Origin: Thecamonas trahens ATCC 50062 | Lineage: Eukaryota > Protista > Apusomonadida | DNA length: 64,000 bases | Assembly (NCBI RefSeq): GCF_000142905.1 | Contig: NW_013657607.1 | Coordinates: 36,066 to 100,065 of the forward strand | Direction of reading: 5' to 3' | Shown: piece by piece, positions 1 to 64,000 of the stretch | How positions within the stretch are numbered: the first letter of the stretch is position 1 | Layout of the letters: the number at the start of each line of letters is the position of its first letter | Position numbers and translations under genes: made by a program | Notes under the pieces: generated by a model | Told to the model about the DNA's origin: nothing | Database searches by the model: none | Seen by the model: only the letters and a program-made list of their open reading frames with translations

Positions 1-12
1 CCGGTGCTCTCG

Positions 13-106
13 CCCTCGCTCGCCCTCGCCATCGCCCTCGCCCTCGCCCTCGCCATCGCCCTCGCCCTCGCCATCGCCCTCGCCATCGCCCTCGCCCTCG
101 CCCTCG
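13..106. repeat. (CTCGCC/ATCGCC)n hexamer microsatellite
   Basis: Directly visible tandem hexamers just upstream of the ATG at 134. Confidence 0.9.
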
Positions 107-133
107 CTCCATCGCCATCGCTCCATCCCCAGC

Positions 134-2170
134 ATGCTCACGGGCCTGTCACGGGAGATCTTGCAACTCATCGCATACGCGACAAACAGGCTGACAGCTG
201 GCGAGGTACTCTCGCTCGCCCTCACCTGCCGCTACCTCTACACGGCGCTCCTCGGCTCGCCCTTTACCCGATCGCTACATCATGCCCTTGGTGGCCTCGA
301 ACACTGCATCCGCAGCCAGGCATGGGCCGGTGGCAGACGGATCATTGCCTCGTCGGCCTCCTCGCCTCTGCCGGCAGACCTCATCCACATGGTCTTTGCC
401 ACAGGCGATGAGGAGTGCCACCAGTGGATGGCCCTCGTCAGAGACATGGCCACCCGCCGCATGGTCTTCCATCCCTCGTGGGGGCTGTCCTCCTCGGGCA
501 CGCCCGCCATGCCGTCCTACTCCGTCCGACTCGCCTTCCTCCGTCGAGTCTTCGGCGCCCGCTTCCTCCCGCTACCGCTCGCTGCCCTCGCTGCTCTCTA
601 TGGCCACCAAGCCACGGCGCTTGAGCTCGCCCAACCGACCGACAAGCCGCTCTCGCCCTTGGCTCTCCTCGCTGTCGCCGCTTGTGCCGTCAAGGCCAAC
701 ACCATCGAGCTCATGGCCGCTCTTGCTCCACTGGTTGACCTGGCCGGACGCTCGGAGCTCCTCCTCCGACTGGCGATCGACCTTGGCCGGCAGGAGATGG
801 TCCGGCTGCTGGTGGATGACGCAAAGGTGAAGCGCGCTGTCTTGCCCAGCTCGCTGCTTGTCCGCGCCATGCGGTCTCCGCATCCCCACATCGCCATCAT
901 GCTCCTCGACCACCCGCTCCTTGATCCGTCGTCTGACATGGCTGACTTGCTCACCAAGGCCTGCTCCTTTGGCCGGGCAGATGTGGTCCACCGCCTGCTC
1001 GCTCAGCCATCCGCCGTCCTTGATGTGCCCCTCCTTCACCGTCTTCTCCGCGCTGTCACCGACTCTGCGTCTACCGCCTCCCTCGCCGCTGTTCTCGCTG
1101 CCGCCACTGCCGCAGGCATCGCGCCCGACCCGAGCGACGTCGACAATGTCATCGCCATTGCCATGACCGGGAGGCATACCGACCTTGTTTTGCTCCTTTT
1201 GTCCGTCGACGGCGTCGATGGCAACGCGGCGCTATGTCGTGCCGCTGCAGCCGGCCTCGACGACGTTGTCCGCTCTCTGCTGGCCGACCCGTCGGTTCAT
1301 CCTGGCCACGACCAGCAGCGTGCGCTGTGCGCGGCGGCATCAGGCGGACACGATGCCGTCGTCAAGCTGCTCCTCGCTGATCCGCGGGTCGATCCTGCCA
1401 GCAACACCAGCGCCGCCCTCCGCCACGCTGCTTCTGCCGGCCGCACATCCGTCGTTGCCCTCCTCCTCGCTGCCCCGGGCATCGATCCATTTGCCGACAA
1501 CTTGCACGCGCTCCGCAGCGCGCGGCTGCATGGTTACATGGACGTTGTCGAGCTCCTCCTTGCCCATCCGGCCGCCGATCCAGCGCTCGACGACAACTAC
1601 CCGATCCGCCTCGCCGCCGCCCTCGGCCGAACAGCCCGGCTGGGCGAGCTCCTTGCCACACCCGGCGTCGATCCGACCGCCGCCGACAACGAGGCCCTGT
1701 GCAAGGCGACCGAGGCCGGTCACGCGTCGGCAGTAGCGCTCCTGCTCGCCGACGGGCGGGCCGATCCGGCTGCCCGGGACAACCTGCCGCTGCGCAAGGC
1801 GGCGGCGCACGGGTACGCCGCCATTGTCGCAAATCTTCTCGCCTCCGGACGGGTCGATCCCGCCGCCGACGGCAACTACGCCATCCGCATGGCCGCCAGC
1901 CGTGGCCATCTCGCCGTCGTCGACCTTCTCCTCGCCCAGCCAGGCGTCGATCCGACCGCCTTCTCCTCCACCGCCCTCGTCATCGCCGCCATAGCCGGCC
2001 ACACCGACATCGTCACCGCCATCCTCGCCACGCCCTTCCGCCCCCTTCACCAGCACGCAGACCTCTGCCGCGCCGCAAACTCTGCCCGCAGCTGTGGCCA
2101 GATCGAGATCGCCGCCATCATCGACGCCGCCATCACCTCGCTATCCCCGCCCAGCCCCAGCCGACCTTGA
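134..2170 (+). CDS. Ankyrin-repeat protein with N-terminal F-box-like motif (678 aa)
   Basis: More than ten ankyrin-type repeats (e.g. ALCAAASGGHDAVVKLLLADPRVDP, AIRMAASRGHLAVVDLLLAQPGVDP). The N-terminus LTGLSREILQLIA...VLSLALTCRYLY resembles an F-box. Confidence 0.88.
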   Translation: MLTGLSREILQLIAYATNRLTAGEVLSLALTCRYLYTALLGSPFTRSLHHALGGLEHCIRSQAWAGGRRIIASSASSPLPADLIHMVFATGDEECHQWMALVRDMATRRMVFHPSWGLSSSGTPAMPSYSVRLAFLRRVFGARFLPLPLAALAALYGHQATALELAQPTDKPLSPLALLAVAACAVKANTIELMAALAPLVDLAGRSELLLRLAIDLGRQEMVRLLVDDAKVKRAVLPSSLLVRAMRSPHPHIAIMLLDHPLLDPSSDMADLLTKACSFGRADVVHRLLAQPSAVLDVPLLHRLLRAVTDSASTASLAAVLAAATAAGIAPDPSDVDNVIAIAMTGRHTDLVLLLLSVDGVDGNAALCRAAAAGLDDVVRSLLADPSVHPGHDQQRALCAAASGGHDAVVKLLLADPRVDPASNTSAALRHAASAGRTSVVALLLAAPGIDPFADNLHALRSARLHGYMDVVELLLAHPAADPALDDNYPIRLAAALGRTARLGELLATPGVDPTAADNEALCKATEAGHASAVALLLADGRADPAARDNLPLRKAAAHGYAAIVANLLASGRVDPAADGNYAIRMAASRGHLAVVDLLLAQPGVDPTAFSSTALVIAAIAGHTDIVTAILATPFRPLHQHADLCRAANSARSCGQIEIAAIIDAAITSLSPPSPSRP

Positions 2171-2417
2171 TGAAACTACCACTCGGCCATGACTGCCACC
2201 GTGTGTGTGCAAGGAGTACCGGTGCGGAGAATACCGGGTGCGGTGGAGAGACGTGCAATTTTTTTTTTGGGCATCGCTCCCGCTCACCATCTTCCGTCCA
2301 AAGCGGAAAGCGACGACGCTTTCTTTTTTTTTTTTTTCGGCGGCGGCGGCAGATAGCGGCGGTGGGAGCGGGAGGTGAGCACTCAACGCACGCCTGTGTG
2401 GGACGAGTGCAGTGAGG

Positions 2418-5400
2418 ATGGATGATGAGATTGAATTTGGAGAGAGCATGTGCGTGTGCGACTTGATGGGCATCACCGACGTTTGCATGTGTGGTTCTGG
2501 CTTGGCTGTCCCTCCTGGAAATGGCGGGAACACTCGCGCGTCTTTCTCTGTCGCTGACGAGCGAGCGGCGAGTGACCTCTGCCGTTCTTCCGGCCACCTG
2601 GCCGGTGGGCAGGGGCATGGTGTGGGGGCGGACGGGGAGGGTGAGAGGGACGAAAACGGGACCATAGACGGGAAAGAAGCTGTTACATGTGAGGACGCGT
2701 TTGCAGACATGCTCGTGGACGCTATCCTCACACAGCTCCATCCCAACTCTGCCATCCCTCCGCGCGTGCCGCACCAAGTCACGCCTTTCTCGCCTTCCGA
2801 CAACCATGGCACTCGGCCCGCCAACAACAACAATTGTTCAGCCAACGATTATGCTCATCCCGCCAACAACAACAATCGTTCAGCCAACGATTATGCTCAT
2901 CCCACCAACAACAACAATTGTTCAGCCAACGATTATGCTCCGCCCGCCAACAACAACAATTGTTCAGCCAACGATCATGCTCATCCCGCCAACAACAACA
3001 ATCGTTCAGCCAACGATTATGCTCATCCCGCCAACAACAACAATTGTTCAGCAAACGATTATGCTCCGCCCGCCAACAACAACAATTGTTCAGCCAACGA
3101 TTATGCTCATCCCGCCAACAACAACAATCGTTCAGCCAACGATTATGCTCATCCTGCCAACAACAACAATCGTTCAGCCAACGATTATGCTCCATCGGCG
3201 GCGCCCACACCCATCCCTGACCGCAGCTCGGCTCCGCCGCCAAGCTCGTCACTCGCAGCGACAAGATCGCATCATGGAGAGGATGCTCAGGGGAGCGCCC
3301 ACGGGCTGCCGACGACGCCACTGCTGGCCTCGTCGCTGCCGAGCGGCATGACGGTGCTGGCGGACAGATCGGTGACGACCACCGAGTCGCCCGTCCGCCG
3401 CTCATCGTCGCTGACATGCTCGACGCTCCGCACCTCGTCCGAGACCCTCGACGAGATTGAGGACGCAGACCCGACCGACGGCGATGCGTCCGACTCGGAG
3501 CTCGACTCGGATCCACTCCACGTCGCCTCGATCTTCCTCTCGGCCGTCACCAAGCGCTTTGCCGGCGCCTTTCCTGCTGCCGCCGCCGCAGAGCCTGCCG
3601 TCGACGCCGCGCCTGCTGCCGCCATCACGTCGATGGCGACCTCGCTTGCGGGATGGACGTGCGCGGCAAAGGCTGCCAAGTTGGCTGTCGCAGAGCGGAC
3701 CGCCGCCAACGTTGCTGCCGCCGCTGCAGCCATGCCCGACGACTTGCCGACCTCGCCCTCGAGTCCGTCGAGCCCGAGCAGCCCCACTCAGCTCGGCTCG
3801 CCGCCGCTGGCTGCCTCGTTCGCCATTGCCTCGCTGGCCCAATCGTCGTCGTCCTCGCTCGCCACCTCTGAGTCGACCGAGCTCCTCGGCGGGTCATCGT
3901 CGGACGATGACGCTGACGACGACGACGACGACGACGATGACGGCGGCAATGACGGCGACGGCGACGACAAAGGTGACGGCGGATGGGTCGATCTCGGCTC
4001 GTCGTCGCTCCTCTGCTCGGTCTCGCCGTACACGGCAGCGCTCTGCGCCGACGCCCGCTGGATGTGCACCCTGGCGGCGCTCGACGCAGCGGCCAAGCCT
4101 CTGGCAGCGTCGGGCATTGCCCACGCCGTCGCTGTCTGCGGGCCGGCGCGCATCAACGCGCTCTGCCGGGTCCTGGTCGTCACGCCGCAGCCAGAGGCGC
4201 TGACCGCAGCTGCAGCTGCGTCGGCGCTCCTTGCTGCCTTTCCGCGCACCCGCATCGCGAGCCCGGCCACCGCAGCCGCAGCCGCCGCGCCGCACATGTA
4301 CGCCCTTGTCGCCGGCGACGCCACCATCTTCCATGAGTACGCGACGCAGCGGCGGCAGCGGGCCGAGCTGCCGCACCCGCTGGCGGGCCTCCCGCAGGCG
4401 CGGATCCGCCACGCCGACGCGCTGGCAGCGCTGGCAGCCCTCGGCGACGCGCCGCCAGACGACCTCGTCGAGGCCATCACCACGGTCGTCGCCGCCCTCG
4501 CCGCCTTCTTCAACGTCTCGCCGAGGCTGGTCACCGGCCAGCGGCGGCGGCCCGGGGCGCCGCCGACAGAGCTCCTCCTCGCCGCGCTTGTTGCCGCCCA
4601 GGTGGTCAACAGCTACGTGGCGTCACAGCTTGTCGCCGCCCTCCACGCCTTGGTCGGCTCATCGGCGCTCGCTGCCGAGGCTGCGCCGGTAGCAGCGCCA
4701 ACCATCGCCACGCCGCTCGCGCACATGGCGGCGGACATGGCGGGCGGGATGGCGCGGTGCGGCGCGGCGGCGGCGCCGCGGGCACTGGACACATCCAACG
4801 CGGCGCTCCTGGCGGCGCTTCCCTTTCGTGACGCTGGGTACCTCGCGGCGGCGGCGTGGCGGGTCAGCCTCGACGGCATCTCCTCGCCAGTCTGCACCTA
4901 CGGCATGGCCGGGACCCGCGGCCCGCCGCGGCGGTACGCCGGGCTCGGCATCGGCATGGGCGCGCCCGTCCGCGGAGCGTGCCACCTCGGCGCCGCCATC
5001 CGGGAGATCGACGGCGAGGCATGGCCCGAGTTCCTCGCCTCGCGCGATGCCTTCTGCGCCCGCTATCCGGCCTACCGCGCCGTCTTCTACTCGGCCACCA
5101 CCGATGAGGTCCGTATGCTCGCACCCCAGGCCGTGGGCCAGCTGTTCGGCTCGGCGGTGCTGGCCGGCAACGCCCGCGTCCGCGTCGGCGCCTTTGACTT
5201 TCTCCTCGCCGACGCCACCGCCCCGCACGAGGTGGCCGTCTCCGTCCTGGCGCGGGCGCTCTTCCACGGCGGCGCGAGCGGACGCTCGCCACATCCGGGC
5301 GGCGTGCCCGCCGCTGATCTGGTCAAGGTCTTCTACCTCAACAAGATCCACGTCTTCCTCGTCACCCACGCCGTCCACGGCCCGCTCCTCGCCGACGCCC

Positions 5401-7690
5401 TCCGCGCCGCGCCCCCAACCTCGGCAGCGCCACTCGCCCTTGATCCGTACTCCTTCTCCCTCCACACTGTCCTCGCCCTCATCACCTCGCCCGAGGACGC
5501 CTGCCCGCGCGGCTACGTGGCCGAGCACCTGCCGCCGCTGCCGGCTGCGGTCATCGCGCCGGGAGACGTCTCGCTCGCCGCCTCGCCGCTCGGCTTGGTC
5601 CGCACAGGCCGCGGGCGGGCCTTTGTCGAGCCGACCGCCAAGGGCGGCCGCCTCTCGGCCCGGCTTGCCCTCCTGAAGAACGTGCTCTTCTGCATGCGCG
5701 CCGGGATGCGGGCCAAGGTCGACAGCGCGCTGGCGGCGCAGCTGGCGCACGCGCCCGATGGGCGGACCATCGTCGACCTCACGCTGGACGTCCTCCGCGG
5801 CATGGAGCTGCGGATGTCCGAGGCGCCGGCGATGCTCAAGGCCGGCCTTGTCCACCTGCTCGTCGCCCGCATCGACGACGTCGTCGGCACCGTCTGCGCC
5901 GACCCGGCCATGACCCACACCGAGCTGCTGGCCACCGCCCAGCCGCAGCTCGCCACCATCTATGCCAAAGCCGCCAAGACGCCATGCCCGGTCAAGGCCT
6001 TTATCACCGGCATCCTCCGCAAGCAGTGGCGCTGCGGCCGCCGCCTCAGCCCGGACGAGATCCTCGACGCCCAGATGTGTCTGCCGACGAGCGTGGTGAG
6101 TGGCGGGCGGGCGCGGTCGTGGTCGCGGACGCGGTCGCGGACGCGGTCGTCGTCGGCTGCCGGGCACAAGGGCCTGGGCCTCGGGCGCAAGCGGTCCAAG
6201 AGCGGCGCCATTGTCACGGCGCTGAGCGAGGACGGAGGAACGGCCGGCGAGCAGGGCGATCTCGAGGCGCTCGTTGTCCCGTCGCAGCTGCCGGGCGCCG
6301 GCGACGCGCCGCTGTGGTACGACGCGGCGCTGGTGGGCCTCGTCACCGCTGGCGACGCCGAGGGCTTTGCCAAGCTCCCGCACCGGCTGCTGATGCAGCG
6401 GATGCTGTCGGACATGGACTTTGGCGCGTGCGCCGTCGGCAGCAGCGCGCTCAAGACAATCCTCAAGGCGGCGACGCCGATGACGCTGCGGACGCTTGTC
6501 CTCCGCAACGTGGCGGTGCTGACGGACGTCCTCCTCGAGCCGCTGCTGGCCAAGACGCCGCATCTACAGGAGCTGGACGTGAGCGGCGGGGTGGAGCTGG
6601 TGACGGTGGGGCGGGTGGCGGCGCACTGCCGGCTCTCGCTCGCTGTCCTCCGGCTCGTCGGCTGCGTCCGCATCCCGCTCCCCGAGCTCGACCTCATCGA
6701 GGCTACCTGCACCCGCCTCCGGGCCGTCCACCTCGGCCCGAGCCACTCGAGGGACCTGTACTCGCCGGGCGCTACGTGCGCAGCCCATCCGCGGTGCCTG
6801 GTCACGGGCGCGCCGCACATTGTGTGGGCCCATCTGCCGCCGGGCATGCGTCGGGCGCTCGCCGCCTTTGCCGTCCCGCCGCCCTCGGCCACGCCGCGCG
6901 CCCTCTCGGCCTTTGCCTCGCGCATCCGCGTCGACCTGGCGTCGGCCGACCTCGCCGACGCCCTCGTCGCCAACATCGCCGTTGTTCTGCCCACCGCCGA
7001 GCGCATCTCCGCCCTCTCCATCGCCGACAACCCGCGCCTCACGGACGCCTCGCTCCTCCCGCTCGCCCGCGCCTTTGCCGCCAACGACTGCATCGTCGAG
7101 CTCGACGTCTCGGCCAACCCGGGCCTCTCGCCGCTGGCCACCATTGAGCTCGATGCCCTCCGCGCCACTCTCCTTGCCGACATCGGCCGCGAGCTGGTCC
7201 TCTCCGGCAGCTGCTGGGCCTCTGCCCGCGCCCTCTGCCCGGCGCAGGTCCCCTCGCCGCTCCCGCCGCGCTCCGTCCTCGCCGGCGAGGTCACAGCCGT
7301 CGCCGCCGTCTCGCCCACCGCCGTCATCGTCGGCTCGGCCGGCGGCAAGCTGGCCGTCATCGACTCGGCCTCGGGCTCGTCGCGGGTCGTTGACATTGTC
7401 CTCTCCTCGCCCGTCGTCGCCCTCACCATCGATGCTCCCCGCGGCAAGGTCCTCGCCGCCACTGCAGCCGGCCGCGTCGCCGTCCTCGCTCTCGCCTCGT
7501 GGCGCCTCCTCCGCATCCTCGACATGACCGCCGCCACAGATGACGCCGCCGTCACCGATGACGAGGTCTCGACCGAGTGCGTCACGCCGACAACACCGAC
7601 GACTCCCTCGGTGGCGTGGTCGTCGTCGGCGGCCTCGTCGCCCGCGCCTTCGCCCAAGCCGCTCACGCCGACGACGCCTTCATCGGCGGC

Positions 7691-7731
<41 letters not shown>

Positions 7732-8513
7732 GGCGGCCGAGCGCCACCTTTGCCGGCCTCCACACCCTCCCGGTCCCGCCGCCGATCCAGATCGGTCGGA
7801 ACGGGAGTGAGGTGGAGGGCGAGGGCGGCAGTGTTGGGTGCGACGAGCTGCTTGATGCGTTACCGGATGACGGGAGGGAGAGCGATGCGGTGGTGGGTGC
7901 GGTGGTGCTGCCGCGGAAGCGGGCGGTGGTGGCCAGCGCAGCGGGCGCAATGACCGAGTTCAAGCTGTCGAGCGGGCGCAAGGTGGCGGCGTTCGAGGCG
8001 CTGGCCATGCCCGGTGGGCGGCTGGTGGCGGTGGCAGTGACCGACGAGTGGGCGGTGGCGGCGGCGGACGCGTGTGGGCGACTGGCGTGGTGGACGCGCG
8101 CGGCGCGCGACTGGGTCCGCGTCGCCGAGATCAGCGTGGGCATGCGGACGGCGACGGTGGCGCTTGCCCGGGCGTGCGGTGAGAAGGTGATGTTGGTCTC
8201 GGTCGCCGGCGAGCTGGCGGTGGTTGACACGAGCGCGCAGCGGGTTGTTGCGCGCCGCTCTGACGTGCGCGGGCAGGCTGGGACCGTCCGCGCGGCGTAT
8301 CCGCTCGGCGGCGGCCTCGTCGCCGTCGTCGCTGCGCAGCCGTGGACGGTGACGGTGTGGAACGCGCGGACCGGGCTCTCTGTGGTGACCCACCTCGCAG
8401 TCCCGGCGCATCCGCTCGCCCCGGCCGCCGACTGGCACCACGTCGTCGTCGACCGCCGCAGCGGGGCGGTGGTGGTGGTCGGCGGCGGGGTGGTCCAGGT
8501 CATGAGCGTGTAG
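2418..8513 (+). CDS. Large multidomain protein: low-complexity N-terminus, degenerate PI3/PI4-kinase-like domain, leucine-rich repeats, C-terminal beta-propeller (WD40-like)
   Basis: Open frame of about 2030 aa; the true start is uncertain. LRRs (LQELDVSGG, ISALSIADNPRLTD, IVELDVSANP) at about 6400-7170. WD-like blades (VTAVAAVSPTAVIVGSAGGKLAVID; WTVTVWNARTG) at about 7280-8510. Kinase-like motifs LITSPEDACPRGY and AFVEP...KNVLFC at about 5450-5700. Confidence 0.7.
2817..3195 (+). repeat. 42-bp minisatellite, 9 copies (encodes PANNNN[C/R]SANDYA[H/P])
   Basis: Unit cccgccaacaacaacaattgttcagccaacgattatgctcat repeated head-to-tail, with no unique spacers. Confidence 0.95.
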
Positions 8514-8560
8514 GCGGCGGCGAGGGTGTTTAACGGCACCGCGGGGGAAGCGGGGGCCGA

Positions 8561-9783
8561 CTAGGCGGTAAACGGCTTGCCGTGGATAAAGTTGTGGAGG
8601 AGGACCGAGGCGACGGCGGGCTGGTCCATGGGCACGAGGTGACCGGCGTCCTCGATGTTGACGAGGGTGAGGCCACCGGCTGCCTTGGCCTGGCCGACCT
8701 CCTTGCCGGCGATGGTCCACGGCGCGAGGTGGGCGGCGTTAAAGGCGTCCTGGCCGGCAAAGCCGATCTCTGCGGTCCAGGCCTCTGCGCCGACGTAGTT
8801 GCAGATGAGGTCGTTCTTGCCCGAGTAGACCATGTACGGGAGGCCTGCGTCGAGGATGGCCTGGACGTCCGGGCCGGACGACATCATACGGTCGATGAGG
8901 AGCGGAATGCCTGCGGTGGTGGAGCAGTCGGTCCACTTGTAGCCAGCGGGGACGCCGAGGGCTGCGCGGGTGGCGGGCATGTTGACGTAGTCGGACATAA
9001 AGGTGAAGTTGTAGCCGAGCTTGCCGATGGACGGCTTCTTGATGTCGTACACGTTGATGTGGTGGCCGTCGATCTTGGGCGCGGTCTCGATGATGAGGGC
9101 CATGATGGCGGAGCAGGCGTCCTCGGCCTCGATCCACTTCTCAATGGACGGGTTGGCGACAGCCGAGTTGTACAGCTCGCGGCAGGCAAAGGTGGCGGCG
9201 TCGACGGCGAGCTTCGAGGCACCGTGGATGAGGCCGTTGGCCGTGGCAAAGGCGCCGTACGTCTCGTACTGGGTGAGCGGGACGGACCACGGGTCGCCGG
9301 TGGCGCAGCCGCGGAGGTTGAGGCCGGCCTTGTTGACGGTGTTGAGGATGCGGGCGCAGAGCGAGGGCACGTAGCGGCCGGCGTACGACTCGCCGGTGAT
9401 GTACAGCGGAGCCTTGGCGTACGCCGGGAACTGCTTGAGCAGGCCTTGCAGAAAGTCGACGAGGTAGAGCGAGATGATCTCCTCGTTGGTCTCCACGTCG
9501 GGCGACTCGGGCGAGAAGCCGGTGCCAAACGGCTGGTCGACCCACACCACGTTGGCCTCGTTGTTCCACGCATCAGCGTTCCGCTCCAGCTGCAGCGTCT
9601 GCGCGTTGATCCGCGCCGGGCCGTTCTCGGCAAAGAACGCCGTGACGGACGAGCATCCCGGCCCGCCCGTGAGCCACAGGACGAGCGGCGCCGTCTCGGG
9701 CGCCTTTCGGGCCTCGGCGAGGATGTAGAAGAACTTGGACTGGAACTCGGGCTCGACCACGACGTAGCCGGCGTAGAGGGTGT
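8561..9783 (-). CDS. Serine carboxypeptidase, family S10 (3' exon; 5' exon or signal peptide not located)
   Basis: Motifs YAGYV, PLVLWLTGGPGCSS, WVDQPFGTGFS, GESYAG (Ser), DLICN (Asp) and AGHLVPMDQP (His). Probable splice acceptor ctcgcag|AC ACC CTC TAC GCC GGC TAC at 9786-9784. Confidence 0.93.
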
Positions 9784-9821
9784 CTGCGAGAGTGTGTTGT
9801 GGGAGCGTGGGTGGCGACGGT

Positions 9822-9991
9822 GATCATGACGATGACGATGATGATCATGGTCATCATCATCATCATAGTCATCATCATCATCATCATCATAGTCATCATA
9901 GTCATCATCATCATCATTGTCATCATCATCATCATTGTCATCATCATCATCATGGTCATCATCATCATCATCATCATCATGGTCATCATGG

Positions 9992-10049
<58 letters not shown>

Positions 10050-10065
10050 GTCATCATCATCATGG

Positions 10066-10096
<31 letters not shown>

Positions 10097-10110
10097 GGTC
10101 ATCACCATCA
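9822..10110. repeat. (CAT)n trinucleotide microsatellite
   Basis: About 290 bp of imperfect CAT repeats between two divergent genes. Confidence 0.95.
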
Positions 10111-10186
10111 CCCCCATCACCATCCCCCCCCCTCCCCTCCACCCCCACCCCCTCTCCCACCCACCCCACCTCCCCACTTCCCCACC

Positions 10187-13100
10187 ATGACCCCTCATGG
10201 CGGCCATGGCCTCTCCATGGTGTGTGTGGTTGCTGTACTGGTGATGGTCCTTGCCCTGTCACTCCCCACCAGCCGTGCCTGCGAACGAAGCGCTCCGGCG
10301 AGTAAGGCGACACGGAGCTGGAGCCACGCGAGCGGTAGCGGAGGGAGGGTAATGGAGGCAGCGGTGGCCGAGGCCGGTAAGTCACGTGACTTACTTGTGT
10401 TTGGTGCCACTGGCATCGAGTGGTTGGCATGGGCCGGCAACGGATCGTTTGCGCCGCCTGCCGCCATCGTCCCGCCATCGCCGCCGCCCGCCACGCCCAT
10501 TGTCGACGCAGAGACGCTCGATGTGGACGGCGACGGCGACGATGACGTCATCTACGCCACGCAGAGCCATGTCTTCCTCGTCATCAACTCGGCCGGCGGG
10601 AGCTCGTGGAGTGCTCCGAGTGTGGTATTTGTCCCGGTACTCCCCGCGACAGGAAATCTTGTCAAGTTGGCCGTGACAGATGTCGATCATGATGGACGTC
10701 ATGACCTTGTTATCGCCACCGCCCGTCACCTCTACCTCGCGTACAACAACGCGTCAACTGGCTCGTTCTCCCTCTCGCTCGTCGCTGACTCGGGCGACGG
10801 CATCATCGCTCTCGACGTCGTCGATTGGGACAGAGTCGGCGCGCCGGACGCCGTTTTTGCCACAAGCGACCTCGTTGCGGTCGTCACAGACCTCGCTCCC
10901 GGCCGCAGCGCCCGCTCGCTGGCAAACGCCACGGTCGTCGCACCGCCCAATGTCATTAGTAGTGTCATCAACGCCATGGTCGTCGCCGACTTTACCGGTG
11001 ACGGCATGCTCGACGTCGCCGTCTGTGGCAACACCCCAACTGCCGGATACATCGTCGTCTTCGCCGCCGCCGCCCCCTCGCCGCAACTATTCAACACGCT
11101 CACGCCTCTCGGCACGGACGTTGCCTTTGTGGCCGCCCACGCCTCGTCGGCCACCTACCTCGACCTGGTCCTCCTCGACGTGCAAGCCAGCACCGTCAAG
11201 GTCCTCCGCGGCAAGCCGCCTGTCGACGGCGCGCCGGCCTTTGAACTCGCCCCGCCCATCGTCTCTGTCGCGTCGTCATCGCCGTCGTCGGTGCTGGTGG
11301 CCGATGTTGACGACGATGGCGTGGCCGACGTCATCGTGACCACAGCCTCTACCGTCGAGTATACCTCGGGCATTGCCCTCCGCGGCTCGTGGAGCACCGG
11401 TGTCACCGTCGTCGCCTCCCCCGCTGGCACCTTTCCGCCCAAGGGCCTCACTCCGGCCAACTACGACAATGACGGGCATCCCGACCTGACCGCCATCGCC
11501 GCCCCGGGCGTCTTTGCCGTCTACCGCTCGTACTTTGTCAGCGGCCAGCTCCTCTTCCACCCGGCGGACGCCGTGTTTACTCCCGGAAGCTCGATGGGGC
11601 CCACGGTCTTTGCCACCGCCGACATCAACGCCGACGGCCGGTCCGACTTTTTTGTGCCGAGCAACAATGAGGGCGCAGTCCGGGCTGTCACCTCGCTGGT
11701 CTCCATCCCGGGCACGAACTTGATCTCCGCCTCGTACGCCCTGCCGCTTGTCGACGTCAACGGCATCTCGGTTGTTGTCGGCGACTTTAGCGGCGACGGC
11801 ATCACCGACATGGTCACCACCATGACGGGCCCCCCGAGTCCCGCGCCCCGCGACCATCTCGCCGTGGCCCATGGCGTGTCGGGCGACTCCTTTGTCCTCA
11901 CCTCGACCATCGACGTCGCGGCGCTGCATCCAATCGCCGCCGTCTTTGCCGACGACGTCACCGCCGACGGCATCACCGACCTCGTCGTCCTCAACAGCGG
12001 CTCCTATTTCATCCACCTCATCGAAGGCCTCGGCAACGCCACCTTCCGCAGCGTCCTCAAGCCCATGGTCATCGGTACCGCCGTCATCAGCAACGTTGTC
12101 GTTGTCGACGTCGACAACGACGGCGCCGCCGACGTCGTCTACTCCACCGACCGGCTCCACATCTGCTTCTCCCGCAACGGCGGCGCGTACTTTGACATTA
12201 CGCCCGTCGAGGCAACGACCGGGGTCGCCGCCGCCGTCGTGGCAGACATCTCCGGCAACGGCCTCGTCGACCTCGTCGCCGCTCTCGCCACCGAGGTCAT
12301 CACAGCGTACCAGCTCGCGCCGGGCGTCTTCCTCCCGTCCGTCACCGTCAGCTATGCCTCGACCCACTCCCCGGTCAGCGCCACTCTGCTCGACGTCAGC
12401 GGCGACGGGGCGGCCGACCTGGTGTTCAGCAACACGGGCAATGCCATCCACGCGCTGGCGTGGCAACCCGGCGGCCTGGCGCCGGCCGCCGGCGTCACAC
12501 TTGTCGCCGACTGCCTCTCCTTTACCATCACCGAGTGCTTCATCACGCCACTGACGCGCGTCTCACGCTGCACGCCGACGACCATCCTCCTCCCGCCGGG
12601 CAAGTACACCGGCTGCCCGTCGACCCACATCAGCGTGGAGGCCACGACGGTGACCTACGCACCGGCAGGTACGCCCGGCTCGGTCACCATCGACTGCTCG
12701 GCCCACCCCGGCCCGCTCTTTGCCGTCTCGGGCGGCGGCTCGCTCACGCTCCGTGGCCTGGTCGTCCGCGGCCTGGCCTCGCCGCCCGGCGCAGGCGTCG
12801 ACGTGTCCGTCCCCGGCGCACCGCTGCTCGCCAGCGGGAGCGCAAGCGAGCTCGTCCTCGTGGACACCTCCATCGAGGAGACGTACTCGAACACCACCGG
12901 TGGCGCAGTGGCCGTCCTGGCCGGCGCCGCCGCCACCATCACCGGCTCCAATATCACCTTGGCGTCGGCAAGAGGCTTTGGCGGCGCGGTGTATGTGGCC
13001 AGCGGAGCGGAAGCGACCATCACCGCCTCCCGCTTTGTCGCCTGCTCATCGGGAAGCGACGGCGGGGCGGTCGCCGTCTCGGGCACCCTCACCATGACCG

Positions 13101-15928
13101 ACTCGGCCATCTTCGGCTCGTCGGCAGACAATACTGGCGGCGGCATCGGCGTGCCGGTCGAACTCGCATCCATCGGCGCCGTCGTGGCTGTCAACGGCAG
13201 CACCATCGCCAACTGCACGGCCGCCAGCGGCGGCGGCATCGGAGCCATCCTCACCGCTATCACCGTCACCGACTCGACCATCACCGGGTGCTCGGCTGAG
13301 GTGGCAGGCGGGGCCATCTTCCAGCGGCTCTCCGGCAACGAGTTGCCACTGGTCATCACTGGCTCGACGCTCAGCCGCAGCAGCGCCGGGTACAGCGGCG
13401 GGTGCGTGATGTCGATGACGACCACGGTCGTGACCGACTCCGTCTTTGACCGGTGCGTGACCGACGGGAGCGGCGGTGCCATGATGCTCAAGCCTGTGTC
13501 AGACGACGCCGTCGTCGACTCGGTCCTGGCCGGCGTGACCGTGACGGCGGCGTCGGCCGGTGGCGCAGGCGGCGCCATCTTTATCAGCGGGCAGGCATTC
13601 GCAAGCGACGCCGGGCCAGCCGTTGCCGCCATGGCCGCCGGGGTGTGGCGTCCGACGGCGCTGCCGCTGCCGCCGCCGTTGCTGAGCACGGTCCGCATCC
13701 GCGATGGGCTGGTCATCGACGGCGCCGAGTCGGCCACCATCGGCGGCGGCTTCTTTGTCTGCCAGCTTGACCTCATCGACGAGAGCACGACGGCGCCGCC
13801 GGTGGTGACAGGCACGTCGGCGGTGCTGGCCGGCGGCGTCGGGTTCTTCTGCGACGGCAACGCGCTGCCGTCGGCCGTCGCCGGCGGTGGCGTGCTGGCA
13901 AGCGCCCTGGGCACGCTCACCGGCACGCCGTCAGCAGAGGCGCAGCCGTACGGCTCTGGATGGGCCTCACCGCCGGTGGGCATGGCGTGGGCCGATGTCC
14001 CGCCGGCGGCGGTCGGCTCGGCCGTTCCGCTCGGCCGCGGCGTGGCCGTCCTCGTCGACGCCTTTGGCACGCCGTGCGTCGACTCGCGGGTCGAGCTCGA
14101 GCTCGCCCTCGTCGACGACACTGGCCTGCTCCTCCGCAACGACGCGGTGGTGGCGGCGAGCACGGCCGGGTACGACATGTCGGCGGTGGGGGTGGCGCTC
14201 GACGGCGGGGCGCCGTTTGCAGGGCGGACGGCGGCGGTCGTCCTCATCGGCCACCTCCCGCCGCTGCCCATCCGCCCGCTGCTCCACGCTCCGCCTGCGG
14301 TCGACCTCGCCGTCGGCCTCTGCCCGCCCGGCTTTGGCTCGGCGTCGGCAGCGTCGGCGGTGCTGGTGTGCGAGCCGTGCCGGCCGGGCGAGACCAAGCC
14401 CGGGACGTCGACCGAGGCCTGCGCCCTCGTCCCGGCCTGCCCGGACCACATGCTGCTGGCCGGCGGCTCGAACGGGTCATGCGTGTGCGAGGCTGGCTTC
14501 TGGGCGCCACCGGGCAAGCCGGCTGCTGCCGGCTGCAGCCCGTGCCCGCCCGGCGGCCGCTGCGCCTCGGGCCTGGCCGCCCCGCTCCCGGCCGCCGGCT
14601 TCTACCCGCACCCGTCCGCCGTCCACGTCTTTCTCCGCTGCCGCCGCCCGCGCGCCTGCCCCGGCGGCTCGGCCACCGTCCCGTGCGCGCCCACCGCCTC
14701 GGGCTTTCTCTGCAACACCTGCGCGCCCGCCCACTACACCGCGCCCGACGGCGAGTGCGCCCGCTGCCCGCCGTGGGCGCCAGCTCTCCCACTGATCGTG
14801 GTCGTTGCGCTGCTGGCCGCCGCCGCTGCGACAGGCGCCGTGGTCGCCAGGCGCGAGGTCCCGGCCACGGCGGTCGGCGCCGTAGTGGTCGGCGTGCAAG
14901 CGGTGGCGCTGTTGGCGCGGGCGCGGCTAGCGTGGCCGACGGGCGCGCAGACGATGCTGACGGCGCTGGCGGCGGCGGGCAACAGCGACCTGATTGGCCT
15001 TGCCTGGCAGTGCGTGGTTGGCGGCGCCTCGCCGGGCTACCTTGTCTCGCTGATGGCGGTCCCGCTGGTGGTAGCGAGCGGGGCTGTGGCGGGCGGCGCA
15101 GCAGCCGGGTACGCTGCTGGCACTGGCGCAGCCGCTGGCGGGCGCCGAGTGGCTGGCGCCGTCGCGCCTGCCCTCCTCATCCCACTCCTCCGCCAGGCGG
15201 CCGCCGTCTTTGTCTGTCTCCCACTCGCCGACGGCAGCCACGTGGTGGCGGACGAGCCCGGCGTGGCGTGCTTCACCGCCGGCTGGACCGCCGCCGCCGT
15301 CTTTGCCGCCATCGTCACCGCTCCCGCCCTTGCCTACGTCGTCGTCGCCGGTCGGCTGGCAGCCGCGGTGGCGGCTTGCGGAAGCGGGCAGGCAAGCGAG
15401 CTGGCACGCCGGCAGGCGGCGGCGTTCCGGCGGGCGTATGTGGTGCGGGCGGTGGTGGGCGGGCTGACGGCACGGATGGTCCTCGCGATCGGCGTCGCCG
15501 CCCTCGCCGTCCACCCGCTGGCCATGCTCAGCGTGGTGGGCGGAGTGGTCTTTGCCGGCGGGCTCTGTCTCGCCGCAGTGCGCCCGCTCTACGTTCCGCG
15601 GCACAACGCAATAGCGCTTCGGGTGGCGCTCGTTGTGCTTGTGGCGGTTCTGCTGGGAGCAGCGGCGTACGCCGAGCGGGCGTCAAAGGCGTCGGACGGC
15701 GTGCTCACGGTCGCCGTCGCCGTGCTTGTGGCTGGCCTCGTCAGCCTTGCTGGCCACGGGCTGTACCTCGACTTTGTCCGCACCGCGCCACCGCCGGCGA
15801 CAGAGCGGCAGAAGACGCTCATCGCCCTTGTCTCCACCGAGCTCAAGGACGTCGAGGCCGACGCCGATCTGCTCCGCGCCGCCGGCGCCTTTCTCGCTGC
15901 CTTTGACGACAAGGGCAGCCGGACGTAG
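10187..15928 (+). CDS. Secreted/multi-pass membrane protein: signal peptide, FG-GAP/VCBS repeats, GGA[IV] beta-helix (Pmp-like) repeats, Cys-rich repeats, about 7 TM segments
   Basis: Hydrophobic leader MVCVVAVLVMVLALSLP. Many DxDGDGxxD motifs (DVDGDGDDD, DFTGDGMLD, DINADGRSD). Repeated GGAV/GGGI/GGAI. CxxC-rich stretch (CEPCRPGETK, CVCEAGFW, CNTCAPAHY). C-terminal hydrophobic helices. The ORF-track start at 9917 lies in the microsatellite, so ATG 10187 is preferred. Confidence 0.85.
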   Translation: MTPHGGHGLSMVCVVAVLVMVLALSLPTSRACERSAPASKATRSWSHASGSGGRVMEAAVAEAGKSRDLLVFGATGIEWLAWAGNGSFAPPAAIVPPSPPPATPIVDAETLDVDGDGDDDVIYATQSHVFLVINSAGGSSWSAPSVVFVPVLPATGNLVKLAVTDVDHDGRHDLVIATARHLYLAYNNASTGSFSLSLVADSGDGIIALDVVDWDRVGAPDAVFATSDLVAVVTDLAPGRSARSLANATVVAPPNVISSVINAMVVADFTGDGMLDVAVCGNTPTAGYIVVFAAAAPSPQLFNTLTPLGTDVAFVAAHASSATYLDLVLLDVQASTVKVLRGKPPVDGAPAFELAPPIVSVASSSPSSVLVADVDDDGVADVIVTTASTVEYTSGIALRGSWSTGVTVVASPAGTFPPKGLTPANYDNDGHPDLTAIAAPGVFAVYRSYFVSGQLLFHPADAVFTPGSSMGPTVFATADINADGRSDFFVPSNNEGAVRAVTSLVSIPGTNLISASYALPLVDVNGISVVVGDFSGDGITDMVTTMTGPPSPAPRDHLAVAHGVSGDSFVLTSTIDVAALHPIAAVFADDVTADGITDLVVLNSGSYFIHLIEGLGNATFRSVLKPMVIGTAVISNVVVVDVDNDGAADVVYSTDRLHICFSRNGGAYFDITPVEATTGVAAAVVADISGNGLVDLVAALATEVITAYQLAPGVFLPSVTVSYASTHSPVSATLLDVSGDGAADLVFSNTGNAIHALAWQPGGLAPAAGVTLVADCLSFTITECFITPLTRVSRCTPTTILLPPGKYTGCPSTHISVEATTVTYAPAGTPGSVTIDCSAHPGPLFAVSGGGSLTLRGLVVRGLASPPGAGVDVSVPGAPLLASGSASELVLVDTSIEETYSNTTGGAVAVLAGAAATITGSNITLASARGFGGAVYVASGAEATITASRFVACSSGSDGGAVAVSGTLTMTDSAIFGSSADNTGGGIGVPVELASIGAVVAVNGSTIANCTAASGGGIGAILTAITVTDSTITGCSAEVAGGAIFQRLSGNELPLVITGSTLSRSSAGYSGGCVMSMTTTVVTDSVFDRCVTDGSGGAMMLKPVSDDAVVDSVLAGVTVTAASAGGAGGAIFISGQAFASDAGPAVAAMAAGVWRPTALPLPPPLLSTVRIRDGLVIDGAESATIGGGFFVCQLDLIDESTTAPPVVTGTSAVLAGGVGFFCDGNALPSAVAGGGVLASALGTLTGTPSAEAQPYGSGWASPPVGMAWADVPPAAVGSAVPLGRGVAVLVDAFGTPCVDSRVELELALVDDTGLLLRNDAVVAASTAGYDMSAVGVALDGGAPFAGRTAAVVLIGHLPPLPIRPLLHAPPAVDLAVGLCPPGFGSASAASAVLVCEPCRPGETKPGTSTEACALVPACPDHMLLAGGSNGSCVCEAGFWAPPGKPAAAGCSPCPPGGRCASGLAAPLPAAGFYPHPSAVHVFLRCRRPRACPGGSATVPCAPTASGFLCNTCAPAHYTAPDGECARCPPWAPALPLIVVVALLAAAAATGAVVARREVPATAVGAVVVGVQAVALLARARLAWPTGAQTMLTALAAAGNSDLIGLAWQCVVGGASPGYLVSLMAVPLVVASGAVAGGAAAGYAAGTGAAAGGRRVAGAVAPALLIPLLRQAAAVFVCLPLADGSHVVADEPGVACFTAGWTAAAVFAAIVTAPALAYVVVAGRLAAAVAACGSGQASELARRQAAAFRRAYVVRAVVGGLTARMVLAIGVAALAVHPLAMLSVVGGVVFAGGLCLAAVRPLYVPRHNAIALRVALVVLVAVLLGAAAYAERASKASDGVLTVAVAVLVAGLVSLAGHGLYLDFVRTAPPPATERQKTLIALVSTELKDVEADADLLRAAGAFLAAFDDKGSRT

Positions 15929-15987
15929 CAAGCCTACCGCCCTACGTTGGCTAGTAGTTTATTGGGTAAACGGGGACGAGGCGGGCG

Positions 15988-18900
15988 CTAGATGGCAACC
16001 TGCGACGACGGCGACGACGATGCCGAGGAGGAGGAAGAGGACGACGACGTCGACGATGACAATGAGGAGGAGGAGGTGGAGGAGGAGGTTGAGGTCGAGG
16101 TCGAGGTCGAGGCCGAGCCGGCTTGGGGATGCGGCGGCACGGCGGCGCGGTTGGGCGTGTGCGGGGCAGCGCTGGGATCGGTGCCGACGACCATCGAGGT
16201 GCCGAGCAGGTCGGGCGGTATGTGCGGGACCGACGACTGAAGATCGAAGATGAAGGCGTTGTCGTCCTGGACTCTCAGGCTGGGCTCGGTGTCGTAGATG
16301 GTGGTGGGACTGGAGTACGGCACCGTGAGGGAGGAAGTACACGAGGCGAGCGCGTCATCAGGGGCGTGCTCGCAGGCGGGCGACGAGAGGACAATGTTGG
16401 AGAACTGGGTGGTGGTGTTGTTGCCAGACTCGAGGCCATTGCTATCGCCGTCGCCACCGCCATCGCCGTTGCCACAACTCGTTGATGTGGCACGGGGACG
16501 TGGGCCTACCACCGGCGGTCGGTCAACTACAGCGAGATCGTCGACGGAGGACATGGAGGCCGAGTTTGAGCCGGCTGCGATCTCCACGGCGATTGTAGGA
16601 GCAGTCGTAAGCGGCGAGTCGAGAGATGAGGTAGGATGGCCGGCCACAGTGAGGGACGGCTGGGAAGGCGGCGACAGTGCGGCGGGTGCGGCTGCTGCTG
16701 ATGGCACAGACTCGGGCTCAAGCTCAGGCGCAGACTCTGGTGCAGACACAGGTACAGACTCTGGTGCAGACACAGGCACAGACTCTGGTGCAGACACAGG
16801 CAAAGACGCTGACTCCGGCTCTGGCTCTGGCTCTGGCGCAGGCTCTGGTGCAGGCACAGGTGAAGACGCTGGCTCCGGATCTGGAGCAGGCACAAGGCGC
16901 AAGATGCGCGGGCGGCCGCGCGGAGTGAAGCCCGAAGCGTGAAGATGGATAGACTGTTCGGCGGCGGGCGGGCGGCGCGGGGATGCGCGGTGGGCTAGAG
17001 AGGCGGCCGACGAGTTGCGCGTGCCGGCGGTGGTCGAGTCAAGCGAGCCCTTGCGGGTGAGCGACGAGTTGGCTGAGTCGTAGTTTGAGGCCGAGGCGGC
17101 GACTCGTGGGGTGACAACCCACGAGATGACGCCCGACGAGGCGCCCGATGAGGTTGAAGGAAGCGCGGCGATCTGGGCGATGGCCGAGCGGATTCCGTTG
17201 TAGCCATGCGGGATGCGCGAGGCGGAGATGGCACGAGTCGGGAGATCGGTGGGACCGGCAGCGGGCCGACCGACGATACGGGCGGCGCCGTCAACGGGCT
17301 GCGTGCCAGAGGCTGGGCCAGGCCCGGGGCCGTCGACCTCGTTCATCTCCTCGTCCGAGTGGTAGTGGACGAGCGAGCGGTTAAAGTCGCCGCAGGCGTG
17401 CTTCTTCTTGTGATGGCCAATTGCAGTGGCGGGTTGCGCGTCTGTGCCGGCCTCGGTTGTCGCGCCCTCGTCGGTGATGTCTGTGGCGGAGATCCAGGTC
17501 GACGTCATGCGGGCGGCGATGGTGGCCCAGCGAAGGGCGGTGACCGAGGACTTGGCGACGACCACAAACATCTCGACGGTGTGCTTCTTGTCGATGGGGT
17601 CGAGGATGCGCCCGACTGGGTGGGCGGTGAGGTGGTCCGGGAGATCAAAGGGGAGGACGGAGCGGAGGGTGGCGGAGATGATGACGTGTCCGCCGCGCGA
17701 GCGGTGGGCGATGGCATGTGCGCGGGTCATGCATGCGCCTGTGTAGACTGGCTGCTTCGAGCCGGCGCGAGAGTGACCTCGGGCTCGCCATGGTGCACGC
17801 TCATGCGGATGCGCAGGCCGCGCCAGATCGGGCGGAGGCGGCCAAACTGCTCGCTGGTGTCGCGGCCCATGACGGTGGCGCACTCGGGGGCGGCGAGAAG
17901 GCTCTTGGGCCATACAACGCTAAGTAGCATGTCTTGGACGATGATGCCGGCACGGATGGCGTGAAGGCCAGCATTGCCGGGAAAGACAAAGACAAAAGCG
18001 TCGTCAAAGACCGAGATCGACTCCAGGCCGCCGTGCTGGGCCATGGTGGCGCGTACGCAGGCCTGGTAGAGCTTGACCGCTTCGCCGGTTGCCTCCGGGT
18101 AGAGAGCTCGCAGCCGCCGCAGGCGCGCCACCTCGATGACCATGACCACTACAGCCTTGTCCGACGTCGCGGCGGATCCGTTCTCGCCATCGCCCAGAAT
18201 GGTCGGAATCTTGGGAGACGGCGGCGTGGCGGCGGCAAGTGGCGCGCTTTCGGCATCCAACTCGCCGCTGGGAGCCACGGCAGCGTTGCGTCGACGGCGG
18301 TGCGCGACGGCGGTCTTGGCGCGGCGGCGGCGGCGGCGGCAAGCGTACCAGGCAAGCCCAAGTCCAGCGATGCAAGCGGCAGCGATCAGCGGGATGGCGA
18401 TATAGAGAGCCATGTGGGAGGAGGAGGCCCAACTAGACTCCGAGCCTGTGGGCGTGGGAGCGTCGATGGTGCAGTCCGCTGTGGGCGGATCGTACGAGCC
18501 TGATGAGGTACAGAGGACGACAACCTCGCGCGCGCCATTGGACATTGTGGCGCCGTCGGAGCATCGGACGACAAGTCCTTCTCCGACGGGAGCCACTGCT
18601 GTCTCTGTGGCGGGATGCGGCTCGATGGTAGCGTGTGTGGCGCTAAAGGTACCGCAGGTGACGTAGTACACGATTCGGAGGACCGGCAGGGGGTCTGCGG
18701 CCAGCCAAATCCGACGAGCGCCGTCGTCAGTTTGCGGTGAAGGGGTGTTGTCCGCCATCGGACGCGGCAGCGGGGCGGCGGTGTCGGTGGCATCGGCCCA
18801 GGCGATGATCAGGTGGCTGGTGGCAGAGCCGCCGTCGTCTGACTCCCAAGCAGCAGAGAGGACCGATGACAAAGCCTGGCCGGTGACGAGGAGTGGGGCA

Positions 18901-19409
18901 CCCGGTAGGTTGGGTGTCAGCACAGCATCAGCCACCGAGCCGTCCACGATAGCCGCGAGGGCGCGCGGAGTAGTCCAATAGGGGGCGGAGAATGGACCGG
19001 CGCGGGCGGTTCCCGGAGCGGCAACTGCGGCGAGGCGAAGGATCGACGGAGCACCAGCGCCAGCGGACCTGTTGGCAGCGGCGAAGCTGAGCGAGGAGAG
19101 CGGCGAGATCCACGCATTATGCGGAAGCGGCGGAGTAAAGACGAAGGAGACTCCGCAGATGGAGCCGCCGCCAAGGGCAAATCCTGCTGTGGGCCCTGGG
19201 CGGACGATGCCATCGGTTGGCATGCATGCTGTGTATGCCGGGCCTGGGACGGCTGCGGCTGCGGTGTGGATCTGGTAGGCGTGGGCGATGGGAAGAGCGA
19301 GGATGATGGCGAGGAGGGCGGCGAGGAGAGTGTGGCGGTAGTCGAACCTACTGTTGTGGCGGCCATATCCGTTCCTGTTCCCACCAGCCGTACCTCGTCC
19401 GGGCCGCAT
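15988..19409 (-). CDS. Receptor-type class III nucleotidyl cyclase-like protein (sushi-like ectodomain, TM, degenerate cyclase); frameshift at about 17770
   Basis: Signal peptide, Cys-bounded sushi-like module and a TM helix (LYIAIPLIAAACIAGLGLAWY). Cyclase motifs HGGLESISVFDDAFVFVF and WRGLRIRMSVHHGEP in frame 17727-19409 continue as RAGSKQPVYTGACMTRAHAIA...GGHVIIS in frame 15988-17913. Confidence 0.8.
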
Positions 19410-19485
19410 TGGGTCGGGCGCCTGGTGTGGCTGGTCTCCCTGCCGTCACGCACCCCACTCGTTCGACCTGGTCGGCCCGTCTGGC

Positions 19486-19700
19486 CCGTCCGATGCGTCC
19501 GATGCGTCCCATCCGTCCGATGCGTCCCATCCGTCCGATGCGTCCCATCCGTCCGATGCGTCCCATCCGTCCGATGCGTCCCATCCGTCCGATGCGTCCC
19601 ATCCGTCCGATGCGTCCCATCCGTCCGATGCGTCCCATCCGTCCGATGCGTCCCATCCGTCCGATGCGTCCCATCCGTCCGATGCGTCCCATCCGTCCGA
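19486..19700. repeat. 18-bp minisatellite (ccgatgcgtcccatccgt), about 11 copies
   Basis: Near-perfect tandem array between the two cyclase-like genes. Confidence 0.95.
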
Positions 19701-20209
19701 CTCGGCCTATCCACCCCGTCCACCCCGTCCACCCCCCCGTCCACCCCGTCCGTCCACATCGCCCGATGCCACGCCTGCGACAGCCGCGACCGCTGCGTCC
19801 CCTCCGCCTTGCACGTCCGATGCGGCCAGTGCGCCCACGGCCTCCGTCCCGCCCCATCTGCCCGTCCGACCCGCCGCCGCCGACTGCCAACACGGCGAGA
19901 CGCCGCCAGGTCGCCTTCCTGCTCACCGGCTCGGTCCCGCAGGCGGTGGCCACGCCGGCCGGCGGGCGTACAGGCAGTCTGCATTACCGGCACGGGTGCC
20001 ATGGCCAGCACCGGTACGGCTGCCATGGCCATGTGTGGGCGTGGGTGGGAGTGGGGGTGGGCATGGGGGTGGGGGTGGGCATGGGCATGGGCATGGGCAT
20101 GGGTCATGGGCTTCTTCCCCATGGTCGAGTGCTCCCCCCCCTCCCCCCACTTCGCCATCGCTGCTGTTTGTCCCGCAGTTGCTCGGCCTGTCATCGTCGT
20201 TCGTCGTGC

Positions 20210-20320
20210 GGGCAGCAGCATCATCATCATCATTATTATCATCATCATCATCGTCATCATCATCATCAGCAGCAGCATCATCATCAGCATCATCATCATC
20301 AGCAGCAGCAGCAGCAGCAA
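20210..20320. repeat. Compound (CAT)n/(CAG)n microsatellite
   Basis: Directly visible. Confidence 0.85.
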
Positions 20321-20556
20321 CAGTGGCTACTGCGACATCAACGAAAGTGTATGTCGATGTCTCCGATAGGTGTAGTCGCGATGGGTGCCTCTCGAGCCCT
20401 GCGGCAGACCACAGCAACAGCCACAGCAGGTTTGTCACAGGCGAGTGTTTTCGGTGGCGCCGACGCGACAGGCACGCGTTGGCTCCTCAAAGACGCGCAT
20501 GGCCAAGCTATCACAGCTATCACGAGTAAAGCACAGCCTGCAACGCCATCAGCTAG

Positions 20557-23500
20557 CTATGTGCCCATGTCGGCGCTCACGAGAGTCCGGCATAGTACCG
20601 CTATGGCAATTGAAACAGGCGATCGTATGGGCGGCGCGATGAGCTTTGGCTTAGCGGCCTGGGTGAGGGGTGCGTTCGAGGAAGTGCTGCGGACCGTGGC
20701 CGAGTGGATGCCTCCATCGCGCTGTGACACGTGGCGGGCAATGCGGTCGGCAATCGAGGTGGTGCGGTACATGAGCGTCGGAGGCCGGCTAACAGAGTAC
20801 ATCGATGAGGTCTGCGAGAGCGACGACACAGACGACGCGTCCGAGCCAAACTGACCTAGGAGCGCTGGCTTCTGCGGTGGCGAGCTCCCGGTGCGCGAGG
20901 TTTGAACCAAAGTGTCGAGGGCAACCTCTTCGAGCACGTCACCAAGCCGCCCTGTTGACGAAGTTCGGCGCAGGCGCTTGCGCCGCCGGGATCGCTGTGC
21001 CGCCCGTGCTCTCTGCGCCGTCGTGATCCTCTGCTTCGTTCGCTCCAGCACAAGCCGCTGCAGCGACACCTTGCGAGTTTCCGACGTTCCTGAGAAAGAC
21101 GGCAATGACTCCACACCATGCGACCGGATCACCGACGTACTGTATGCATCCGAGAACGAGTCGGATGACTCGGAGCACACACGTGGCTCGCCCCATAGCT
21201 GTGTCGTCTTCTTTGTCGCCAGCCACTCGGGCGATCCGAGTGACGGCGGTTCGCGGAGGGACGGAGGTGTCTCCAGATCCGCCATCGTCGAGTTCAGTCG
21301 CTCTTCGTTGGACTTGGCCGAATCGCAGTGGGACAGCGACTGGTGGTACCACCCACCAACCTGTGACGACTCAAACATGGTCGACGACGACGACGACGAT
21401 AACGACAACGACGATGATGACGTTAACAAAGACTGGCTTGACTTGCCCAGCGGTTCGTGCGTCGATGAGCTGGCACCTGCACCACATCGTGGCTTCTCGC
21501 TCGAGGTATACAGGCCATCGGGCCCTGGACACGTGCGCGAGGCGTGCGAGACGTCGCCTCCGACGTCGTCATCGTGGGTGGTGACAGTGACGGCGACGCC
21601 CGACGCCACAAAGGTCGATGGATACTCCTCGGTCTGAGTTGGGAGCTCGGACGCCGAGCTCCCGTAGTACCGCTCGGATGTGACCGATGAGAGCGAGACG
21701 AGCGAGAAGATGTCAAACTTGACATCGTCGGCCTCGATAAACGAGAACGACGAGATCCATGATGCGATAAGGCCCGGTGGGAGAACCGTCGGCAGCGCCG
21801 CGCGCATCTCGCTGGACATAACAATCTGACCGGGCTCGGCAGCCATGGCGATGGCATCAGCATGGTGCATGCAGTCGCCAATGTAGTGGATGTGATGTGT
21901 GTCCTCGTCGATGGTGTGCATCGGCGAGCAGGCGTGGAGACCAATGCGGACCCGGAGTCCACGCCACACATACTGCAGCAAACCGTACGACGACGAGTTG
22001 CGGGAACGGCGGAGCTGCGACGGGCAGACGTCGTGGGTGAGAATGGGCCGCGGCCAATCGAGCTTGACAAGTGCGTCTTGGATGAGGACCGAGGCCGCGA
22101 CGACGTCCGAGGCAGCAGAAAGAGGAAAGACAAAGACAAACGAGTCACCGTCCGAGTTGGTCTCGTACCCGCCGGCCTGGGCTACAATCTCCCGGATACA
22201 CGAGTCATGCAGCTGCATGGCAACCTCCATCTCGCCCGGCAACTCCTCCCAGAGCGCCGGTGAGCCGTCGACGTCGGTGACCATGACTACAACCCGGCCA
22301 ACAGGTGCATTGGTCATGCGCATCTCCCACATCTCGGACGAGGTCGGGTCAGTTGCTGTCTTGGCCCGCGACCGGGAGAGGAAGATGACGGTGACGGTGG
22401 CAGTGATGAGGCAAGCACAAGCAAAGGTGCTAACAGCCATGGTGGTGGCCAACGCGCCAGAGATTGTGCTGCTGCTGCGTTGCGGGGCGGCGCTCGGCAC
22501 ACACCCATCGTCGCCGCCGCACACCCCACAGACATCAACCACCATGCCCGAGTCCGGCACCATGTCGCATCCCGCACACGATGTCGAGTTCCCCTCGCAC
22601 ACGCCACACTGGTCCTTGGTCGCGCCGTTGGCCCAGCACCGGCCGCACTCATCGCGGGCTGCGTCGCGACCAAAGCACACTCCGCAAGAGTCACGGTTGC
22701 GGTCGCCACCATGGCACACCCCGCAAGTGTCCTTGGCTGCGCCGCCGCCAAAGCAAATCCCGCACTCGTCGCGAAAGACGCCCGGTGCCAGGCCGGTCGT
22801 CCCGCTGACGCACGTCCCGCACTCGTCGAGGAACGCGCTCCCGCCGCAGATGCCGGCGCAGTCGTAGATCGCATGCGGCTCGCCGGGCGCGGCGCATGAC
22901 GAGATGCACGAGCCGATGCCCGAGTGTCCGCCGCACACCCCGCACCCGTCGTAGATAGCACCACCAAGCGGAGTCGGCACACCGTCACATCCGGCACACC
23001 CTGTCCCATCGCCACCGCACACGCCACAAACATCGCGGCGCGCGCTCGAGTGTGGCACGCCGTCGCATCCAGCACACGCCGAGCCATCACCAAAGCACAC
23101 GCCGCACGCATCCTTGGCCGCATTGCCGCCAAAGCACACGCCACAATCATCGAGTGCGGCGTGGCCGCCAAAGCACACGCCGCACGCGTCGAGGTCGGCG
23201 TTGGCAACGCGTCCCGTGCCGGCACCGGCGCACACGCCGCACTCGTCACGGCTCGAGTGTGGCGGACACGGCGCCGGCGCACAGGCCTCAGGCGGTTGAG
23301 GCACATACTCGCCAGTGGATGTGCAGGTGACAGAGATCTGGTCCGGGCCGCTGCCTGGGCCATCGGGCCCATCCAGTGCTTGGCCCGGCTCGCACACCAG
23401 GTCGAGGCTATCGCCAGCAGCCGCGAGCGCCGCACCCGTCAGCGGATTTTGGGCGATCGCGCCACCAGCCAGTGCCAGCTTTGGGCACACCTCGTAGTAG

Positions 23501-24069
23501 GCGACCCGCAGGACAGGCAGCGGGTCGAGAGTGACGACGGCATGATCGCCGGGCGCGCAGTCGGCGCGCAGCACGATCACCAGCCCAGCCTGTAGCCCGC
23601 CGGGCGCGTTCGTGTCGCCATCGCCCAGCAGATCCTGCACTGCCGCGCCGGAGAGAGACACGGCGGCGGCGCCGTCAGCCGTCAGCGGCAGCGAGACGTT
23701 GTGCGGCGGGCCGGCGGGCGTCCAGAGCCACGGATCGGCGGCGGCGGTCCAGGGCGGCAGCGGGGCGGAGGCGGCGGCAGTGACGGAGAGGCCGACGGCG
23801 GCCGAGGCGTTGACGGCAGCCAGAGTGAGGGCCGAGTCCGGGTGGAACCAGCGGTGACCAGTCAATGTCGTGAGTCCGGCCGGGAAGGACACGGCGAGGG
23901 CCACAGCCGTGGCGCACAGGTCGGCGGTGTGCGGGCCAGCGGCGAGCGGCGGGCCGATGGCAGCGGTGGCCGACGGCCCGGCGATGGTGCCAAAGGCGAT
24001 ACGGCGGGTGGCACCGGTGGCAGGGGAGGGGCCGAGGGCGACGAGGAGGAGCGCTACCGCAAGCGCCAT
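20557..24069 (-). CDS. Receptor-type class III nucleotidyl cyclase-like protein (sushi-like module, DxCGVCxG Cys-rich repeats, TM, cyclase, Ser-rich tail)
   Basis: Signal peptide MALAVALLLVALG (ATG 24069). About 15 DxCG[V/I]CxG repeats. TM helix. Cyclase motifs VVVMVTDVDGSPALWE, GGYETNSDGDSFVFVF, WRGLRVRIGLH and GQIVMS. Confidence 0.87.
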   Translation of the reverse strand: MALAVALLLVALGPSPATGATRRIAFGTIAGPSATAAIGPPLAAGPHTADLCATAVALAVSFPAGLTTLTGHRWFHPDSALTLAAVNASAAVGLSVTAAASAPLPPWTAAADPWLWTPAGPPHNVSLPLTADGAAAVSLSGAAVQDLLGDGDTNAPGGLQAGLVIVLRADCAPGDHAVVTLDPLPVLRVAYYEVCPKLALAGGAIAQNPLTGAALAAAGDSLDLVCEPGQALDGPDGPGSGPDQISVTCTSTGEYVPQPPEACAPAPCPPHSSRDECGVCAGAGTGRVANADLDACGVCFGGHAALDDCGVCFGGNAAKDACGVCFGDGSACAGCDGVPHSSARRDVCGVCGGDGTGCAGCDGVPTPLGGAIYDGCGVCGGHSGIGSCISSCAAPGEPHAIYDCAGICGGSAFLDECGTCVSGTTGLAPGVFRDECGICFGGGAAKDTCGVCHGGDRNRDSCGVCFGRDAARDECGRCWANGATKDQCGVCEGNSTSCAGCDMVPDSGMVVDVCGVCGGDDGCVPSAAPQRSSSTISGALATTMAVSTFACACLITATVTVIFLSRSRAKTATDPTSSEMWEMRMTNAPVGRVVVMVTDVDGSPALWEELPGEMEVAMQLHDSCIREIVAQAGGYETNSDGDSFVFVFPLSAASDVVAASVLIQDALVKLDWPRPILTHDVCPSQLRRSRNSSSYGLLQYVWRGLRVRIGLHACSPMHTIDEDTHHIHYIGDCMHHADAIAMAAEPGQIVMSSEMRAALPTVLPPGLIASWISSFSFIEADDVKFDIFSLVSLSSVTSERYYGSSASELPTQTEEYPSTFVASGVAVTVTTHDDDVGGDVSHASRTCPGPDGLYTSSEKPRCGAGASSSTHEPLGKSSQSLLTSSSSLSLSSSSSSTMFESSQVGGWYHQSLSHCDSAKSNEERLNSTMADLETPPSLREPPSLGSPEWLATKKTTQLWGEPRVCSESSDSFSDAYSTSVIRSHGVESLPSFSGTSETRKVSLQRLVLERTKQRITTAQRARAAQRSRRRKRLRRTSSTGRLGDVLEEVALDTLVQTSRTGSSPPQKPALLGQFGSDASSVSSLSQTSSMYSVSRPPTLMYRTTSIADRIARHVSQRDGGIHSATVRSTSSNAPLTQAAKPKLIAPPIRSPVSIAIAVLCRTLVSADMGT

Positions 24070-24439
24070 GGCGGGCCATGGTCGTCGGGGACCGCCTCTG
24101 TATACGCATGATGAGGGCATGGCGTCGGGTGCTCCGTCCCGCCCCGCCTCACTCTCACCCAATGCCGCAGGTGGAACGAGCGGATGAGCAGCGACGGACA
24201 GAACAGTTGGCAGGGAAAAAAACGTTTGTTGACAGATTGTGACCACGTGGGGGGGGGGGGGGGGGGGGGAGCCAATCACGGCGTGCGAGGCTGTCGACGA
24301 GCATGAGCAGGCCACACTGCCGGCCGAGTAGGAGTGTGTTTTATCCTTTGCGGAGTCGCATCAAGTGGCCGAGTCTGTGGCGAGCTGCTGGTCGTCGTGT
24401 GCGGGTGTGTCCGTCTAGAGTCGGTCCGGATCGGCACGG

Positions 24440-25800
24440 GGCTGTCTTTCGCCGCTTCGCGACATCGACGCCATCGAGCGCGACTTGTCGCAGATGCGGA
24501 CACGCAACGGCGAGCTGTTCCAGCAGCTCCAAGATGCGCTCAACAAGATGGACGCAGCGCACGAGCGCGCCCGAGTTGCGCGAGCAACTGGTGGTCACCG
24601 GTGATGCGGTGTAGTCTGCACCCATGGCAGCACGTGCTGGGGCGCAAGGACACGGCGCCTTCTCGACGTGTTGGTGGCTAGTGAGGTAAACACGTCGCGG
24701 CAGGAGATCCGCGCGCCGAACTGGAGGCGTCGATCATGTCGAGCCTCGCGGTGCTTGGCGATGGCGAGCCTGTGGGTGCTGGCGAGGGGAGTGACGGAGG
24801 ACGCGTGGGTGAGGCATCGCATCGCGAGCTGTACCGTAAGCTCGAGCGTATGATGCGCTCGTGGCCGAGCATGATGCGCTGCAGATCAAGCTCCATGCCA
24901 AGTCGCACGAGGCAGTGGTGCTGAGCCGAGCAGCGACGCACTACACCGACGCCCGATTCGAGCGCTGTCCGCGGTGCGTGTTCGCAGTCGACACCGCTGG
25001 CGCGGTGTCGAGTCAGGCCAAGCCGACCGGCCTTGACGGCGAGTGTGGGCGTGGCGCTGACCGTTCATCTACGATCGGAGCACTTCCGCACGCCGCATGT
25101 GGTCACAGCGCGGCTGGTCGTCCATACAGCCGAAGTCCGGCGGGTGCATGGCGAGCCCAAGGCAGTGTCGGTGACGTTTCGTCGCGCGTCGGGCTCGCTG
25201 CCAAACATTGCAGACGATCCCTGCCTCTAAACGACCGGGCCATGATGAAGTTCATGCGGGAGAATTTCGACTACGACGAGTTGTTGACCGAGAGCATCGG
25301 CTGGTCGAAGGCCGTCCGATTCAACAGGCAGACTGCTCTCAAGTTGTGGCGCCCAGCGTTGGAGATGCTGAACACTCTGGCTCGACGCCTCTCTTAGGCT
25401 TCTCATAATTAACGCACTGGCCGTGCATGCCAGCCAGCTGCTGCGTGCCAGTTGGCACGGATATCACGCGTACTTGAGCGATCAGACCACGCAAATGAAC
25501 GGGCGCAGTGGAGAGTCGGCGGGCTCAGCCTTCAGAACCTGTGTCAGCGCAGAGGCAAAGCGCTATCCGGACTCCCCGCTCGAGTCAAAGGCGCGGTACA
25601 TGCGCGAGACAAACTCGACCGCGGCAGCATCACCCCCACCGCCACCAGCCGCTGGCAGTGCAGTGGCCCGACAAAGCCCTTCGTCGACAGCACCTTGGTG
25701 AGGTCAACGCGCGCGCCCTCCTTCGCAATGAGAACAACGTTGCAGACATCGTGGAAAAGCGCCCCCTCCAGCCGACCGACGCTGCCGACGCCGGTTGTGC
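24440..25800 (+). pseudogene. Fragmented coding-like region (coiled-coil fragments and a possible HMG-box-like segment)
   Basis: Protein-like stretches switch frame repeatedly (LRDIDAIERDLSQM..., ELEASIMSSL..., VAEHDALQIKL..., SWHGYHAYLSDQ...AEAKRYPDSPLESKARYMRE). No intact ORF. Confidence 0.35.
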
Positions 25801-25837
25801 GAGCAGGTAAAAGGTGAGAGCAGGATAGATGAGACGC

Positions 25838-26050
25838 AAAAATATTGCAAAAATGAGCCCAAAATGATTAAATATATTCAATATATATATATATATATAT
25901 ATATTGTCATCAATTTAAATATGCATTCATCAATCAAATAATGATAATTTTTTTGAGACTAGATTTATATCAATATATAGTTGAGATTGTAATTGCAAAT
26001 CGAAGTCTCGGGAGAAAAATTTCTTTCTCCTTTCTCGAACCTTTCTTGTC
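25838..26050. promoter_or_regulatory. AT-rich island with (AT)n upstream of the purine-catabolism fusion gene
   Basis: The most AT-rich stretch in a very GC-rich window, about 300-500 bp upstream of ATG 26333. The regulatory role is inferred. Confidence 0.35.
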
Positions 26051-26332
26051 ATCCTCGCAAGGCCTCTTGCCGCCCTACGCACCCGCTACACTCACCAGCT
26101 GCCCACAGCAACGCTAGCCTCTCGCTTCTCACCCTCCCCATCCTGCTACAGCGCAAGCTAGCCATCGGCCCCACCCACCGCGGCCCGGCGGCTGCCCATC
26201 ACAGTCAGCAGCCGAAATTCGACCCGCCACCAACCATCAGACGCCGTTGAGCAGACCACGTGACCGGCACCCCCTCTCTCCCCCTCTCCCTCACACGCAC
26301 GACGCACACGCACGACGCACACGCACACGCAC

Positions 26333-29300
26333 ATGAACTTCCACACGCCGTTTGTCTCGGGCGCAACGCTCCAGGCGCAGCCGCACACACCGTGGCCGGG
26401 CAGCGACCGGCTGGCGTACACGGAGCCGGCCGGCGGCAAGGCGGCCGGCTCGTCGGCGGTGGCGGCGCTGGTCAACGTCACGACGGGCAAGGTGCTGACG
26501 CGGGTGTATGAGGCGGCGGCAGGCGCGCTCCGGGCGGTGCTCGCGGCGCGGGCGGGCGACCGGGCGGCAATCGACCGGTGGACGCGGGCGGCGGCGGCGG
26601 AGAACGCGGCGCGCGGGCTGAGCGTGGGCGACGACGGGTACCTCTCGGTCCTCGGGGTGGGCGCATGCGGGCGGACGCCGCTCGGCCCGCTGGGCGAGGG
26701 CTGGCGGACGGGCGGCGGGGCGCCGGTGGCTCCGCTCCCGCCGCATCTGCGCGGCTTCCACGTGACGCTCTTCGGCCCGCCGGACTCGGCCAAGCTCGCC
26801 GTCAACGCCATGAACGCCGCCGGGCGCAAGCTGCCGGGCGAGCCGGCGCTGGTGGCCGAGCTCGTCGCCGCCGCGGGCATGGTCCCCAAGTGGGGCGCCG
26901 ACGACGAAGACTCCAAGACGCCGCTCTTTGGCGACCTTGCCGCCGCGGCGCACCACCTCAATGCGTGCTTTGACGGCAGCCTGGAGACGACCGACGCGGC
27001 GTCGGGCAAGCACTACGCCATCGCGCCGGCCGAGCCGGCTGCGGGCGTCTTCCCCTCGCTGCCCATCAAGCGCATCCCGGGGCTGGACCTGCCGTGCCTC
27101 GCCGTGACCATTGCTGACGAGGCGGCTGCCGGTGGCCGTGACACGGTCCCGTTGCACATGCTCGACCTGGTGGCGCACGTGGTGGCCAACGCGCACCGGC
27201 CCGAGGCGCTCACCTTTTACGTGCCCAAGCTGGAGAATGAGGAAGAGGCCGCGTACCTCTCTCTGCTCATCGGCGCGGTGGAGGAGGCCATTGTGGCCCT
27301 CGGCGTGGCGCCCGACTACGTTCCGGGCACCATCCGCGTCATCCTCGTCCTGGAGAACCCGCGGGCGGTCTTCCGCGTCCACGAGATGATGGATGCGCTG
27401 TACCCGTACTTTGCCGGCGCCTCGCTCGGCTGGCACGACTACCTCGCGTCGACGGCGCGCCTCTTTGCCCACGACCCGCAGTACTCCATCCCGGTCAAGG
27501 CCGACCCGGACATTGTCATCAAGCACATCAAGGAGTCGCACGTCATGCTCGCCGACGTCGTCGGTGCTCGCGGCGGGCTCAAGATCGGCGGCATGTACGG
27601 CATTCTCCCGTCGTCGCGCGAGCTGGCCGATCCGTCCATGCAGGTTACCCTCATCGGCTACGTCCGCGACGTGGTGACCCAGCTCAAGCGCGGGCTCGAC
27701 GGCTTCTGGGTCGCCCATCCCGACTTTGTCCGCATCGGCATCGCCATTGTCCAGGCGTGGCGGAGCGACGCGCTCCCCGCCCTCATCTCGGCCCTCATCC
27801 TGGACCCGGCGTCGGCTGCCGAGCTGGAGGCCTTTGTGGCCGGGCCGGACATCGACGGCCTCGCGGTGGACGACCCCAAGTACCCGCGCGCCCTCCTTGC
27901 CGCCGACGTCGGCGTCTCCAACGTTGTGGCCAACTCAGACGAGGCCGAAGTCCGGTACAACATCTTCCAGGCCCTGCAGTACCTCGCCGACTGGCTGGTG
28001 GGCAACGGGTGCGTGGCGCTGCCGACAACTGTCCGCGGCGTCGCCGTCCGGGTCATGGACGACCTCGCCACGACCGAGCGCTCGCGGTGGGAGCTCTGGG
28101 CCGAGCTCTTTCACGGCCGCGTCGACGTCTACGACTACCTCCGCTTTGTGGAGGAGGAGCTCAACTACATCCGCCGCGACAAGACCGACGGCCTCAAGGC
28201 TGTCCAGGTCAAGTGGGCCCGCGCCGAGAAGTGGTACCCAGTCGCCGCCAACATTCTTCTCCTCCTCACCCTGCCCACGCCCGACGGCTCCATCATCGAG
28301 TTTGCGCCGCGCCTTCTCCTGCCGTTTACCCTCGACGCGGTGCGGAGCGCGGCCGATCCGTGGGCGGCGGCCACGGCGCTCGAGCCGGCCAAGTTTGCGC
28401 TCCCGGCCCGGGTCCTCCGCTGGCGCACTCTCTTTGCCGCCATCGCCCACCCGCGCCTTGCGCTCGCCTTTTCGCACACCAACTTTCCCGATGCCGGCCG
28501 TGTCGCGGCCTACCTCCTCGACGAGCCGGATACTCGGCTGACGGTCGACGACGTCATCTACGCCGCCGACTTTCACGGCGACATCGGAGCTGCCGCCCGT
28601 GCGGCCGCTCACGAGCAGGCCGAGCAGGCGGGAGTCGCCGGCTCGGGCCTCGAGGGCGAGCTTGTGGCCGGCGCTGAGGCGTACGCCGCCAAGTACGGCT
28701 TCAAGTTCCTCATCTCGGCTGCTGGCAAGTCGGGCGCCGAGCTCCTCGCTGAGCTCAACACCCGCCTCCACGACTCGAGCCCCGAGGCCGAGCTTGCAGA
28801 GGCCTCGGCGCAGCTCACCGCCATTGCACTCCGCCGGCTCCGCGGCGACGACTCGGTCTCGGCGTCGACGGCCGAGTGGCTTGTGGCGCTCGCTGGGTCG
28901 CACGGCGTCGAGTCTGTTGGCTACGCCTGCCTCTCGCGCGGCGACACGCTCCTGGAGCCGCCGACTGCCGCTGCCGAGTCGATGATCAAGCACTCGGTGC
29001 TTGAGGTTGTGGCGTCGCGGAGCGATCTCGAGTGGCGGGCGCCGCTGCCACAGGTGGTCGAGGCGCAGACGGTGGTGGCTGGTGCGTCGGCATGCCCGAC
29101 CTCGTCGCTCTTCCAGATGGCCTCGATGTCCAAGACACTTGGCACCGCGCTTGCACTCGAGTACTTTGTGGGCACGGCCTCACGGTTCCTGCCGAACGCC
29201 GTGCCGGTTGTGGGCTTTGGCCTCGAGACGCCGGTGGCGGCGATGCTCGCCGCCTGCGGCTCGCCGTTTGTCCTCGAGCTCGACGAGAGTGTGCCAGGCG

Positions 29301-31366
29301 CCGACGCGAGCTGGCTCGACGCGCTCACGCTCTCGCACCTTGTGGACCACTCCGGGCTTGGCCAGCCGTACGTCTTTGGCCTCCCGTCATGGGTGGCTGC
29401 GTCGGGTGCGCCGGTTGAGCTGATGGAGGGCAAGACGCCCGGGGCGATGGAAGCCGGCTACGCGCCCATCAAGGTGGGCAAGGCGCCCGGCTCGCAGTTT
29501 GGCTACTCGGGCGGGGCCTTTATTCTCGTCCAGCACCTGCTCGAGGCGTTTTCGGGCGTGAGCATTGTGGACTTGATGGAGGCATGGCTCCCGCAGCTCG
29601 GGCTTGACCCGACGACAGAGCTTGTGTTTGGCGACGTCGACGCGGTCCTCCCGGACGGGTACACAGCGGTGGCTGGGGCGCGCGACTCGAAGGCGCCGGT
29701 CCCGCGGCTGCATTTTCCGGCGCTTGCCGCCGGCGCGTGGGGTACGCCGACCTCGATCCTCAAGTTTACGGCGGTGCTCGCGCAGGCGTTTGCCTCGCCG
29801 GGTGCGACGTACCCGCTCTCGCACGACACGGCGGTGCAGATGCTCGGCGCGCCGCTCGATCGCGGGGCGGTGGCGTTCCAGAACGCACGGGCCGGGCGTG
29901 GGCTCTTTGTGGTGCAGGCCGGATCGAACCGGGTCATGATCCACCAGGCGTCCAACGACGGGTACACCGGCATCTACGCGGTGGTCTTCTCAGGCCCGGA
30001 CGCCGGCTCCGGCTTTTGCACGGTCTCGACGGGCGACCTCGCCGGGGTGTACACCAACGTGGAGATGGCGCGCAACGTGCTCCGCGGGCTCGAGTGGACG
30101 GGCGTGGACCTCGATGCCTTTGCGCCGCTCGAGTCCTTCGACCCCTCGCCGTGGCCGGCGCACCAGATCGTGAACCAGGCGTACCGGCAGCTGCTGTTTG
30201 CGGCGTTTGAACCGGCGGTGCCGGAGACCATTGCGCGGCCGGCATCGACGCCGATCCGCGAGCTCAACGAGTACGACGTGGCATCGGGCGCGGCGCTGGT
30301 GGCGACGTCATCGGAGGCCTTTGCGCCGGCGAGCAACCTTGTCGAGCCGCGGGTGGCGGTGTTTGACCCCGAGGCCTTTGGCCTGCAGGGCAAGATCATG
30401 GACTCGTGGGAGACGGCGCGGCACCGGTCGTACCCGCCGCATCCGGGCTACGACACGGCACACTTTGCGGTGACCAAGAGCCCGGCGGCCGTGGGCTACG
30501 TCTGCATCTCGACGCTCTTCCACGACGGCAACCACGCGCAAGCGGCCAGCGTCGAGTACGTGCCGGTCGGCGGCGGCGAGTGGCGCGAGCTGCTGGGCAA
30601 GATCCCGCTCGATGGGCACTCTGAGCACTGGTACGCGCTGGAGACGCCGACGCTCCCGGTGGGCGAGTTCCGAGTGCTCAACTACCCGGACGGCGGCATC
30701 ACCCGGATCGGGCTCTACCCGCCGGGCACGGCCGGGCTGCCTGCGGGCCTTGCGCCTGGCGCGCCCGTGGTGGTCCGGTCGGCGGCGCCGATCCCCAAGG
30801 TCGTTCCGGTCACGCACCACATGGCCGAGGCATTCCGCGCCCAGGCGCGCGGCATCAAGCCAAAGGGCGCGCCGCTGGCCGACGCGGCGTGTCTGGCGGC
30901 CGGCGGGCTCGTCGTCGCCGCGTCCAACGAGCACTACGGCCCGGCGGTGGCTGCGCTCGCGGCGTACCCGCCGATGGGCATGTTTGACGGCTTTGAGTCG
31001 GCGCGCTCGCGGGTGGCCGGCCACGTCGACTGGCTGGAGATTGCCCTTGCCGAGCCGACAGTCCTCGGTGCCGTCGTCCTCGACTTTGCCTTTTTCCGCA
31101 ACAACAACCCGTGGCGGGTCACCGTCCTCGCTCTCCGCCCGGGCGCCGACGGCAGCGCCGACTCTGACTGGCTCCCGCTCGTCGACCGCCTCCTCACCAA
31201 GGAGTACGCTGGCAACGTTCTTGTCGTCCGCGCTGGCGACCACATCGCCCTCTCGGCGTCGTACGCCTGGTCGCAGCCCATCACTCGGGTCAAGGTCATC
31301 TCCGAGCCCGACGGCGGCATCAACCGTGTCCGTCTCCTCCGTGCGCCGCCTGCCTCTAAGCTCTAG
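26333..31366 (+). CDS. Peroxisomal four-domain fusion: malate synthase / OHCU decarboxylase / beta-lactamase-family serine hydrolase / allantoicase, with PTS1 (SKL)
   Basis: Uninterrupted 1677-aa ORF. Malate synthase (about 26735-28400): ADDEDS, KRIPG, YVPKLE, VLEN, GWHDY, GGM, DGFWVAHP, WLVGNGCV, MDDLATTERSR. OHCU decarboxylase (about 28420-28842): FHGDIG, EQAGV, YAAKYGFKFLISAAGKS, IALRRL. Serine hydrolase (about 28870-30090): FQMASMSK, YSGG, HQASNDGY. Allantoicase (about 30270-31345): GKIMDSWETARH, YPDGGITR, MFDGFESARSR, PDGGINRVR. Ends SKL-stop. Confidence 0.93.
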   Translation: MNFHTPFVSGATLQAQPHTPWPGSDRLAYTEPAGGKAAGSSAVAALVNVTTGKVLTRVYEAAAGALRAVLAARAGDRAAIDRWTRAAAAENAARGLSVGDDGYLSVLGVGACGRTPLGPLGEGWRTGGGAPVAPLPPHLRGFHVTLFGPPDSAKLAVNAMNAAGRKLPGEPALVAELVAAAGMVPKWGADDEDSKTPLFGDLAAAAHHLNACFDGSLETTDAASGKHYAIAPAEPAAGVFPSLPIKRIPGLDLPCLAVTIADEAAAGGRDTVPLHMLDLVAHVVANAHRPEALTFYVPKLENEEEAAYLSLLIGAVEEAIVALGVAPDYVPGTIRVILVLENPRAVFRVHEMMDALYPYFAGASLGWHDYLASTARLFAHDPQYSIPVKADPDIVIKHIKESHVMLADVVGARGGLKIGGMYGILPSSRELADPSMQVTLIGYVRDVVTQLKRGLDGFWVAHPDFVRIGIAIVQAWRSDALPALISALILDPASAAELEAFVAGPDIDGLAVDDPKYPRALLAADVGVSNVVANSDEAEVRYNIFQALQYLADWLVGNGCVALPTTVRGVAVRVMDDLATTERSRWELWAELFHGRVDVYDYLRFVEEELNYIRRDKTDGLKAVQVKWARAEKWYPVAANILLLLTLPTPDGSIIEFAPRLLLPFTLDAVRSAADPWAAATALEPAKFALPARVLRWRTLFAAIAHPRLALAFSHTNFPDAGRVAAYLLDEPDTRLTVDDVIYAADFHGDIGAAARAAAHEQAEQAGVAGSGLEGELVAGAEAYAAKYGFKFLISAAGKSGAELLAELNTRLHDSSPEAELAEASAQLTAIALRRLRGDDSVSASTAEWLVALAGSHGVESVGYACLSRGDTLLEPPTAAAESMIKHSVLEVVASRSDLEWRAPLPQVVEAQTVVAGASACPTSSLFQMASMSKTLGTALALEYFVGTASRFLPNAVPVVGFGLETPVAAMLAACGSPFVLELDESVPGADASWLDALTLSHLVDHSGLGQPYVFGLPSWVAASGAPVELMEGKTPGAMEAGYAPIKVGKAPGSQFGYSGGAFILVQHLLEAFSGVSIVDLMEAWLPQLGLDPTTELVFGDVDAVLPDGYTAVAGARDSKAPVPRLHFPALAAGAWGTPTSILKFTAVLAQAFASPGATYPLSHDTAVQMLGAPLDRGAVAFQNARAGRGLFVVQAGSNRVMIHQASNDGYTGIYAVVFSGPDAGSGFCTVSTGDLAGVYTNVEMARNVLRGLEWTGVDLDAFAPLESFDPSPWPAHQIVNQAYRQLLFAAFEPAVPETIARPASTPIRELNEYDVASGAALVATSSEAFAPASNLVEPRVAVFDPEAFGLQGKIMDSWETARHRSYPPHPGYDTAHFAVTKSPAAVGYVCISTLFHDGNHAQAASVEYVPVGGGEWRELLGKIPLDGHSEHWYALETPTLPVGEFRVLNYPDGGITRIGLYPPGTAGLPAGLAPGAPVVVRSAAPIPKVVPVTHHMAEAFRAQARGIKPKGAPLADAACLAAGGLVVAASNEHYGPAVAALAAYPPMGMFDGFESARSRVAGHVDWLEIALAEPTVLGAVVLDFAFFRNNNPWRVTVLALRPGADGSADSDWLPLVDRLLTKEYAGNVLVVRAGDHIALSASYAWSQPITRVKVISEPDGGINRVRLLRAPPASKL

Positions 31367-31399
31367 TGACCTTGGCATAAAGTCAGTCAACTTGCGTCG

Positions 31400-31553
31400 T
31401 GCTTGCCCCCCCTCTGCCCCCCTCTGCCCCATCACCGTATCCCATCCCCCTCTGCCCCCCTCTGCCCCATCACCGTATCCCATCCCCCTCTGCCCCCCTC
31501 TGCCCGATCACCGTATCCCATCCCCCCTCTGCCCCCCCTCTGCCCCCATCACC
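31400..31553. repeat. C-rich ~38-bp tandem repeat running into an assembly gap
   Basis: Repeated ccccctctgccccatcaccgtatcccat units abutting the Ns. Confidence 0.8.
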
Positions 31554-31813
31554 NNNNNNNNNNNNNNNNNNNNNNNNNNNNNNNNNNNNNNNNNNNNNNN
31601 NNNNNNNNNNNNNNNNNNNNNNNNNNNNNNNNNNNNNNNNNNNNNNNNNNNNNNNNNNNNNNNNNNNNNNNNNNNNNNNNNNNNNNNNNNNNNNNNNNNN
31701 NNNNNNNNNNNNNNNNNNNNNNNNNNNNNNNNNNNNNNNNNNNNNNNNNNNNNNNNNNNNNNNNNNNNNNNNNNNNNNNNNNNNNNNNNNNNNNNNNNNN
31801 NNNNNNNNNNNNN
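31554..31813. other. Assembly gap (N run)
   Basis: Run of N. Confidence 1.
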
Positions 31814-31888
31814 TCCCCTCCCACCCGATCCCCGTCAGGCACCCACTCCCCTCCCCCCCCCCCCCCCCACCGCAACCAACCAACCCCA

Positions 31889-32824
31889 ATGTCCTCCCTC
31901 CTCCGCGCCGTGTCAGGCGCCACAGCGGGCGTGGTGGCCATGACCGCCACCTACCCCCTCTCCACCCTCGCCCTCCTGGCCCAGACCGCCACACCGTCCA
32001 CGCCCGCCACACCGTCCACGCCCTCCACACCGTCCACGCCCTCGCTCGCCGAGCTGTACGCCGGCCTCCGCCCGGCCCTCGTTGGCATCGCCGTCTCCGA
32101 GGGCGTCTTCTACCTAGCCTTCTCCTCCGCCCGCTCCGCATACCGCGCCGCCACGGGCGCTGCCACCGGTGCCGCCCTCCCACCGCTGGCTCACCTCGGC
32201 CTCGCCGCCGCCGCAGGCATGGTCAACGTCCTCGTCACCAACCCCATCTGGGTCGTCAACAACCGCTGCATCACCGACCGCAAGGCTGCCGCAGACGCAG
32301 ACGCAGACGCAGACGCTGTCGCAGACGCCGGCCTGCTCGCCACTCTTGCCCGCATCGTGGCCGACGAGGGCCTGGGCGCGCTGTACAAGGGCCTGGCCCC
32401 GGCCATGGTCCTCGTCGTCAACCCCATCATCACCTACACCATCTTCGAGTCGCTCAAGCCGGCCTTTGCCCCGCTCTCGCGCCTCTCGCGCTTCCTTCTC
32501 GGCGCCCTGGCCAAGACCATCGCCACCCTCGCCACCTACCCCTACGTCGTCGCCAAGTCGCGCATGCAGGCCGACAAGTCGCGCCGCAACATCGCCGCTG
32601 GCAGCTCAGCCTCGGCCTCGGCCCGCCCAGCCTCGGCCCGCGCCATCCTCACCGACATCTACGCCACCGGCGGTCTGCCGGCCCTCTACGCCGGCATCGG
32701 CGTCAAGCTCCTCCAGTCCGTCTCCCGCAACGCCCTCCTCTTCCTCATCGAGGACGAGGTCTTCAAGACCCTGCTGCTTGTCCTCAAGCTCATTGCCGGC
32801 GCATCGGGCCGCGCTGTCGCCTAA
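31889..32824 (+). CDS. Mitochondrial-carrier-family (SLC25) transporter of the peroxisomal PMP34/SLC25A17-PMP47-PXN type (311 aa)
   Basis: Three carrier repeats: TYPLSTL, TNPIWVVNNR and TYPYVVAKSRMQ. Also EGLGALYKGLAPAMVLVVNPIITYTIFESLK and FLLGALAKTIATLATYP. The NPIWVV and LVxNP signatures are typical of the peroxisomal subfamily. Confidence 0.88.
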   Translation: MSSLLRAVSGATAGVVAMTATYPLSTLALLAQTATPSTPATPSTPSTPSTPSLAELYAGLRPALVGIAVSEGVFYLAFSSARSAYRAATGAATGAALPPLAHLGLAAAAGMVNVLVTNPIWVVNNRCITDRKAAADADADADAVADAGLLATLARIVADEGLGALYKGLAPAMVLVVNPIITYTIFESLKPAFAPLSRLSRFLLGALAKTIATLATYPYVVAKSRMQADKSRRNIAAGSSASASARPASARAILTDIYATGGLPALYAGIGVKLLQSVSRNALLFLIEDEVFKTLLLVLKLIAGASGRAVA

Positions 32825-33109
32825 AACCCGCTCCTCGCGCCCTTTGACCACCAGCCTGCATGCCCAAGGGGGTAGGGGGTACAAACCCATTTGGCGAGGG
32901 GACAATTTGGCAGTCGAACCAATAAAATGCTCAGCCAGACTCTCTGGGTTTGAATGCGTTCATCCTATGCTGAAAATACCCGATCCCGTCTCGCTCTCGG
33001 AAGTCAAGCAGCATGAGGCTTGGTTAGTACTGTGGTGGGGGACCACACGGGAATACCGAGTAACGCATTCTTTTTTATTTTTGCCCAGCTACACACCCTC
33101 CTTGCATGC

Positions 33110-33134
33110 ATGCATGCATGCATGCACCCACACC

Positions 33135-33180
<46 letters not shown>
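33110..33180. repeat. (TGCA)n and (CA)n microsatellites
   Basis: Directly visible in the intergenic region between convergent genes. Confidence 0.85.
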
Positions 33181-33181
<1 letters not shown>

Positions 33182-33408
33182 ATCGTCGCACTTTGGGGGA
33201 CAGATGAACGCATTCTTTTTTTTTTATCTTTTTGTCTCAAACCACACCCTCCCTCTCAGCCCGCTACTATCCGCCCCACCCAGCTCATCATCGCACATCG
33301 TCTTGTGTGCAGTGGCGGGTCCTTTTTATTTGGCCTCAAACCACACATCCTCCCCACATCCATCTCCTGCTCCTGGCTGTTGCTATCGCCGGCGAGCTGC
33401 TATACCGA

Positions 33409-35096
33409 CTATGGCTTGTGCTCAGCGGTCATGGCCACAAGTGCGGCCAGCCAGGCGCGGGCAAAGGCGGCGACGAGGTCGGCATCGACCAGCTCGGCAG
33501 CGTAGCAGACGACGGCAGAGAGCTCACCGCCGAGTGTCATCGTCCGCAGAGCAAGGAGGCCGTTTGAGCACGCGGCCGACTGGCCCCACACCGCCGACTC
33601 GATGACCGCGCCCGAGGTCGGCGCCGCCAGCGCATCAGCTGCGCCGAGGTTGGACACCTCCACCGTGGACTCGCGTAGATCGGCAGCCGCCGCCAGCGCC
33701 GCCTTCTCCGCCGCCATCCATCGGCTCGCCGGCGCCGGTACCAGCGGCATGAGGCCCGGCAGCCTCGCCGCACGGCTCATGCCGCGGACCAACTCGGCCC
33801 GCACCGCACGCGCCTCGGCCCACAGCGATGCGCCGCCGCCTCCGGCCACCGTCCGGCAGCCGCCGAGCGAGCGATAGATCGCCACCGACGACGAAAACGC
33901 CCCGAGATCGGCTGCCGGCGGCGGCGCGATGTCTGCTCGCAGCGCGTTGCGCGCCAGGGAGACCGGCGTCTCGATGCGGATGGCCAAGGTGTTGGCGGCG
34001 TCGTCGTCGGCGGTGACCTGACCACCGCCGCGCCGGCCGCCGCCACAAACGCGGCGTGGAACCGATGGGTCTGCCTCAAGCGCCGCCGCTCGTGCCGCGC
34101 TATCCAGTCCGCGCGGTGCCTCTCCGCGAAGGACTGGCTCGGTGAGAATGAAGGCAGTTCAGCTTTGCGGTAGCGATGCTCGTGAAGGACGGCGAACCTA
34201 TGGCTTGTCCGCCAGCCCGCAGATTTAACTGACCGACGCAAGTCTCAGATGAGCGTTCCGCCGCCAAGACACATCGTGCAACCGGCGGCCGATAAACCTT
34301 GTGCTTGNNNNNNNNNNNNNNNNNNNNNNNNNNNNNNNNNNNNNNNNNNNNNNNNNNNNNNNNNNNNNNNNNNNNNNNNNNNNNNNNNNNNNNNNNNNNN
34401 NNNNNNNNNNNNNNNNNNNNNNNNNNNNNNNNNNNNNNNNNNNNNNNNNNNNNNNNNNNNNNNNNNNNNNNNNNNNNNNNNNNNNNNNNNNNNNNNNNNN
34501 NNNNNNNNNNNNNNNNNNNNNNNNNNNNNNNNNNNNNNNNNNNNNNNNNNNNNNNNNNNNNNNNNNNNNNNNNNNNNNNNNNNNNNNNNNNNNNNNNNNN
34601 NNNNNNNNNNNNNNNNNNNNNNNNNNNNNNNNNNNNNNNNNNNNNNNNNNNNNNNNNNNNNNNNNNNNNNNNNNNNNNNNNNNNNNNNNNNNNNNNNNNN
34701 NNNNNNNNNNNNNNNNNNNNNNNNNNNNNNNNNNNNNNNNNNNNNNNNNNNNNNNNNNNNNNNNNNNNNNNNNNNNNNNNNNNNNNNNNNNNNNNNNNNN
34801 NNNNNNNNNNNNNNNNNNNNNNNNNNNNNNNNNNNNNNNNNNNNNNNNNNNNNNNNNNNNNNNNNNNNNNNNNNNNNNNNNNNNNNNNNNNNNNNNNNNN
34901 NNNNNNNNNNNNNNNNNNNNNNNNNNNNNNNNNNNNNNNNNNNNNNNNNNNNNNNNNNNNNNNNNNNNNNNNNNNNNNNNNNNNNNNNNNNNNNNNNNNN
35001 NNNNNNNNNNNNNNNNNNCGCCCACCACGCCCATCCGCCGCGCCGCCCCGGCACACCGCGCCCGACCACCTCCACCACTTTGCGCGCCACTTCCAT
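33409..35096 (-). CDS. Probable CoA-dependent acyltransferase (alcohol acetyltransferase / PapA5 condensation-like); spans the gap, frameshift at about 34017
   Basis: The C-terminal part has FHAAFVAAAGAA, PVSL..., VEVSNLG, AVWGQSA and MTLGGELSAVVCY, as in CAT-like acyltransferase C-lobes. The HxxxD region would fall in the N gap, so it cannot be seen. The 5' start is tentative. Confidence 0.5.
34308..35018. other. Assembly gap (N run)
   Basis: Run of N. Confidence 1.
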
Positions 35097-35236
35097 GCTG
35101 TTGCTGCGGTGGCGGCGCGGGAGTGCGGTGCTGCCGCTCTTCGACGCGCGAGGCGCTTGCCGCTTGTATTGAGGAGCAACGGTCGTGGTGTTGTCACGGT
35201 AGATGTGTGCAAAAATATTTTGCTTCGTATCAATGT

Positions 35237-37243
35237 TTACTCCTCGCCACCTGGCCCGCTGTCCGAGTACTCGTCGATGGCGACAATGGCGCCCGAGAGT
35301 GCCGAGGCGGTCAGGCCGGGGTGGGCGGCGTCGAGCTGGGCACGGAGCTGGGCGACCGAGGTGTTGGCGGCGCAGCCGAGGAGGTGGCAGACCGCGTTGG
35401 GGACGTAGCCATCGGGGAGGAGGTGCTCCGACGAGCTCATGACGACGACAAAGGCGGCGAGGACGGGCGGCGGGAGGTAGGCGGCGGCGAGCTCGATGAC
35501 ACGGACAACGCCCTTGCCGAAGCGGACCGAGTTGAGGACGGCGGCGGCATCGCGGAGGTTACCCGACGATGCGATGGCCACCGCGCCCTTGGTGTACGCC
35601 CCGGCCTCGAGGTAGACGGCCCAGGCGAGCGAGGGCGCGCCCATGTCAAGCAGCACGTCGCCGAGAGAGGGCACAAGCTCGTTCGCCCGCATGACGAGGG
35701 TGAAGAACTTGACGGCGTCGTACGGCGCGCCCGTCGCCACATCGACCGCGTCCAGCGCCGCCAGGATCTCCTCCGCCGCCAGACCCTCGCCGCCGGCAAA
35801 GAGCGCGTCGAGATAGGCCGAGAGGAGCTCCACGCCGCCGCCCTGCGCCACCGCCAGCGCACGCCGTCGCTCGTCCATCATGACCAGCGAACGGAGCGCC
35901 CGTACCGCTCCCGGCACATCGCCGTCACCCGCCGCAGCAGCCGCCCGCTCCGCCAGCTCCGTCGCCAGCGCCGCCGCCTTCAGCCGCTCTTCGGACACAA
36001 TGGCGAGCTTGGCCTCGGCCAGCGGACCGTACGCCGCGTACTCGCCTCCTGCCGCGTGGAAGGCGGCACGAACGTCGGGCCACGGCAGGCCGCCACGATG
36101 AGCAGCGGCGGCGATGAGGCTCCGCCGCAGCGGCGGTGAGTCCACTGCCGCCAGTGGCAGCCCGCACACCGCCGCACGCTGCACGCACGTGTACCACTTG
36201 TCGTCCTGCGGCTGCGTCTGCGTCTTGCCCAGAAGCTCGATTTTGATGACCTCGCCAAGTGCAAGCACCGGCACCACCGCCACGTCGTTTCCGCTCTCCT
36301 CGGCGTGGATCTCCGCCGAGACGTATGTCCACACCCCGTCCGGGCCCTCCCTCGCCACGCCGTCGCCTCCTGCAATCGCGCCCGGCGAGATGGCCGCTCC
36401 TCGGTCGCCGGGCGCCATGACCAGCGCTCGCGATGAGGTCGCGGACACAGCCTCGCCCTCCTCTCCCTCCTCACTCTCCTCGCCCTCGCCCTCGCCCTCG
36501 CCCTCGCCCGAGTCACGCGGGAGAAAGCCGATCGAGAAGCGGTAGGTCACCGGGGCGTACGTCGGCTCGCCCGGCTGGAAGACAGCCTGGAACGGCTTGA
36601 TGGCCAGGTGGGTGACGATGGCCGGCGCGTCGAGGCGGAGGAGAAGGTACTCGTTGGCATCGGCTGTCTCGGAGCCGATCGACGACCAGAACGACATCGA
36701 GTTGTCCAGCACCTCGCACGGGCCCTGGTCGACGTACCCGGCGCCGGTCTTCGGGTCGATGTCCACCGACGATGCGTCGGCTGCCTCCACCACCAGCGGC
36801 ACAACCCGCTCCGGTACCGCCAGCTTCTGCAGCGCCACGTACGCCTCGCGCCACTCGCTCCGCTGCAGCGGCAGGTTGCGCGCCAGCACCCTGCCGCCCG
36901 CCGACAGCCGCCGCCCATCGTCAGGGCCATCGCCGCCATCACCACCATCGCCGCCATCGCCGCCATCGCCGCCATCGCCATCCTCGCCGCCATCATCGTC
37001 GCCTTCGCCGTCTTGGCCGCCTTCGTCTCCGCCCCCACTTTCGCCATTGCCTCGGCCTCGGCCCGCCCCGCGGCCCTCGGCCCGCCCCGCCAGCGCCCGC
37101 CAGAGCGATCCGTCGCCGGCCGCCGCCCGCCAGCGGCGACTCACCCTGCTTGCCGCCGCCAGCGACACGGGGTCCAGGAAGCTCAGTACATGCAGCACAA
37201 GCTCGACGGGCAGCCCATACGTGCTTCCAAACGGGTCCTCCAT
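35237..37243 (-). CDS. F-box protein with a galactose-binding-like domain resembling the plant At4g00755 family, plus a helical C-terminus
   Basis: F-box LPVELVLHVLSFLDPVSLAAASRVSRRWR. Motifs SFWSSIG, IKPFQAVFQPGEPTYAP, WTYVS and IELLGKTQTQPQDDKWYTCV. ATG 37243 preferred. Confidence 0.85.
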   Translation of the reverse strand: MEDPFGSTYGLPVELVLHVLSFLDPVSLAAASRVSRRWRAAAGDGSLWRALAGRAEGRGAGRGRGNGESGGGDEGGQDGEGDDDGGEDGDGGDGGDGGDGGDGGDGPDDGRRLSAGGRVLARNLPLQRSEWREAYVALQKLAVPERVVPLVVEAADASSVDIDPKTGAGYVDQGPCEVLDNSMSFWSSIGSETADANEYLLLRLDAPAIVTHLAIKPFQAVFQPGEPTYAPVTYRFSIGFLPRDSGEGEGEGEGEESEEGEEGEAVSATSSRALVMAPGDRGAAISPGAIAGGDGVAREGPDGVWTYVSAEIHAEESGNDVAVVPVLALGEVIKIELLGKTQTQPQDDKWYTCVQRAAVCGLPLAAVDSPPLRRSLIAAAAHRGGLPWPDVRAAFHAAGGEYAAYGPLAEAKLAIVSEERLKAAALATELAERAAAAAGDGDVPGAVRALRSLVMMDERRRALAVAQGGGVELLSAYLDALFAGGEGLAAEEILAALDAVDVATGAPYDAVKFFTLVMRANELVPSLGDVLLDMGAPSLAWAVYLEAGAYTKGAVAIASSGNLRDAAAVLNSVRFGKGVVRVIELAAAYLPPPVLAAFVVVMSSSEHLLPDGYVPNAVCHLLGCAANTSVAQLRAQLDAAHPGLTASALSGAIVAIDEYSDSGPGGEE

Positions 37244-37630
37244 CCTCTCTTTTTTGCGCTTCCACAGAGTGCCGTGCCGCCCCGCACGGCCTCTGCGCCC
37301 ATCCCCCTCCCTGCTCGCCGGCTGACAACGCGACTCGCCGTGGGGCTCCCCCCCGTCTCCCTCTCGGTCCAACCTCGCCACAATTTTTTTGGCGTGGGGC
37401 ACCCCCCACCCCCCACCGCCCCGTGCCGACCACACACTCCGCTGCCAGCTCCTCACCGCGGAAGATGTGGCCTTGGGTGAGTGGGTGAATCAATGGGTGT
37501 TAATCGGCGGCGATGAGGCGGAAGTGTCGGGTGTCACTCCGGCCAGTGTCGGAGGGCGGGCGGGCGGGTGGAGGGGGCGGGCGCAAGGGGAAAGCATATG
37601 ATTGCGCGAACCACGGAGAACCACAGTCGG

Positions 37631-40600
37631 TCACAGCTCGTCCAGACGGGCCCAAGATGGGAGGTAGTGGTCGGCGAGGCGGGCGTAGAGAGCGCGGCAG
37701 GTGAGGGCAAGAGCAATGCCGTCCGCGTGTGAGAGGTGGGTGAGCAGGTGGTAGTGGAGGAGCTCAGGCGGGAGGTGGAGGAGGAGGCGCGGATCGCGGG
37801 CGCCCGACCCCGCGTCGGCCAGCGGCGGCCGGAGCCTGCCGGCGAGGACGATGGGCGGGTGCGAGGCTGTGACGGCGAGGCCAGTCTGCAGGCCAACGGC
37901 CACGGCATCGACGTACACTCCGCCAGATCGCACCGGCCCGCATCCGCTCAGCGTGTTGTGTCCGGGCATCGTGCCGGCCGCCGCCGCCACCCGCATCGCC
38001 ACCGCCCGCGGGAGGTAGAGGGCCAGTACGGCGACGGGCGGCGAGAGGTAGCCGCCGGTGCCATCGGGCGCCCAAACCGCCAGCTGCTCGCGGCCCCAGG
38101 AGAGGAGCTTTCCATCAGCAGCCTCTAGCGCATCGGCCAGCACCCGCGACGGCTGCTGCAGCACTGATGTCGCTGAATCGCCAAACGCCCCGCCGCCCAC
38201 CCTCGCCCACACCCGCAGCGTCCCGTCGTACGACCACGAGACCAGGCCGCCGTTGCGTCGCACCAGCACACCCTTGACCCCGCGGGTGTGCCCGCCGAGC
38301 ACCTGTGCCGCCCGGGCCTCGTACAGCCCGCGGCCTCGCTCGCGCTCGCGCTCGTCATCGCCATCGCCATCGCCATCGCCATCGCCATCGCCATCGCCAT
38401 TGCCATCATCCTCCATCGCCCGCCACACCCGCACTGCTCCGTCGCCAGAGCACGAGACAATGTGTGGGAGGGCGCCTGTGTGGCGCTCGAGGCGGACGGC
38501 GCCACGGACCCAGCCTGTGGGGCAGGCGAGCTGCTGCAGCCGCTGATAGCCGGCATGCGTGCCGGGCGCTACCGATGGGGACGGCGGGGCAGGCGCCCAG
38601 ATGACCATAGTCGGCTCCTTGGACCAGGTGAGGAGGACGGGGAGGGTGACCGTAGGATGAGGCGTCGGATCGGCATCGCAGTCGAGGTCGTCGGCGATGG
38701 CGCCGTGGCGGAGGACAAGGACGCCGAGGACGTCGCTGGCGTGGGCGTCGATGGTGGCCACAGGCGCGGCGAGGTATGCCTTGGCCTCGGGCTCGTCCGC
38801 CTGCCAGACAGCAACCGAGCCATCGGCGGCCCAGGTGGCGAGGAGTGGGAGGCGGCCCCATCGGCGGCGCGGCGAGGCGACGGCAGCGCCGAGCACGGGT
38901 GCATCGTGCCCGCAGAGCTGCTGCGCGCCTGCAGCGTCACCAGCACCGCGGACCATGCGCCACAGCCGGAGACAGCACCCAGCGTCATCGCTCCCGCCCC
39001 AGGTGGCCAGTGCCAAGGCCCGTGGCCCGGGCGTGAGAGCGACCACGCCCGCGGCGCTGCCTGCGCCTGCTGCGCGCCCGGCGCGCGACGCGCTCGACGA
39101 CGGGCGCCACATCCGCAGCGCGCAGTCTGTCGACCACGAAAGCACGCTCCGCGCGTCGGGTGTCACCACCGCGCCGACCAGCGGATAGCCGAGGCGGTAG
39201 CTCGTCGTTGTCCCGTCCGCTGGCAGCCAGACGGCCACCCGCCCGGCGCCTGGGCGCGCGCCAGACCATCCCACCACCACCGCCGCCCCATCGCACGCCA
39301 CCACGGCGCCGGCGCCGAGGAGCGGGCCCTCGACGGCGAGCTGCGCCATCGCATCGGCGGCCGGCACAGCCTCGCCCTCGCCCTCGGTCCTGGCTGCCAG
39401 CGGTGCATGCCACATGGCCACCAAACCGTCGGCCCGCCACGCCACAACCGCGCCGCATGGCCCGCCAACGACGCCCGCGATGTCTGCCCACGGCGCGACG
39501 AGGCGGGCGATGGGGACGAGGACGGCCGGCGCAGCGGGCAGGGCGCCGATGATGACGACGACGCTTCCGGCCCAGGCCGCCACCGCCGGGAGCGGATAGG
39601 CGGAGCTGAGTGACACCACGCCGTCCAGCAGCGCCTGGCCGAGACCGGAGATCGGCGCCATGGTGGTGGCGTACGGCGGCGAGCTCTTGGTGAGGACGAC
39701 CTCGGCGGCGCCGCGGGCCCAGCGGACGATGACCGGCTCGAGGGTGGCGACGATGGCCACCGCGGGCGGACCGGGTGCGGAGACGAGGGCAGGGACGGCC
39801 GAGAGGGCGGCGTGGAGGACGAGTCCGCCGAGAGCGTCGACTCGCCAGATGCCCGCGCTGCCATCGGCGGCCAACGAGACGGCGCCAAAGGCAGTGCTCT
39901 CGCCGCGGGCGCGGAGTGCTACCAGCGCCACCAGCGGGCCGGGCCTCGGATGGACGACCTGGGTCGGGACGGCGTGGTACGCCATCTCGCCTCCCGCCGC
40001 GTCCGATCCGGCACCGATGGGCGTCCACACCACCAGGCGCCCGGAGGGGGTGCCGGCGACGACGGTGAGCAGCTGGACGGGCGCGGGCGATGTCGATGAC
40101 GATGCCGATGCCGATGGCGGCAGGTGCGCGGCCAGGGCGACGACGGCCATCGGCGTGTGACGGGTCTTGAGCGGCGGGGCCGAGGCGGTGGCGAGGCGAG
40201 CGAGGACGGCACCGCGGTCTGTGTCGACGACCCAGGCCGAGCCGACCGAGTCGACGGCGACGGCGAGGCCCGCGGCGCAGGCGTCGACGGCGACGGTGGA
40301 GGCGATGAGCGGGATGGGCTCCTCGGTGAGGACCGGCCGCGGCAGCGGGGTGAGCGGGACGACCGATGGGGCCGGAGCGCAGAGGGCGGCGCGCAGGAGC
40401 GGCATCAACTCACGCGGCGCGCCCTCACCGCCGAGATGGGCGACTAGCTCGCCGGGCAGCGAGGTCGGCTCGCCGAGGTCCATGGTGGCGCCGGCGCGCA
40501 GGGCGCCGACCAAGGCGCCGAGCTCATGCCCGGCGCTGGTGCAGGCGAGAGTGTCGATGACCAGCCCGTCGACGGCGCACACCGCCGATCCGCACATCCG

Positions 40601-42088
40601 CCGCACCAGGTACCCGAGGTCGGTAAGCGCCGCTGCAGCGCCAGCCGCGCAGCCGACCTCCACAACTGCCGCCGTCCCGCGGCGGACGGCCCACGAGCCC
40701 GTCGCCCCGCTGCGCAGCGCCGCTGCTGCCAGCCGTTCGAGCGCCATCATTCCGCTGCTCGCCGGCGATGCTCCGGCTGCCGCCGCCGCTACCGCCGCCG
40801 CCGCAAGAGGCGGCCATCGGGCGGGCCCGCCAGGAAGAGCGGTGCTCACCAGGGCGAGGGCAAGCGCTGCAGCTGCGGGGCGCGGGAGGAGCTCGCCAAG
40901 CGCGCTGCGGACGATGGAGGGGATGACCCGCTCATTGTATGCGTCGTGGGCGAGCGAGAGTAGGCCGGCATCGTGGAGCTGGGCGACGAGCGCGTGGGCG
41001 GCGGGCATGTCGGCGCCGGTGATGGCGGCGACAAAGGCGGCGAGCATGGCCGGCGCGACACCGGCGGTGGGCGGGAGGGCGGCGAGGGTTGCGAGGAGTC
41101 CGCGGGCCGGCGGGGCGCATGCGGCGAGGGCGCCGGCGACCAGATCGGTGAGGGCGCCGGTGGGCGGGGCGGAGGTCCAGGCGGCGAGCGCAGCCGCAGT
41201 GGGCTCGTCGCTGCGGGCGCGGGCATGGGCGGGATGGCCACGGCGGCCGAGGGTGCGGCGACCCAGAGCGGGACGGTGGCCGCGACCGGGTCGATGGCGA
41301 GGACGGCGTGCGGCGGACGGATGGCGGAGGTGAGGAGGGCGAGATGGGCGGCGTCCGGCAGCGGATCGACCACCAGCAGCAGCGCGTGGCCGGCGCGGGC
41401 CATGGCGAGCAGCAGCCGCTGCATCTCAAGCACAAGCACCCGCGCGTTGACGGTTCGCGCCGCCAGTGGACACGTCGCCGGATCGAGGCTGGTCAGCGCG
41501 TCGAGCGTGGACGCGAGCGTCGAGGCGAGCGACGGCGGCCACGGGAGGGCGCAGACGGCGACGGGGACAATGGCAGTAAACGCGCCGCAAGAGTCGAGCG
41601 CAGCGCCAAGCGCCTCGCCCAACGCCTGCTCGGGCGGCGAGCCGACGCCGACCGCCGGCCGCCAGCCGCTTCCCAGCACTGCGGGCGCCCGGCCCAAGGC
41701 GAGCGCCGGTGCCTCGCCGGCGGGCACGACGACAACCGCCGCGGGTACCGCCGTCAGCGCGCCAACCACCTCGCTGGCCCATTGGGCGGCCCATTCGTCG
41801 ACCGACGAGGCAGTCGGCGGGGCGGTCGGCCAGGTGCCGCTGATGGCAGGCCCAGGCGCCACGAGGTGCATGGCGGCCGGCCCGCGCGGCGGTTGGGGGC
41901 TTGGCGAACGCGGCGTGGTCGACAGGCTTGAAGAAGTCGAGGTGGAGCCCGACGGATCGGTGGCAGCCAGGACCGCCGACAGCAGGCGGCCGCGCTTGAC
42001 CGGGCGTGGTGAGTGGGCATGTGCCGTAGACTCGCGGCGCTTTCGTGGGGACGATGCGGCGAGCGGCGGGAGGCGGCCCGACGACGAC

Positions 42089-42121
<33 letters not shown>

Positions 42122-42135
42122 ATGTAGGTGTCCAT
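37631..42135 (-). CDS. Degenerate STAND/NB-ARC-like domain, WD40 repeats and C-terminal F-box-like motif; frameshift at about 41220
   Basis: WD40s (LGGHTRGVKGV...LVSWSYDGTLRVW; IVSCSGDGAVRVW; LATWAADGSVAVW). Terminal LLLHLPPELLHYHLLTHLSHADGIALALTCRALY. The upstream frame has a Walker-B-like LLLVVD followed by a winged-helix-like segment. The frame is open upstream of 41047 to about 41220. Confidence 0.7.
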
Positions 42136-42234
42136 CACTGCCAATGAATGTAGGTGAGCAGGATGGTCGTGACCAGCAGCAGTAGCAGTACAGCACCGAC
42201 TTGGAGCACTGGTCGTAGCAAAGAGGAGAAGGGG

Positions 42235-43043
42235 CAGCAGTCAGCGATGAGCGGCAGCAGCGATGAGCAGCAGCAACGATGAGCAGCAGCAACGATGAGC
42301 AGCAGTCAGCGATGAGCAGCAGCAGCGATGAGCAGCAGCAGTCACCGGCAATCAGCAGCAGACAGCAGCAGCAGTCAGCAGCAGCAGTCAGCAGCAGCAG
42401 TCAGCAGCAGCAATCAGCAGCAGCGATGAGCAGCAGCAACGATGAGCAGCAGCAACGATGAGCAGCAGTCAGCGATGAGCAGCAGCAGCGATGAGCAGCA
42501 GCAGTCACCGGCAATCAGCAGCAGTCAGCAGCAGCAGTCAGCAGCAGCGATGAGCAGCAGCAGCGATGAGCAGCAGCAGCGATGAGCAGCAGCAACGATG
42601 AGCAGCAGCAACGATGAGCAGCAGTCAGCGATGAGCAGCAGCAGCGATGAGCAGCAGCAGTCACCGGCAATCAGCAGCAGACAGCAGCAGCAGTCAGCAG
42701 CAGCGATGAGCAGCAGCAGCGATGAGCAGCAGCAACGATGAGCAGCAGCAACGATGAGCAGCAGCAGCGATGAGCAGCAGCAGCGATGAGCAGCAGCAGT
42801 CACCGGCAATCAGCAGCAGACAGCAGCAGCAGTCAGCAGCAGCGATGAGCAGCAGCAGCGATGAGCAGCAGCAACGATGAGCAGCAGCAACGATGAGTCA
42901 GCAGCAGCGATGAGCAGCAGCAATGGGCAGCAGCAGTCACCGGCAATCAGCAGCAGCAGTCAGCAGCAGCGATGAGCAGCAGCAATGGGCAGCAGCAGTC
43001 ACCGGCAATCAGCAGCAGCGATGAGCAGCAGCAGTCACCGGCA
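42235..43043. repeat. Complex CAG-based satellite (cagcagcagcgatgag / cagcagtcaccggcaat units)
   Basis: About 800 bp of degenerate tandem units with higher-order duplication. Confidence 0.92.
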
Positions 43044-43959
43044 AGCAACCGCCCAGCCACAACAGCCTCGCCACACACACTATGCGAGTGATCCCAGGAG
43101 AGTACACGGGCAAGCCAATGTCGTTGGCCAGTCCCTACGCCCAACGCCGGCACCTCGCCTGCTCCGGTCTAGCCCTTGCGCCCACAGCCAATGCAGTCCA
43201 CACGACCTCTGTCTGTTCTCCCTCGCTTCCTCACTACTCACTTGCCCGCCGCCAGCTGCCTCAACCACCACTCGGTCCGTCCCCGGTGGCTCTGCCAGAC
43301 AAGTGCTCCGCTTTCTCTCGGCTCTTCCACACACTCTCCACTCTCGTCGCCTCTCCACCTCGCCCTCTCTGGCCTCTCTCGCTCTCGCTCCTCGTCGGGC
43401 TATCCCTCAGCCGAGTCGGGCCAATGTCCCACGGGAAACGTTTTCATGTCGACTCGAGTCAACGCAGTCAATTTTTGTCCCTCTGCCGAACTATCACTTC
43501 TCCTCGCCATCAAAACGGACGTCGGAGGACGGCGAGGTGGGCTGCTATGGGTAGAGGAGGACCGGTGCTCGTTGTGGTGATATAAGGGGGAGAGGGGGGA
43601 GGGGGGAGTGGGAGGGGGGGGGGGAGGGGGGGGAGGAGTGGAGTGGAGGAGGACGCGGGGAGGGGGAGGCTGGCAAGGAAAGCGTGAGCGGAAGTGAGGC
43701 GAGAAAAAAGGTGACTACACATGTTGAGGCGTTCAACTCAGCCTCACAGGTGCTAGCGCAGACATGCCGCTATCGCGCACACAACAACTCCGCTGCCATT
43801 TATGTAAGCTTGACATCACAATGACAGGCCTCAGTCCCCTCCTCTAGCCGCTGCTGACACCGTACTCTCTCCCAACCTCTCTGCTCTTGCTGCAAAAAAA
43901 AAGAGAACCCCCGGCCCACACCGGCACTTCCACAACTCACCCCCTCTCCCCTCCCCCCC

Positions 43960-44157
43960 NNNNNNNNNNNNNNNNNNNNNNNNNNNNNNNNNNNNNNNNN
44001 NNNNNNNNNNNNNNNNNNNNNNNNNNNNNNNNNNNNNNNNNNNNNNNNNNNNNNNNNNNNNNNNNNNNNNNNNNNNNNNNNNNNNNNNNNNNNNNNNNNN
44101 NNNNNNNNNNNNNNNNNNNNNNNNNNNNNNNNNNNNNNNNNNNNNNNNNNNNNNNNN
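43960..44157. other. Assembly gap (N run)
   Basis: Run of N. Confidence 1.
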
Positions 44158-44374
44158 TCCCTCCCCCCCCCCGTCCCCCGCATCAACTACCCTCGGATTA
44201 TGCTCGGGTGCCGAAAAAGGTCGTGAAAACCAGGTGCGATCGATCAGCCGACGTCACCCGGTCGTCGACGGGGAGGCTCACCACGAGGGGGGGGAGGGGA
44301 CCAGGCAGCTCTGGAGAAGACGGAGGAGGTAAGAAGGCACTTGACTTTCTCAGGCAGAGACACAAGTGCAGAGG

Positions 44375-47300
44375 ATGGCGACCGGGGAGCTTGTGACGTC
44401 CCTTGCGCTCGCCATTGGGGAGGAGCTCCTCTCTGCCCCGCGACACCGCATGCCACTCGGCCGACTCGCCGCTGCTCTGGCAGCCACACCGGCATGGACA
44501 GCCATTGCCCCGCTGGTACCCTCGCTCTCGGCCCTGCTCCAAGCCCATGCTGCTGAGCTCCAAATTCATTTGCTGGCGAAGAACGGCAATGGCAATGGCA
44601 ATGGCAATGGCAATGGCAATGGCAATGAACGGCAATGGCAACGGCAATGGCAATGGCAATGGCAATGGCAATGGCAATGGCAATGGCAATGGCAATGGCA
44701 ATGGCAATGGCAATGGCATGCGACGGAACGGGAAAGGCCTCCAGACTGCTGGCGGGCGTCACTCGTCGGCATCGGCATCGGGTGGGAGCGGGGACGGAAG
44801 CGGGAGCGTGATGGTTGTTGCCCATCCTCGTGCGTATCTGCTGGAACGATGTGGTGGTTGTGGCGCTGTCACGGGCTGCATTCATACTGCTCTAGCGGCG
44901 GCTGGTGGTCGCTGTGCCAAGGAGGGCAATGTGTGTGCCATCTGCTGTGCTGTTGTCGATCATGATCCGCGCTGTGATTACTGCCACGTCGAGGTCTATG
45001 TCGTGCGGGACGAGCCGCTGCCTGAGGCCTGGGCCGGCCGAGGGAGCGCTGCCAGCGACGCCCCGGGCAAGGGCGGCAAGGGCAAGGGCGGCACGGCAAG
45101 GGCAAGGGCAAGGGCAAGGACAAGGGCGGGAAGCGTGGGCAAAAGGTGACGGTGAGCTACGTGGCGCCACCACCACAGCCTACCTTTGCACTCCGCCCCA
45201 TCGCCTCGCAGCGGTCGACGGCCGGCGGCAAGGCGGTGCCGCTGGACGACTCGCGCCTGTTCCCGCTTGTCGAGCTCACCAGTGGCGGGTACTCGATGTG
45301 CAACTCGGCGGGCAACTGCCGGTTCGGCGACGAGTGCAAGTGGGCGCACTCGTACGAAGAGTCGTGCTACTGGAACGCCATCACCGAGTGGCCCGGCTCG
45401 GCCGGGTGGACCTCGTTCTACCACATCCTCGACGTCTCGGTCGACTTTGCCTACGTCGACCTGTTTGACTTTCTCGGGCCTGACGGCGGCGACGACTTTG
45501 TCTACCGGCCCGAGGACTTTGGCCCGGACCCGGTGCCGTCGCCGTCGTCGGCGCTGGTGAGCCTTCCGGCGCCGACGCCGACGCCGGCCATTCCCGACGC
45601 CGACTCGCTGGCCCTCGCTGCGCCGCCTGATGAGTACGTCAGGCCGTCGGCGGACGGGCAGCCGACCAAGCTCTCCGAGGCGGCGCTGGGCGCAGTGCCG
45701 GCTCCGCTTCTCCGCGCGCTGGCGGTTCTCCTGCGGCGGACGGTCTACGCCGCGCCGCTGAGCGTTCTCCGCGTCTCGTCGCTCGCTCAGCTCGTGTGCG
45801 AGTCGTGGGAGTGGCTGCAAGTCGCTGCTGAGCTCCCGCCGACCACCTCCCTCCATGATCTGCTGCTCTCTGCGGCGAGCAAGCTCGGGCTTGCTGTGGA
45901 GAGGGGCATGGCTGGCGTTTACGCTTACGCGCGGGTCTGCCTGTGGGAGGACGTGGCGAGCGCGACAGCGCTGGCGCTGCACCTCGCGCCGCCGAGCGGC
46001 ATGCCGACGTTTCCGCTCTGGAGCGAGAGCCACCAGCGCAAGTTTGCCTGCGCCCACTGCTACACCGAACCGGCCGGCTCGGCTGCGTTTGGCATTGTCG
46101 ACTACCTCGACGAGGCGCCGCCGCTGGGCATGCCGGCGCAGGTCGACCCGCACTCGTCTGATCCGCTGACCTTCAAGCGCGGCGCATGCCCCAAGTGCCA
46201 CAAGCCATGGCACTGCCTCATTCTCGCCTCGGCCAAGAACAGCAGCCCCATGTGGACGCCCATCCGGCCGTGCCCCATTGTCAACTGCGCGCCGCCCAAG
46301 CGGTTCATCCTCTGCAACTCGGGCCCGGGCGCCTGCCGCTCCGGTACCGACTGCGGCTTTGCCCACTCGGAGGTCGAGCTCCACGAGTGGAACTACGACC
46401 GCCCATCGATCGACGACCGCATCGTAGCCCTCCTCGCTGCGCAGGCCTTTCCCCAGCGCCTCGTCCCGTCGGTCGTTGCCTCGCTCGTCTGCCGCTTCTG
46501 CTACGAGAAGACAGGCGCCCGCACCCACGCCCGCGGCCCTCGCCCGACAAGCGGAACACGGCCGAGACTTCGCGCGACCGGACCATCATGTGCGACAAGC
46601 TCGACGGCCACAGCAACAAGCGCCATCTCTGGCTGCCGCACATTCCTGACGATGTCTTGCCGTCGCCGGCGGCGGCAGCGGCGACGGCAGCACCCGATGC
46701 CGCAGCCTACCCGCATGCCGCCGTCCCGGGCTACGGCGGCGGCGCCGGGTATGGACCTGCGGACGTGCGCCAAGGCCTCGCGCCGGGCGAGCAGCAGACG
46801 GCCATGCAGCAGGCCATGCAGCAGCAGGCCATGCTCCAGCAGCAGGCCATGCTCAAGCAGCAGGCCCTGCTCTTGCAGCATCAGCACCACCACCAGCAGC
46901 CGGCGCAGGCACACCACCACCACCACCACCTCGGTAGCATGTCGCTTGCCGGCTTGTCGGTCGGCGGCCGGTCGGTCGACGGCGTGCCAATGGGCGGGAT
47001 GCCGAGCATGCCACCGGTGGTGGCCGGCGGCGGTGGTGGCCAGGGCCTCGTCGGCGTGCTGGGCCAGCTGAGTACGGGCGGCGGCCTGGTGGCTGCTGGC
47101 GCCGAACCGGCACCCAAACCTGAGCCGGTGCTTGAGGCTCAGCCTGAGGCTCAGCCTGAGGCTCAGCCTGAGGCTCAGCCTGAGTCTGAGCCGGCGTCGT
47201 CGCCGTCGCTGCCCGAGTTCGGGCAAGAGCTTGACGTATCGGTCGCACGCCTGCCGCGGCTTGTGGAGGAGGCAACAGCGGGCGGGATGCCGAACGTGCA

Positions 47301-49746
47301 GGTTGCTGGCGCGCTGGCGGCGCTGCTGTACCCGGGTGGGGCGCGGAGCGAGGTCGAGGTGTTTGTGGACGTGAGCGCGGTGGCGCTGCCGGCGTGCGAC
47401 CAGTTTGTGGAGTACGTGCTGGAGGCCATGCAGACGGAGCCCGACAAGCGGCTCCACGCTCTCGGCACGCTGCTTCGGGCCGGGCCGGCGAGGGCGGCGA
47501 CGATGTTCCACGACCTGCTTCTGCTGGAGCAGCTGGCGTCGACCGAGGCGCTGCTGGCGACGGTGGCGTCGTCGCCAGCGACGCCGGAGCTGCGGCGGTT
47601 CGCGGCCGACCTGACGCCTGTGGGGCTGACAGGCCTGGACCCGTCGGCGGTGGTGCATCTTGCCGGGCGCGCTGCGGTGCTCAACGGGGCAGAGCCGATG
47701 CTGCTGGTCAAGCTCGCCGAGTCTGCGGAGGTGCCTGTGGTGGTACCGCTGCTTGGGGCGTCGCCTGCGCTGGGCGAGCTTGTTGTGGCGCTGCCGTCGC
47801 CGATTGCGGCAGCGCTCTCACCGGAGACGGCGCTTCTGGTGGCGGCGGGCGAGTTGACGGTGACCGAGGCAAGCGAGTATACCTTTGCACACATGGCGAT
47901 CAACGCGGCGCGGCTGGAGACGCTGGTGTGCGGCAGCGGGTGCGAAGAGAGCAGGAGCAAGCCGCTGGCCGAGTCGCCCGAGGCTGCGGCGGGGGTGGCG
48001 GGCGAGCTCGGGTGGGCCAGCGACGCGGCCGACGCGCTCGAGCTCGCGCTCTCGGGCGCACACGGTGGTGTGGCGGTCATCTCCGCGGCGGCCGGGAGCG
48101 GGACGGCGGCACTGGTGGCGACGATTGCGGCGGCTTGCAGCGGGGCCAAGGCGAGCGGGGCGGTGGCGCACATTGCGGCGGCGAGCGGGCGGGGCAGCGG
48201 GCGGGTGGCGGTCACGGTGCCGCACCGCAACGCGCTCGCGGCGTTTGGCAGCGAGCTCGCCGCAGTCCTGCCTGGCCAAGCGGGCGAGGTGGTGATGGCG
48301 CTCGGGGTGGGCGAGGAGGCTGTGGGCGCGGTGCCCGGGGCGTGCGGCCCGCTGCCGAGCTACGAGGTGGCGAGTCGGGCGGAGCAGTTTGCTGCGGCGC
48401 GGGTGGTGATGGCGACGGCGGCCGGCGCGGCGCGGATGCACGCCTCGGGCTGCGGCGGCGAGTTTGCGGCGGTGGTGGTGGTGGAGCGTGGCCCGGTGGG
48501 CTCGCTGACGGGCAAGAGCGCGGCGTGGGCCGGGCCGCTGGCGCTGGCCTCGCCGGGGAGCACGGTGGTGGTGGTGGCGGCGACAGGCTCGGCGGCGAGC
48601 GTGGTGCCTGGTGCTGCGAGCGCAGAGCGCGCCGAGGCAGCGGCGGCGGACGACGCGGCGGTGGGCGCGACGACTGCGGCGTCGCTCTCGCCGACCTTTG
48701 GCTCTGTGTGGGCGCCGGGGACGTCGCGGCTGCTGGGCGGGCTGGCGACGCTGCCGCTGGCGGCGGTGGTGGCGCCAGCAACGCCGGCGGTGGTGGTGCG
48801 GACGGTGGTGGAGGCGCACGCGACGCTGGCGGCTCCACGTGCGGCGTTGGGCGAGGCCGGGCTGGTGGCGCCGCATCCGGCGTCGGTGATGGAGGCAGTG
48901 GGCGGCGGCGGACGCGGTTGGATGCCTGAGGCGAGCCGGGTGCTGGCGTCGGACGCACTCTCTGCGCGGGCGCGGGTGTTTCGGCTGGAGCCTGCGGGCG
49001 AGGCCATGGCCATGGCGCTTGTCTCTGCGCTTGCGCTTCTCGGCACGGCGCTGGGCCTGCCGCTGGACGCTGTCGGAGCCATCGGCGCTAGTGCGGGCGA
49101 GGGCGCGGTGTCTGCGGCGGTGGTTGTGGGCGACGCGGCGAGCGCGCGCGAGCTCGCGTGCGCTATGGGCACTGCGCTGCCGGCGTGGGCGGAGGTGACG
49201 CCGGCGGCGGCGATCTCTGCGGCGGCGCAGAGCTTTGACGTTGTCATTGTCGTTGCGGCGGGCGCGATGGCGGCGTCGGAAGCGGCGGCGCGTGTAGCGG
49301 CGGGCGCGGCGCGTGCGGCACTGGTCGTTGTCGTCCCGCACGGCGGCGATGGCGGAGTGTGGGCCGGAGTAGCGGCAGCGGCGGACGGGGAGGCGGCGTG
49401 GGAGGGCTGGGCGCTAGAGTCTGGTGCCTGGCTTGCGTCGCAGCAGCGGCGTGAGGTGCAGCATGCGCTGGCGACGGCCGATGCGGCGCTCCGCCACGCC
49501 CTCGCCGCCATGTCGCCGGTCCTTGCGCTCTCTGCGCCGCTGCGCCAGCTTGCGCAGGCGGTCAGCACCGCCGCGGGAGCGCTGGGCGCGCCCGAGATCG
49601 ACTACGTGAGCGAGATCCGCAGCGGGAGCGTCGTGGGGGGCGGGAGCGACGACGGCGGGCTTGTGGGCTTGTCCGGCCTTGTGGGGCTCGGTAGCCTGCC
49701 TGGCCTGCCTAGTCTGTCTGAGCTCCCTGGTCTGTCTGGCTTGTAA
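44375..49746 (+). CDS. CCCH zinc-finger protein (HELZ/ZC3H7-like fingers) with a Gln/His-rich linker and a degenerate UPF1-like SF1 helicase; frameshifts at about 44627, 45093 and 46530
   Basis: Fingers CNSAGNCRFGDECKWAHSYEE..YW and CNSGPGACRSGTDCGFAHSEVELHEW. Four consecutive ORF segments join by single-base shifts. The C-terminal Ala-rich region retains the SF1B motif order. Confidence 0.65.
44584..44717 (+). repeat. (GGCAAT)n hexamer repeat encoding (GN)n
   Basis: Directly visible; contains the first frameshift of the zinc-finger gene. Confidence 0.9.
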
Positions 49747-49760
49747 AGGATGGTCCGTTT

Positions 49761-50048
49761 GGTGATGGTGATGGTGGTGGTGATGGTGGTGATGGTGATG
49801 GTGATGGTGGTGATGGTGGTGATGGTGGTGGTGATGGTGGTGATGGTGGTGATGGTGATGGTGATGGTGGTGATGGTGGTGATGGTGGTGGTGATGGTGG
49901 TGATGGTGGTGATGGTGGTGGTGGTGATGGTGGTGATGGTGATGGTGATGGCAGTGGTGATGGTGGTGGTGATGGTGATGGTGATGGTGATGGTGATGGC
50001 AGTGGTGATGGTGATGGTGGTGATGGTGATGGTGATGGTGGTGGTGGT
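49761..50048. repeat. (GGT/GAT)n trinucleotide microsatellite
   Basis: Directly visible, intergenic. Confidence 0.95.
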
Positions 50049-50401
50049 ATGTGGCGTGTGTGTGTTCTGTTCATCCCTTACTTCAATTAATCGTTCATCC
50101 ACTCGTTCCATTAATCGTTCATCCCCTCCTCCCTCCCTCCCTCCCTCCCTCCCTCCCTCCCTCCACCTCCCCCCTTCCCCCTCCCTCCCCCCCTCCCCCC
50201 TCCCCCCCCCCCCCCTCCCTCAATCCCTCCATCCCTCCCTCCCTTTGTTCGTTCGTCCCTCCGTCCGTTCGTTCGTCCCTTCGTTTCGCCACTCCCTTCC
50301 CCTTGGCGCCAACCCTCACCCACTCCACCCCCCCACACCCCCACACCCCCACACCCCCACACCCCCACACCCCCACCACCACACCCACCACCACACCCAC
50401 C

Positions 50402-52899
50402 ATGTCCACAGACATCTACTCGTTCTCCGGGTACAAGGCCCCCCTCGCCTTCTCTGCCCATGCCCCTGCCCCTGGTGGCACCGCTGCTGCCGCCGGCCGG
50501 CCCTCGACCTCGTCTTCACGGCCGATGACTTCGTCGGCAGGTTTCAAGTCGTCGCGAGGCCGGCGGACTCCCGGTGGTACAGCCGGTGGCCCCGGTGGCT
50601 CGCCCCTGGCTCTGGGTGGTGCAGAGGCTCTGGAGGAGACAAAGCCGGCGGCGCCTGAGGACCACGCCAAGAACCTCCAGAGCTCGGTCATGGCCATGGT
50701 CGTTGCCTCGGTTGTCGCTCGCCAGCCGGCCGAGGCCGGTGCGGGTGCGGCGAGCGGAGGCCGTGCCGAGTCGCCGGGGCAGGTGACAGGTAAGCCGCCG
50801 CGGGGAAGCGCCGGGAAAAAAAAGTCGGGCGCCAAGGCCAGCCTCGAGCTTGCCAAAAAGGCCGGCAAGAAGGAGCGCGAGCTGGCGGCATTTCGGGCCG
50901 AGAAGAGCCTCGACGCCAACTTTGAGATTGTGGCGACGACGTACCTCAACTTGGCGCTCTCGTTTGAGACTGCCGGCAAGGGGACCGAAGCCGAGAAGAG
51001 CTACAAGATTGTGGCCAAGAGCAAGGACATTGCCGCCGCCGGCCGCTTCCGCCTCAACATGGCGCGCGTCGCCGTCCGCGAGGGCCGGACTGACGACGCG
51101 CTCAAGAACTACAAGATGGCCCTCGACCAGATCCCGGTCACCTCGCCGCGGCTCCGCTCGAGGGTCCTCGCCTCCATTGCCGGCGTCTACGTCTCGGCCG
51201 GCAAGTACGCCGAAGCCATCACCCACTACGAGGCCGCCCTCAAGGACGCCGGCGACATGTCGGTCGGCTACAACCTCGTCCTCTGCCACTATGCCATGGG
51301 CTCGGCCAAGGACATGCTAGCCGCCTTTGAGGCCATGCTCGCCACACGCTACCTCGGCCGCTCCTCCTTTGATGACGACGACGACGACGAGCTCCTCCCC
51401 CCGCCAGGCGGCGCCTCCTCGCGCCCGGGCTCCGGCTCGGTCCGCCCGGGCTCCGGCTCGGTCCGCCCGGGCTCCGGCTCGGGGCCGGCCGGGGCCGGGC
51501 TCGGGGCGAGCGGCGGCGTAGCCCGCGGCGGCGGCGACGACGACGACGACGGCGACGACAACGGCGGGATGCGGGCCGACTCGCTGCGGGCATACGAGCG
51601 TGCCGTGGAGGCGCGCCGGCACAAGATGGTGCTCGCGGCGGCGCGGCTCATTGCGCCGCACGTGGGCGGGGCGGGCGCGTCTGCGGCCGAAGGCTACGAG
51701 GTCGTGGTACGGGCCATCAAGGGCTCGCGGTACGGACGGTACGCGGCTGAGGTGGAGATCGCCAAAGCCATGCACTACATCAAGGCGCGCGAGTTTGAGA
51801 CGGCCATTGCCACGCTCAAGGCCTTTGAGAAGCGGTCGCAGAGCGGCGTGGCCGGCGCGGCGGCGACCAACGTCTCTGCGCTCTACTTTTTGGAGCGCGA
51901 GTACGCGGCGGCGGACAAGCACGCGTCGCGGGCACTCGAGGCGGACCACTACAATGCCAAGGCGCTGGTGAACAAGGGTAACTGCCTCTACGTCCGCAAA
52001 GAGTTTGAAAAGGCACGTGAGCTGTACATCGAGGCGCTCAACGTCGAGGCCGACTGCACCGAGGCGCTGTACAACCTCGGGCTGGTCAACACGAAGCTCG
52101 GCATGCTCGACTCGGCCCTGCACGCCTTTGAGAAGCTCAACGCCATCCTGCCCAACACGCCCGAGGTCCTCTACAACATCGCCAACATCTACGAGATGCA
52201 GGACGCGCACGACGCCGCCCTCGAGTTCTACTCGGCCCTGCTCTCGGTCCGCCCGCACGACGCCATCATCCTCGCCCGCCTCGGCGCCCTCCACGACCGC
52301 CTCGGCCAGCTCCAGCTGGCGTACAACTACTACCAGCAGTCGTACGCCCTCTTCCCGGCCTGCCTCGACACCCTCGCCTGGCTCGGCGCCCACGCCGTCG
52401 ACAACGCCAACCACGCCGCAGGCATCAAGTACTTTGAGAAGGCCGCCGCCCTGCCCCCGACGACGTCAAGTGGCAGCTGTGGCTCGCCTCGTGCCACCGC
52501 CGCGCTGGCGGCTACCAGCAGGCCCTCGGCATCTACAAGGACATCCACGAACGCTTCCCCAACGATGTCGAGACCCTGCAGTACCTCGAGCGCATCTGCA
52601 AAGAGATGTCGCTCCACCAGGACGCCGCACACTACGCCCAGCTCCTCGCCCGCCTCACCGCTGGTCGCGCCCGACCCGACATGCCTGCCGACGACGCCCG
52701 CCGCACCGGCCGTGGCCGCGGCGCGCAGCAGTACGTCCCCGAAGGCGGCTTTGCCTCGGCCGGCGCAGAGTTTGACCCCAACTCGGTCCGCGTCGACGTC
52801 GCAGACGACGGCGACTCACGCCGCCGTGACGTCCGTCCCAACGACGACGACGACTGGGTTGACGACGATGACCACCTCGACGAGCTCCTCCCACAGTAG
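50402..52899 (+). CDS. IFT88: Intraflagellar transport protein 88 (TPR protein); frameshift at about 52455
   Basis: IFT88-typical AATNVSALYFLE...DHYNAKALVNKGNC...ALNVEADCTEALYNLGL...FEKLNAILP. After a one-base shift the sequence continues DDVKWQLWLASCHRRAGGYQQALGIYKDIHERFPNDVETLQYLERIC...DELLPQ-stop. Confidence 0.92.
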
Positions 52900-53382
52900 T
52901 CGTGGCGCAGGCAAACAGAGGCCCTGTTCCACATGCATTACAACCAGTACACACAGGACGCACAGGAGACGCCCGTGAGCACAGGCACGGGTCCTGCGGT
53001 TGATCACCAAAAAGCGGTCCTCTCTCTCTCGCACACTCACGCCACCCCCCTCCAGCACCCCCCCCCCCCCCCCACACACTCTCTCTTGCAGCACACCTCT
53101 CTCTCTTCTCCCACATCTACACAACTGCGTGGCATGGTACCCACAAGGCTGTAGGTGCCCGGGGCGTACGGAGGCAGACCATTTGCTTGCATGTGAGAGA
53201 GAGAGAGAGAGAGTGTGTGTGTGGTTTGTGACCGACCAAATTTTTATCATTTCCACCGTGACAAACCCAGGTCGGTCCCTCCCCCGGCTGCGACTCGGCT
53301 CAGGACACGGTCGAGGCGGGTCGAGGCTGGCGGAAGAGGCGGCAGCGAGAGGGGAACGGCACCACACTCGCTCGTGCGAGAG

Positions 53383-54459
53383 ATGGCAGAGGGGACGGAG
53401 AGGGCGGCAGCATGCAGAGTGGACGAGGCCCGGTGGCGGGAGCAAGCGGCGGGCGCTGTGGTGCGTGCGCGGCGGCTGGCGAGGGAGGCCGACGGTGGGT
53501 ATGGGGCGGTGCCGATTCCGGTGTATCTCCCGACCCAAATTGCAATCAGCGAACTGTCCCGGTACTGTGTCCGCCCTGTCAACGCCCGCGCAGACCTCTC
53601 CCACGGCCGGCATCCCGTCCACAACTCGGCCCTCTTCTGGCGCATCTCGTCCAAGAGCAAGCTGCTCTTCGAGGGCTGGCTCGACCACAGCGACGCGCTG
53701 GTGCTGGCAGAGCTTGTCGGCCGCGGCTGGCTCGTCAAGCCCATCGTCGTCAAGAACGCGAGCCGGGAGCTACGATCGGGAGAGCAGGCAGCGGCAGAAG
53801 CGGGCGCGGGCGCAGAAGGTGATGAGGAGACGGACGAGGCGGCCGAGGCGCTGGTGGTGCAGCGGCGGGAGGCGACCAAGAACGCGTATGTGGAGATGGT
53901 GTCGGCCGAGTACGCGCCGCTGCATCCGATGCAGGTCGCCGTGATGTGCAAGGTGCCGGCCGAGGTGCGGACCGAGGTGAGCGCGGCGATCAGGGACGGG
54001 CTGAAGCACGAGGCGGATCTTGTGGAGCTGCCGGGCGAGGACGAGGCGCAGTGGCTCAACTACACACCGGCGCACACCACGGCGGCCAGCATCCGCGACC
54101 GCAACCGCGCCCTGTACATGCCCGAGTACAACTTGATGCGCGCCGGGCTGACCGCCGCCGTCGCCTCGCGGCAGAGCCACAACATCGAGCGGAACTTGCT
54201 GCGGACAAAGGCCCAGCGGGCGTACAACGCCAAGCGGCGGGCCAAGGACAAGGCTGCCGCAGGCGGCTTTGACACCGTCGCCGACAACTTTGCGCCCGGC
54301 ATGAGCGCCGGTGTCCTCAACGCGCTCCTCTACTCGGACAAAGTCTCGCAGAAGCACATCGCGGTCATGATCAACTCCAACGGTCTCGTCGACGACTGGG
54401 ACGCGACTGAGCGGAAGCGGAAGCGGAAGCGGAAGCGGAAGCGGAAGCGGAAGCGGCGT

Positions 54460-54500
<41 letters not shown>

Positions 54501-56234
54501 TGGCGATGGCAATGACGAGGGCGGGGCGGGCAACAAGCGGCGGAAGAGGTCGGCGTTTGAGGACGCTGTGGCGCGCGAGCGGGCGCGTGACGCCGCCATC
54601 GTCTCGTCAAGCAAGTGGCAGGCGCTGGTGGCCGAGGCGCAGCGGGAGGTGGCCGATCCGCGGGTGCTGGCACCGGCGCGCGACGCGCTCGTCGCCATGT
54701 GGGGCCGCAAGTGCCACAAGGGCGTCCGCGAGCTCGTCAAGTCGTGGGGCGGCTCGCTGGCGGTCAAGCTCGACGTGCGGTACGAGGCGACGGGCCGGGT
54801 GATGGCGCTCGGCAGCGTGCAGAACGGGCGGCATCCGGCATTTCCCGAGATGATCCGCTTCCGCATCGTCACCTCGTACACCCACAGGCTCTTCAGCCAC
54901 TTTGTGGGCTGGCTCTGGCGCCACGAGGCCCGCAAGGTCGCTGGCCTCATCGCCGCCGAGGCCGGCGTCTACATTGCGCCCGAGATCCCGCGCCCGCTGA
55001 GCTCTGCCGAGTCGGCCGACCCGCGGGCCCTGCTCGACCGCATCATTGCCGAGCGGGCCATGGATCCGGCGTCGATGCCGCACCTGGCGTTCAGCCACCC
55101 GCCGCCTGCTCTGGCTGGCCGCCGGCCGCGGGCCCGCCCGGCGGCGCTCGGCCCGTGGGACGTGTGGGCCTTCCGCTTTGTCCGCACCCGCGACTGGGTC
55201 CTCCCACGAGTCGTCGATCCGCCGGCGTACCCGCGGCTGAGCCGGGCCGAGGTCCTCGCTAACCAGGTCGGCCTTGATCCGAGCCTCCGTGTCGACGGCC
55301 GCCGCCTCCACGCGCCCATCCACGTCATGCACGGGCGGCACCCGACCGATGAGCGGCTCTTCTTCTACCGCTTCACCACCACCGAGAAGACGATCAAGGG
55401 CAGCTACGGCGGGTTCTTCTACCCGGATGAGGTCCCGCTCGCCGCCATGTCGGTCATGGCCGCCTCCGATTGGCTCTCCTACGACGTCATGAACCCGGCC
55501 ATGCGCGCCCTGCGCTACTCCGCCGAGGGCCCGGCCGACGTCCGTGGCGTCGTCAGTCTCTCGGATGCGTCGGCTGCCGAGGCTGCTGCCGCCGTCCGCA
55601 TCCCCAACGGCGCGAGCGCCAAGCAGCCCATGGTGACGCCCGTCGTCGATCGCTTCCGTGGCCGCCACCCGGACGCCTCCATCGGCGAGCTCTTCTGGTT
55701 CATCGTCTTCCACCCGGCGGTCAAGGCGTGGATGCTCCGGCGGGCTCTCGCGCCGCACGCGGCACAGCCGGTCATCGAGGGCTGGATGACGGTTGTCGAG
55801 GCCCGCGGCGTGGCCCATCGCCTGGCTGTCATGATCGACCTCGTCGCCCAGGGCTGCGTGGTGCACAACCAGGTGTGGCGCTTCCCCGAGCCGCTCCGCT
55901 CGCAGCTCTCGGCCCGCCGCCGTGCCCAGCGCGCCGAGCGGACTGTTGCCCGCGAAGCGCTCCACGACCACCTCCGCGGCATCGAGTTTGCCAAAAAGCA
56001 CCGTGCCACCGCCGCGTCGCTCGCCAACAGCCTCACCTACGATCGCTTCGGCCTCCGGGTGTACAACCACAAGCCGTCGGTCGGCGCCCCGGTGGTGCCG
56101 GTCACCGCCATGCTCCGCACCACCAACAAGAGCAATCAGGGGAAGAGGCGATGGCGGTGGAGCGGGAAGCTGGCGAGCTCGGCCACGGGCTCTGGCGGTC
56201 TGCAATGGGTCGAGCGCGATGCTGAGGATGACGA

Positions 56235-56274
<40 letters not shown>

Positions 56275-56292
56275 GAGGAGGAGGGTGAGTGA
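53383..56292 (+). CDS. Hypothetical protein (969 aa) with a (KR)n/(DG)n low-complexity tract
   Basis: Long ORF with codon usage like the neighbouring genes. No family confidently recognised. Confidence 0.75.
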
Positions 56293-56753
56293 GCATAGCT
56301 AAATATTGTATTTGCCGAGTACTGTACCGGGACATAGTCCACCGGGCTCTGCTACACGCTCCCGACTGCGAGCACAGATTCAAGAAACACGCTACGCAGT
56401 GCGTGAGCCATGACTAGCTGCATGCAAAAGCCACCCAAGCCAGAGAGTGCGTGGGGCTTGCGTGCGATGTGGAGCTTGCGTTTGGGCGTGGGACGAGCGG
56501 GAGCGGGGAACGTGCGGAAGATGTTGTGTAAAAATTTCCGCCACGCCCGAGCATCCCGGCGTTGACCGACTGGTGGTGGAGCAGTGACTGACACCAGCCA
56601 ATCATCGCTGGCCCAAACTCGTCCCAAACTCGGCGGCACGGGCACTCGACGCTCAGCGGGAGGGGGCAAGGGCAAGCACTCCGGCGGTGGTGAGGGCATA
56701 CGGGCGGAGAGTACCCGGTGACGTGCAGGCCTTTGTGGAGTGTGTCCAGGAGC

Positions 56754-59700
56754 ATGTGGTATGCACGTGGACGGCGTAATGCAAAAGTGGTCGAGCGGCT
56801 CAGGCTCGCGGTCGTGGCCGTCATGGTCGTGGTGGCGGTGGCAGGCGGACTGGGCGAGTGGCCGACGGCGGCAGGCAGTCGGACGACCATCCGGGTGTTC
56901 ACCATCTTCCCGTTGGGGCAAGCCTCCGGTGTTGTAGTCGGCAAAGTCACGGCGGATTTTAACCAGGCCTCCACCACCACATTTGCAGACGCATCGTTTA
57001 TGCCCTTTCCTCGGTGCAGGCAGAGTACACGCCGTGGTTGGCAGGCCGTGGAGGCCCCGATGTCATCCCCATGTACGAGGGCGGTGGAGGGCAGGAGCTC
57101 CTCACGTCGGACAACTACGTCTCGCTCGATGGGCTGTGGGAGGAGCTCGGGCTGGAGGACGACGTCCTGCCGGCAGCCAGGCGCAAGTGCAAGGGCGCCG
57201 ACGGATCGTACTACGTCCTCCCGCTCTACATCGAGCCATCGCTCTGCGTCTACTCGACCGAGGTCTTTGACGACCTCGCTCTCGTCCCCCCGACCACCTA
57301 CGACGAGCTGCTCCAGCTCTGCGCCGTCGTCACCGCCTCGGGCCGCGCCTGTCTGGCCGGCGACTCGGTCCGGGTTGCGGCGTCAACCTACTTTGACGAG
57401 CTCGTCATCAAGATGCACGGCAACGAGGTGTACAAGTCCTTTGTGGCCGGCGGCATCTCCTTTGTCGACGAGCGCATCGTTGCGTCGTTTCACGCGCTCC
57501 GCGAGCTGGTGGTCTCGGGCGCCAAGGCGCCCGATCCGGCCACCAACTACACCCGGCCGTACTACCCGCACCACGTAGCCTCGGGCGCTGCCGCCATCTA
57601 CTGCGGCTTCTCCATGTTCGGCACCGACTTTCCGGACGCGCCGCTCGATGTCTTTGCCTTTCCGCCGTACGGCACGCGCGGCGCCGAGCCGGCCGAAGCG
57701 GGAGCGGTGGCGACGGCCGGCGACGGCGTCTCGACCAACGCGCTCATCTCTATGTTCAACACGCTGGCGGTGCCGAAGCGGGCGCTGCGTGTCCTCAACG
57801 CGCTCGAGTACGTCTCCTTTGCGCTCAACGCGTCCCATCTCGCCGCCGCCGTCCCGCTCTCGCCGTCGGGCCTCCCTGCGCGGACCTCGCTGTTCAACGT
57901 GTCAACGGCGCGGTTCCACACGCTGGCGGCGGCGGTGGTGAAGGGCGCCGACGACATTGTGCCGCGGTCGATGGCCGGCTTTGGCTCGCCGTCGCTAGTG
58001 GCGGCGTACCACGAGATGATGCTGATGCTCGACAGGGCGCGGAGCGGCGAGGCGGTCGACGAGCTGCTCGCGGCCCAGCTGCCGATGCTGGAGGCCATCC
58101 GGCAGGCCGAGGTCTACCAGCTCGTCCTCGCACCGGTGGTGGACACGCCCAGCGGGACGTACACCACGACACTGAGCGTGGGTATCACTGTCCTCACCCC
58201 GGGCGCCACCATCTACTACACCCTCGACGACTCGAGGCCGACGGCCGACTCGCCGACGTACACCTCGCCCATCCTGCTCGAGTCGTCGGGCGAGGTCCAT
58301 TTGCGGGCGTACGCCGCCGCCGAGGGCCTCACAGCCTCGCCGGTCGTCCACGTTGTGTACGTCATCAATCTGGCGGTGGGCAGCGAGTCGAGCAGCGGCG
58401 GAGCCGTGAGCAGCAGCGGGTCGGCGGCGGCGCGGGCGGCATCGTCGACGGTGGCGGTGGCGGTGGTGGTGCCTGTGGCGGTGGCGGTGGCAGTGGCGGC
58501 GGTGGCGGCGGCGGTGGTCATCCATCGGCGGCGGCAGGTAGTGTACACGCTCACCTCGGACGACGACCTCATCATCACCCACAACGACCTCACGCTCGGC
58601 GAGGTGGTCGGCCACGGAGCGTACGGCCGGGTCTACGCCGGGATGTGGCGGCGGACGGCAGTGGCGGTCAAGCAGCCGCACGCTGGCGGCCTCGACTGGG
58701 ACCCGGCGCGGGTGCACAAGTTCATGGACGAGGCGGCGATGCTGATGCGTCTGAGGCACCCCAACGTCATCCTCTTTATGGGCGTCACCGTCTCGCCGCC
58801 GTCCATCGTCACTGAGTTTATGGCCCGCGGCTCGCTCTACAGCATCATCCACACGCCCGACCTCGCCATCCCCACCTCGGCCGTCTTCCGCTGGGCACAC
58901 TGCATGGCCCAGGGCATGCAGTACCTTGCCGCATCGGGCGTCGTCCACGGCGATCTCAAGTCGCTCAACGTCCTCTTTGACGCAAACTGGGTGCCCAAGG
59001 TCTCAGACTTTGGCCTCGCCTCGCTCAAGATGGACGCCATCCGAGACCCGCCCGTCTCCGCCGTCTCCGCCGTCTCCGCCGTCTCTCGCCCGGCGGGAGG
59101 TGCCGAGGCCGACGCCGACGCCCGGGGCAGCCCATTGAGCTCATCGCCTCCACGAGGGCGGTCGATGGCTACGGTGGCGCCGGCGTCGGCGGTGAGCCGG
59201 AGCGCGAGCGGCGTCCTCTCCAACTCGCACTCGCACTCGGCGCTGCGGTTCCCGCTGGCGATGTCGTTGCCTGCCATGGGTGGCGAGGGCGTGATGAGCG
59301 AGATGTCGATGAGCGAGGTGCCGAGCGGGAAGCCCGGGTTCGGCTCGCCAGACTCGGTGAGCATCGAGTTGGCGCCGTTGTCGGGCACGGGCGCATCGGT
59401 GACAACGCTGCGGACGATGCGCTCGCAGCCGTCACTCGACGAGCTGGAGCAGTCGACGTCGACGTCGGCGACCGGTCGCGGGCCGGGCCGGCAGCCGACG
59501 CGGGGGCGGGTACAGACAGGGACTGAGTCAAGGACCGGGACGACGACGGCGACGGTGAGCGCGCTGTCTGGCGAGCGGCGGACGGCGGTGATCGGGACGC
59601 TCCTCTGGGCAGCGCCCGAGGTCATCCTCAGCTCCGGGCAGGAGGTCTCGTTTGCGTCGGACGCGTACGCGCTCGGGGTGACCCTCTGGGAGCTGGCGAC

Positions 59701-61924
59701 GCGGTCCGAGGTGTATCCGGGCGAGAACGCGGTGGCTGCGGCGCTGGCGGTGGTCTCTGGCCGGCGGCCGCCGGTGGACGCCATCCCGCCGCCGCTCTCG
59801 CCGCTGGCGCCCATCATCGCGGGTCTCTGGGGTCAGCAGGCCGAGGCGCGGCTGACCATGGACGCGGCGGTGCCGCTGCTGGCGCGGTTGTACACGCCGG
59901 CAGAGGTGGCGTACCCATCGACGGCGGTCGGCCCGCCCATGACCGCCCTCGTCGTCCGCGTTGCCTTGCCCGACGCCTTGCGGTGGCTCATCAGCGAGCC
60001 ACACGACGCCGAGCGCAAGCTGACCCATCTGCATACCCAGGCCGCGTCGGCGGCGCAGCAGCACGGCGGGATGGTCGTCGACTGGTCGCTCGACTCGGTT
60101 GTTGTCGCCCTGGCCTCGCCAGGCGCCCTCGTCGCCTACCTCTACGCCCTCCGCGCCGTCTACGTCGTCACCGGCCCAGGCATCATGGCCGTTGCCTACG
60201 GCGCCCGCAACGACGAGCAGACGAGCCTGGCGACTACCCTCGGCGAGCTCGCGGCCGCCCAATCGCCACGGGCGGCCGACGGCAGCCGTCGCGGGTGCTC
60301 GCTTCGCGGGCCTGTTGCCGGCCAGCTTGACGAGCTCTGGCGCGCGGCGCACCGGCGAATGGCGTTCACCGCCACGCCGCAGGCGCACCCCATCTTTGTC
60401 TCGCAGGAGGCCTTTACCATCCTCGCCGCCGCCGCCGACCTTGATGTGCCGACGACCTCGACGGGCACGCCATCGTCTGCGGCTACGACGGCTCCGGCGT
60501 CGGTAGCCTCGTCGGTCGGCGAGCTCCGCGCCGGTGTGGTGAACGCGCCGGCGCCGAGCCGCGGCGGCGATGGCACGGTGCCGACGTCGGTGACGCTGGC
60601 GAGCGCAGCGGCGGCGCTTGCGGGTGACGGTGTCGAGGGGAGGAGCCGCGGAAGCGGGCCGATGGCAGCAACGACGGGGAGGCTGGCCATCCCGCTGGAG
60701 CGGAGCGTGCTGGGCAACAGCGGCGGGCTGGATGGCCACGTCTCGTGGTTCCGCTACCGCCGGCTGTTCACCCGGCCGGACCAGCCGGGCTTCTACGTCC
60801 TGCAGGCCGAGACCGGGCGCGGCCTGTTTGCAGCGCGGGGCATGAGCTCGGCCGTACTGAGCCTACCTGGGCCTGATCGCGACGACGACAGCGGGGGATC
60901 GCCGCGGTCTGCGCGGTCTGGACGATCGGTGTCGCCGAGGAGCGGCGGGAGCGGCGGGAGCGGGAGCGGCGGGCTCGTCGCCTTTCTCTCGCGGCGCGAG
61001 ATGGAGGCGGTGCTCGAGGCTGGCGGGCCGATGGTGCTCGGCGGGTACACGCGGGTGGTGGAGAGCGAGTGGCGCGGGTGCGAGGTGGTGGCCAAGGTTC
61101 TGCTGGAGCTGCCGCGAACGCCACAGCAGCTGCTGCAGGTGGCGGTGTGCATGGCGTCGGCGGTGAGCGTGGGCGTCGAGTGCCTATCGATCGTCTCGCC
61201 GCTGGCGCTCTGCCTCGAGCCGCCGCATGTGGCGCTCATCTACCCGCGGATCAGCGGCGAGTCGTTGGAGGAGCTCCTCGCCGAGGCCTTTCTTGTCGGG
61301 CGGCCTCACGATCGGTCGTCGCAGCGACGGCAGAAGCGGCTGCCGCGGGGCGGCGGAGTGAGCGGCGTCGGCGGGTTGGCCGGGCTCGACGAGCTGAGCT
61401 CGGGCTCGGGCCTCGATCACGTGCGGGCGCTGAGCATCGGACTGGCGCTGGCGCGTGCGCTCGCCGAGGTCCACTCGATCACGGGCGGCGGGCACGGCTC
61501 GCTCAAGCCATCCAACGTGGTGGTGGTCCACGAGAGCGGACGGGTGGTCCTCCTCGACTATGGGCTCAACGCCATCAAGAGCAACCAGGGGACGATGACG
61601 GTGGTGCCATCGGTGGCGTACATGGCGCCGGAGCAGCTGCGCGGAGCCGACGAGGGCCCCGAGGGCGACATGTTCACCTTTGGCACGCTCCTCTACGAGA
61701 TGCTCATGCGGGCACCGGCGTTTGATGGCAGCAACGCCATGGAGGTTGGCCGCCACATCCTCGCCGGCAACGTCCCGGACGCGATGGTGGCCAACTCGGA
61801 CGGCGCTGTCTGTGGGCTCATCCAGCGGTGTTGGTCGGTCGATCCACTGGTGAGGCCCATGGCACAGGAGGCTGCGGATGTGCTGGCGGCGGCGAGGATC
61901 CGGGCGCGGTGCTCAGAGGAGTAA
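56754..61924 (+). CDS. Receptor kinase: extracellular solute-binding protein, Fn3-associated (chitobiase C-terminal-like) domain, TM, TKL kinase, degenerate cyclase-like region, pseudokinase; frameshift at about 57010
   Basis: Signal peptide in the frame starting at 56754. SBP_bac_1-like motifs (GGPDV, DGSYYVLP, YSTEVFDDLALVPPTTYDELL). TPGATIYYTLDDSRPT..SPTY. TM helix. Kinase GHGAYGRV/VAVK/LRHPNVILFMG/HGDLKSLN/DFG/WAAPE. Second kinase HGSLKPSN/DYG/YMAPE. Confidence 0.88.
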
Positions 61925-62149
61925 AGGCGGTGGGTGTTATGGGTGGCGGCGGAGGATGATGGGGGGCAGTTGGAGAATACGGTGAGGAGGCGGTTGGGGT
62001 CGGAGGGGTGGGGGATGGAGAGGCCGGTGTGGTTGGCGATCGTGATGCGGGTGGAGGTGGAGTGGGGGCGAGGAACCAGTAGGAGGGAGGGGATGAGACG
62101 GTGGGGGCGTGGTGGCGTGGAGGATGTAGCCGGTTGGGGTAGGGTGCCA

Positions 62150-63311
62150 CTGGACCGTGTCGTATGAGAATGCGCGAGAGATCAGGACAGACAGCTGGCC
62201 ATCCGCACTCGGCAGCGCAATCAAGCCGCCCACGTAGTCGGTATGGCCCTCCAGCACCTCACAGGAGGCAATGCCCGCAGTGTACCGCATCGCGCCCATC
62301 CCGTTGTCTGCACTGTGAACAGTGCCAGTCTCGATTCCTTCAGGAGGGATGCAGAACGAGACAAGTGGGTGCTAATCAAAGGATGGGCTCGAGACGTCGT
62401 AGCGGACACAGCGAGCATGGGCTCGACCTTCGGTCGGCCAGCCCTCGTAGGCTTAAGTGGATGGTCTGTGTACTCAGCTACGGACGCTGTTGCGTATTGA
62501 TTCAACGGGACTGGTTGGGACGAGGCGGTTGGCCGGACAAGCGGTCACGGCAGAACGACATCAATGAATGGTGTGCGAGGCAAGGTGGATGGGGTGGTCA
62601 CGTTGTGGGAGCGCAATGCCGCGAGAACAACAGCCTCAACCGTCGAGTTGGACGCCATCGTTGTCCAGAACTCTGCCGCGGCCTTGGAATCACAGGTTGC
62701 GTTGATTGGATGAAGGAAGAGTCCACTGCGCTCGGTAACCTGCCAGGCATCGGTGGGGAGGAGCGGCAGCATGGGTCCTGCAAGGACAATGGCAAGCTCC
62801 TCGAGCAGGAACTTCTTCTGGGCGAGCCGAAGCGCAGTGTGATCACGAACCTTGGTCTGATGCTGGATCGCCCCCTCGGCGAACTGATCGACTATCGCAG
62901 CAAGCTCGTCGTCGTGTTTGCACACTTCAACCAGTCGCTGACTTGCCTCGTCCACCCACGACCCGCGGGCGTCCTGTCGGACGTGAGACCAAGACACTAG
63001 CTCGACACCCCCTTCTCTGCTACGACACTTGCCCAGGCTTCCTCTGCGTGACGTTGCTCTTTGATGCGCCTATTTCGCGCACTGCTCTTGAGCGCTGCAT
63101 TGACGTTACGGTGGAGATCAGCCGTTGTGAGCACAACAATCTCAGCTTCAGCGTATGCTGCCTTGACGTGACCGAGCAAGTCAGAGGCGCGCTCGAGAGC
63201 ATTGGTGCCAATGGAGAAGGGTGGTGTCGAGACTCCCACGAGCACACGCTCAAACGTACTCCCACAAGAGGCAATGTGTTTGAGAGCTACTCTACGAGCC
63301 ATGTTGGCCAT
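62150..63311 (-). pseudogene. Decayed coding-like fragments including a WD40-like remnant
   Basis: Short frame-switching ORFs with lower GC than the flanking genes. The fragment VLEGHTDYVGGLIALP resembles the start of a WD40 repeat. Confidence 0.3.
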
Positions 63312-63409
63312 GGCGCGTTGAGTGAGGGTGATTCTGCGAGTGTGGCGGCGCTCCGCCCATTGGCGAATATAATATTACCCGAATCATTTAGAGTCGCTTG
63401 CGCCACCAG

Positions 63410-64000
63410 ACACACATAGCTCTCTCCGCCGCTTCCCCCAAGATCCGCACCATTGCAGCCACCCCCGCGTACGGCATTGTAGCTGCGTCGACGTCATGCC
63501 TCCTAGCCGGAACCTTCTATAGTTTCCCGCTCCTGTTCGAGGAGCTCAAGGGTCCGCTGCGGCTGTCCCAGCTCGACGTGGCTGTTGCCGGCGCCTGCGC
63601 ATACTCAAGTGTGCTCATGTGCCTCTCCCTCGGCCCCTTCGTCTACCCCGCCTTCCCCAGCCCCCACCACCGCCATGTGTATTTCAGGTCATCGCTGCTG
63701 GCGATCACCGCTGCTTGGGCCATCCTCGGAAGCGCCACTGCCGTGAGCGGCACCTTCGCTGCCGTGCTGATGGCGGCTGGCGCAACGGCGCTTGGCGTGT
63801 CATGCGGGATGTCGTACCCGTACGAGATGGTGACGCTCATCATGGACGGCCGTGTTGCAGATGTTGTTGCGGGTGGCTATGCGAGTGCCGTGTTTGCCTC
63901 GGCCGGCCTTGTTGCCACCGTGTATCTCGTCGTGCTGCAGCACGCCGCCGCACCTGGGCTCCCTCGCTGCCATGCCGCATCTTCGTGGCAACGTTTGGGT
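63410..64000 (+). CDS. Partial MFS / nodulin-like membrane transporter (runs off the window end)
   Basis: Stop-free frame not present in the ORF track: LLAGTFYSFPLLFEELKGPLRLSQLDVAVAG... followed by several hydrophobic helices. The start was not located (possible acceptor cag at 63407-63409). Confidence 0.55.

Follow-up and report, generated by a model that had tools for sequence, protein, structure and literature searches.

A beta-lactamase-fold domain (BL, aa ~846–1262) in a 1677-aa protein of Thecamonas trahens is probably a serine-dependent allantoinase, which would make it a third class of this enzyme, unrelated to AllB/DAL1 or PuuE. The allantoinase assignment (EC 3.5.2.5) is a prediction strongly supported by comparative genomics, through both genomic context and phyletic complementarity; the BL domain very probably has this role because no known allantoinase is present in hundreds of carrier genomes, bacterial and protist, that cover all other steps of urate breakdown. 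The protein is encoded within a window of 64,000 nucleotides, the whole stretch of DNA that was analysed, by a single ORF without an intron, window:26333-31366(+), whose translation ends in SKL. Pfam and NCBIfam models place in it, in this order, a malate-synthase-like (MSL) domain, an OHCU decarboxylase, the PF00144 beta-lactamase fold and an allantoicase, as follows.

26333..31366, + strand: four-domain ureide-pathway protein with a C-terminal type-1 peroxisomal targeting signal (PTS1) (ORF list, translation, Pfam, NCBIfam)
26333..28402, + strand: MSL domain, aa 1–690 (PF01274/PF20659; Pfam match aa 282–616)
28403..28867, + strand: OHCU decarboxylase domain (PF09349, 59.6 bits, Pfam match aa 736–837; TIGR03180/NF010372)
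28868..30118, + strand: BL serine hydrolase domain, aa 846–1262 (PF00144 core aa 918–1218)
29123..29134, + strand: motif 1, S931-M-S-K934, in which Ser931 is the predicted nucleophile and Lys934 the predicted general base (translation)
29504..29515, + strand: motif 2, Y1058-S-G-G, with the Tyr of the YxN position and Asn replaced by Gly (translation)
29942..29965, + strand: motif 3, H1204-Q-A-S-N-D-G-Y, at the KTG/HxG position (translation)
30230..31363, + strand: allantoicase, two jelly-roll repeats, aa 1319–1462 and 1517–1673 (PF03561, 132 bits in two stretches; TIGR02961/NF010371)
31355..31363, + strand: S-K-L C-terminus, type-1 peroxisomal targeting signal (translation)

The first-pass annotation of this DNA had placed the BL domain between OHCU decarboxylase and allantoicase, which Pfam bears out, and the translation has its SxxK, YSGG and HQASNDGY motifs at the positions claimed. 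The N-terminal MSL domain and the C-terminal SKL, which belong to the same ORF, were missing from its entry. SKL at the C-terminus acts as a PTS1, suggesting a peroxisomal location of the four-domain protein. Another protein, P0001 (1635 aa), has the same architecture, an SKL end and a BL domain 56% identical to that of Thecamonas, and P0002 likewise terminates in SKL. A search of the Thecamonas genome identified this ORF as the sole copy of allantoicase, and it is also the only member of the BL subfamily there. RNA evidence for expression of the gene is weak, consisting of a few short matching contigs from marine metatranscriptomes.

The BL domain has the two-domain architecture of the PF00144 fold, alpha/beta plus all-alpha. 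The Pfam match at aa 918–1218 scores 44.6 bits (E 1.4e-11; cut-off 27), and the AlphaFold2 model of aa 845–1262 (mean pLDDT 83.2, pTM 0.86) is matched by Foldseek at probability 1.00 to solved serine beta-lactamase/PBP-fold structures (TM 0.55–0.71, E 1e-16 to 1e-12), including LACTB, a family-VIII esterase, D-amino-acid amidase, class C enzymes and R61. When the profile of the BL alignment was compared with the PDB, 128 sequences of the PF00144 family were matched. Motifs 1, 2 and 3 are kept in 123, 124 and 122 of 125 homologous BL domains, and the catalytic Ser, Lys, Tyr and His are conserved in ~98% of these 125 bacterial and eukaryotic sequences. In a set of 54 sequences, motif 1 is nearly invariant (S931 53/54, S933 53/54, K934 54/54), as are motif 2 (Y 54/54, S 53/54, G 53/54) and most of motif 3 (H 54/54, Q 51/54, N1208 52/54, G1210 54/54), the near-invariant forms in the subfamily being ASLSK, FxYSGGGF and HQ[AG]ANDG[FY]R. 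The SxxK of PF00144 is thus present as S931-M-S-K934, and the third motif (K/H-x-G, strand beta3) as H1204-Q-A with an invariant His. The first-pass annotation had regarded HxG as altered to HQA; this holds for the Thecamonas sequence, but the change is not fixed in the family, where the third residue is A in 29 of the 54 sequences and G in the other 25. The true signature of the subfamily is an invariant Y-S-G where YxN is expected: Tyr1058 never varies, and Gly invariably stands in place of the Asn. Active enzymes of the beta-lactamase/PBP fold rarely lack the Asn of YxN, a point that counts against the allantoinase reading.

The solved PF00144 enzymes that resemble BL in fold and in the layout of SxxK, Tyr and third motif comprise class C beta-lactamases, the Streptomyces R61 DD-peptidase, D-amino-acid amidase (2drw), LACTB (7v21), family-VIII esterases (7spn) and Pab87 (2qmi). 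Their identity to BL is only 12–19%, and BL differs from them in carrying YSG instead of YxN and HQ[AG]ANDG[FY]R instead of KTG/HxG and, unlike them, is always embedded in purine-catabolism fusions or operons. Identity as a class C beta-lactamase (AmpC) was rejected, as BL has YSG and HQA in place of YAN and KTG and is 12–16% identical. By sequence search the subfamily is remote from the bulk of PF00144, with 56 representatives at E<1e-30 and, in a set of 1.8 billion representatives, only 721 matches at E<1e-3.

The BL subfamily is almost always fused to allantoicase. Among the representatives retrieved with the BL domain alone as query, 39 of the 40 proteins of at least 600 aa have BL joined to allantoicase (ALC), the exception being P0124. 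The fusions of eukaryotes and bacteria take the forms BL-ALC, OHCU-BL-ALC and MSL-OHCU-BL-ALC, and the domain order is kept over distant members of both domains of life at 30–57% identity. In bacterial species genomes, 228 stretches encode the subfamily, mostly from Bdellovibrionota. All 80 bacterial loci that were fetched have BL and OHCU decarboxylase in one ORF, with allantoicase also included in 79 and MSL in 77, and their neighbours comprise HIU hydrolase in 60 loci, PuuD urate oxidase in 52 and xdhABC in ~25, so that the association of bacterial homologues with uricase and allantoicase genes, proposed as a check by the first-pass annotation, was indeed found. In the Planctomycetota loci, a cofactorless uricase takes the place of PuuD. 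The operons of the bacterial fusions encode all other steps from urate to glyoxylate. No recurrent gene that could be a hidden allantoinase candidate was found among the 80 loci, the most frequent unassigned neighbour families being a response regulator (11) and guanine deaminase (4). The discriminating case is offered by loci L009 and L019, with the gene order AllA, BL-ALC, OHCU decarboxylase, PuuD, HIU hydrolase, xdhABC, where allantoinase is the sole step without an assigned enzyme and BL the sole unassigned domain.

The known allantoinases are distributed in the opposite way. PuuE was found above cut-off in none of 40 fusion genomes and AllB in one, an 11.3-Mb MAG (G002) that is the sole fusion genome with a true AllB and as such counts against the allantoinase reading. 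As a control we used 40 Myxococcota genomes with a stand-alone allantoicase, of which 28 have AllB and 10 PuuE, never both, and AllB adjoins allantoicase in many of them. Either enzyme is therefore present in 1/40 fusion genomes vs 38/40 controls (Fisher p = 6e-19). This value overstates the support, as the genomes lack phylogenetic independence and the compared groups belong to different phyla, with the fusion set mostly from Bdellovibrionota. The two remaining control genomes, G137 and G155, have neither AllB nor PuuE and also no gene of the BL subfamily; a stand-alone BL gene had been predicted for them and gave no match. These MAGs may simply be incomplete, which limits what the lack of a gene in a MAG can prove. 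A six-frame search of the Thecamonas assembly, which may be incomplete and in which a heavily intron-split AllB could escape notice, likewise found no AllB, PuuE or AllA, whereas uricase is encoded there, as is HIU hydrolase, by a separate gene on contig C78. The check for AllB/DAL1 and PuuE that the first-pass annotation had called for thus shows neither in Thecamonas nor in all but one of the fusion genomes, and its allantoinase reading, drawn from domain order, gains support as a prediction from the recurrent fusions, the operons and this exclusion.

Sub-threshold matches to the AllB model in fusion genomes (280–300 bits) were considered as divergent allantoinases and rejected. The best five, from five fusion genomes, were classified and proved to be dihydroorotases (574–584 bits to PRK09060) or dihydropyrimidinases (608–614 bits), the latter adjoining methylmalonate-semialdehyde dehydrogenase. 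Of the five fusion genomes with a classified match, three or more have a dihydropyrimidinase, and so does Thecamonas, where it is the best AllB-model match. In five further fusion genomes (G009, G010, G017, G026 and G037) the best AllB-model matches reach only ~120–140 bits and are unclassified.

The MSL domain is a probable ureidoglycolate lyase rather than a malate synthase. Its matches to malate synthase models are weak (PF01274 57 bits, PF20659 32 bits; TIGR01344 95.8 vs cut-off 594.5), and in comparison with E. coli MSA (3cuz) the equivalent of Arg276 is Trp, with Glu250, Asp278, Asp447 and Trp365 kept. At ~680 aa it is longer than a typical malate synthase. Its stand-alone relatives, also ~680 aa, are 50–57% identical, and one of them lies in an allantoin operon (L104). 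AllA is absent from 39/40 fusion genomes, the sole genome with AllA being one whose fusion has no MSL; MSL and AllA thus substitute for each other. A zebrafish malate-synthase-like protein (DrMSL) has been assayed as a ureidoglycolate lyase, and such lyases are characterised by a conserved glyoxylate site, replacement of both Arg276 and Trp365, and a non-conserved acetyl-CoA site (PMC10120013). The Thecamonas MSL shares with DrMSL the malate synthase superfamily, the association with allantoicase, the loss of the Arg276 equivalent and the PTS1 of the protein that bears it, but keeps the equivalent of Trp365, where DrMSL has Met (PMC10120013).

An alternative reading is that BL catalyses the hydrolysis of another ureide (HIU, ureidoglycolate, ureidoglycine, urea or a side product) and that allantoin is opened elsewhere. 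Some ureide-related hydrolysis is expected from the conserved motifs and the tight link to purine catabolism, HIU hydrolysis is likewise a cleavage of a cyclic amide, and AllA is missing from nearly all fusion genomes. We nevertheless consider this reading unlikely. The HIU hydrolase role, an alternative in the first-pass annotation, was rejected given the separate transthyretin-type genes in Thecamonas and beside 60/80 fusions. Its other alternative, ureidoglycolate cleavage, fared no better: BL is not the ureidoglycolate lyase because AllA coexists with it in L009 and L019, and the step is covered by MSL or, where MSL is lacking, by AllA (PMC10120013). Moreover, such roles leave the specific lack of AllB and PuuE unexplained.

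The lost Asn of YxN and the unusual third motif could also mark BL as a non-catalytic or regulatory module (scaffold, oligomerisation or ligand sensor), with allantoin hydrolysed by an unrecognised enzyme or a promiscuous dihydropyrimidinase. Dihydropyrimidinase is a hydantoinase that could in principle have a side activity on allantoin, and it occurs in Thecamonas and in several fusion genomes, as described above. However, pseudoenzymes usually lose residues such as the Ser, Lys, Tyr and His that BL retains almost throughout, many fusion genomes (the five with weak AllB-model matches) have no match classified as dihydropyrimidinase, and the operons hold no other recurring gene family, which together make this explanation quite improbable. 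It is very improbable that BL has a function unrelated to purines, as a peptidase, esterase or beta-lactamase merely carried along in the fusion. This is what the nearest solved structures (esterases, D-peptidases, LACTB and class C beta-lactamases) and the automatic IMG name of the BL proteins, 'CubicO group peptidase', would suggest, but the fusion and its domain order persist between distant bacteria and eukaryotes, the subfamily is remote from most other PF00144 proteins, and BL is anti-correlated with the known allantoinases.

As a serine-dependent allantoinase, BL would be analogous to the two established classes and homologous to neither. PuuE (polysaccharide-deacetylase fold; TIGR03212) is metal-independent, and its linkage or fusion to OHCU decarboxylase is common. 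It carries out the reaction proposed here for BL and, too, was identified by reasoning from genomes, namely those with the urate pathway but without allB; its fold, however, is unrelated, it has no SxxK serine nucleophile, and TIGR03212 has no match on the 1677-aa protein. AllB/DAL1 (TIGR03178) shares the proposed substrate and product and the pathway slot beside allantoicase, but is a binuclear-metal amidohydrolase with a TIM barrel, and no amidohydrolase family matches the 1677-aa protein. The bifunctional allantoicase/OHCU decarboxylase (NF010371/PRK13797), like other ureide-pathway fusions, also unites consecutive or related urate-pathway enzymes in one chain and its model is matched in part by the Thecamonas protein; that fusion has two domains and is without BL or MSL modules.

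The acyl-serine mechanism of PF00144 is established and opens cyclic amides in beta-lactamases; to our knowledge, no member of the family is known to open a hydantoin ring, and a full-text search of literature outside subscription journals found no paper linking the beta-lactamase/PBP fold to allantoinase. For the substrate and chemistry of BL we infer that Ser931, activated by Lys934 and Tyr1058, would attack (S)-allantoin at the C4 carbonyl of its hydantoin ring, that the ring would open to give an allantoyl-serine ester, and that water would release allantoate from this ester. The PTS1-targeted polypeptide would then run four consecutive steps: OHCU to (S)-allantoin by the OHCU decarboxylase domain, allantoin to allantoate by BL, allantoate to ureidoglycolate and urea by the allantoicase domain, and ureidoglycolate to glyoxylate and urea by MSL as a ureidoglycolate lyase. 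It seems reasonably likely that a metal-independent, serine-nucleophile allantoinase (a third class of EC 3.5.2.5) and a single-chain line from OHCU to glyoxylate and two urea are common to the peroxisomes of marine protists and to predatory Bdellovibrionota, implying inter-domain transfer. In the tree of BL domains, the clade of Thecamonas with P0001–P0003 lies outside a large bacterial clade; as the tree is unrooted, no claim is made on the direction of transfer.

The prediction is directly testable in cultured carriers of the fusion, which include Peredibacter sp. HCB2-198 and Oligoflexus tunisiensis Shr3, and the four-step fused enzyme would be a suitable system in which to study how unstable ureides are channelled as substrates. 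If it is true, the automatic names 'beta-lactamase', 'CubicO peptidase' and 'malate synthase' would be corrected for these proteins, and hydantoin ring opening would be added to the reactions known for the beta-lactamase/PBP fold. Bdellovibrionota predators live on the nucleic acids of their prey, and the finding is also relevant to marine nitrogen recycling from purines. A serine-dependent allantoinase would fill the pathway hole left by the lack of AllB and PuuE in a whole predatory bacterial phylum and in marine protists.

The candidate allantoinase domain of the window lies within one unbroken 1677-codon ORF, in which Pfam and NCBIfam models recognize malate synthase-like (MSL), OHCU decarboxylase, PF00144 beta-lactamase (BL) and allantoicase modules, in this order:

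window:26333-31366, + strand, four-module fusion gene
aa 282-616, + strand, divergent malate synthase TIM barrel and C-terminal domain
aa 736-837, + strand, OHCU decarboxylase
aa 918-1218, + strand, PF00144 beta-lactamase (44.6 bits against a cut-off of 27)
aa 1319-1673, + strand, two allantoicase repeats

The translated protein terminates in S-K-L, a canonical PTS1. The motif residues listed in the first-pass annotation (S931-M-S-K934, Y1058-S-G-G and H1204-Q-A-S-N-D-G-Y) were found exactly where it had placed them. The contig is eukaryotic, as indicated by neighboring ORFs with F-box, WD40 and cyclase domains and by the split, intron-containing genes (e.g., uricase) in the 28.7-Mb assembly. 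These neighbors in the window show no link to purine metabolism:

window:35240-37456, - strand, F-box protein ORF
window:37634-41047, - strand, WD40-repeat protein ORF
window:20560-24315, - strand, 1252-aa protein with an adenylate/guanylate cyclase domain

Separately, the GC content, 0.60-0.76 in the rest of the window, falls sharply to 0.44 at window:34001-36000, a stretch that may be a repeat, a mobile element or an AT-rich intergenic island; long ORFs in several frames of both strands overlap at window:34100-36139.

The BL domain is a genuine and probably active member of a distinct serine hydrolase subfamily. Its AlphaFold2 model, computed from 21 sequences (mean pLDDT 83, pTM 0.86), matched solved structures in Foldseek with a probability of 1.0 at only 12-19% identity, including a family-VIII esterase (7spn), LACTB, Pab87, D-amino-acid amidase, class C beta-lactamases and the R61 DD-peptidase; the same families came up at ~50 bits when PDB sequences were searched with a profile. 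When 1.84 billion cluster representatives were scanned by HMMER with BL alone, only 721 proteins passed E<1e-3 and the number fell to 56 at E<1e-30, setting the subfamily well apart from the huge PF00144 family. Automatic annotation labels the domain 'CubicO group peptidase (beta-lactamase class C family)'. All or nearly all of 54 aligned full-length domains keep Ser931, Ser933, Lys934, Tyr1058, Ser1059, Gly1060, His1204, Gln1205, Asn1208 and Gly1210, and the motifs ASLSK, FxYSGGGF and HQ[AG]ANDG[FY]R occur in 123, 124 and 122 of 125 BL domains, respectively, bacterial ones included. The hallmark of the subfamily is the replacement of YxN by YSG. The change of HxG to HQA noted in the first-pass annotation is present in the window but represents ordinary variation within the family, the third residue being A in 29 and G in 25 of the 54 sequences.

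When the four modules were mapped onto the BL-search matches, BL was nearly always joined to allantoicase. The complete MSL-OHCU-BL-allantoicase architecture was found in about twenty proteins of 1400-1775 aa, along with shorter OHCU-BL-allantoicase and BL-allantoicase forms and stand-alone relatives of ~400 aa, one of them from the haptophyte Phaeocystis cordata. In an unrooted maximum-likelihood tree of 125 BL domains, the window's domain groups with representative proteins P0001, P0002 and P0003 (SH-aLRT 96-100), outside a large, mostly Bdellovibrionota clade; P0001 and P0002 share both its four-domain architecture and its SKL terminus. This topology implies a putative transfer between bacteria and eukaryotes, in either direction since the tree is unrooted.

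A signature-motif scan of one genome per bacterial species identified 228 stretches encoding BL relatives, mainly in Bdellovibrionota (Bacteriovoracaceae, Oligoflexia, Bdellovibrionales) and in some Planctomycetota and Myxococcota. Across 80 fetched loci, BL and OHCU decarboxylase always share one ORF, accompanied by allantoicase in 79 and MSL in 77. Purine-catabolism genes lie nearby: HIU hydrolase (60 loci), the urate oxidase PuuD (52) and xdhABC (about 25). The ureidoglycolate lyase AllA occurs in one, the locus without MSL. In a variant Pseudobacteriovorax operon (L009:9437-19437 and L019:8540-18549), a BL-allantoicase fusion without MSL and OHCU decarboxylase domains is accompanied by separate AllA and OHCU decarboxylase genes, adjoined by PuuD, HIU hydrolase and xdhABC. 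The 747-aa BL-allantoicase protein P0012 lies in a bacterial operon ordered AllA, BL-allantoicase, OHCU decarboxylase, PuuD-type urate oxidase, HIU hydrolase, xdhA, xdhB, xdhC. In Planctomycetota-type loci (L087:5990-6901, L078, L082, L076, L025), a cofactorless uricase (PF01014) instead of membrane PuuD accompanies the four-domain fusion; L076 is labelled Chitinophaga pinensis, and the near-identity of its BL domain to the Planctomycetota copies makes this MAG label or bin doubtful. The only other families to recur around the fusions in these loci are a response regulator (11 of 80 loci), MoeA and guanine deaminase, so the operons hold no hidden candidate for allantoin hydrolysis.

Known allantoinases are missing from nearly all of the fusion-carrying genomes searched, in line with the first-pass proposal. 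Six-frame searches of 40 such genomes at curated cut-offs detected AllB once (G002, an 11.3-Mb MAG) and PuuE never. The strongest sub-threshold AllB-model matches turned out to be dihydroorotases and dihydropyrimidinases. Among 301 sampled Myxococcota genomes, 74 encode allantoicase, 73 of them not of the fusion type; in 40 such control genomes AllB (28, often adjoining allantoicase) or PuuE (10), but never both, was present in 38. For the contrast with one in 40, Fisher's test gives p = 6e-19, a value that overstates the support, given the kinship among genomes and the different phyla of the two groups. In several Bacteriovoracaceae, a dihydroorotase-like AllB-model match of 120-145 bits (G026:C1:2992083-2993288; also G030, G036, G009, G040, G037, G014, G011) is interrupted by one in-frame TGA (TAA/TAG in two genomes), which could reflect two adjacent genes, a frameshift or recoding.

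The genome of Thecamonas trahens fits the same pattern. Uricase and HIU hydrolase both lie on contig C78, neither PuuE nor AllA was found in the whole-genome search, and the best AllB-model match is a dihydropyrimidinase (548 bits to TIGR02033). Apart from the fusion gene, the genome has no allantoicase, no BL-subfamily copy and no malate synthase A match; if malate synthase G is missing too, the organism may be without a malate synthase for the glyoxylate cycle. Words from the window's sequence occur in marine and estuarine metagenomes, whose contigs cover much of the fusion gene; T. trahens or a very close relative lives in the sea. A few short marine metatranscriptome contigs, from one poly(A)-selected run and two runs of one other sample, are 100% identical to the gene at window:29811-30047, 30144-30294 and 31063-31276, weak evidence of its expression.

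The role of the window's MSL domain as ureidoglycolate lyase is well supported by context. Among the 40 fusion genomes, AllA was found in G004 alone, the sole one whose fusion is without MSL. In alignment with E. coli malate synthase A, the equivalent of Arg276 is gone, while the Mg ligands, catalytic Asp and Trp365 are kept, so that membership of the domain in the published 'UGL group' is possible rather than established. MSL proteins form a family of ~680 aa, 50-57% identical across many bacteria. In Desulfogranum japonicum (GCA_000429945.1; L104:981-11485), a stand-alone ~690-aa protein that shares 51% identity with the window's N-terminal domain is encoded in what looks like an allantoin operon (PuuE-like polysaccharide deacetylase, ABC transporter, Asp/Glu racemase, MSL, cupin, M20 amidohydrolase, GntR), where ureidoglycolate cleavage is the only step without another assigned gene. 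Bacterial MSL proteins, which usually carry the annotation 'malate synthase' or 'aldolase/citrate lyase family', thus seem to be ureidoglycolate lyases, in agreement with the demonstration of this activity for a zebrafish malate-synthase-like protein (PMC10120013).

These assignments bear on the two other roles initially considered for BL. Ureidoglycolate cleavage is covered by MSL, with AllA appearing only where MSL is missing from the fusion, and HIU hydrolysis is accounted for by a separate HIU hydrolase gene, both in the Thecamonas genome and in most of the fetched bacterial loci. With three of four modules assigned, the conversion of allantoin to allantoate is the sole remaining step and BL the sole remaining module, positioned between the enzyme making allantoin and that using allantoate. 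We therefore consider it likely that BL is the allantoinase of fusion-carrying organisms.

Acyl-enzyme catalysis is established in this fold for beta-lactamases, DD-peptidases and D-amino-acid amidases. By analogy, Ser931 would act as nucleophile on the hydantoin C4 carbonyl, ring opening would yield an allantoyl ester, and water activated via Tyr1058 and Lys934 would free allantoate. In penicillin-recognizing enzymes, the Asn of YxN touches the acylamido side chain; its loss in BL is presumably consistent with a different, small polar substrate. The full-text literature searched, which takes in only a minority of subscription journals, yielded no account of a beta-lactamase-fold allantoinase or of the fusion's third domain. 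As the likely allantoinase, BL is a known fold and a known reaction, newly paired.

Follow-up and report, generated by a model that had tools for sequence, protein, structure and literature searches.

A single gene of Thecamonas trahens ATCC 50062, located within the 64,000-nt stretch of DNA analyzed here (the window), encodes a protein whose assignment to the lower urate/ureide pathway as a four-domain enzyme is supported by domain homologies, conserved catalytic residues, the operon context of its bacterial homologues and either/or gene distributions. Urate is degraded through HIU, OHCU, (S)-allantoin, allantoate and ureidoglycolate to glyoxylate, which malate synthase condenses with acetyl-CoA. 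Replaced or missing enzymes have been found repeatedly in this route, e.g. PuuE, PuuD and the vertebrate malate-synthase-like (MS-like) lyase. From sequence comparisons we consider it probable that the protein combines an OHCU decarboxylase, a beta-lactamase-fold allantoinase, an allantoicase and an MS-like domain serving the glyoxylate end, and that it is peroxisomal.

According to this proposal, urate oxidase and HIU hydrolase would act first and the single fusion polypeptide would take over urate catabolism thereafter. (S)-allantoin would be made by the OHCU decarboxylase domain (step 1), its hydantoin ring would be opened to allantoate by the beta-lactamase-fold domain using a Ser-x-x-Lys/Tyr serine-amidase mechanism (step 2), and urea and (S)-ureidoglycolate would be released by the two-repeat allantoicase domain (step 3). 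The N-terminal MS-like domain would form the glyoxylate end (step 4), acting as a lyase, a synthase, or both in one Mg/glyoxylate site.

Structure and authenticity of the gene

The gene is a single-exon, stop-free ORF of 1677 aa plus stop on the forward strand (26333..31366), and it ends with the tripeptide SKL. The same ORF was recovered by ORF listing and by translation, in agreement with the initial annotation. Upstream of the ATG the frame stays open for only 23 in-frame codons, giving 1700 aa in total. The distinguished features are as follows.

26333..31366, + strand: whole CDS, four-domain protein; full-length homologues align over 95-100%
26333..28432, + strand: N-terminal extension and MS-like domain (residues 1-700)
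27176-27745, + strand: Pfam MS_TIM-barrel match (residues 282-471, 57 bits)
27941-28180, + strand: Pfam MS_C match (residues 537-616)
28538..28843, + strand: OHCU decarboxylase domain (residues 736-837, Pfam)
28883..30232, + strand: beta-lactamase/PBP-fold serine hydrolase domain, proposed allantoinase (residues 851-1300)
29084-29986, + strand: Pfam Beta-lactamase match (residues 918-1218)
30287..30718, + strand: Allantoicase repeat 1 (Pfam, starting at residue 1319; aligned to 1SG3)
30902..31339, + strand: Allantoicase repeat 2 (Pfam; aligned to 1SG3)
31355..31363, + strand: C-terminal Ser-Lys-Leu, type-1 peroxisomal targeting signal (PTS1), read from the translation

All the Pfam domain matches (MS_TIM-barrel, MS_C, OHCU_decarbox, Beta-lactamase and two copies of Allantoicase) exceed the gathering scores, and the four enzyme domains proposed earlier were thus all recovered. 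The NCBIfam equivalog cut-offs are missed by every domain of the fusion protein. The catalytic signatures, which had been described as intact, were confirmed by comparison with 3CUZ, 5UOU/3O7H and 1SG3. The catalytic residues of the MS-like, OHCU and beta-lactamase domains are invariant in 39 homologues sharing about 42-57% identity, a conservation far above chance expectation.

Within the OHCU domain, E764-Q765 corresponds to Glu87-Gln88 of the Klebsiella OHCU decarboxylase (5UOU/3O7H) and R835 to its catalytic Arg. These residues and H748, identified as the catalytic His by its motif position and not by alignment, are invariant in the family (39 homologues). The Pfam score of this domain is 59.6 bits (cut-off 24 bits), with only profile positions 48-155 of 155, i.e. 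the C-terminal two thirds, being matched; against NCBIfam it reaches 55 bits (cut-offs 124-139 bits). The Allantoicase profile (PF03561) matches twice, with a total of 132 bits, and both repeats align to yeast allantoicase 1SG3. The score with TIGR02961 (allantoicase) is 140 bits, the cut-off being 278 bits.

It is highly improbable that the gene is an artefact of misassembly or of bacterial contamination of the contig, or that it is dead. Its closest named homologues are bacterial and it is intronless, whereas the Thecamonas uricase gene seems to consist of several exons. However, the GC content of the gene (70%) is like that of its surroundings, and the adjacent genes seem to be eukaryotic, encoding a mitochondrial-carrier protein, a kinase, ankyrin and WD40 proteins and a cyclase. 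Moreover, the reading frame contains no stops, its catalytic residues are invariant, and the single-ORF layout is repeated both in three independent marine assemblies of a 56%-identical homologue and on a contig that also encodes UBR1 and spectrin-like proteins. In an independent estuary metagenome, coverage extends to 28 of 30 bins of the stretch; three DNA “joints” in these data, with sides under 30 nt, were disregarded. Seawater metatranscriptome libraries yielded ORF-matching contigs of 151-332 nt with 0-3 mismatches, some of them exact, scattered along the ORF, and none of the short contigs found spans a domain junction. The GC content of the genome is about 68%.

Genomic context, distribution and peroxisomal signal

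The genetic context was analyzed in 80 bacterial loci containing homologues of the four-domain gene. A PuuD-type urate oxidase gene (PF06181) is located nearby in 58 of them and an HIU hydrolase gene in 54, in 44 cases on the same strand and directly upstream. Other neighbours include XdhB (24 loci), XdhA (17), XdhC (16), a deaminase (7) and a cofactor-free uricase (5). Since the bacterial gene usually comes directly after those of urate oxidase and HIU hydrolase, and xanthine dehydrogenase genes are often adjacent, there is good support for its role in urate catabolism.

The Thecamonas genome encodes an HIU hydrolase and a uricase ending with SRL, and the fusion protein is the sole OHCU decarboxylase and the sole allantoicase found in it. 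This, together with the bacterial operons, bears out the placement of the protein in the lower ureide pathway made in the initial annotation. Searches of the same genome for AllB (top match a dihydropyrimidinase, 548 bits), PuuE, a cupin ureidoglycolate lyase, a further malate synthase A or G, and isocitrate lyase identified none of these enzymes.

The four-domain layout, suspected at first to be undescribed, proved not to be peculiar to Thecamonas. The same domain order is encoded in at least 243 bacterial species genomes, mostly of Bdellovibrionota and Planctomycetota, and the homologues have already been labelled automatically as “serine hydrolase” or “allantoicase/malate synthase/CubicO peptidase”. 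In the literature, no paper was found on the four-domain fusion or on a beta-lactamase-fold allantoinase. Urate-pathway enzymes are likewise fused in the bifunctional allantoicase/OHCU decarboxylase (NCBIfam NF010371) and in plant allantoin synthase (HIU hydrolase plus OHCU decarboxylase). Both of these are two-domain proteins, in contrast to the four domains of the Thecamonas protein, two of which belong to families not normally assigned to the urate pathway in bacteria. One of the carriers, Oligoflexus tunisiensis Shr3, is cultured, which renders the proposals made here directly testable. In marine ecology the gene could serve as a marker of picoeukaryotes and predatory bacteria that extract nitrogen from purines.

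In an unrooted FastTree phylogeny, the Thecamonas-type proteins with a PTS1 form a well supported clade of five members, at least partly eukaryotic, that is sister to all 85 sampled bacterial sequences. Given this topology and the lack of a root, no donor can be named for a transfer between bacteria and eukaryotes. The PTS1 consensus tested was a C-terminal [SAC][KRH][LM] conserved in orthologues. The C-termini of the five proteins are SKL, SKL, SKL, SRL and ARL, so all four nearest relatives of the Thecamonas protein retain the terminal signal noticed in it; among the bacterial homologues a PTS1-like tripeptide occurs in 3 of 80. The signal would direct the enzyme to the peroxisome in Thecamonas and these relatives, where the uricase ending with SRL would act too.

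The beta-lactamase-fold domain as a candidate allantoinase

Two classes of allantoinase are known: AllB, an amidohydrolase, and PuuE, a polysaccharide-deacetylase-like protein. None of the fusion protein domains shows homology to either in Pfam or NCBIfam, and to our knowledge no allantoinase function is known for the beta-lactamase fold. The initial annotation left the serine hydrolase domain without a role; comparative genomics suggests that it is the missing allantoinase.

The domain matches PF00144 with 44.6 bits and contains the motifs S931-x-x-K934, Y1058-S-G and H1204-Q-A, of which S931/K934, Y1058-S-G and H1204-Q are invariant; in the homologues the third motif reads H-Q-G/A. A sequence search of the PDB with this domain gave no match, and it was placed through its predicted structure. 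The AlphaFold2 model (pLDDT 82.8) was matched by Foldseek with a probability of 1.00 to 7SPN, 2QMI, 2EFU and AmpC. The nearest solved folds are family VIII esterases, D-amino-acid amidase (2EFU), SurE and class C beta-lactamases, which share the Ser-x-x-Lys, Tyr and His-x-Gly type motifs. They are only 12-18% identical to the domain, which, unlike them, always occurs in a purine-catabolic context, being fused to allantoicase or encoded beside guanine deaminase. As no characterized relative exceeds about 18% identity, its substrate is deduced from genomics alone.

In our census, in which most bacterial genomes are incomplete metagenome bins and one missing gene is thus weak evidence for any single genome, AllB was found above the cut-off in 1/50 of the four-domain genomes and PuuE in 0/50, the top sub-threshold matches being dihydroorotases and dihydropyrimidinases. 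For all genomes with a fused form the respective numbers are 1/67 and 0/67. Within one phylum, AllB is present in all nine genomes with a free-standing allantoicase, mostly encoded directly adjacent to it, and neither AllB nor PuuE was found in any of the 17 genomes in which allantoicase is fused to the beta-lactamase-fold domain (Fisher p = 3e-7). The domain holds the genomic position of AllB, immediately upstream of allantoicase. This complementary distribution makes it likely that the beta-lactamase-fold domain is an allantoinase.

The same is suggested by an unfused cluster (L120) comprising xdhAB and genes encoding HIU hydrolase, PuuD, OHCU decarboxylase, a beta-lactamase plus allantoicase protein and a cupin ureidoglycolate lyase. 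The only step without a gene in this cluster is that of allantoinase, and the only part without a role is the beta-lactamase domain. A stand-alone homologue of the domain adjoins a guanine deaminase gene. Searches for such homologues gave one match with the Thecamonas domain alone and 19 with a profile, most of them fragments on contigs of 1-2 kb. Two stand-alone homologues are located on gene-sparse contigs with uninformative neighbours.

Alternatively, the domain could be an amidase with a different substrate (ureidoglycolate or ureidoglycine), an esterase, a peptidase or a non-catalytic scaffold, with allantoin hydrolyzed by a promiscuous dihydropyrimidinase or an unrecognized enzyme. The absence of a close characterized homologue would fit this, as would the nature of the nearest folds (esterases, D-amino-acid amidase, PBPs and AmpC), the dihydropyrimidinases present in Thecamonas and some other carriers, which might hydrolyze allantoin, and the weakness of gene absence as evidence in incomplete bins. 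We nevertheless regard it as unlikely in view of the 9/9 versus 0/17 distribution of AllB and the location of the domain in the AllB position, the single gap in the L120 cluster, the invariant catalytic motifs, and the many Bacteriovoracaceae carriers in which no amidohydrolase match above about 125 bits was detected.

The allantoinase assignment denotes functional equivalence with AllB and PuuE and not membership of their families: the proposed reaction, (S)-allantoin to allantoate, would be the same, but catalysis by the beta-lactamase fold would be covalent, while that of AllB is metal-dependent and that of PuuE of its own type. If the assignment is true, it represents a third unrelated solution to one reaction and new chemistry for the superfamily, and many automatic “serine hydrolase” or “malate synthase” annotations would be corrected. 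The allantoinase step has apparently been taken over in this way in hundreds of bacterial species and some marine protists.

The MS-like domain and the glyoxylate end of the pathway

The MS-like domain is homologous to E. coli malate synthase A (AceB, 3CUZ) in both its TIM-barrel and C-terminal parts (E = 4e-21, chain positions 110-377 and 411-465), and it matches PF01274 with 57 bits and PF20659 with 32 bits. R247 (KRIPG), E341 (VLEN), D369 (GWHDY) and D577 (the second D of MDDLAT) correspond to Arg166, Glu250, Asp278 and Asp447 of 3CUZ, respectively, and are invariant in the 39 homologues. W459, the counterpart of Trp365, is invariant in the family, and so is the replacement of Arg276 by Trp367. 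The acetyl-CoA pocket of the E. coli enzyme is formed by Ile94, Thr95, Gly96, Met102, Met330 and Pro369 (PMC3112382). At these positions the Thecamonas protein has L146, F147, G148, L155, M421 and P463, i.e. identical or similar residues at five of the six, the exception being the change of Thr95 to Phe. Trp365 and the pocket are retained in Planctomycetota, Bdellovibrionota and the eukaryotic clade alike.

The domain scores 95.8 bits with TIGR01344 (malate synthase A), for which the cut-off is 594.5 bits. Canonical malate synthase A has 120 invariant positions, of which the domain keeps 50; the 70 that differ include Thr95 (replaced by Phe), Arg276 (by Trp) and Trp277 (by His). The cupin ureidoglycolate lyase was found in none of 63 four-domain genomes, and it adjoins both two-domain genes whose flanks could be read. 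No other malate synthase accompanies the fusion protein in 33 of 50 carriers, nor in Thecamonas, and in the remaining 17 a canonical malate synthase A is found, paired with isocitrate lyase. The MS-like domain occurs independently of isocitrate lyase, whereas the canonical enzyme of the same genomes is always encoded beside it.

Malate-synthase-like proteins of vertebrates are ureidoglycolate lyases (PMC10120013). The Danio rerio enzyme (MSL/UGL) is a free-standing protein with a mass of about 62 kDa and a PTS1, in which Trp365 is replaced by Met and the acetyl-CoA site is not conserved; the group has been reported as restricted to eukaryotes, with a diagnostic 2-aa insertion (PMC10120013). 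The Thecamonas-type domain has in common with it the malate synthase A fold, the glyoxylate/Mg site, the replacement of Arg276, the PTS1 and a place at the end of purine catabolism, but it keeps Trp365 and five of the six pocket positions, is fused to three enzymes and is mostly bacterial. The evidence thus points two ways: the pocket and Trp365 are synthase-like, while the loss of Arg276 and the absence of the cupin lyase are lyase-like. Such a mixture of true synthase and derived lyase features may bear on the evolution of the lyase from the synthase.

If the domain is a malate synthase only, ureidoglycolate would break down spontaneously or on the allantoicase domain, and the pathway would lead from OHCU to malate. 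This reading is consistent with the invariance of Arg166, Glu250, Asp278, Trp365 and the catalytic base Asp447, with the kept or conservatively replaced Ile94, Gly96, Met102, Met330 and Pro369 positions (PMC3112382), a site that the vertebrate lyase has lost along with Trp365 (PMC10120013), and with the 33 of 50 carriers (plus Thecamonas) that would otherwise have no malate synthase to remove glyoxylate. It is weakened by the profile score far below the malate synthase A cut-off, by the 70 changed positions, by the 17 carriers already equipped with a canonical malate synthase A and isocitrate lyase, and by the retention of an adjacent cupin lyase in relatives devoid of the MS-like domain, which suggests that the lyase step is indispensable; we give this reading less than even credence. 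We are equally tentative about the domain being a ureidoglycolate lyase only, equivalent in bacteria and protists to the vertebrate enzyme, in which case the pathway would end with glyoxylate and two urea, leaving the glyoxylate to be consumed by other enzymes. For this there is the precedent of a ureidoglycolate lyase with a malate synthase fold and a PTS1 (PMC10120013), in which Arg276 is also replaced; the four domains would then span four consecutive steps, and the either/or distribution of the MS-like domain and the cupin enzyme would be explained. However, Trp365 and the acetyl-CoA pocket are conserved in three groups of organisms, whereas the described lyases lack both and have been reported from eukaryotes only.

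The identification of the domain as a malate synthase, made in the initial annotation, agrees with the catalytic residues and the acetyl-CoA pocket positions, and is called into question by the lyase function of the vertebrate MS-like proteins, the score of 96 bits and the either/or relation to the cupin lyase; an end of the pathway at malate is plausible from the conserved residues. In a bifunctional version, (S)-ureidoglycolate would be bound in the glyoxylate/Mg site, urea would be eliminated, and the retained glyoxylate would be condensed with acetyl-CoA. The most far-reaching proposal, an OHCU-to-malate assembly line that includes a third (serine-nucleophile) class of allantoinase and such a bifunctional domain, releases no free glyoxylate, and belongs to a family shared by predatory bacteria, planctomycetes and protists that have acquired a PTS1, seems doubtful in this complete form. 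Intermediates may pass between the domains, and the four-step fusion would offer a natural system for the transfer of unstable or toxic compounds (OHCU, ureidoglycolate and glyoxylate) between active sites.

A dedicated malate synthase, DAL7, is clustered with the allantoin genes of yeast. The fusion protein has in common with DAL7 a genetic link to allantoin breakdown.

Domain architecture and conservation of the fusion

All four domains of the fusion lie in one reading frame, in which five Pfam models, every one above its gathering score, delimit the following features:

26333-31366, + strand: fusion coding sequence, one stop-free ORF of 1677 codons, last residues Ser-Lys-Leu
residues 282-471: MS_TIM-barrel (Pfam)
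residues 537-616: MS_C (Pfam)
residues 736-837: OHCU_decarbox (Pfam)
residues 918-1218: Beta-lactamase (Pfam)
two repeats: Allantoicase (Pfam)

Upstream of the ATG the frame runs on for only 23 codons; the start codon is credible because alignments with homologues begin at about residue 2-55. NCBIfam matches are to the expected families throughout, yet far below the equivalog cut-offs (malate synthase A, 96 bits, cut-off 594.5; allantoicase, 140 bits, cut-off 278), so each domain is a divergent family member. By homology the fusion belongs to the malate synthase, OHCU decarboxylase, allantoicase and beta-lactamase superfamilies and is no equivalog of characterised enzymes.

The catalytic signatures, described as apparently intact in the initial annotation, are so in alignments. 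Residues kept relative to E. coli malate synthase A (3CUZ) are Arg166 (R247 in the fusion), Glu250 (E341), Asp278 (D369), Trp365 (W459) and the base Asp447 (D577), and those kept relative to Klebsiella OHCU decarboxylase are Glu87-Gln88 (E764-Q765) and the catalytic Arg (R835). H748 is located in the His motif of the latter domain, and yeast allantoicase (1SG3) aligns with both allantoicase repeats. The listed residues of the malate-synthase-like and OHCU decarboxylase active sites are invariant among 39 full-length homologues (42-57% identity), as are S931-x-x-K934, Y1058-S-G and H1204-Q of the beta-lactamase-fold domain. Judged from these sequences, purifying selection acts on the presumed active site of each of the four domains.

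The gene has the same GC content (70%) as its surroundings in the protist assembly (131 contigs, 28.7 Mb), and its neighbours encode mitochondrial-carrier-family, protein kinase, ankyrin, WD40, TPR and cyclase proteins. The stretch is present in marine and estuarine metagenomes, and the closest homologue (56% identity) is likewise encoded by one ORF in each of three independent marine assemblies. Seawater metatranscriptome libraries contain short exact matches to the stretch, but none of their contigs bridges a domain junction.

A gene with three mitochondrial-carrier repeats (31403-32824, + strand; PF00153, 123 bits) begins about 37 nt past the fusion stop codon, in the same orientation, and could encode a peroxisomal cofactor carrier; no such gene was found beside the fusion homologues on two other loci (L001 and L099). 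At 34001-36000 GC falls to 44%, against 60-76% across the remaining window.

Distribution and urate pathway context

Among the candidates scored in a protein search with the fusion, 486 matched. All five Pfam domains were present in all but one of the 120 matches listed, the exception (P0055) missing only the OHCU_decarbox call. Named homologues among the matches listed come from Bacteriovoracaceae, Oligoflexia or Oligoflexus, and are annotated as 'serine hydrolase' or 'allantoicase/malate synthase/CubicO peptidase'. With one genome scanned per species, the layout was present in at least 243 species genomes, which belong mainly to Bdellovibrionota and Planctomycetota; the cultured Oligoflexus tunisiensis Shr3 is one of them. 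The four-domain architecture is real and encoded in a single ORF, but it is not unique to the protist.

In a tree of 90 sequences the fusion clusters with four metagenomic proteins (100% local support). The C-termini of these five are PTS1-like (SKL, SKL, SKL, SRL and ARL), as are those of only 3 of 80 bacterial sequences. The contig of one metagenomic member also carries UBR1-type and spectrin/CH-domain genes, so the clade is at least partly eukaryotic; in this unrooted tree it is sister to all sampled bacteria.

The urate pathway is well known, including two-domain fusions (allantoicase with OHCU decarboxylase, and plant allantoin synthase). On two long bacterial contigs, a PuuD-type urate oxidase (PF06181, a family shown to be a urate oxidase in PMC4562309) and HIU hydrolase are followed directly by the fusion gene. 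PuuD lies near it in 58 of 80 bacterial loci, HIU hydrolase in 54 (in 44 of them as the gene immediately upstream, in the same orientation), xanthine dehydrogenase subunits in 16-24, a deaminase in 7 and a cofactor-free uricase in 5. The protist genome has both uricase and HIU hydrolase, while the fusion is its sole OHCU decarboxylase and sole allantoicase. This purine-catabolic gene context upholds the reading of the fusion as a lower-ureide-pathway multienzyme, which is probably targeted to peroxisomes.

G000:C78:33441-34423 (locus L007, 1253-1639), - strand: uricase of the protist, apparently split into exons

The last uricase exon finishes ...SKLHSRL, with a PTS1-like SRL. The HIU hydrolase (C78:49306-49485) shares this contig, at a distance of about 15 kb, and has the usual YRGS ending. 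Published PuuD has a cytochrome c domain (PMC4562309), whereas the urate oxidases upstream of the fusion (L065, 8030-9586, and other loci) have in its place a weak C-terminal CarboxypepD_reg-like domain.

The missing allantoinase

Neither known allantoinase class was found in the protist genome: PuuE was not detected, and the top match to AllB is a dihydropyrimidinase (548 bits for TIGR02033). Of 50 bacterial carriers, one has an AllB above the cut-off and none has such a PuuE, the best sub-threshold matches being dihydroorotases and dihydropyrimidinases. The phylum of O. tunisiensis was sampled with 131 genomes, 33 of which have allantoicase. AllB occurs in all nine genomes with a free-standing canonical allantoicase, mostly immediately adjoining it (one AllB gene is truncated by a contig end), whereas neither AllB nor PuuE occurs in any of the 17 examined genomes in which allantoicase is fused to the beta-lactamase-fold domain (Fisher p = 3e-7). 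One of these 17 carries an unfused cluster, and a marine contig encodes a stand-alone homologue:

L120: xdhA, xdhB, HIU hydrolase, PuuD, canonical OHCU decarboxylase, [beta-lactamase + allantoicase], cupin ureidoglycolate lyase
L118, 524-4694 (TARA marine contig, GC 62%): 745-aa protein, C-terminal half homologous to the beta-lactamase-fold domain of the fusion

In the L120 cluster allantoinase is the one step between xanthine and glyoxylate that lacks a gene, and the beta-lactamase-fold domain is the only part without a role. A second two-domain gene has a cupin ureidoglycolate lyase 33 nt downstream, and the stand-alone homologue adjoins a guanine deaminase. Three catalytic motifs are common to the fused, two-domain and stand-alone forms. 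An AlphaFold2 model of the domain (pLDDT 82.8) has structural matches, with 12-18% identity, among family VIII esterases, D-amino-acid amidase, PBP homologues and AmpC. Acting as a serine amidase, the domain would open the hydantoin ring of allantoin, which is chemically reasonable. We infer that it probably performs the allantoinase step; by sequence, it belongs to neither known allantoinase family. A literature search found no description of a beta-lactamase-fold allantoinase or of the four-domain protein.

The L118 protein directly follows the guanine deaminase (TIGR02967, above cut-off), and its N-terminal ~350 aa gave no family match. Three genes from the L120 urate cluster lies a 717-aa class-V aminotransferase (3993-6143, - strand), which has the alanine-glyoxylate aminotransferase fold and is possibly a route of glyoxylate removal. 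A single in-frame TGA, in a similar position each time, interrupts the top amidohydrolase (dihydroorotase-like) match of at least nine carrier genomes (in Bacteriovoracaceae, e.g. G010:C93:906-2102, G033:C1:404291-405481 and G027:C3:280330-281547); it could reflect a recoded codon, a break common to these genes or an artefact of the alignment.

The malate-synthase-like domain

The vertebrate proteins called 'malate synthase-like' act as ureidoglycolate lyases; in them Arg276 is replaced by Ile, Trp365 by Met, and the acetyl-CoA site is unconserved (PMC10120013). The fusion domain is lyase-like in having Trp for Arg276 and His for Trp277, and 70 of the 120 positions invariant in canonical malate synthase A (11 proteins from the same genomes) are changed. 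It resembles malate synthase A in retaining Trp365. The acetyl-CoA pocket of the E. coli enzyme (Ile94, Thr95, Gly96, Met102, Met330, Pro369; PMC3112382) corresponds to L146, F147, G148, L155, M421 and P463, so that five of six positions appear kept or conservatively replaced.

No cupin ureidoglycolate lyase was found in 63 four-domain genomes, but a gene for it adjoins both two-domain genes with readable flanks. Of 50 carriers, 17 have canonical malate synthase A, each time adjoining isocitrate lyase, and these same 17 are the ones with isocitrate lyase; malate synthase G was found in none of the 50. No cupin ureidoglycolate lyase, isocitrate lyase or further malate synthase was found in the protist genome. 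This gene distribution argues that the domain supplies the ureidoglycolate step; the conserved CoA pocket speaks for continued use of acetyl-CoA. A synthase alone, a lyase alone and an enzyme with both activities are equally likely readings, each possible rather than probable, and some other function takes up the small remaining probability. The hybrid character of this domain and the probable new allantoinase are the two most interesting points, and both are directly testable in the cultured bacterium.

In addition to the fusion and a canonical aceB-aceA pair, O. tunisiensis has a third malate-synthase-like gene (G037:C1:3002428-3006070; 227 bits to TIGR01344), which adjoins a 753-aa isocitrate-lyase-like gene.
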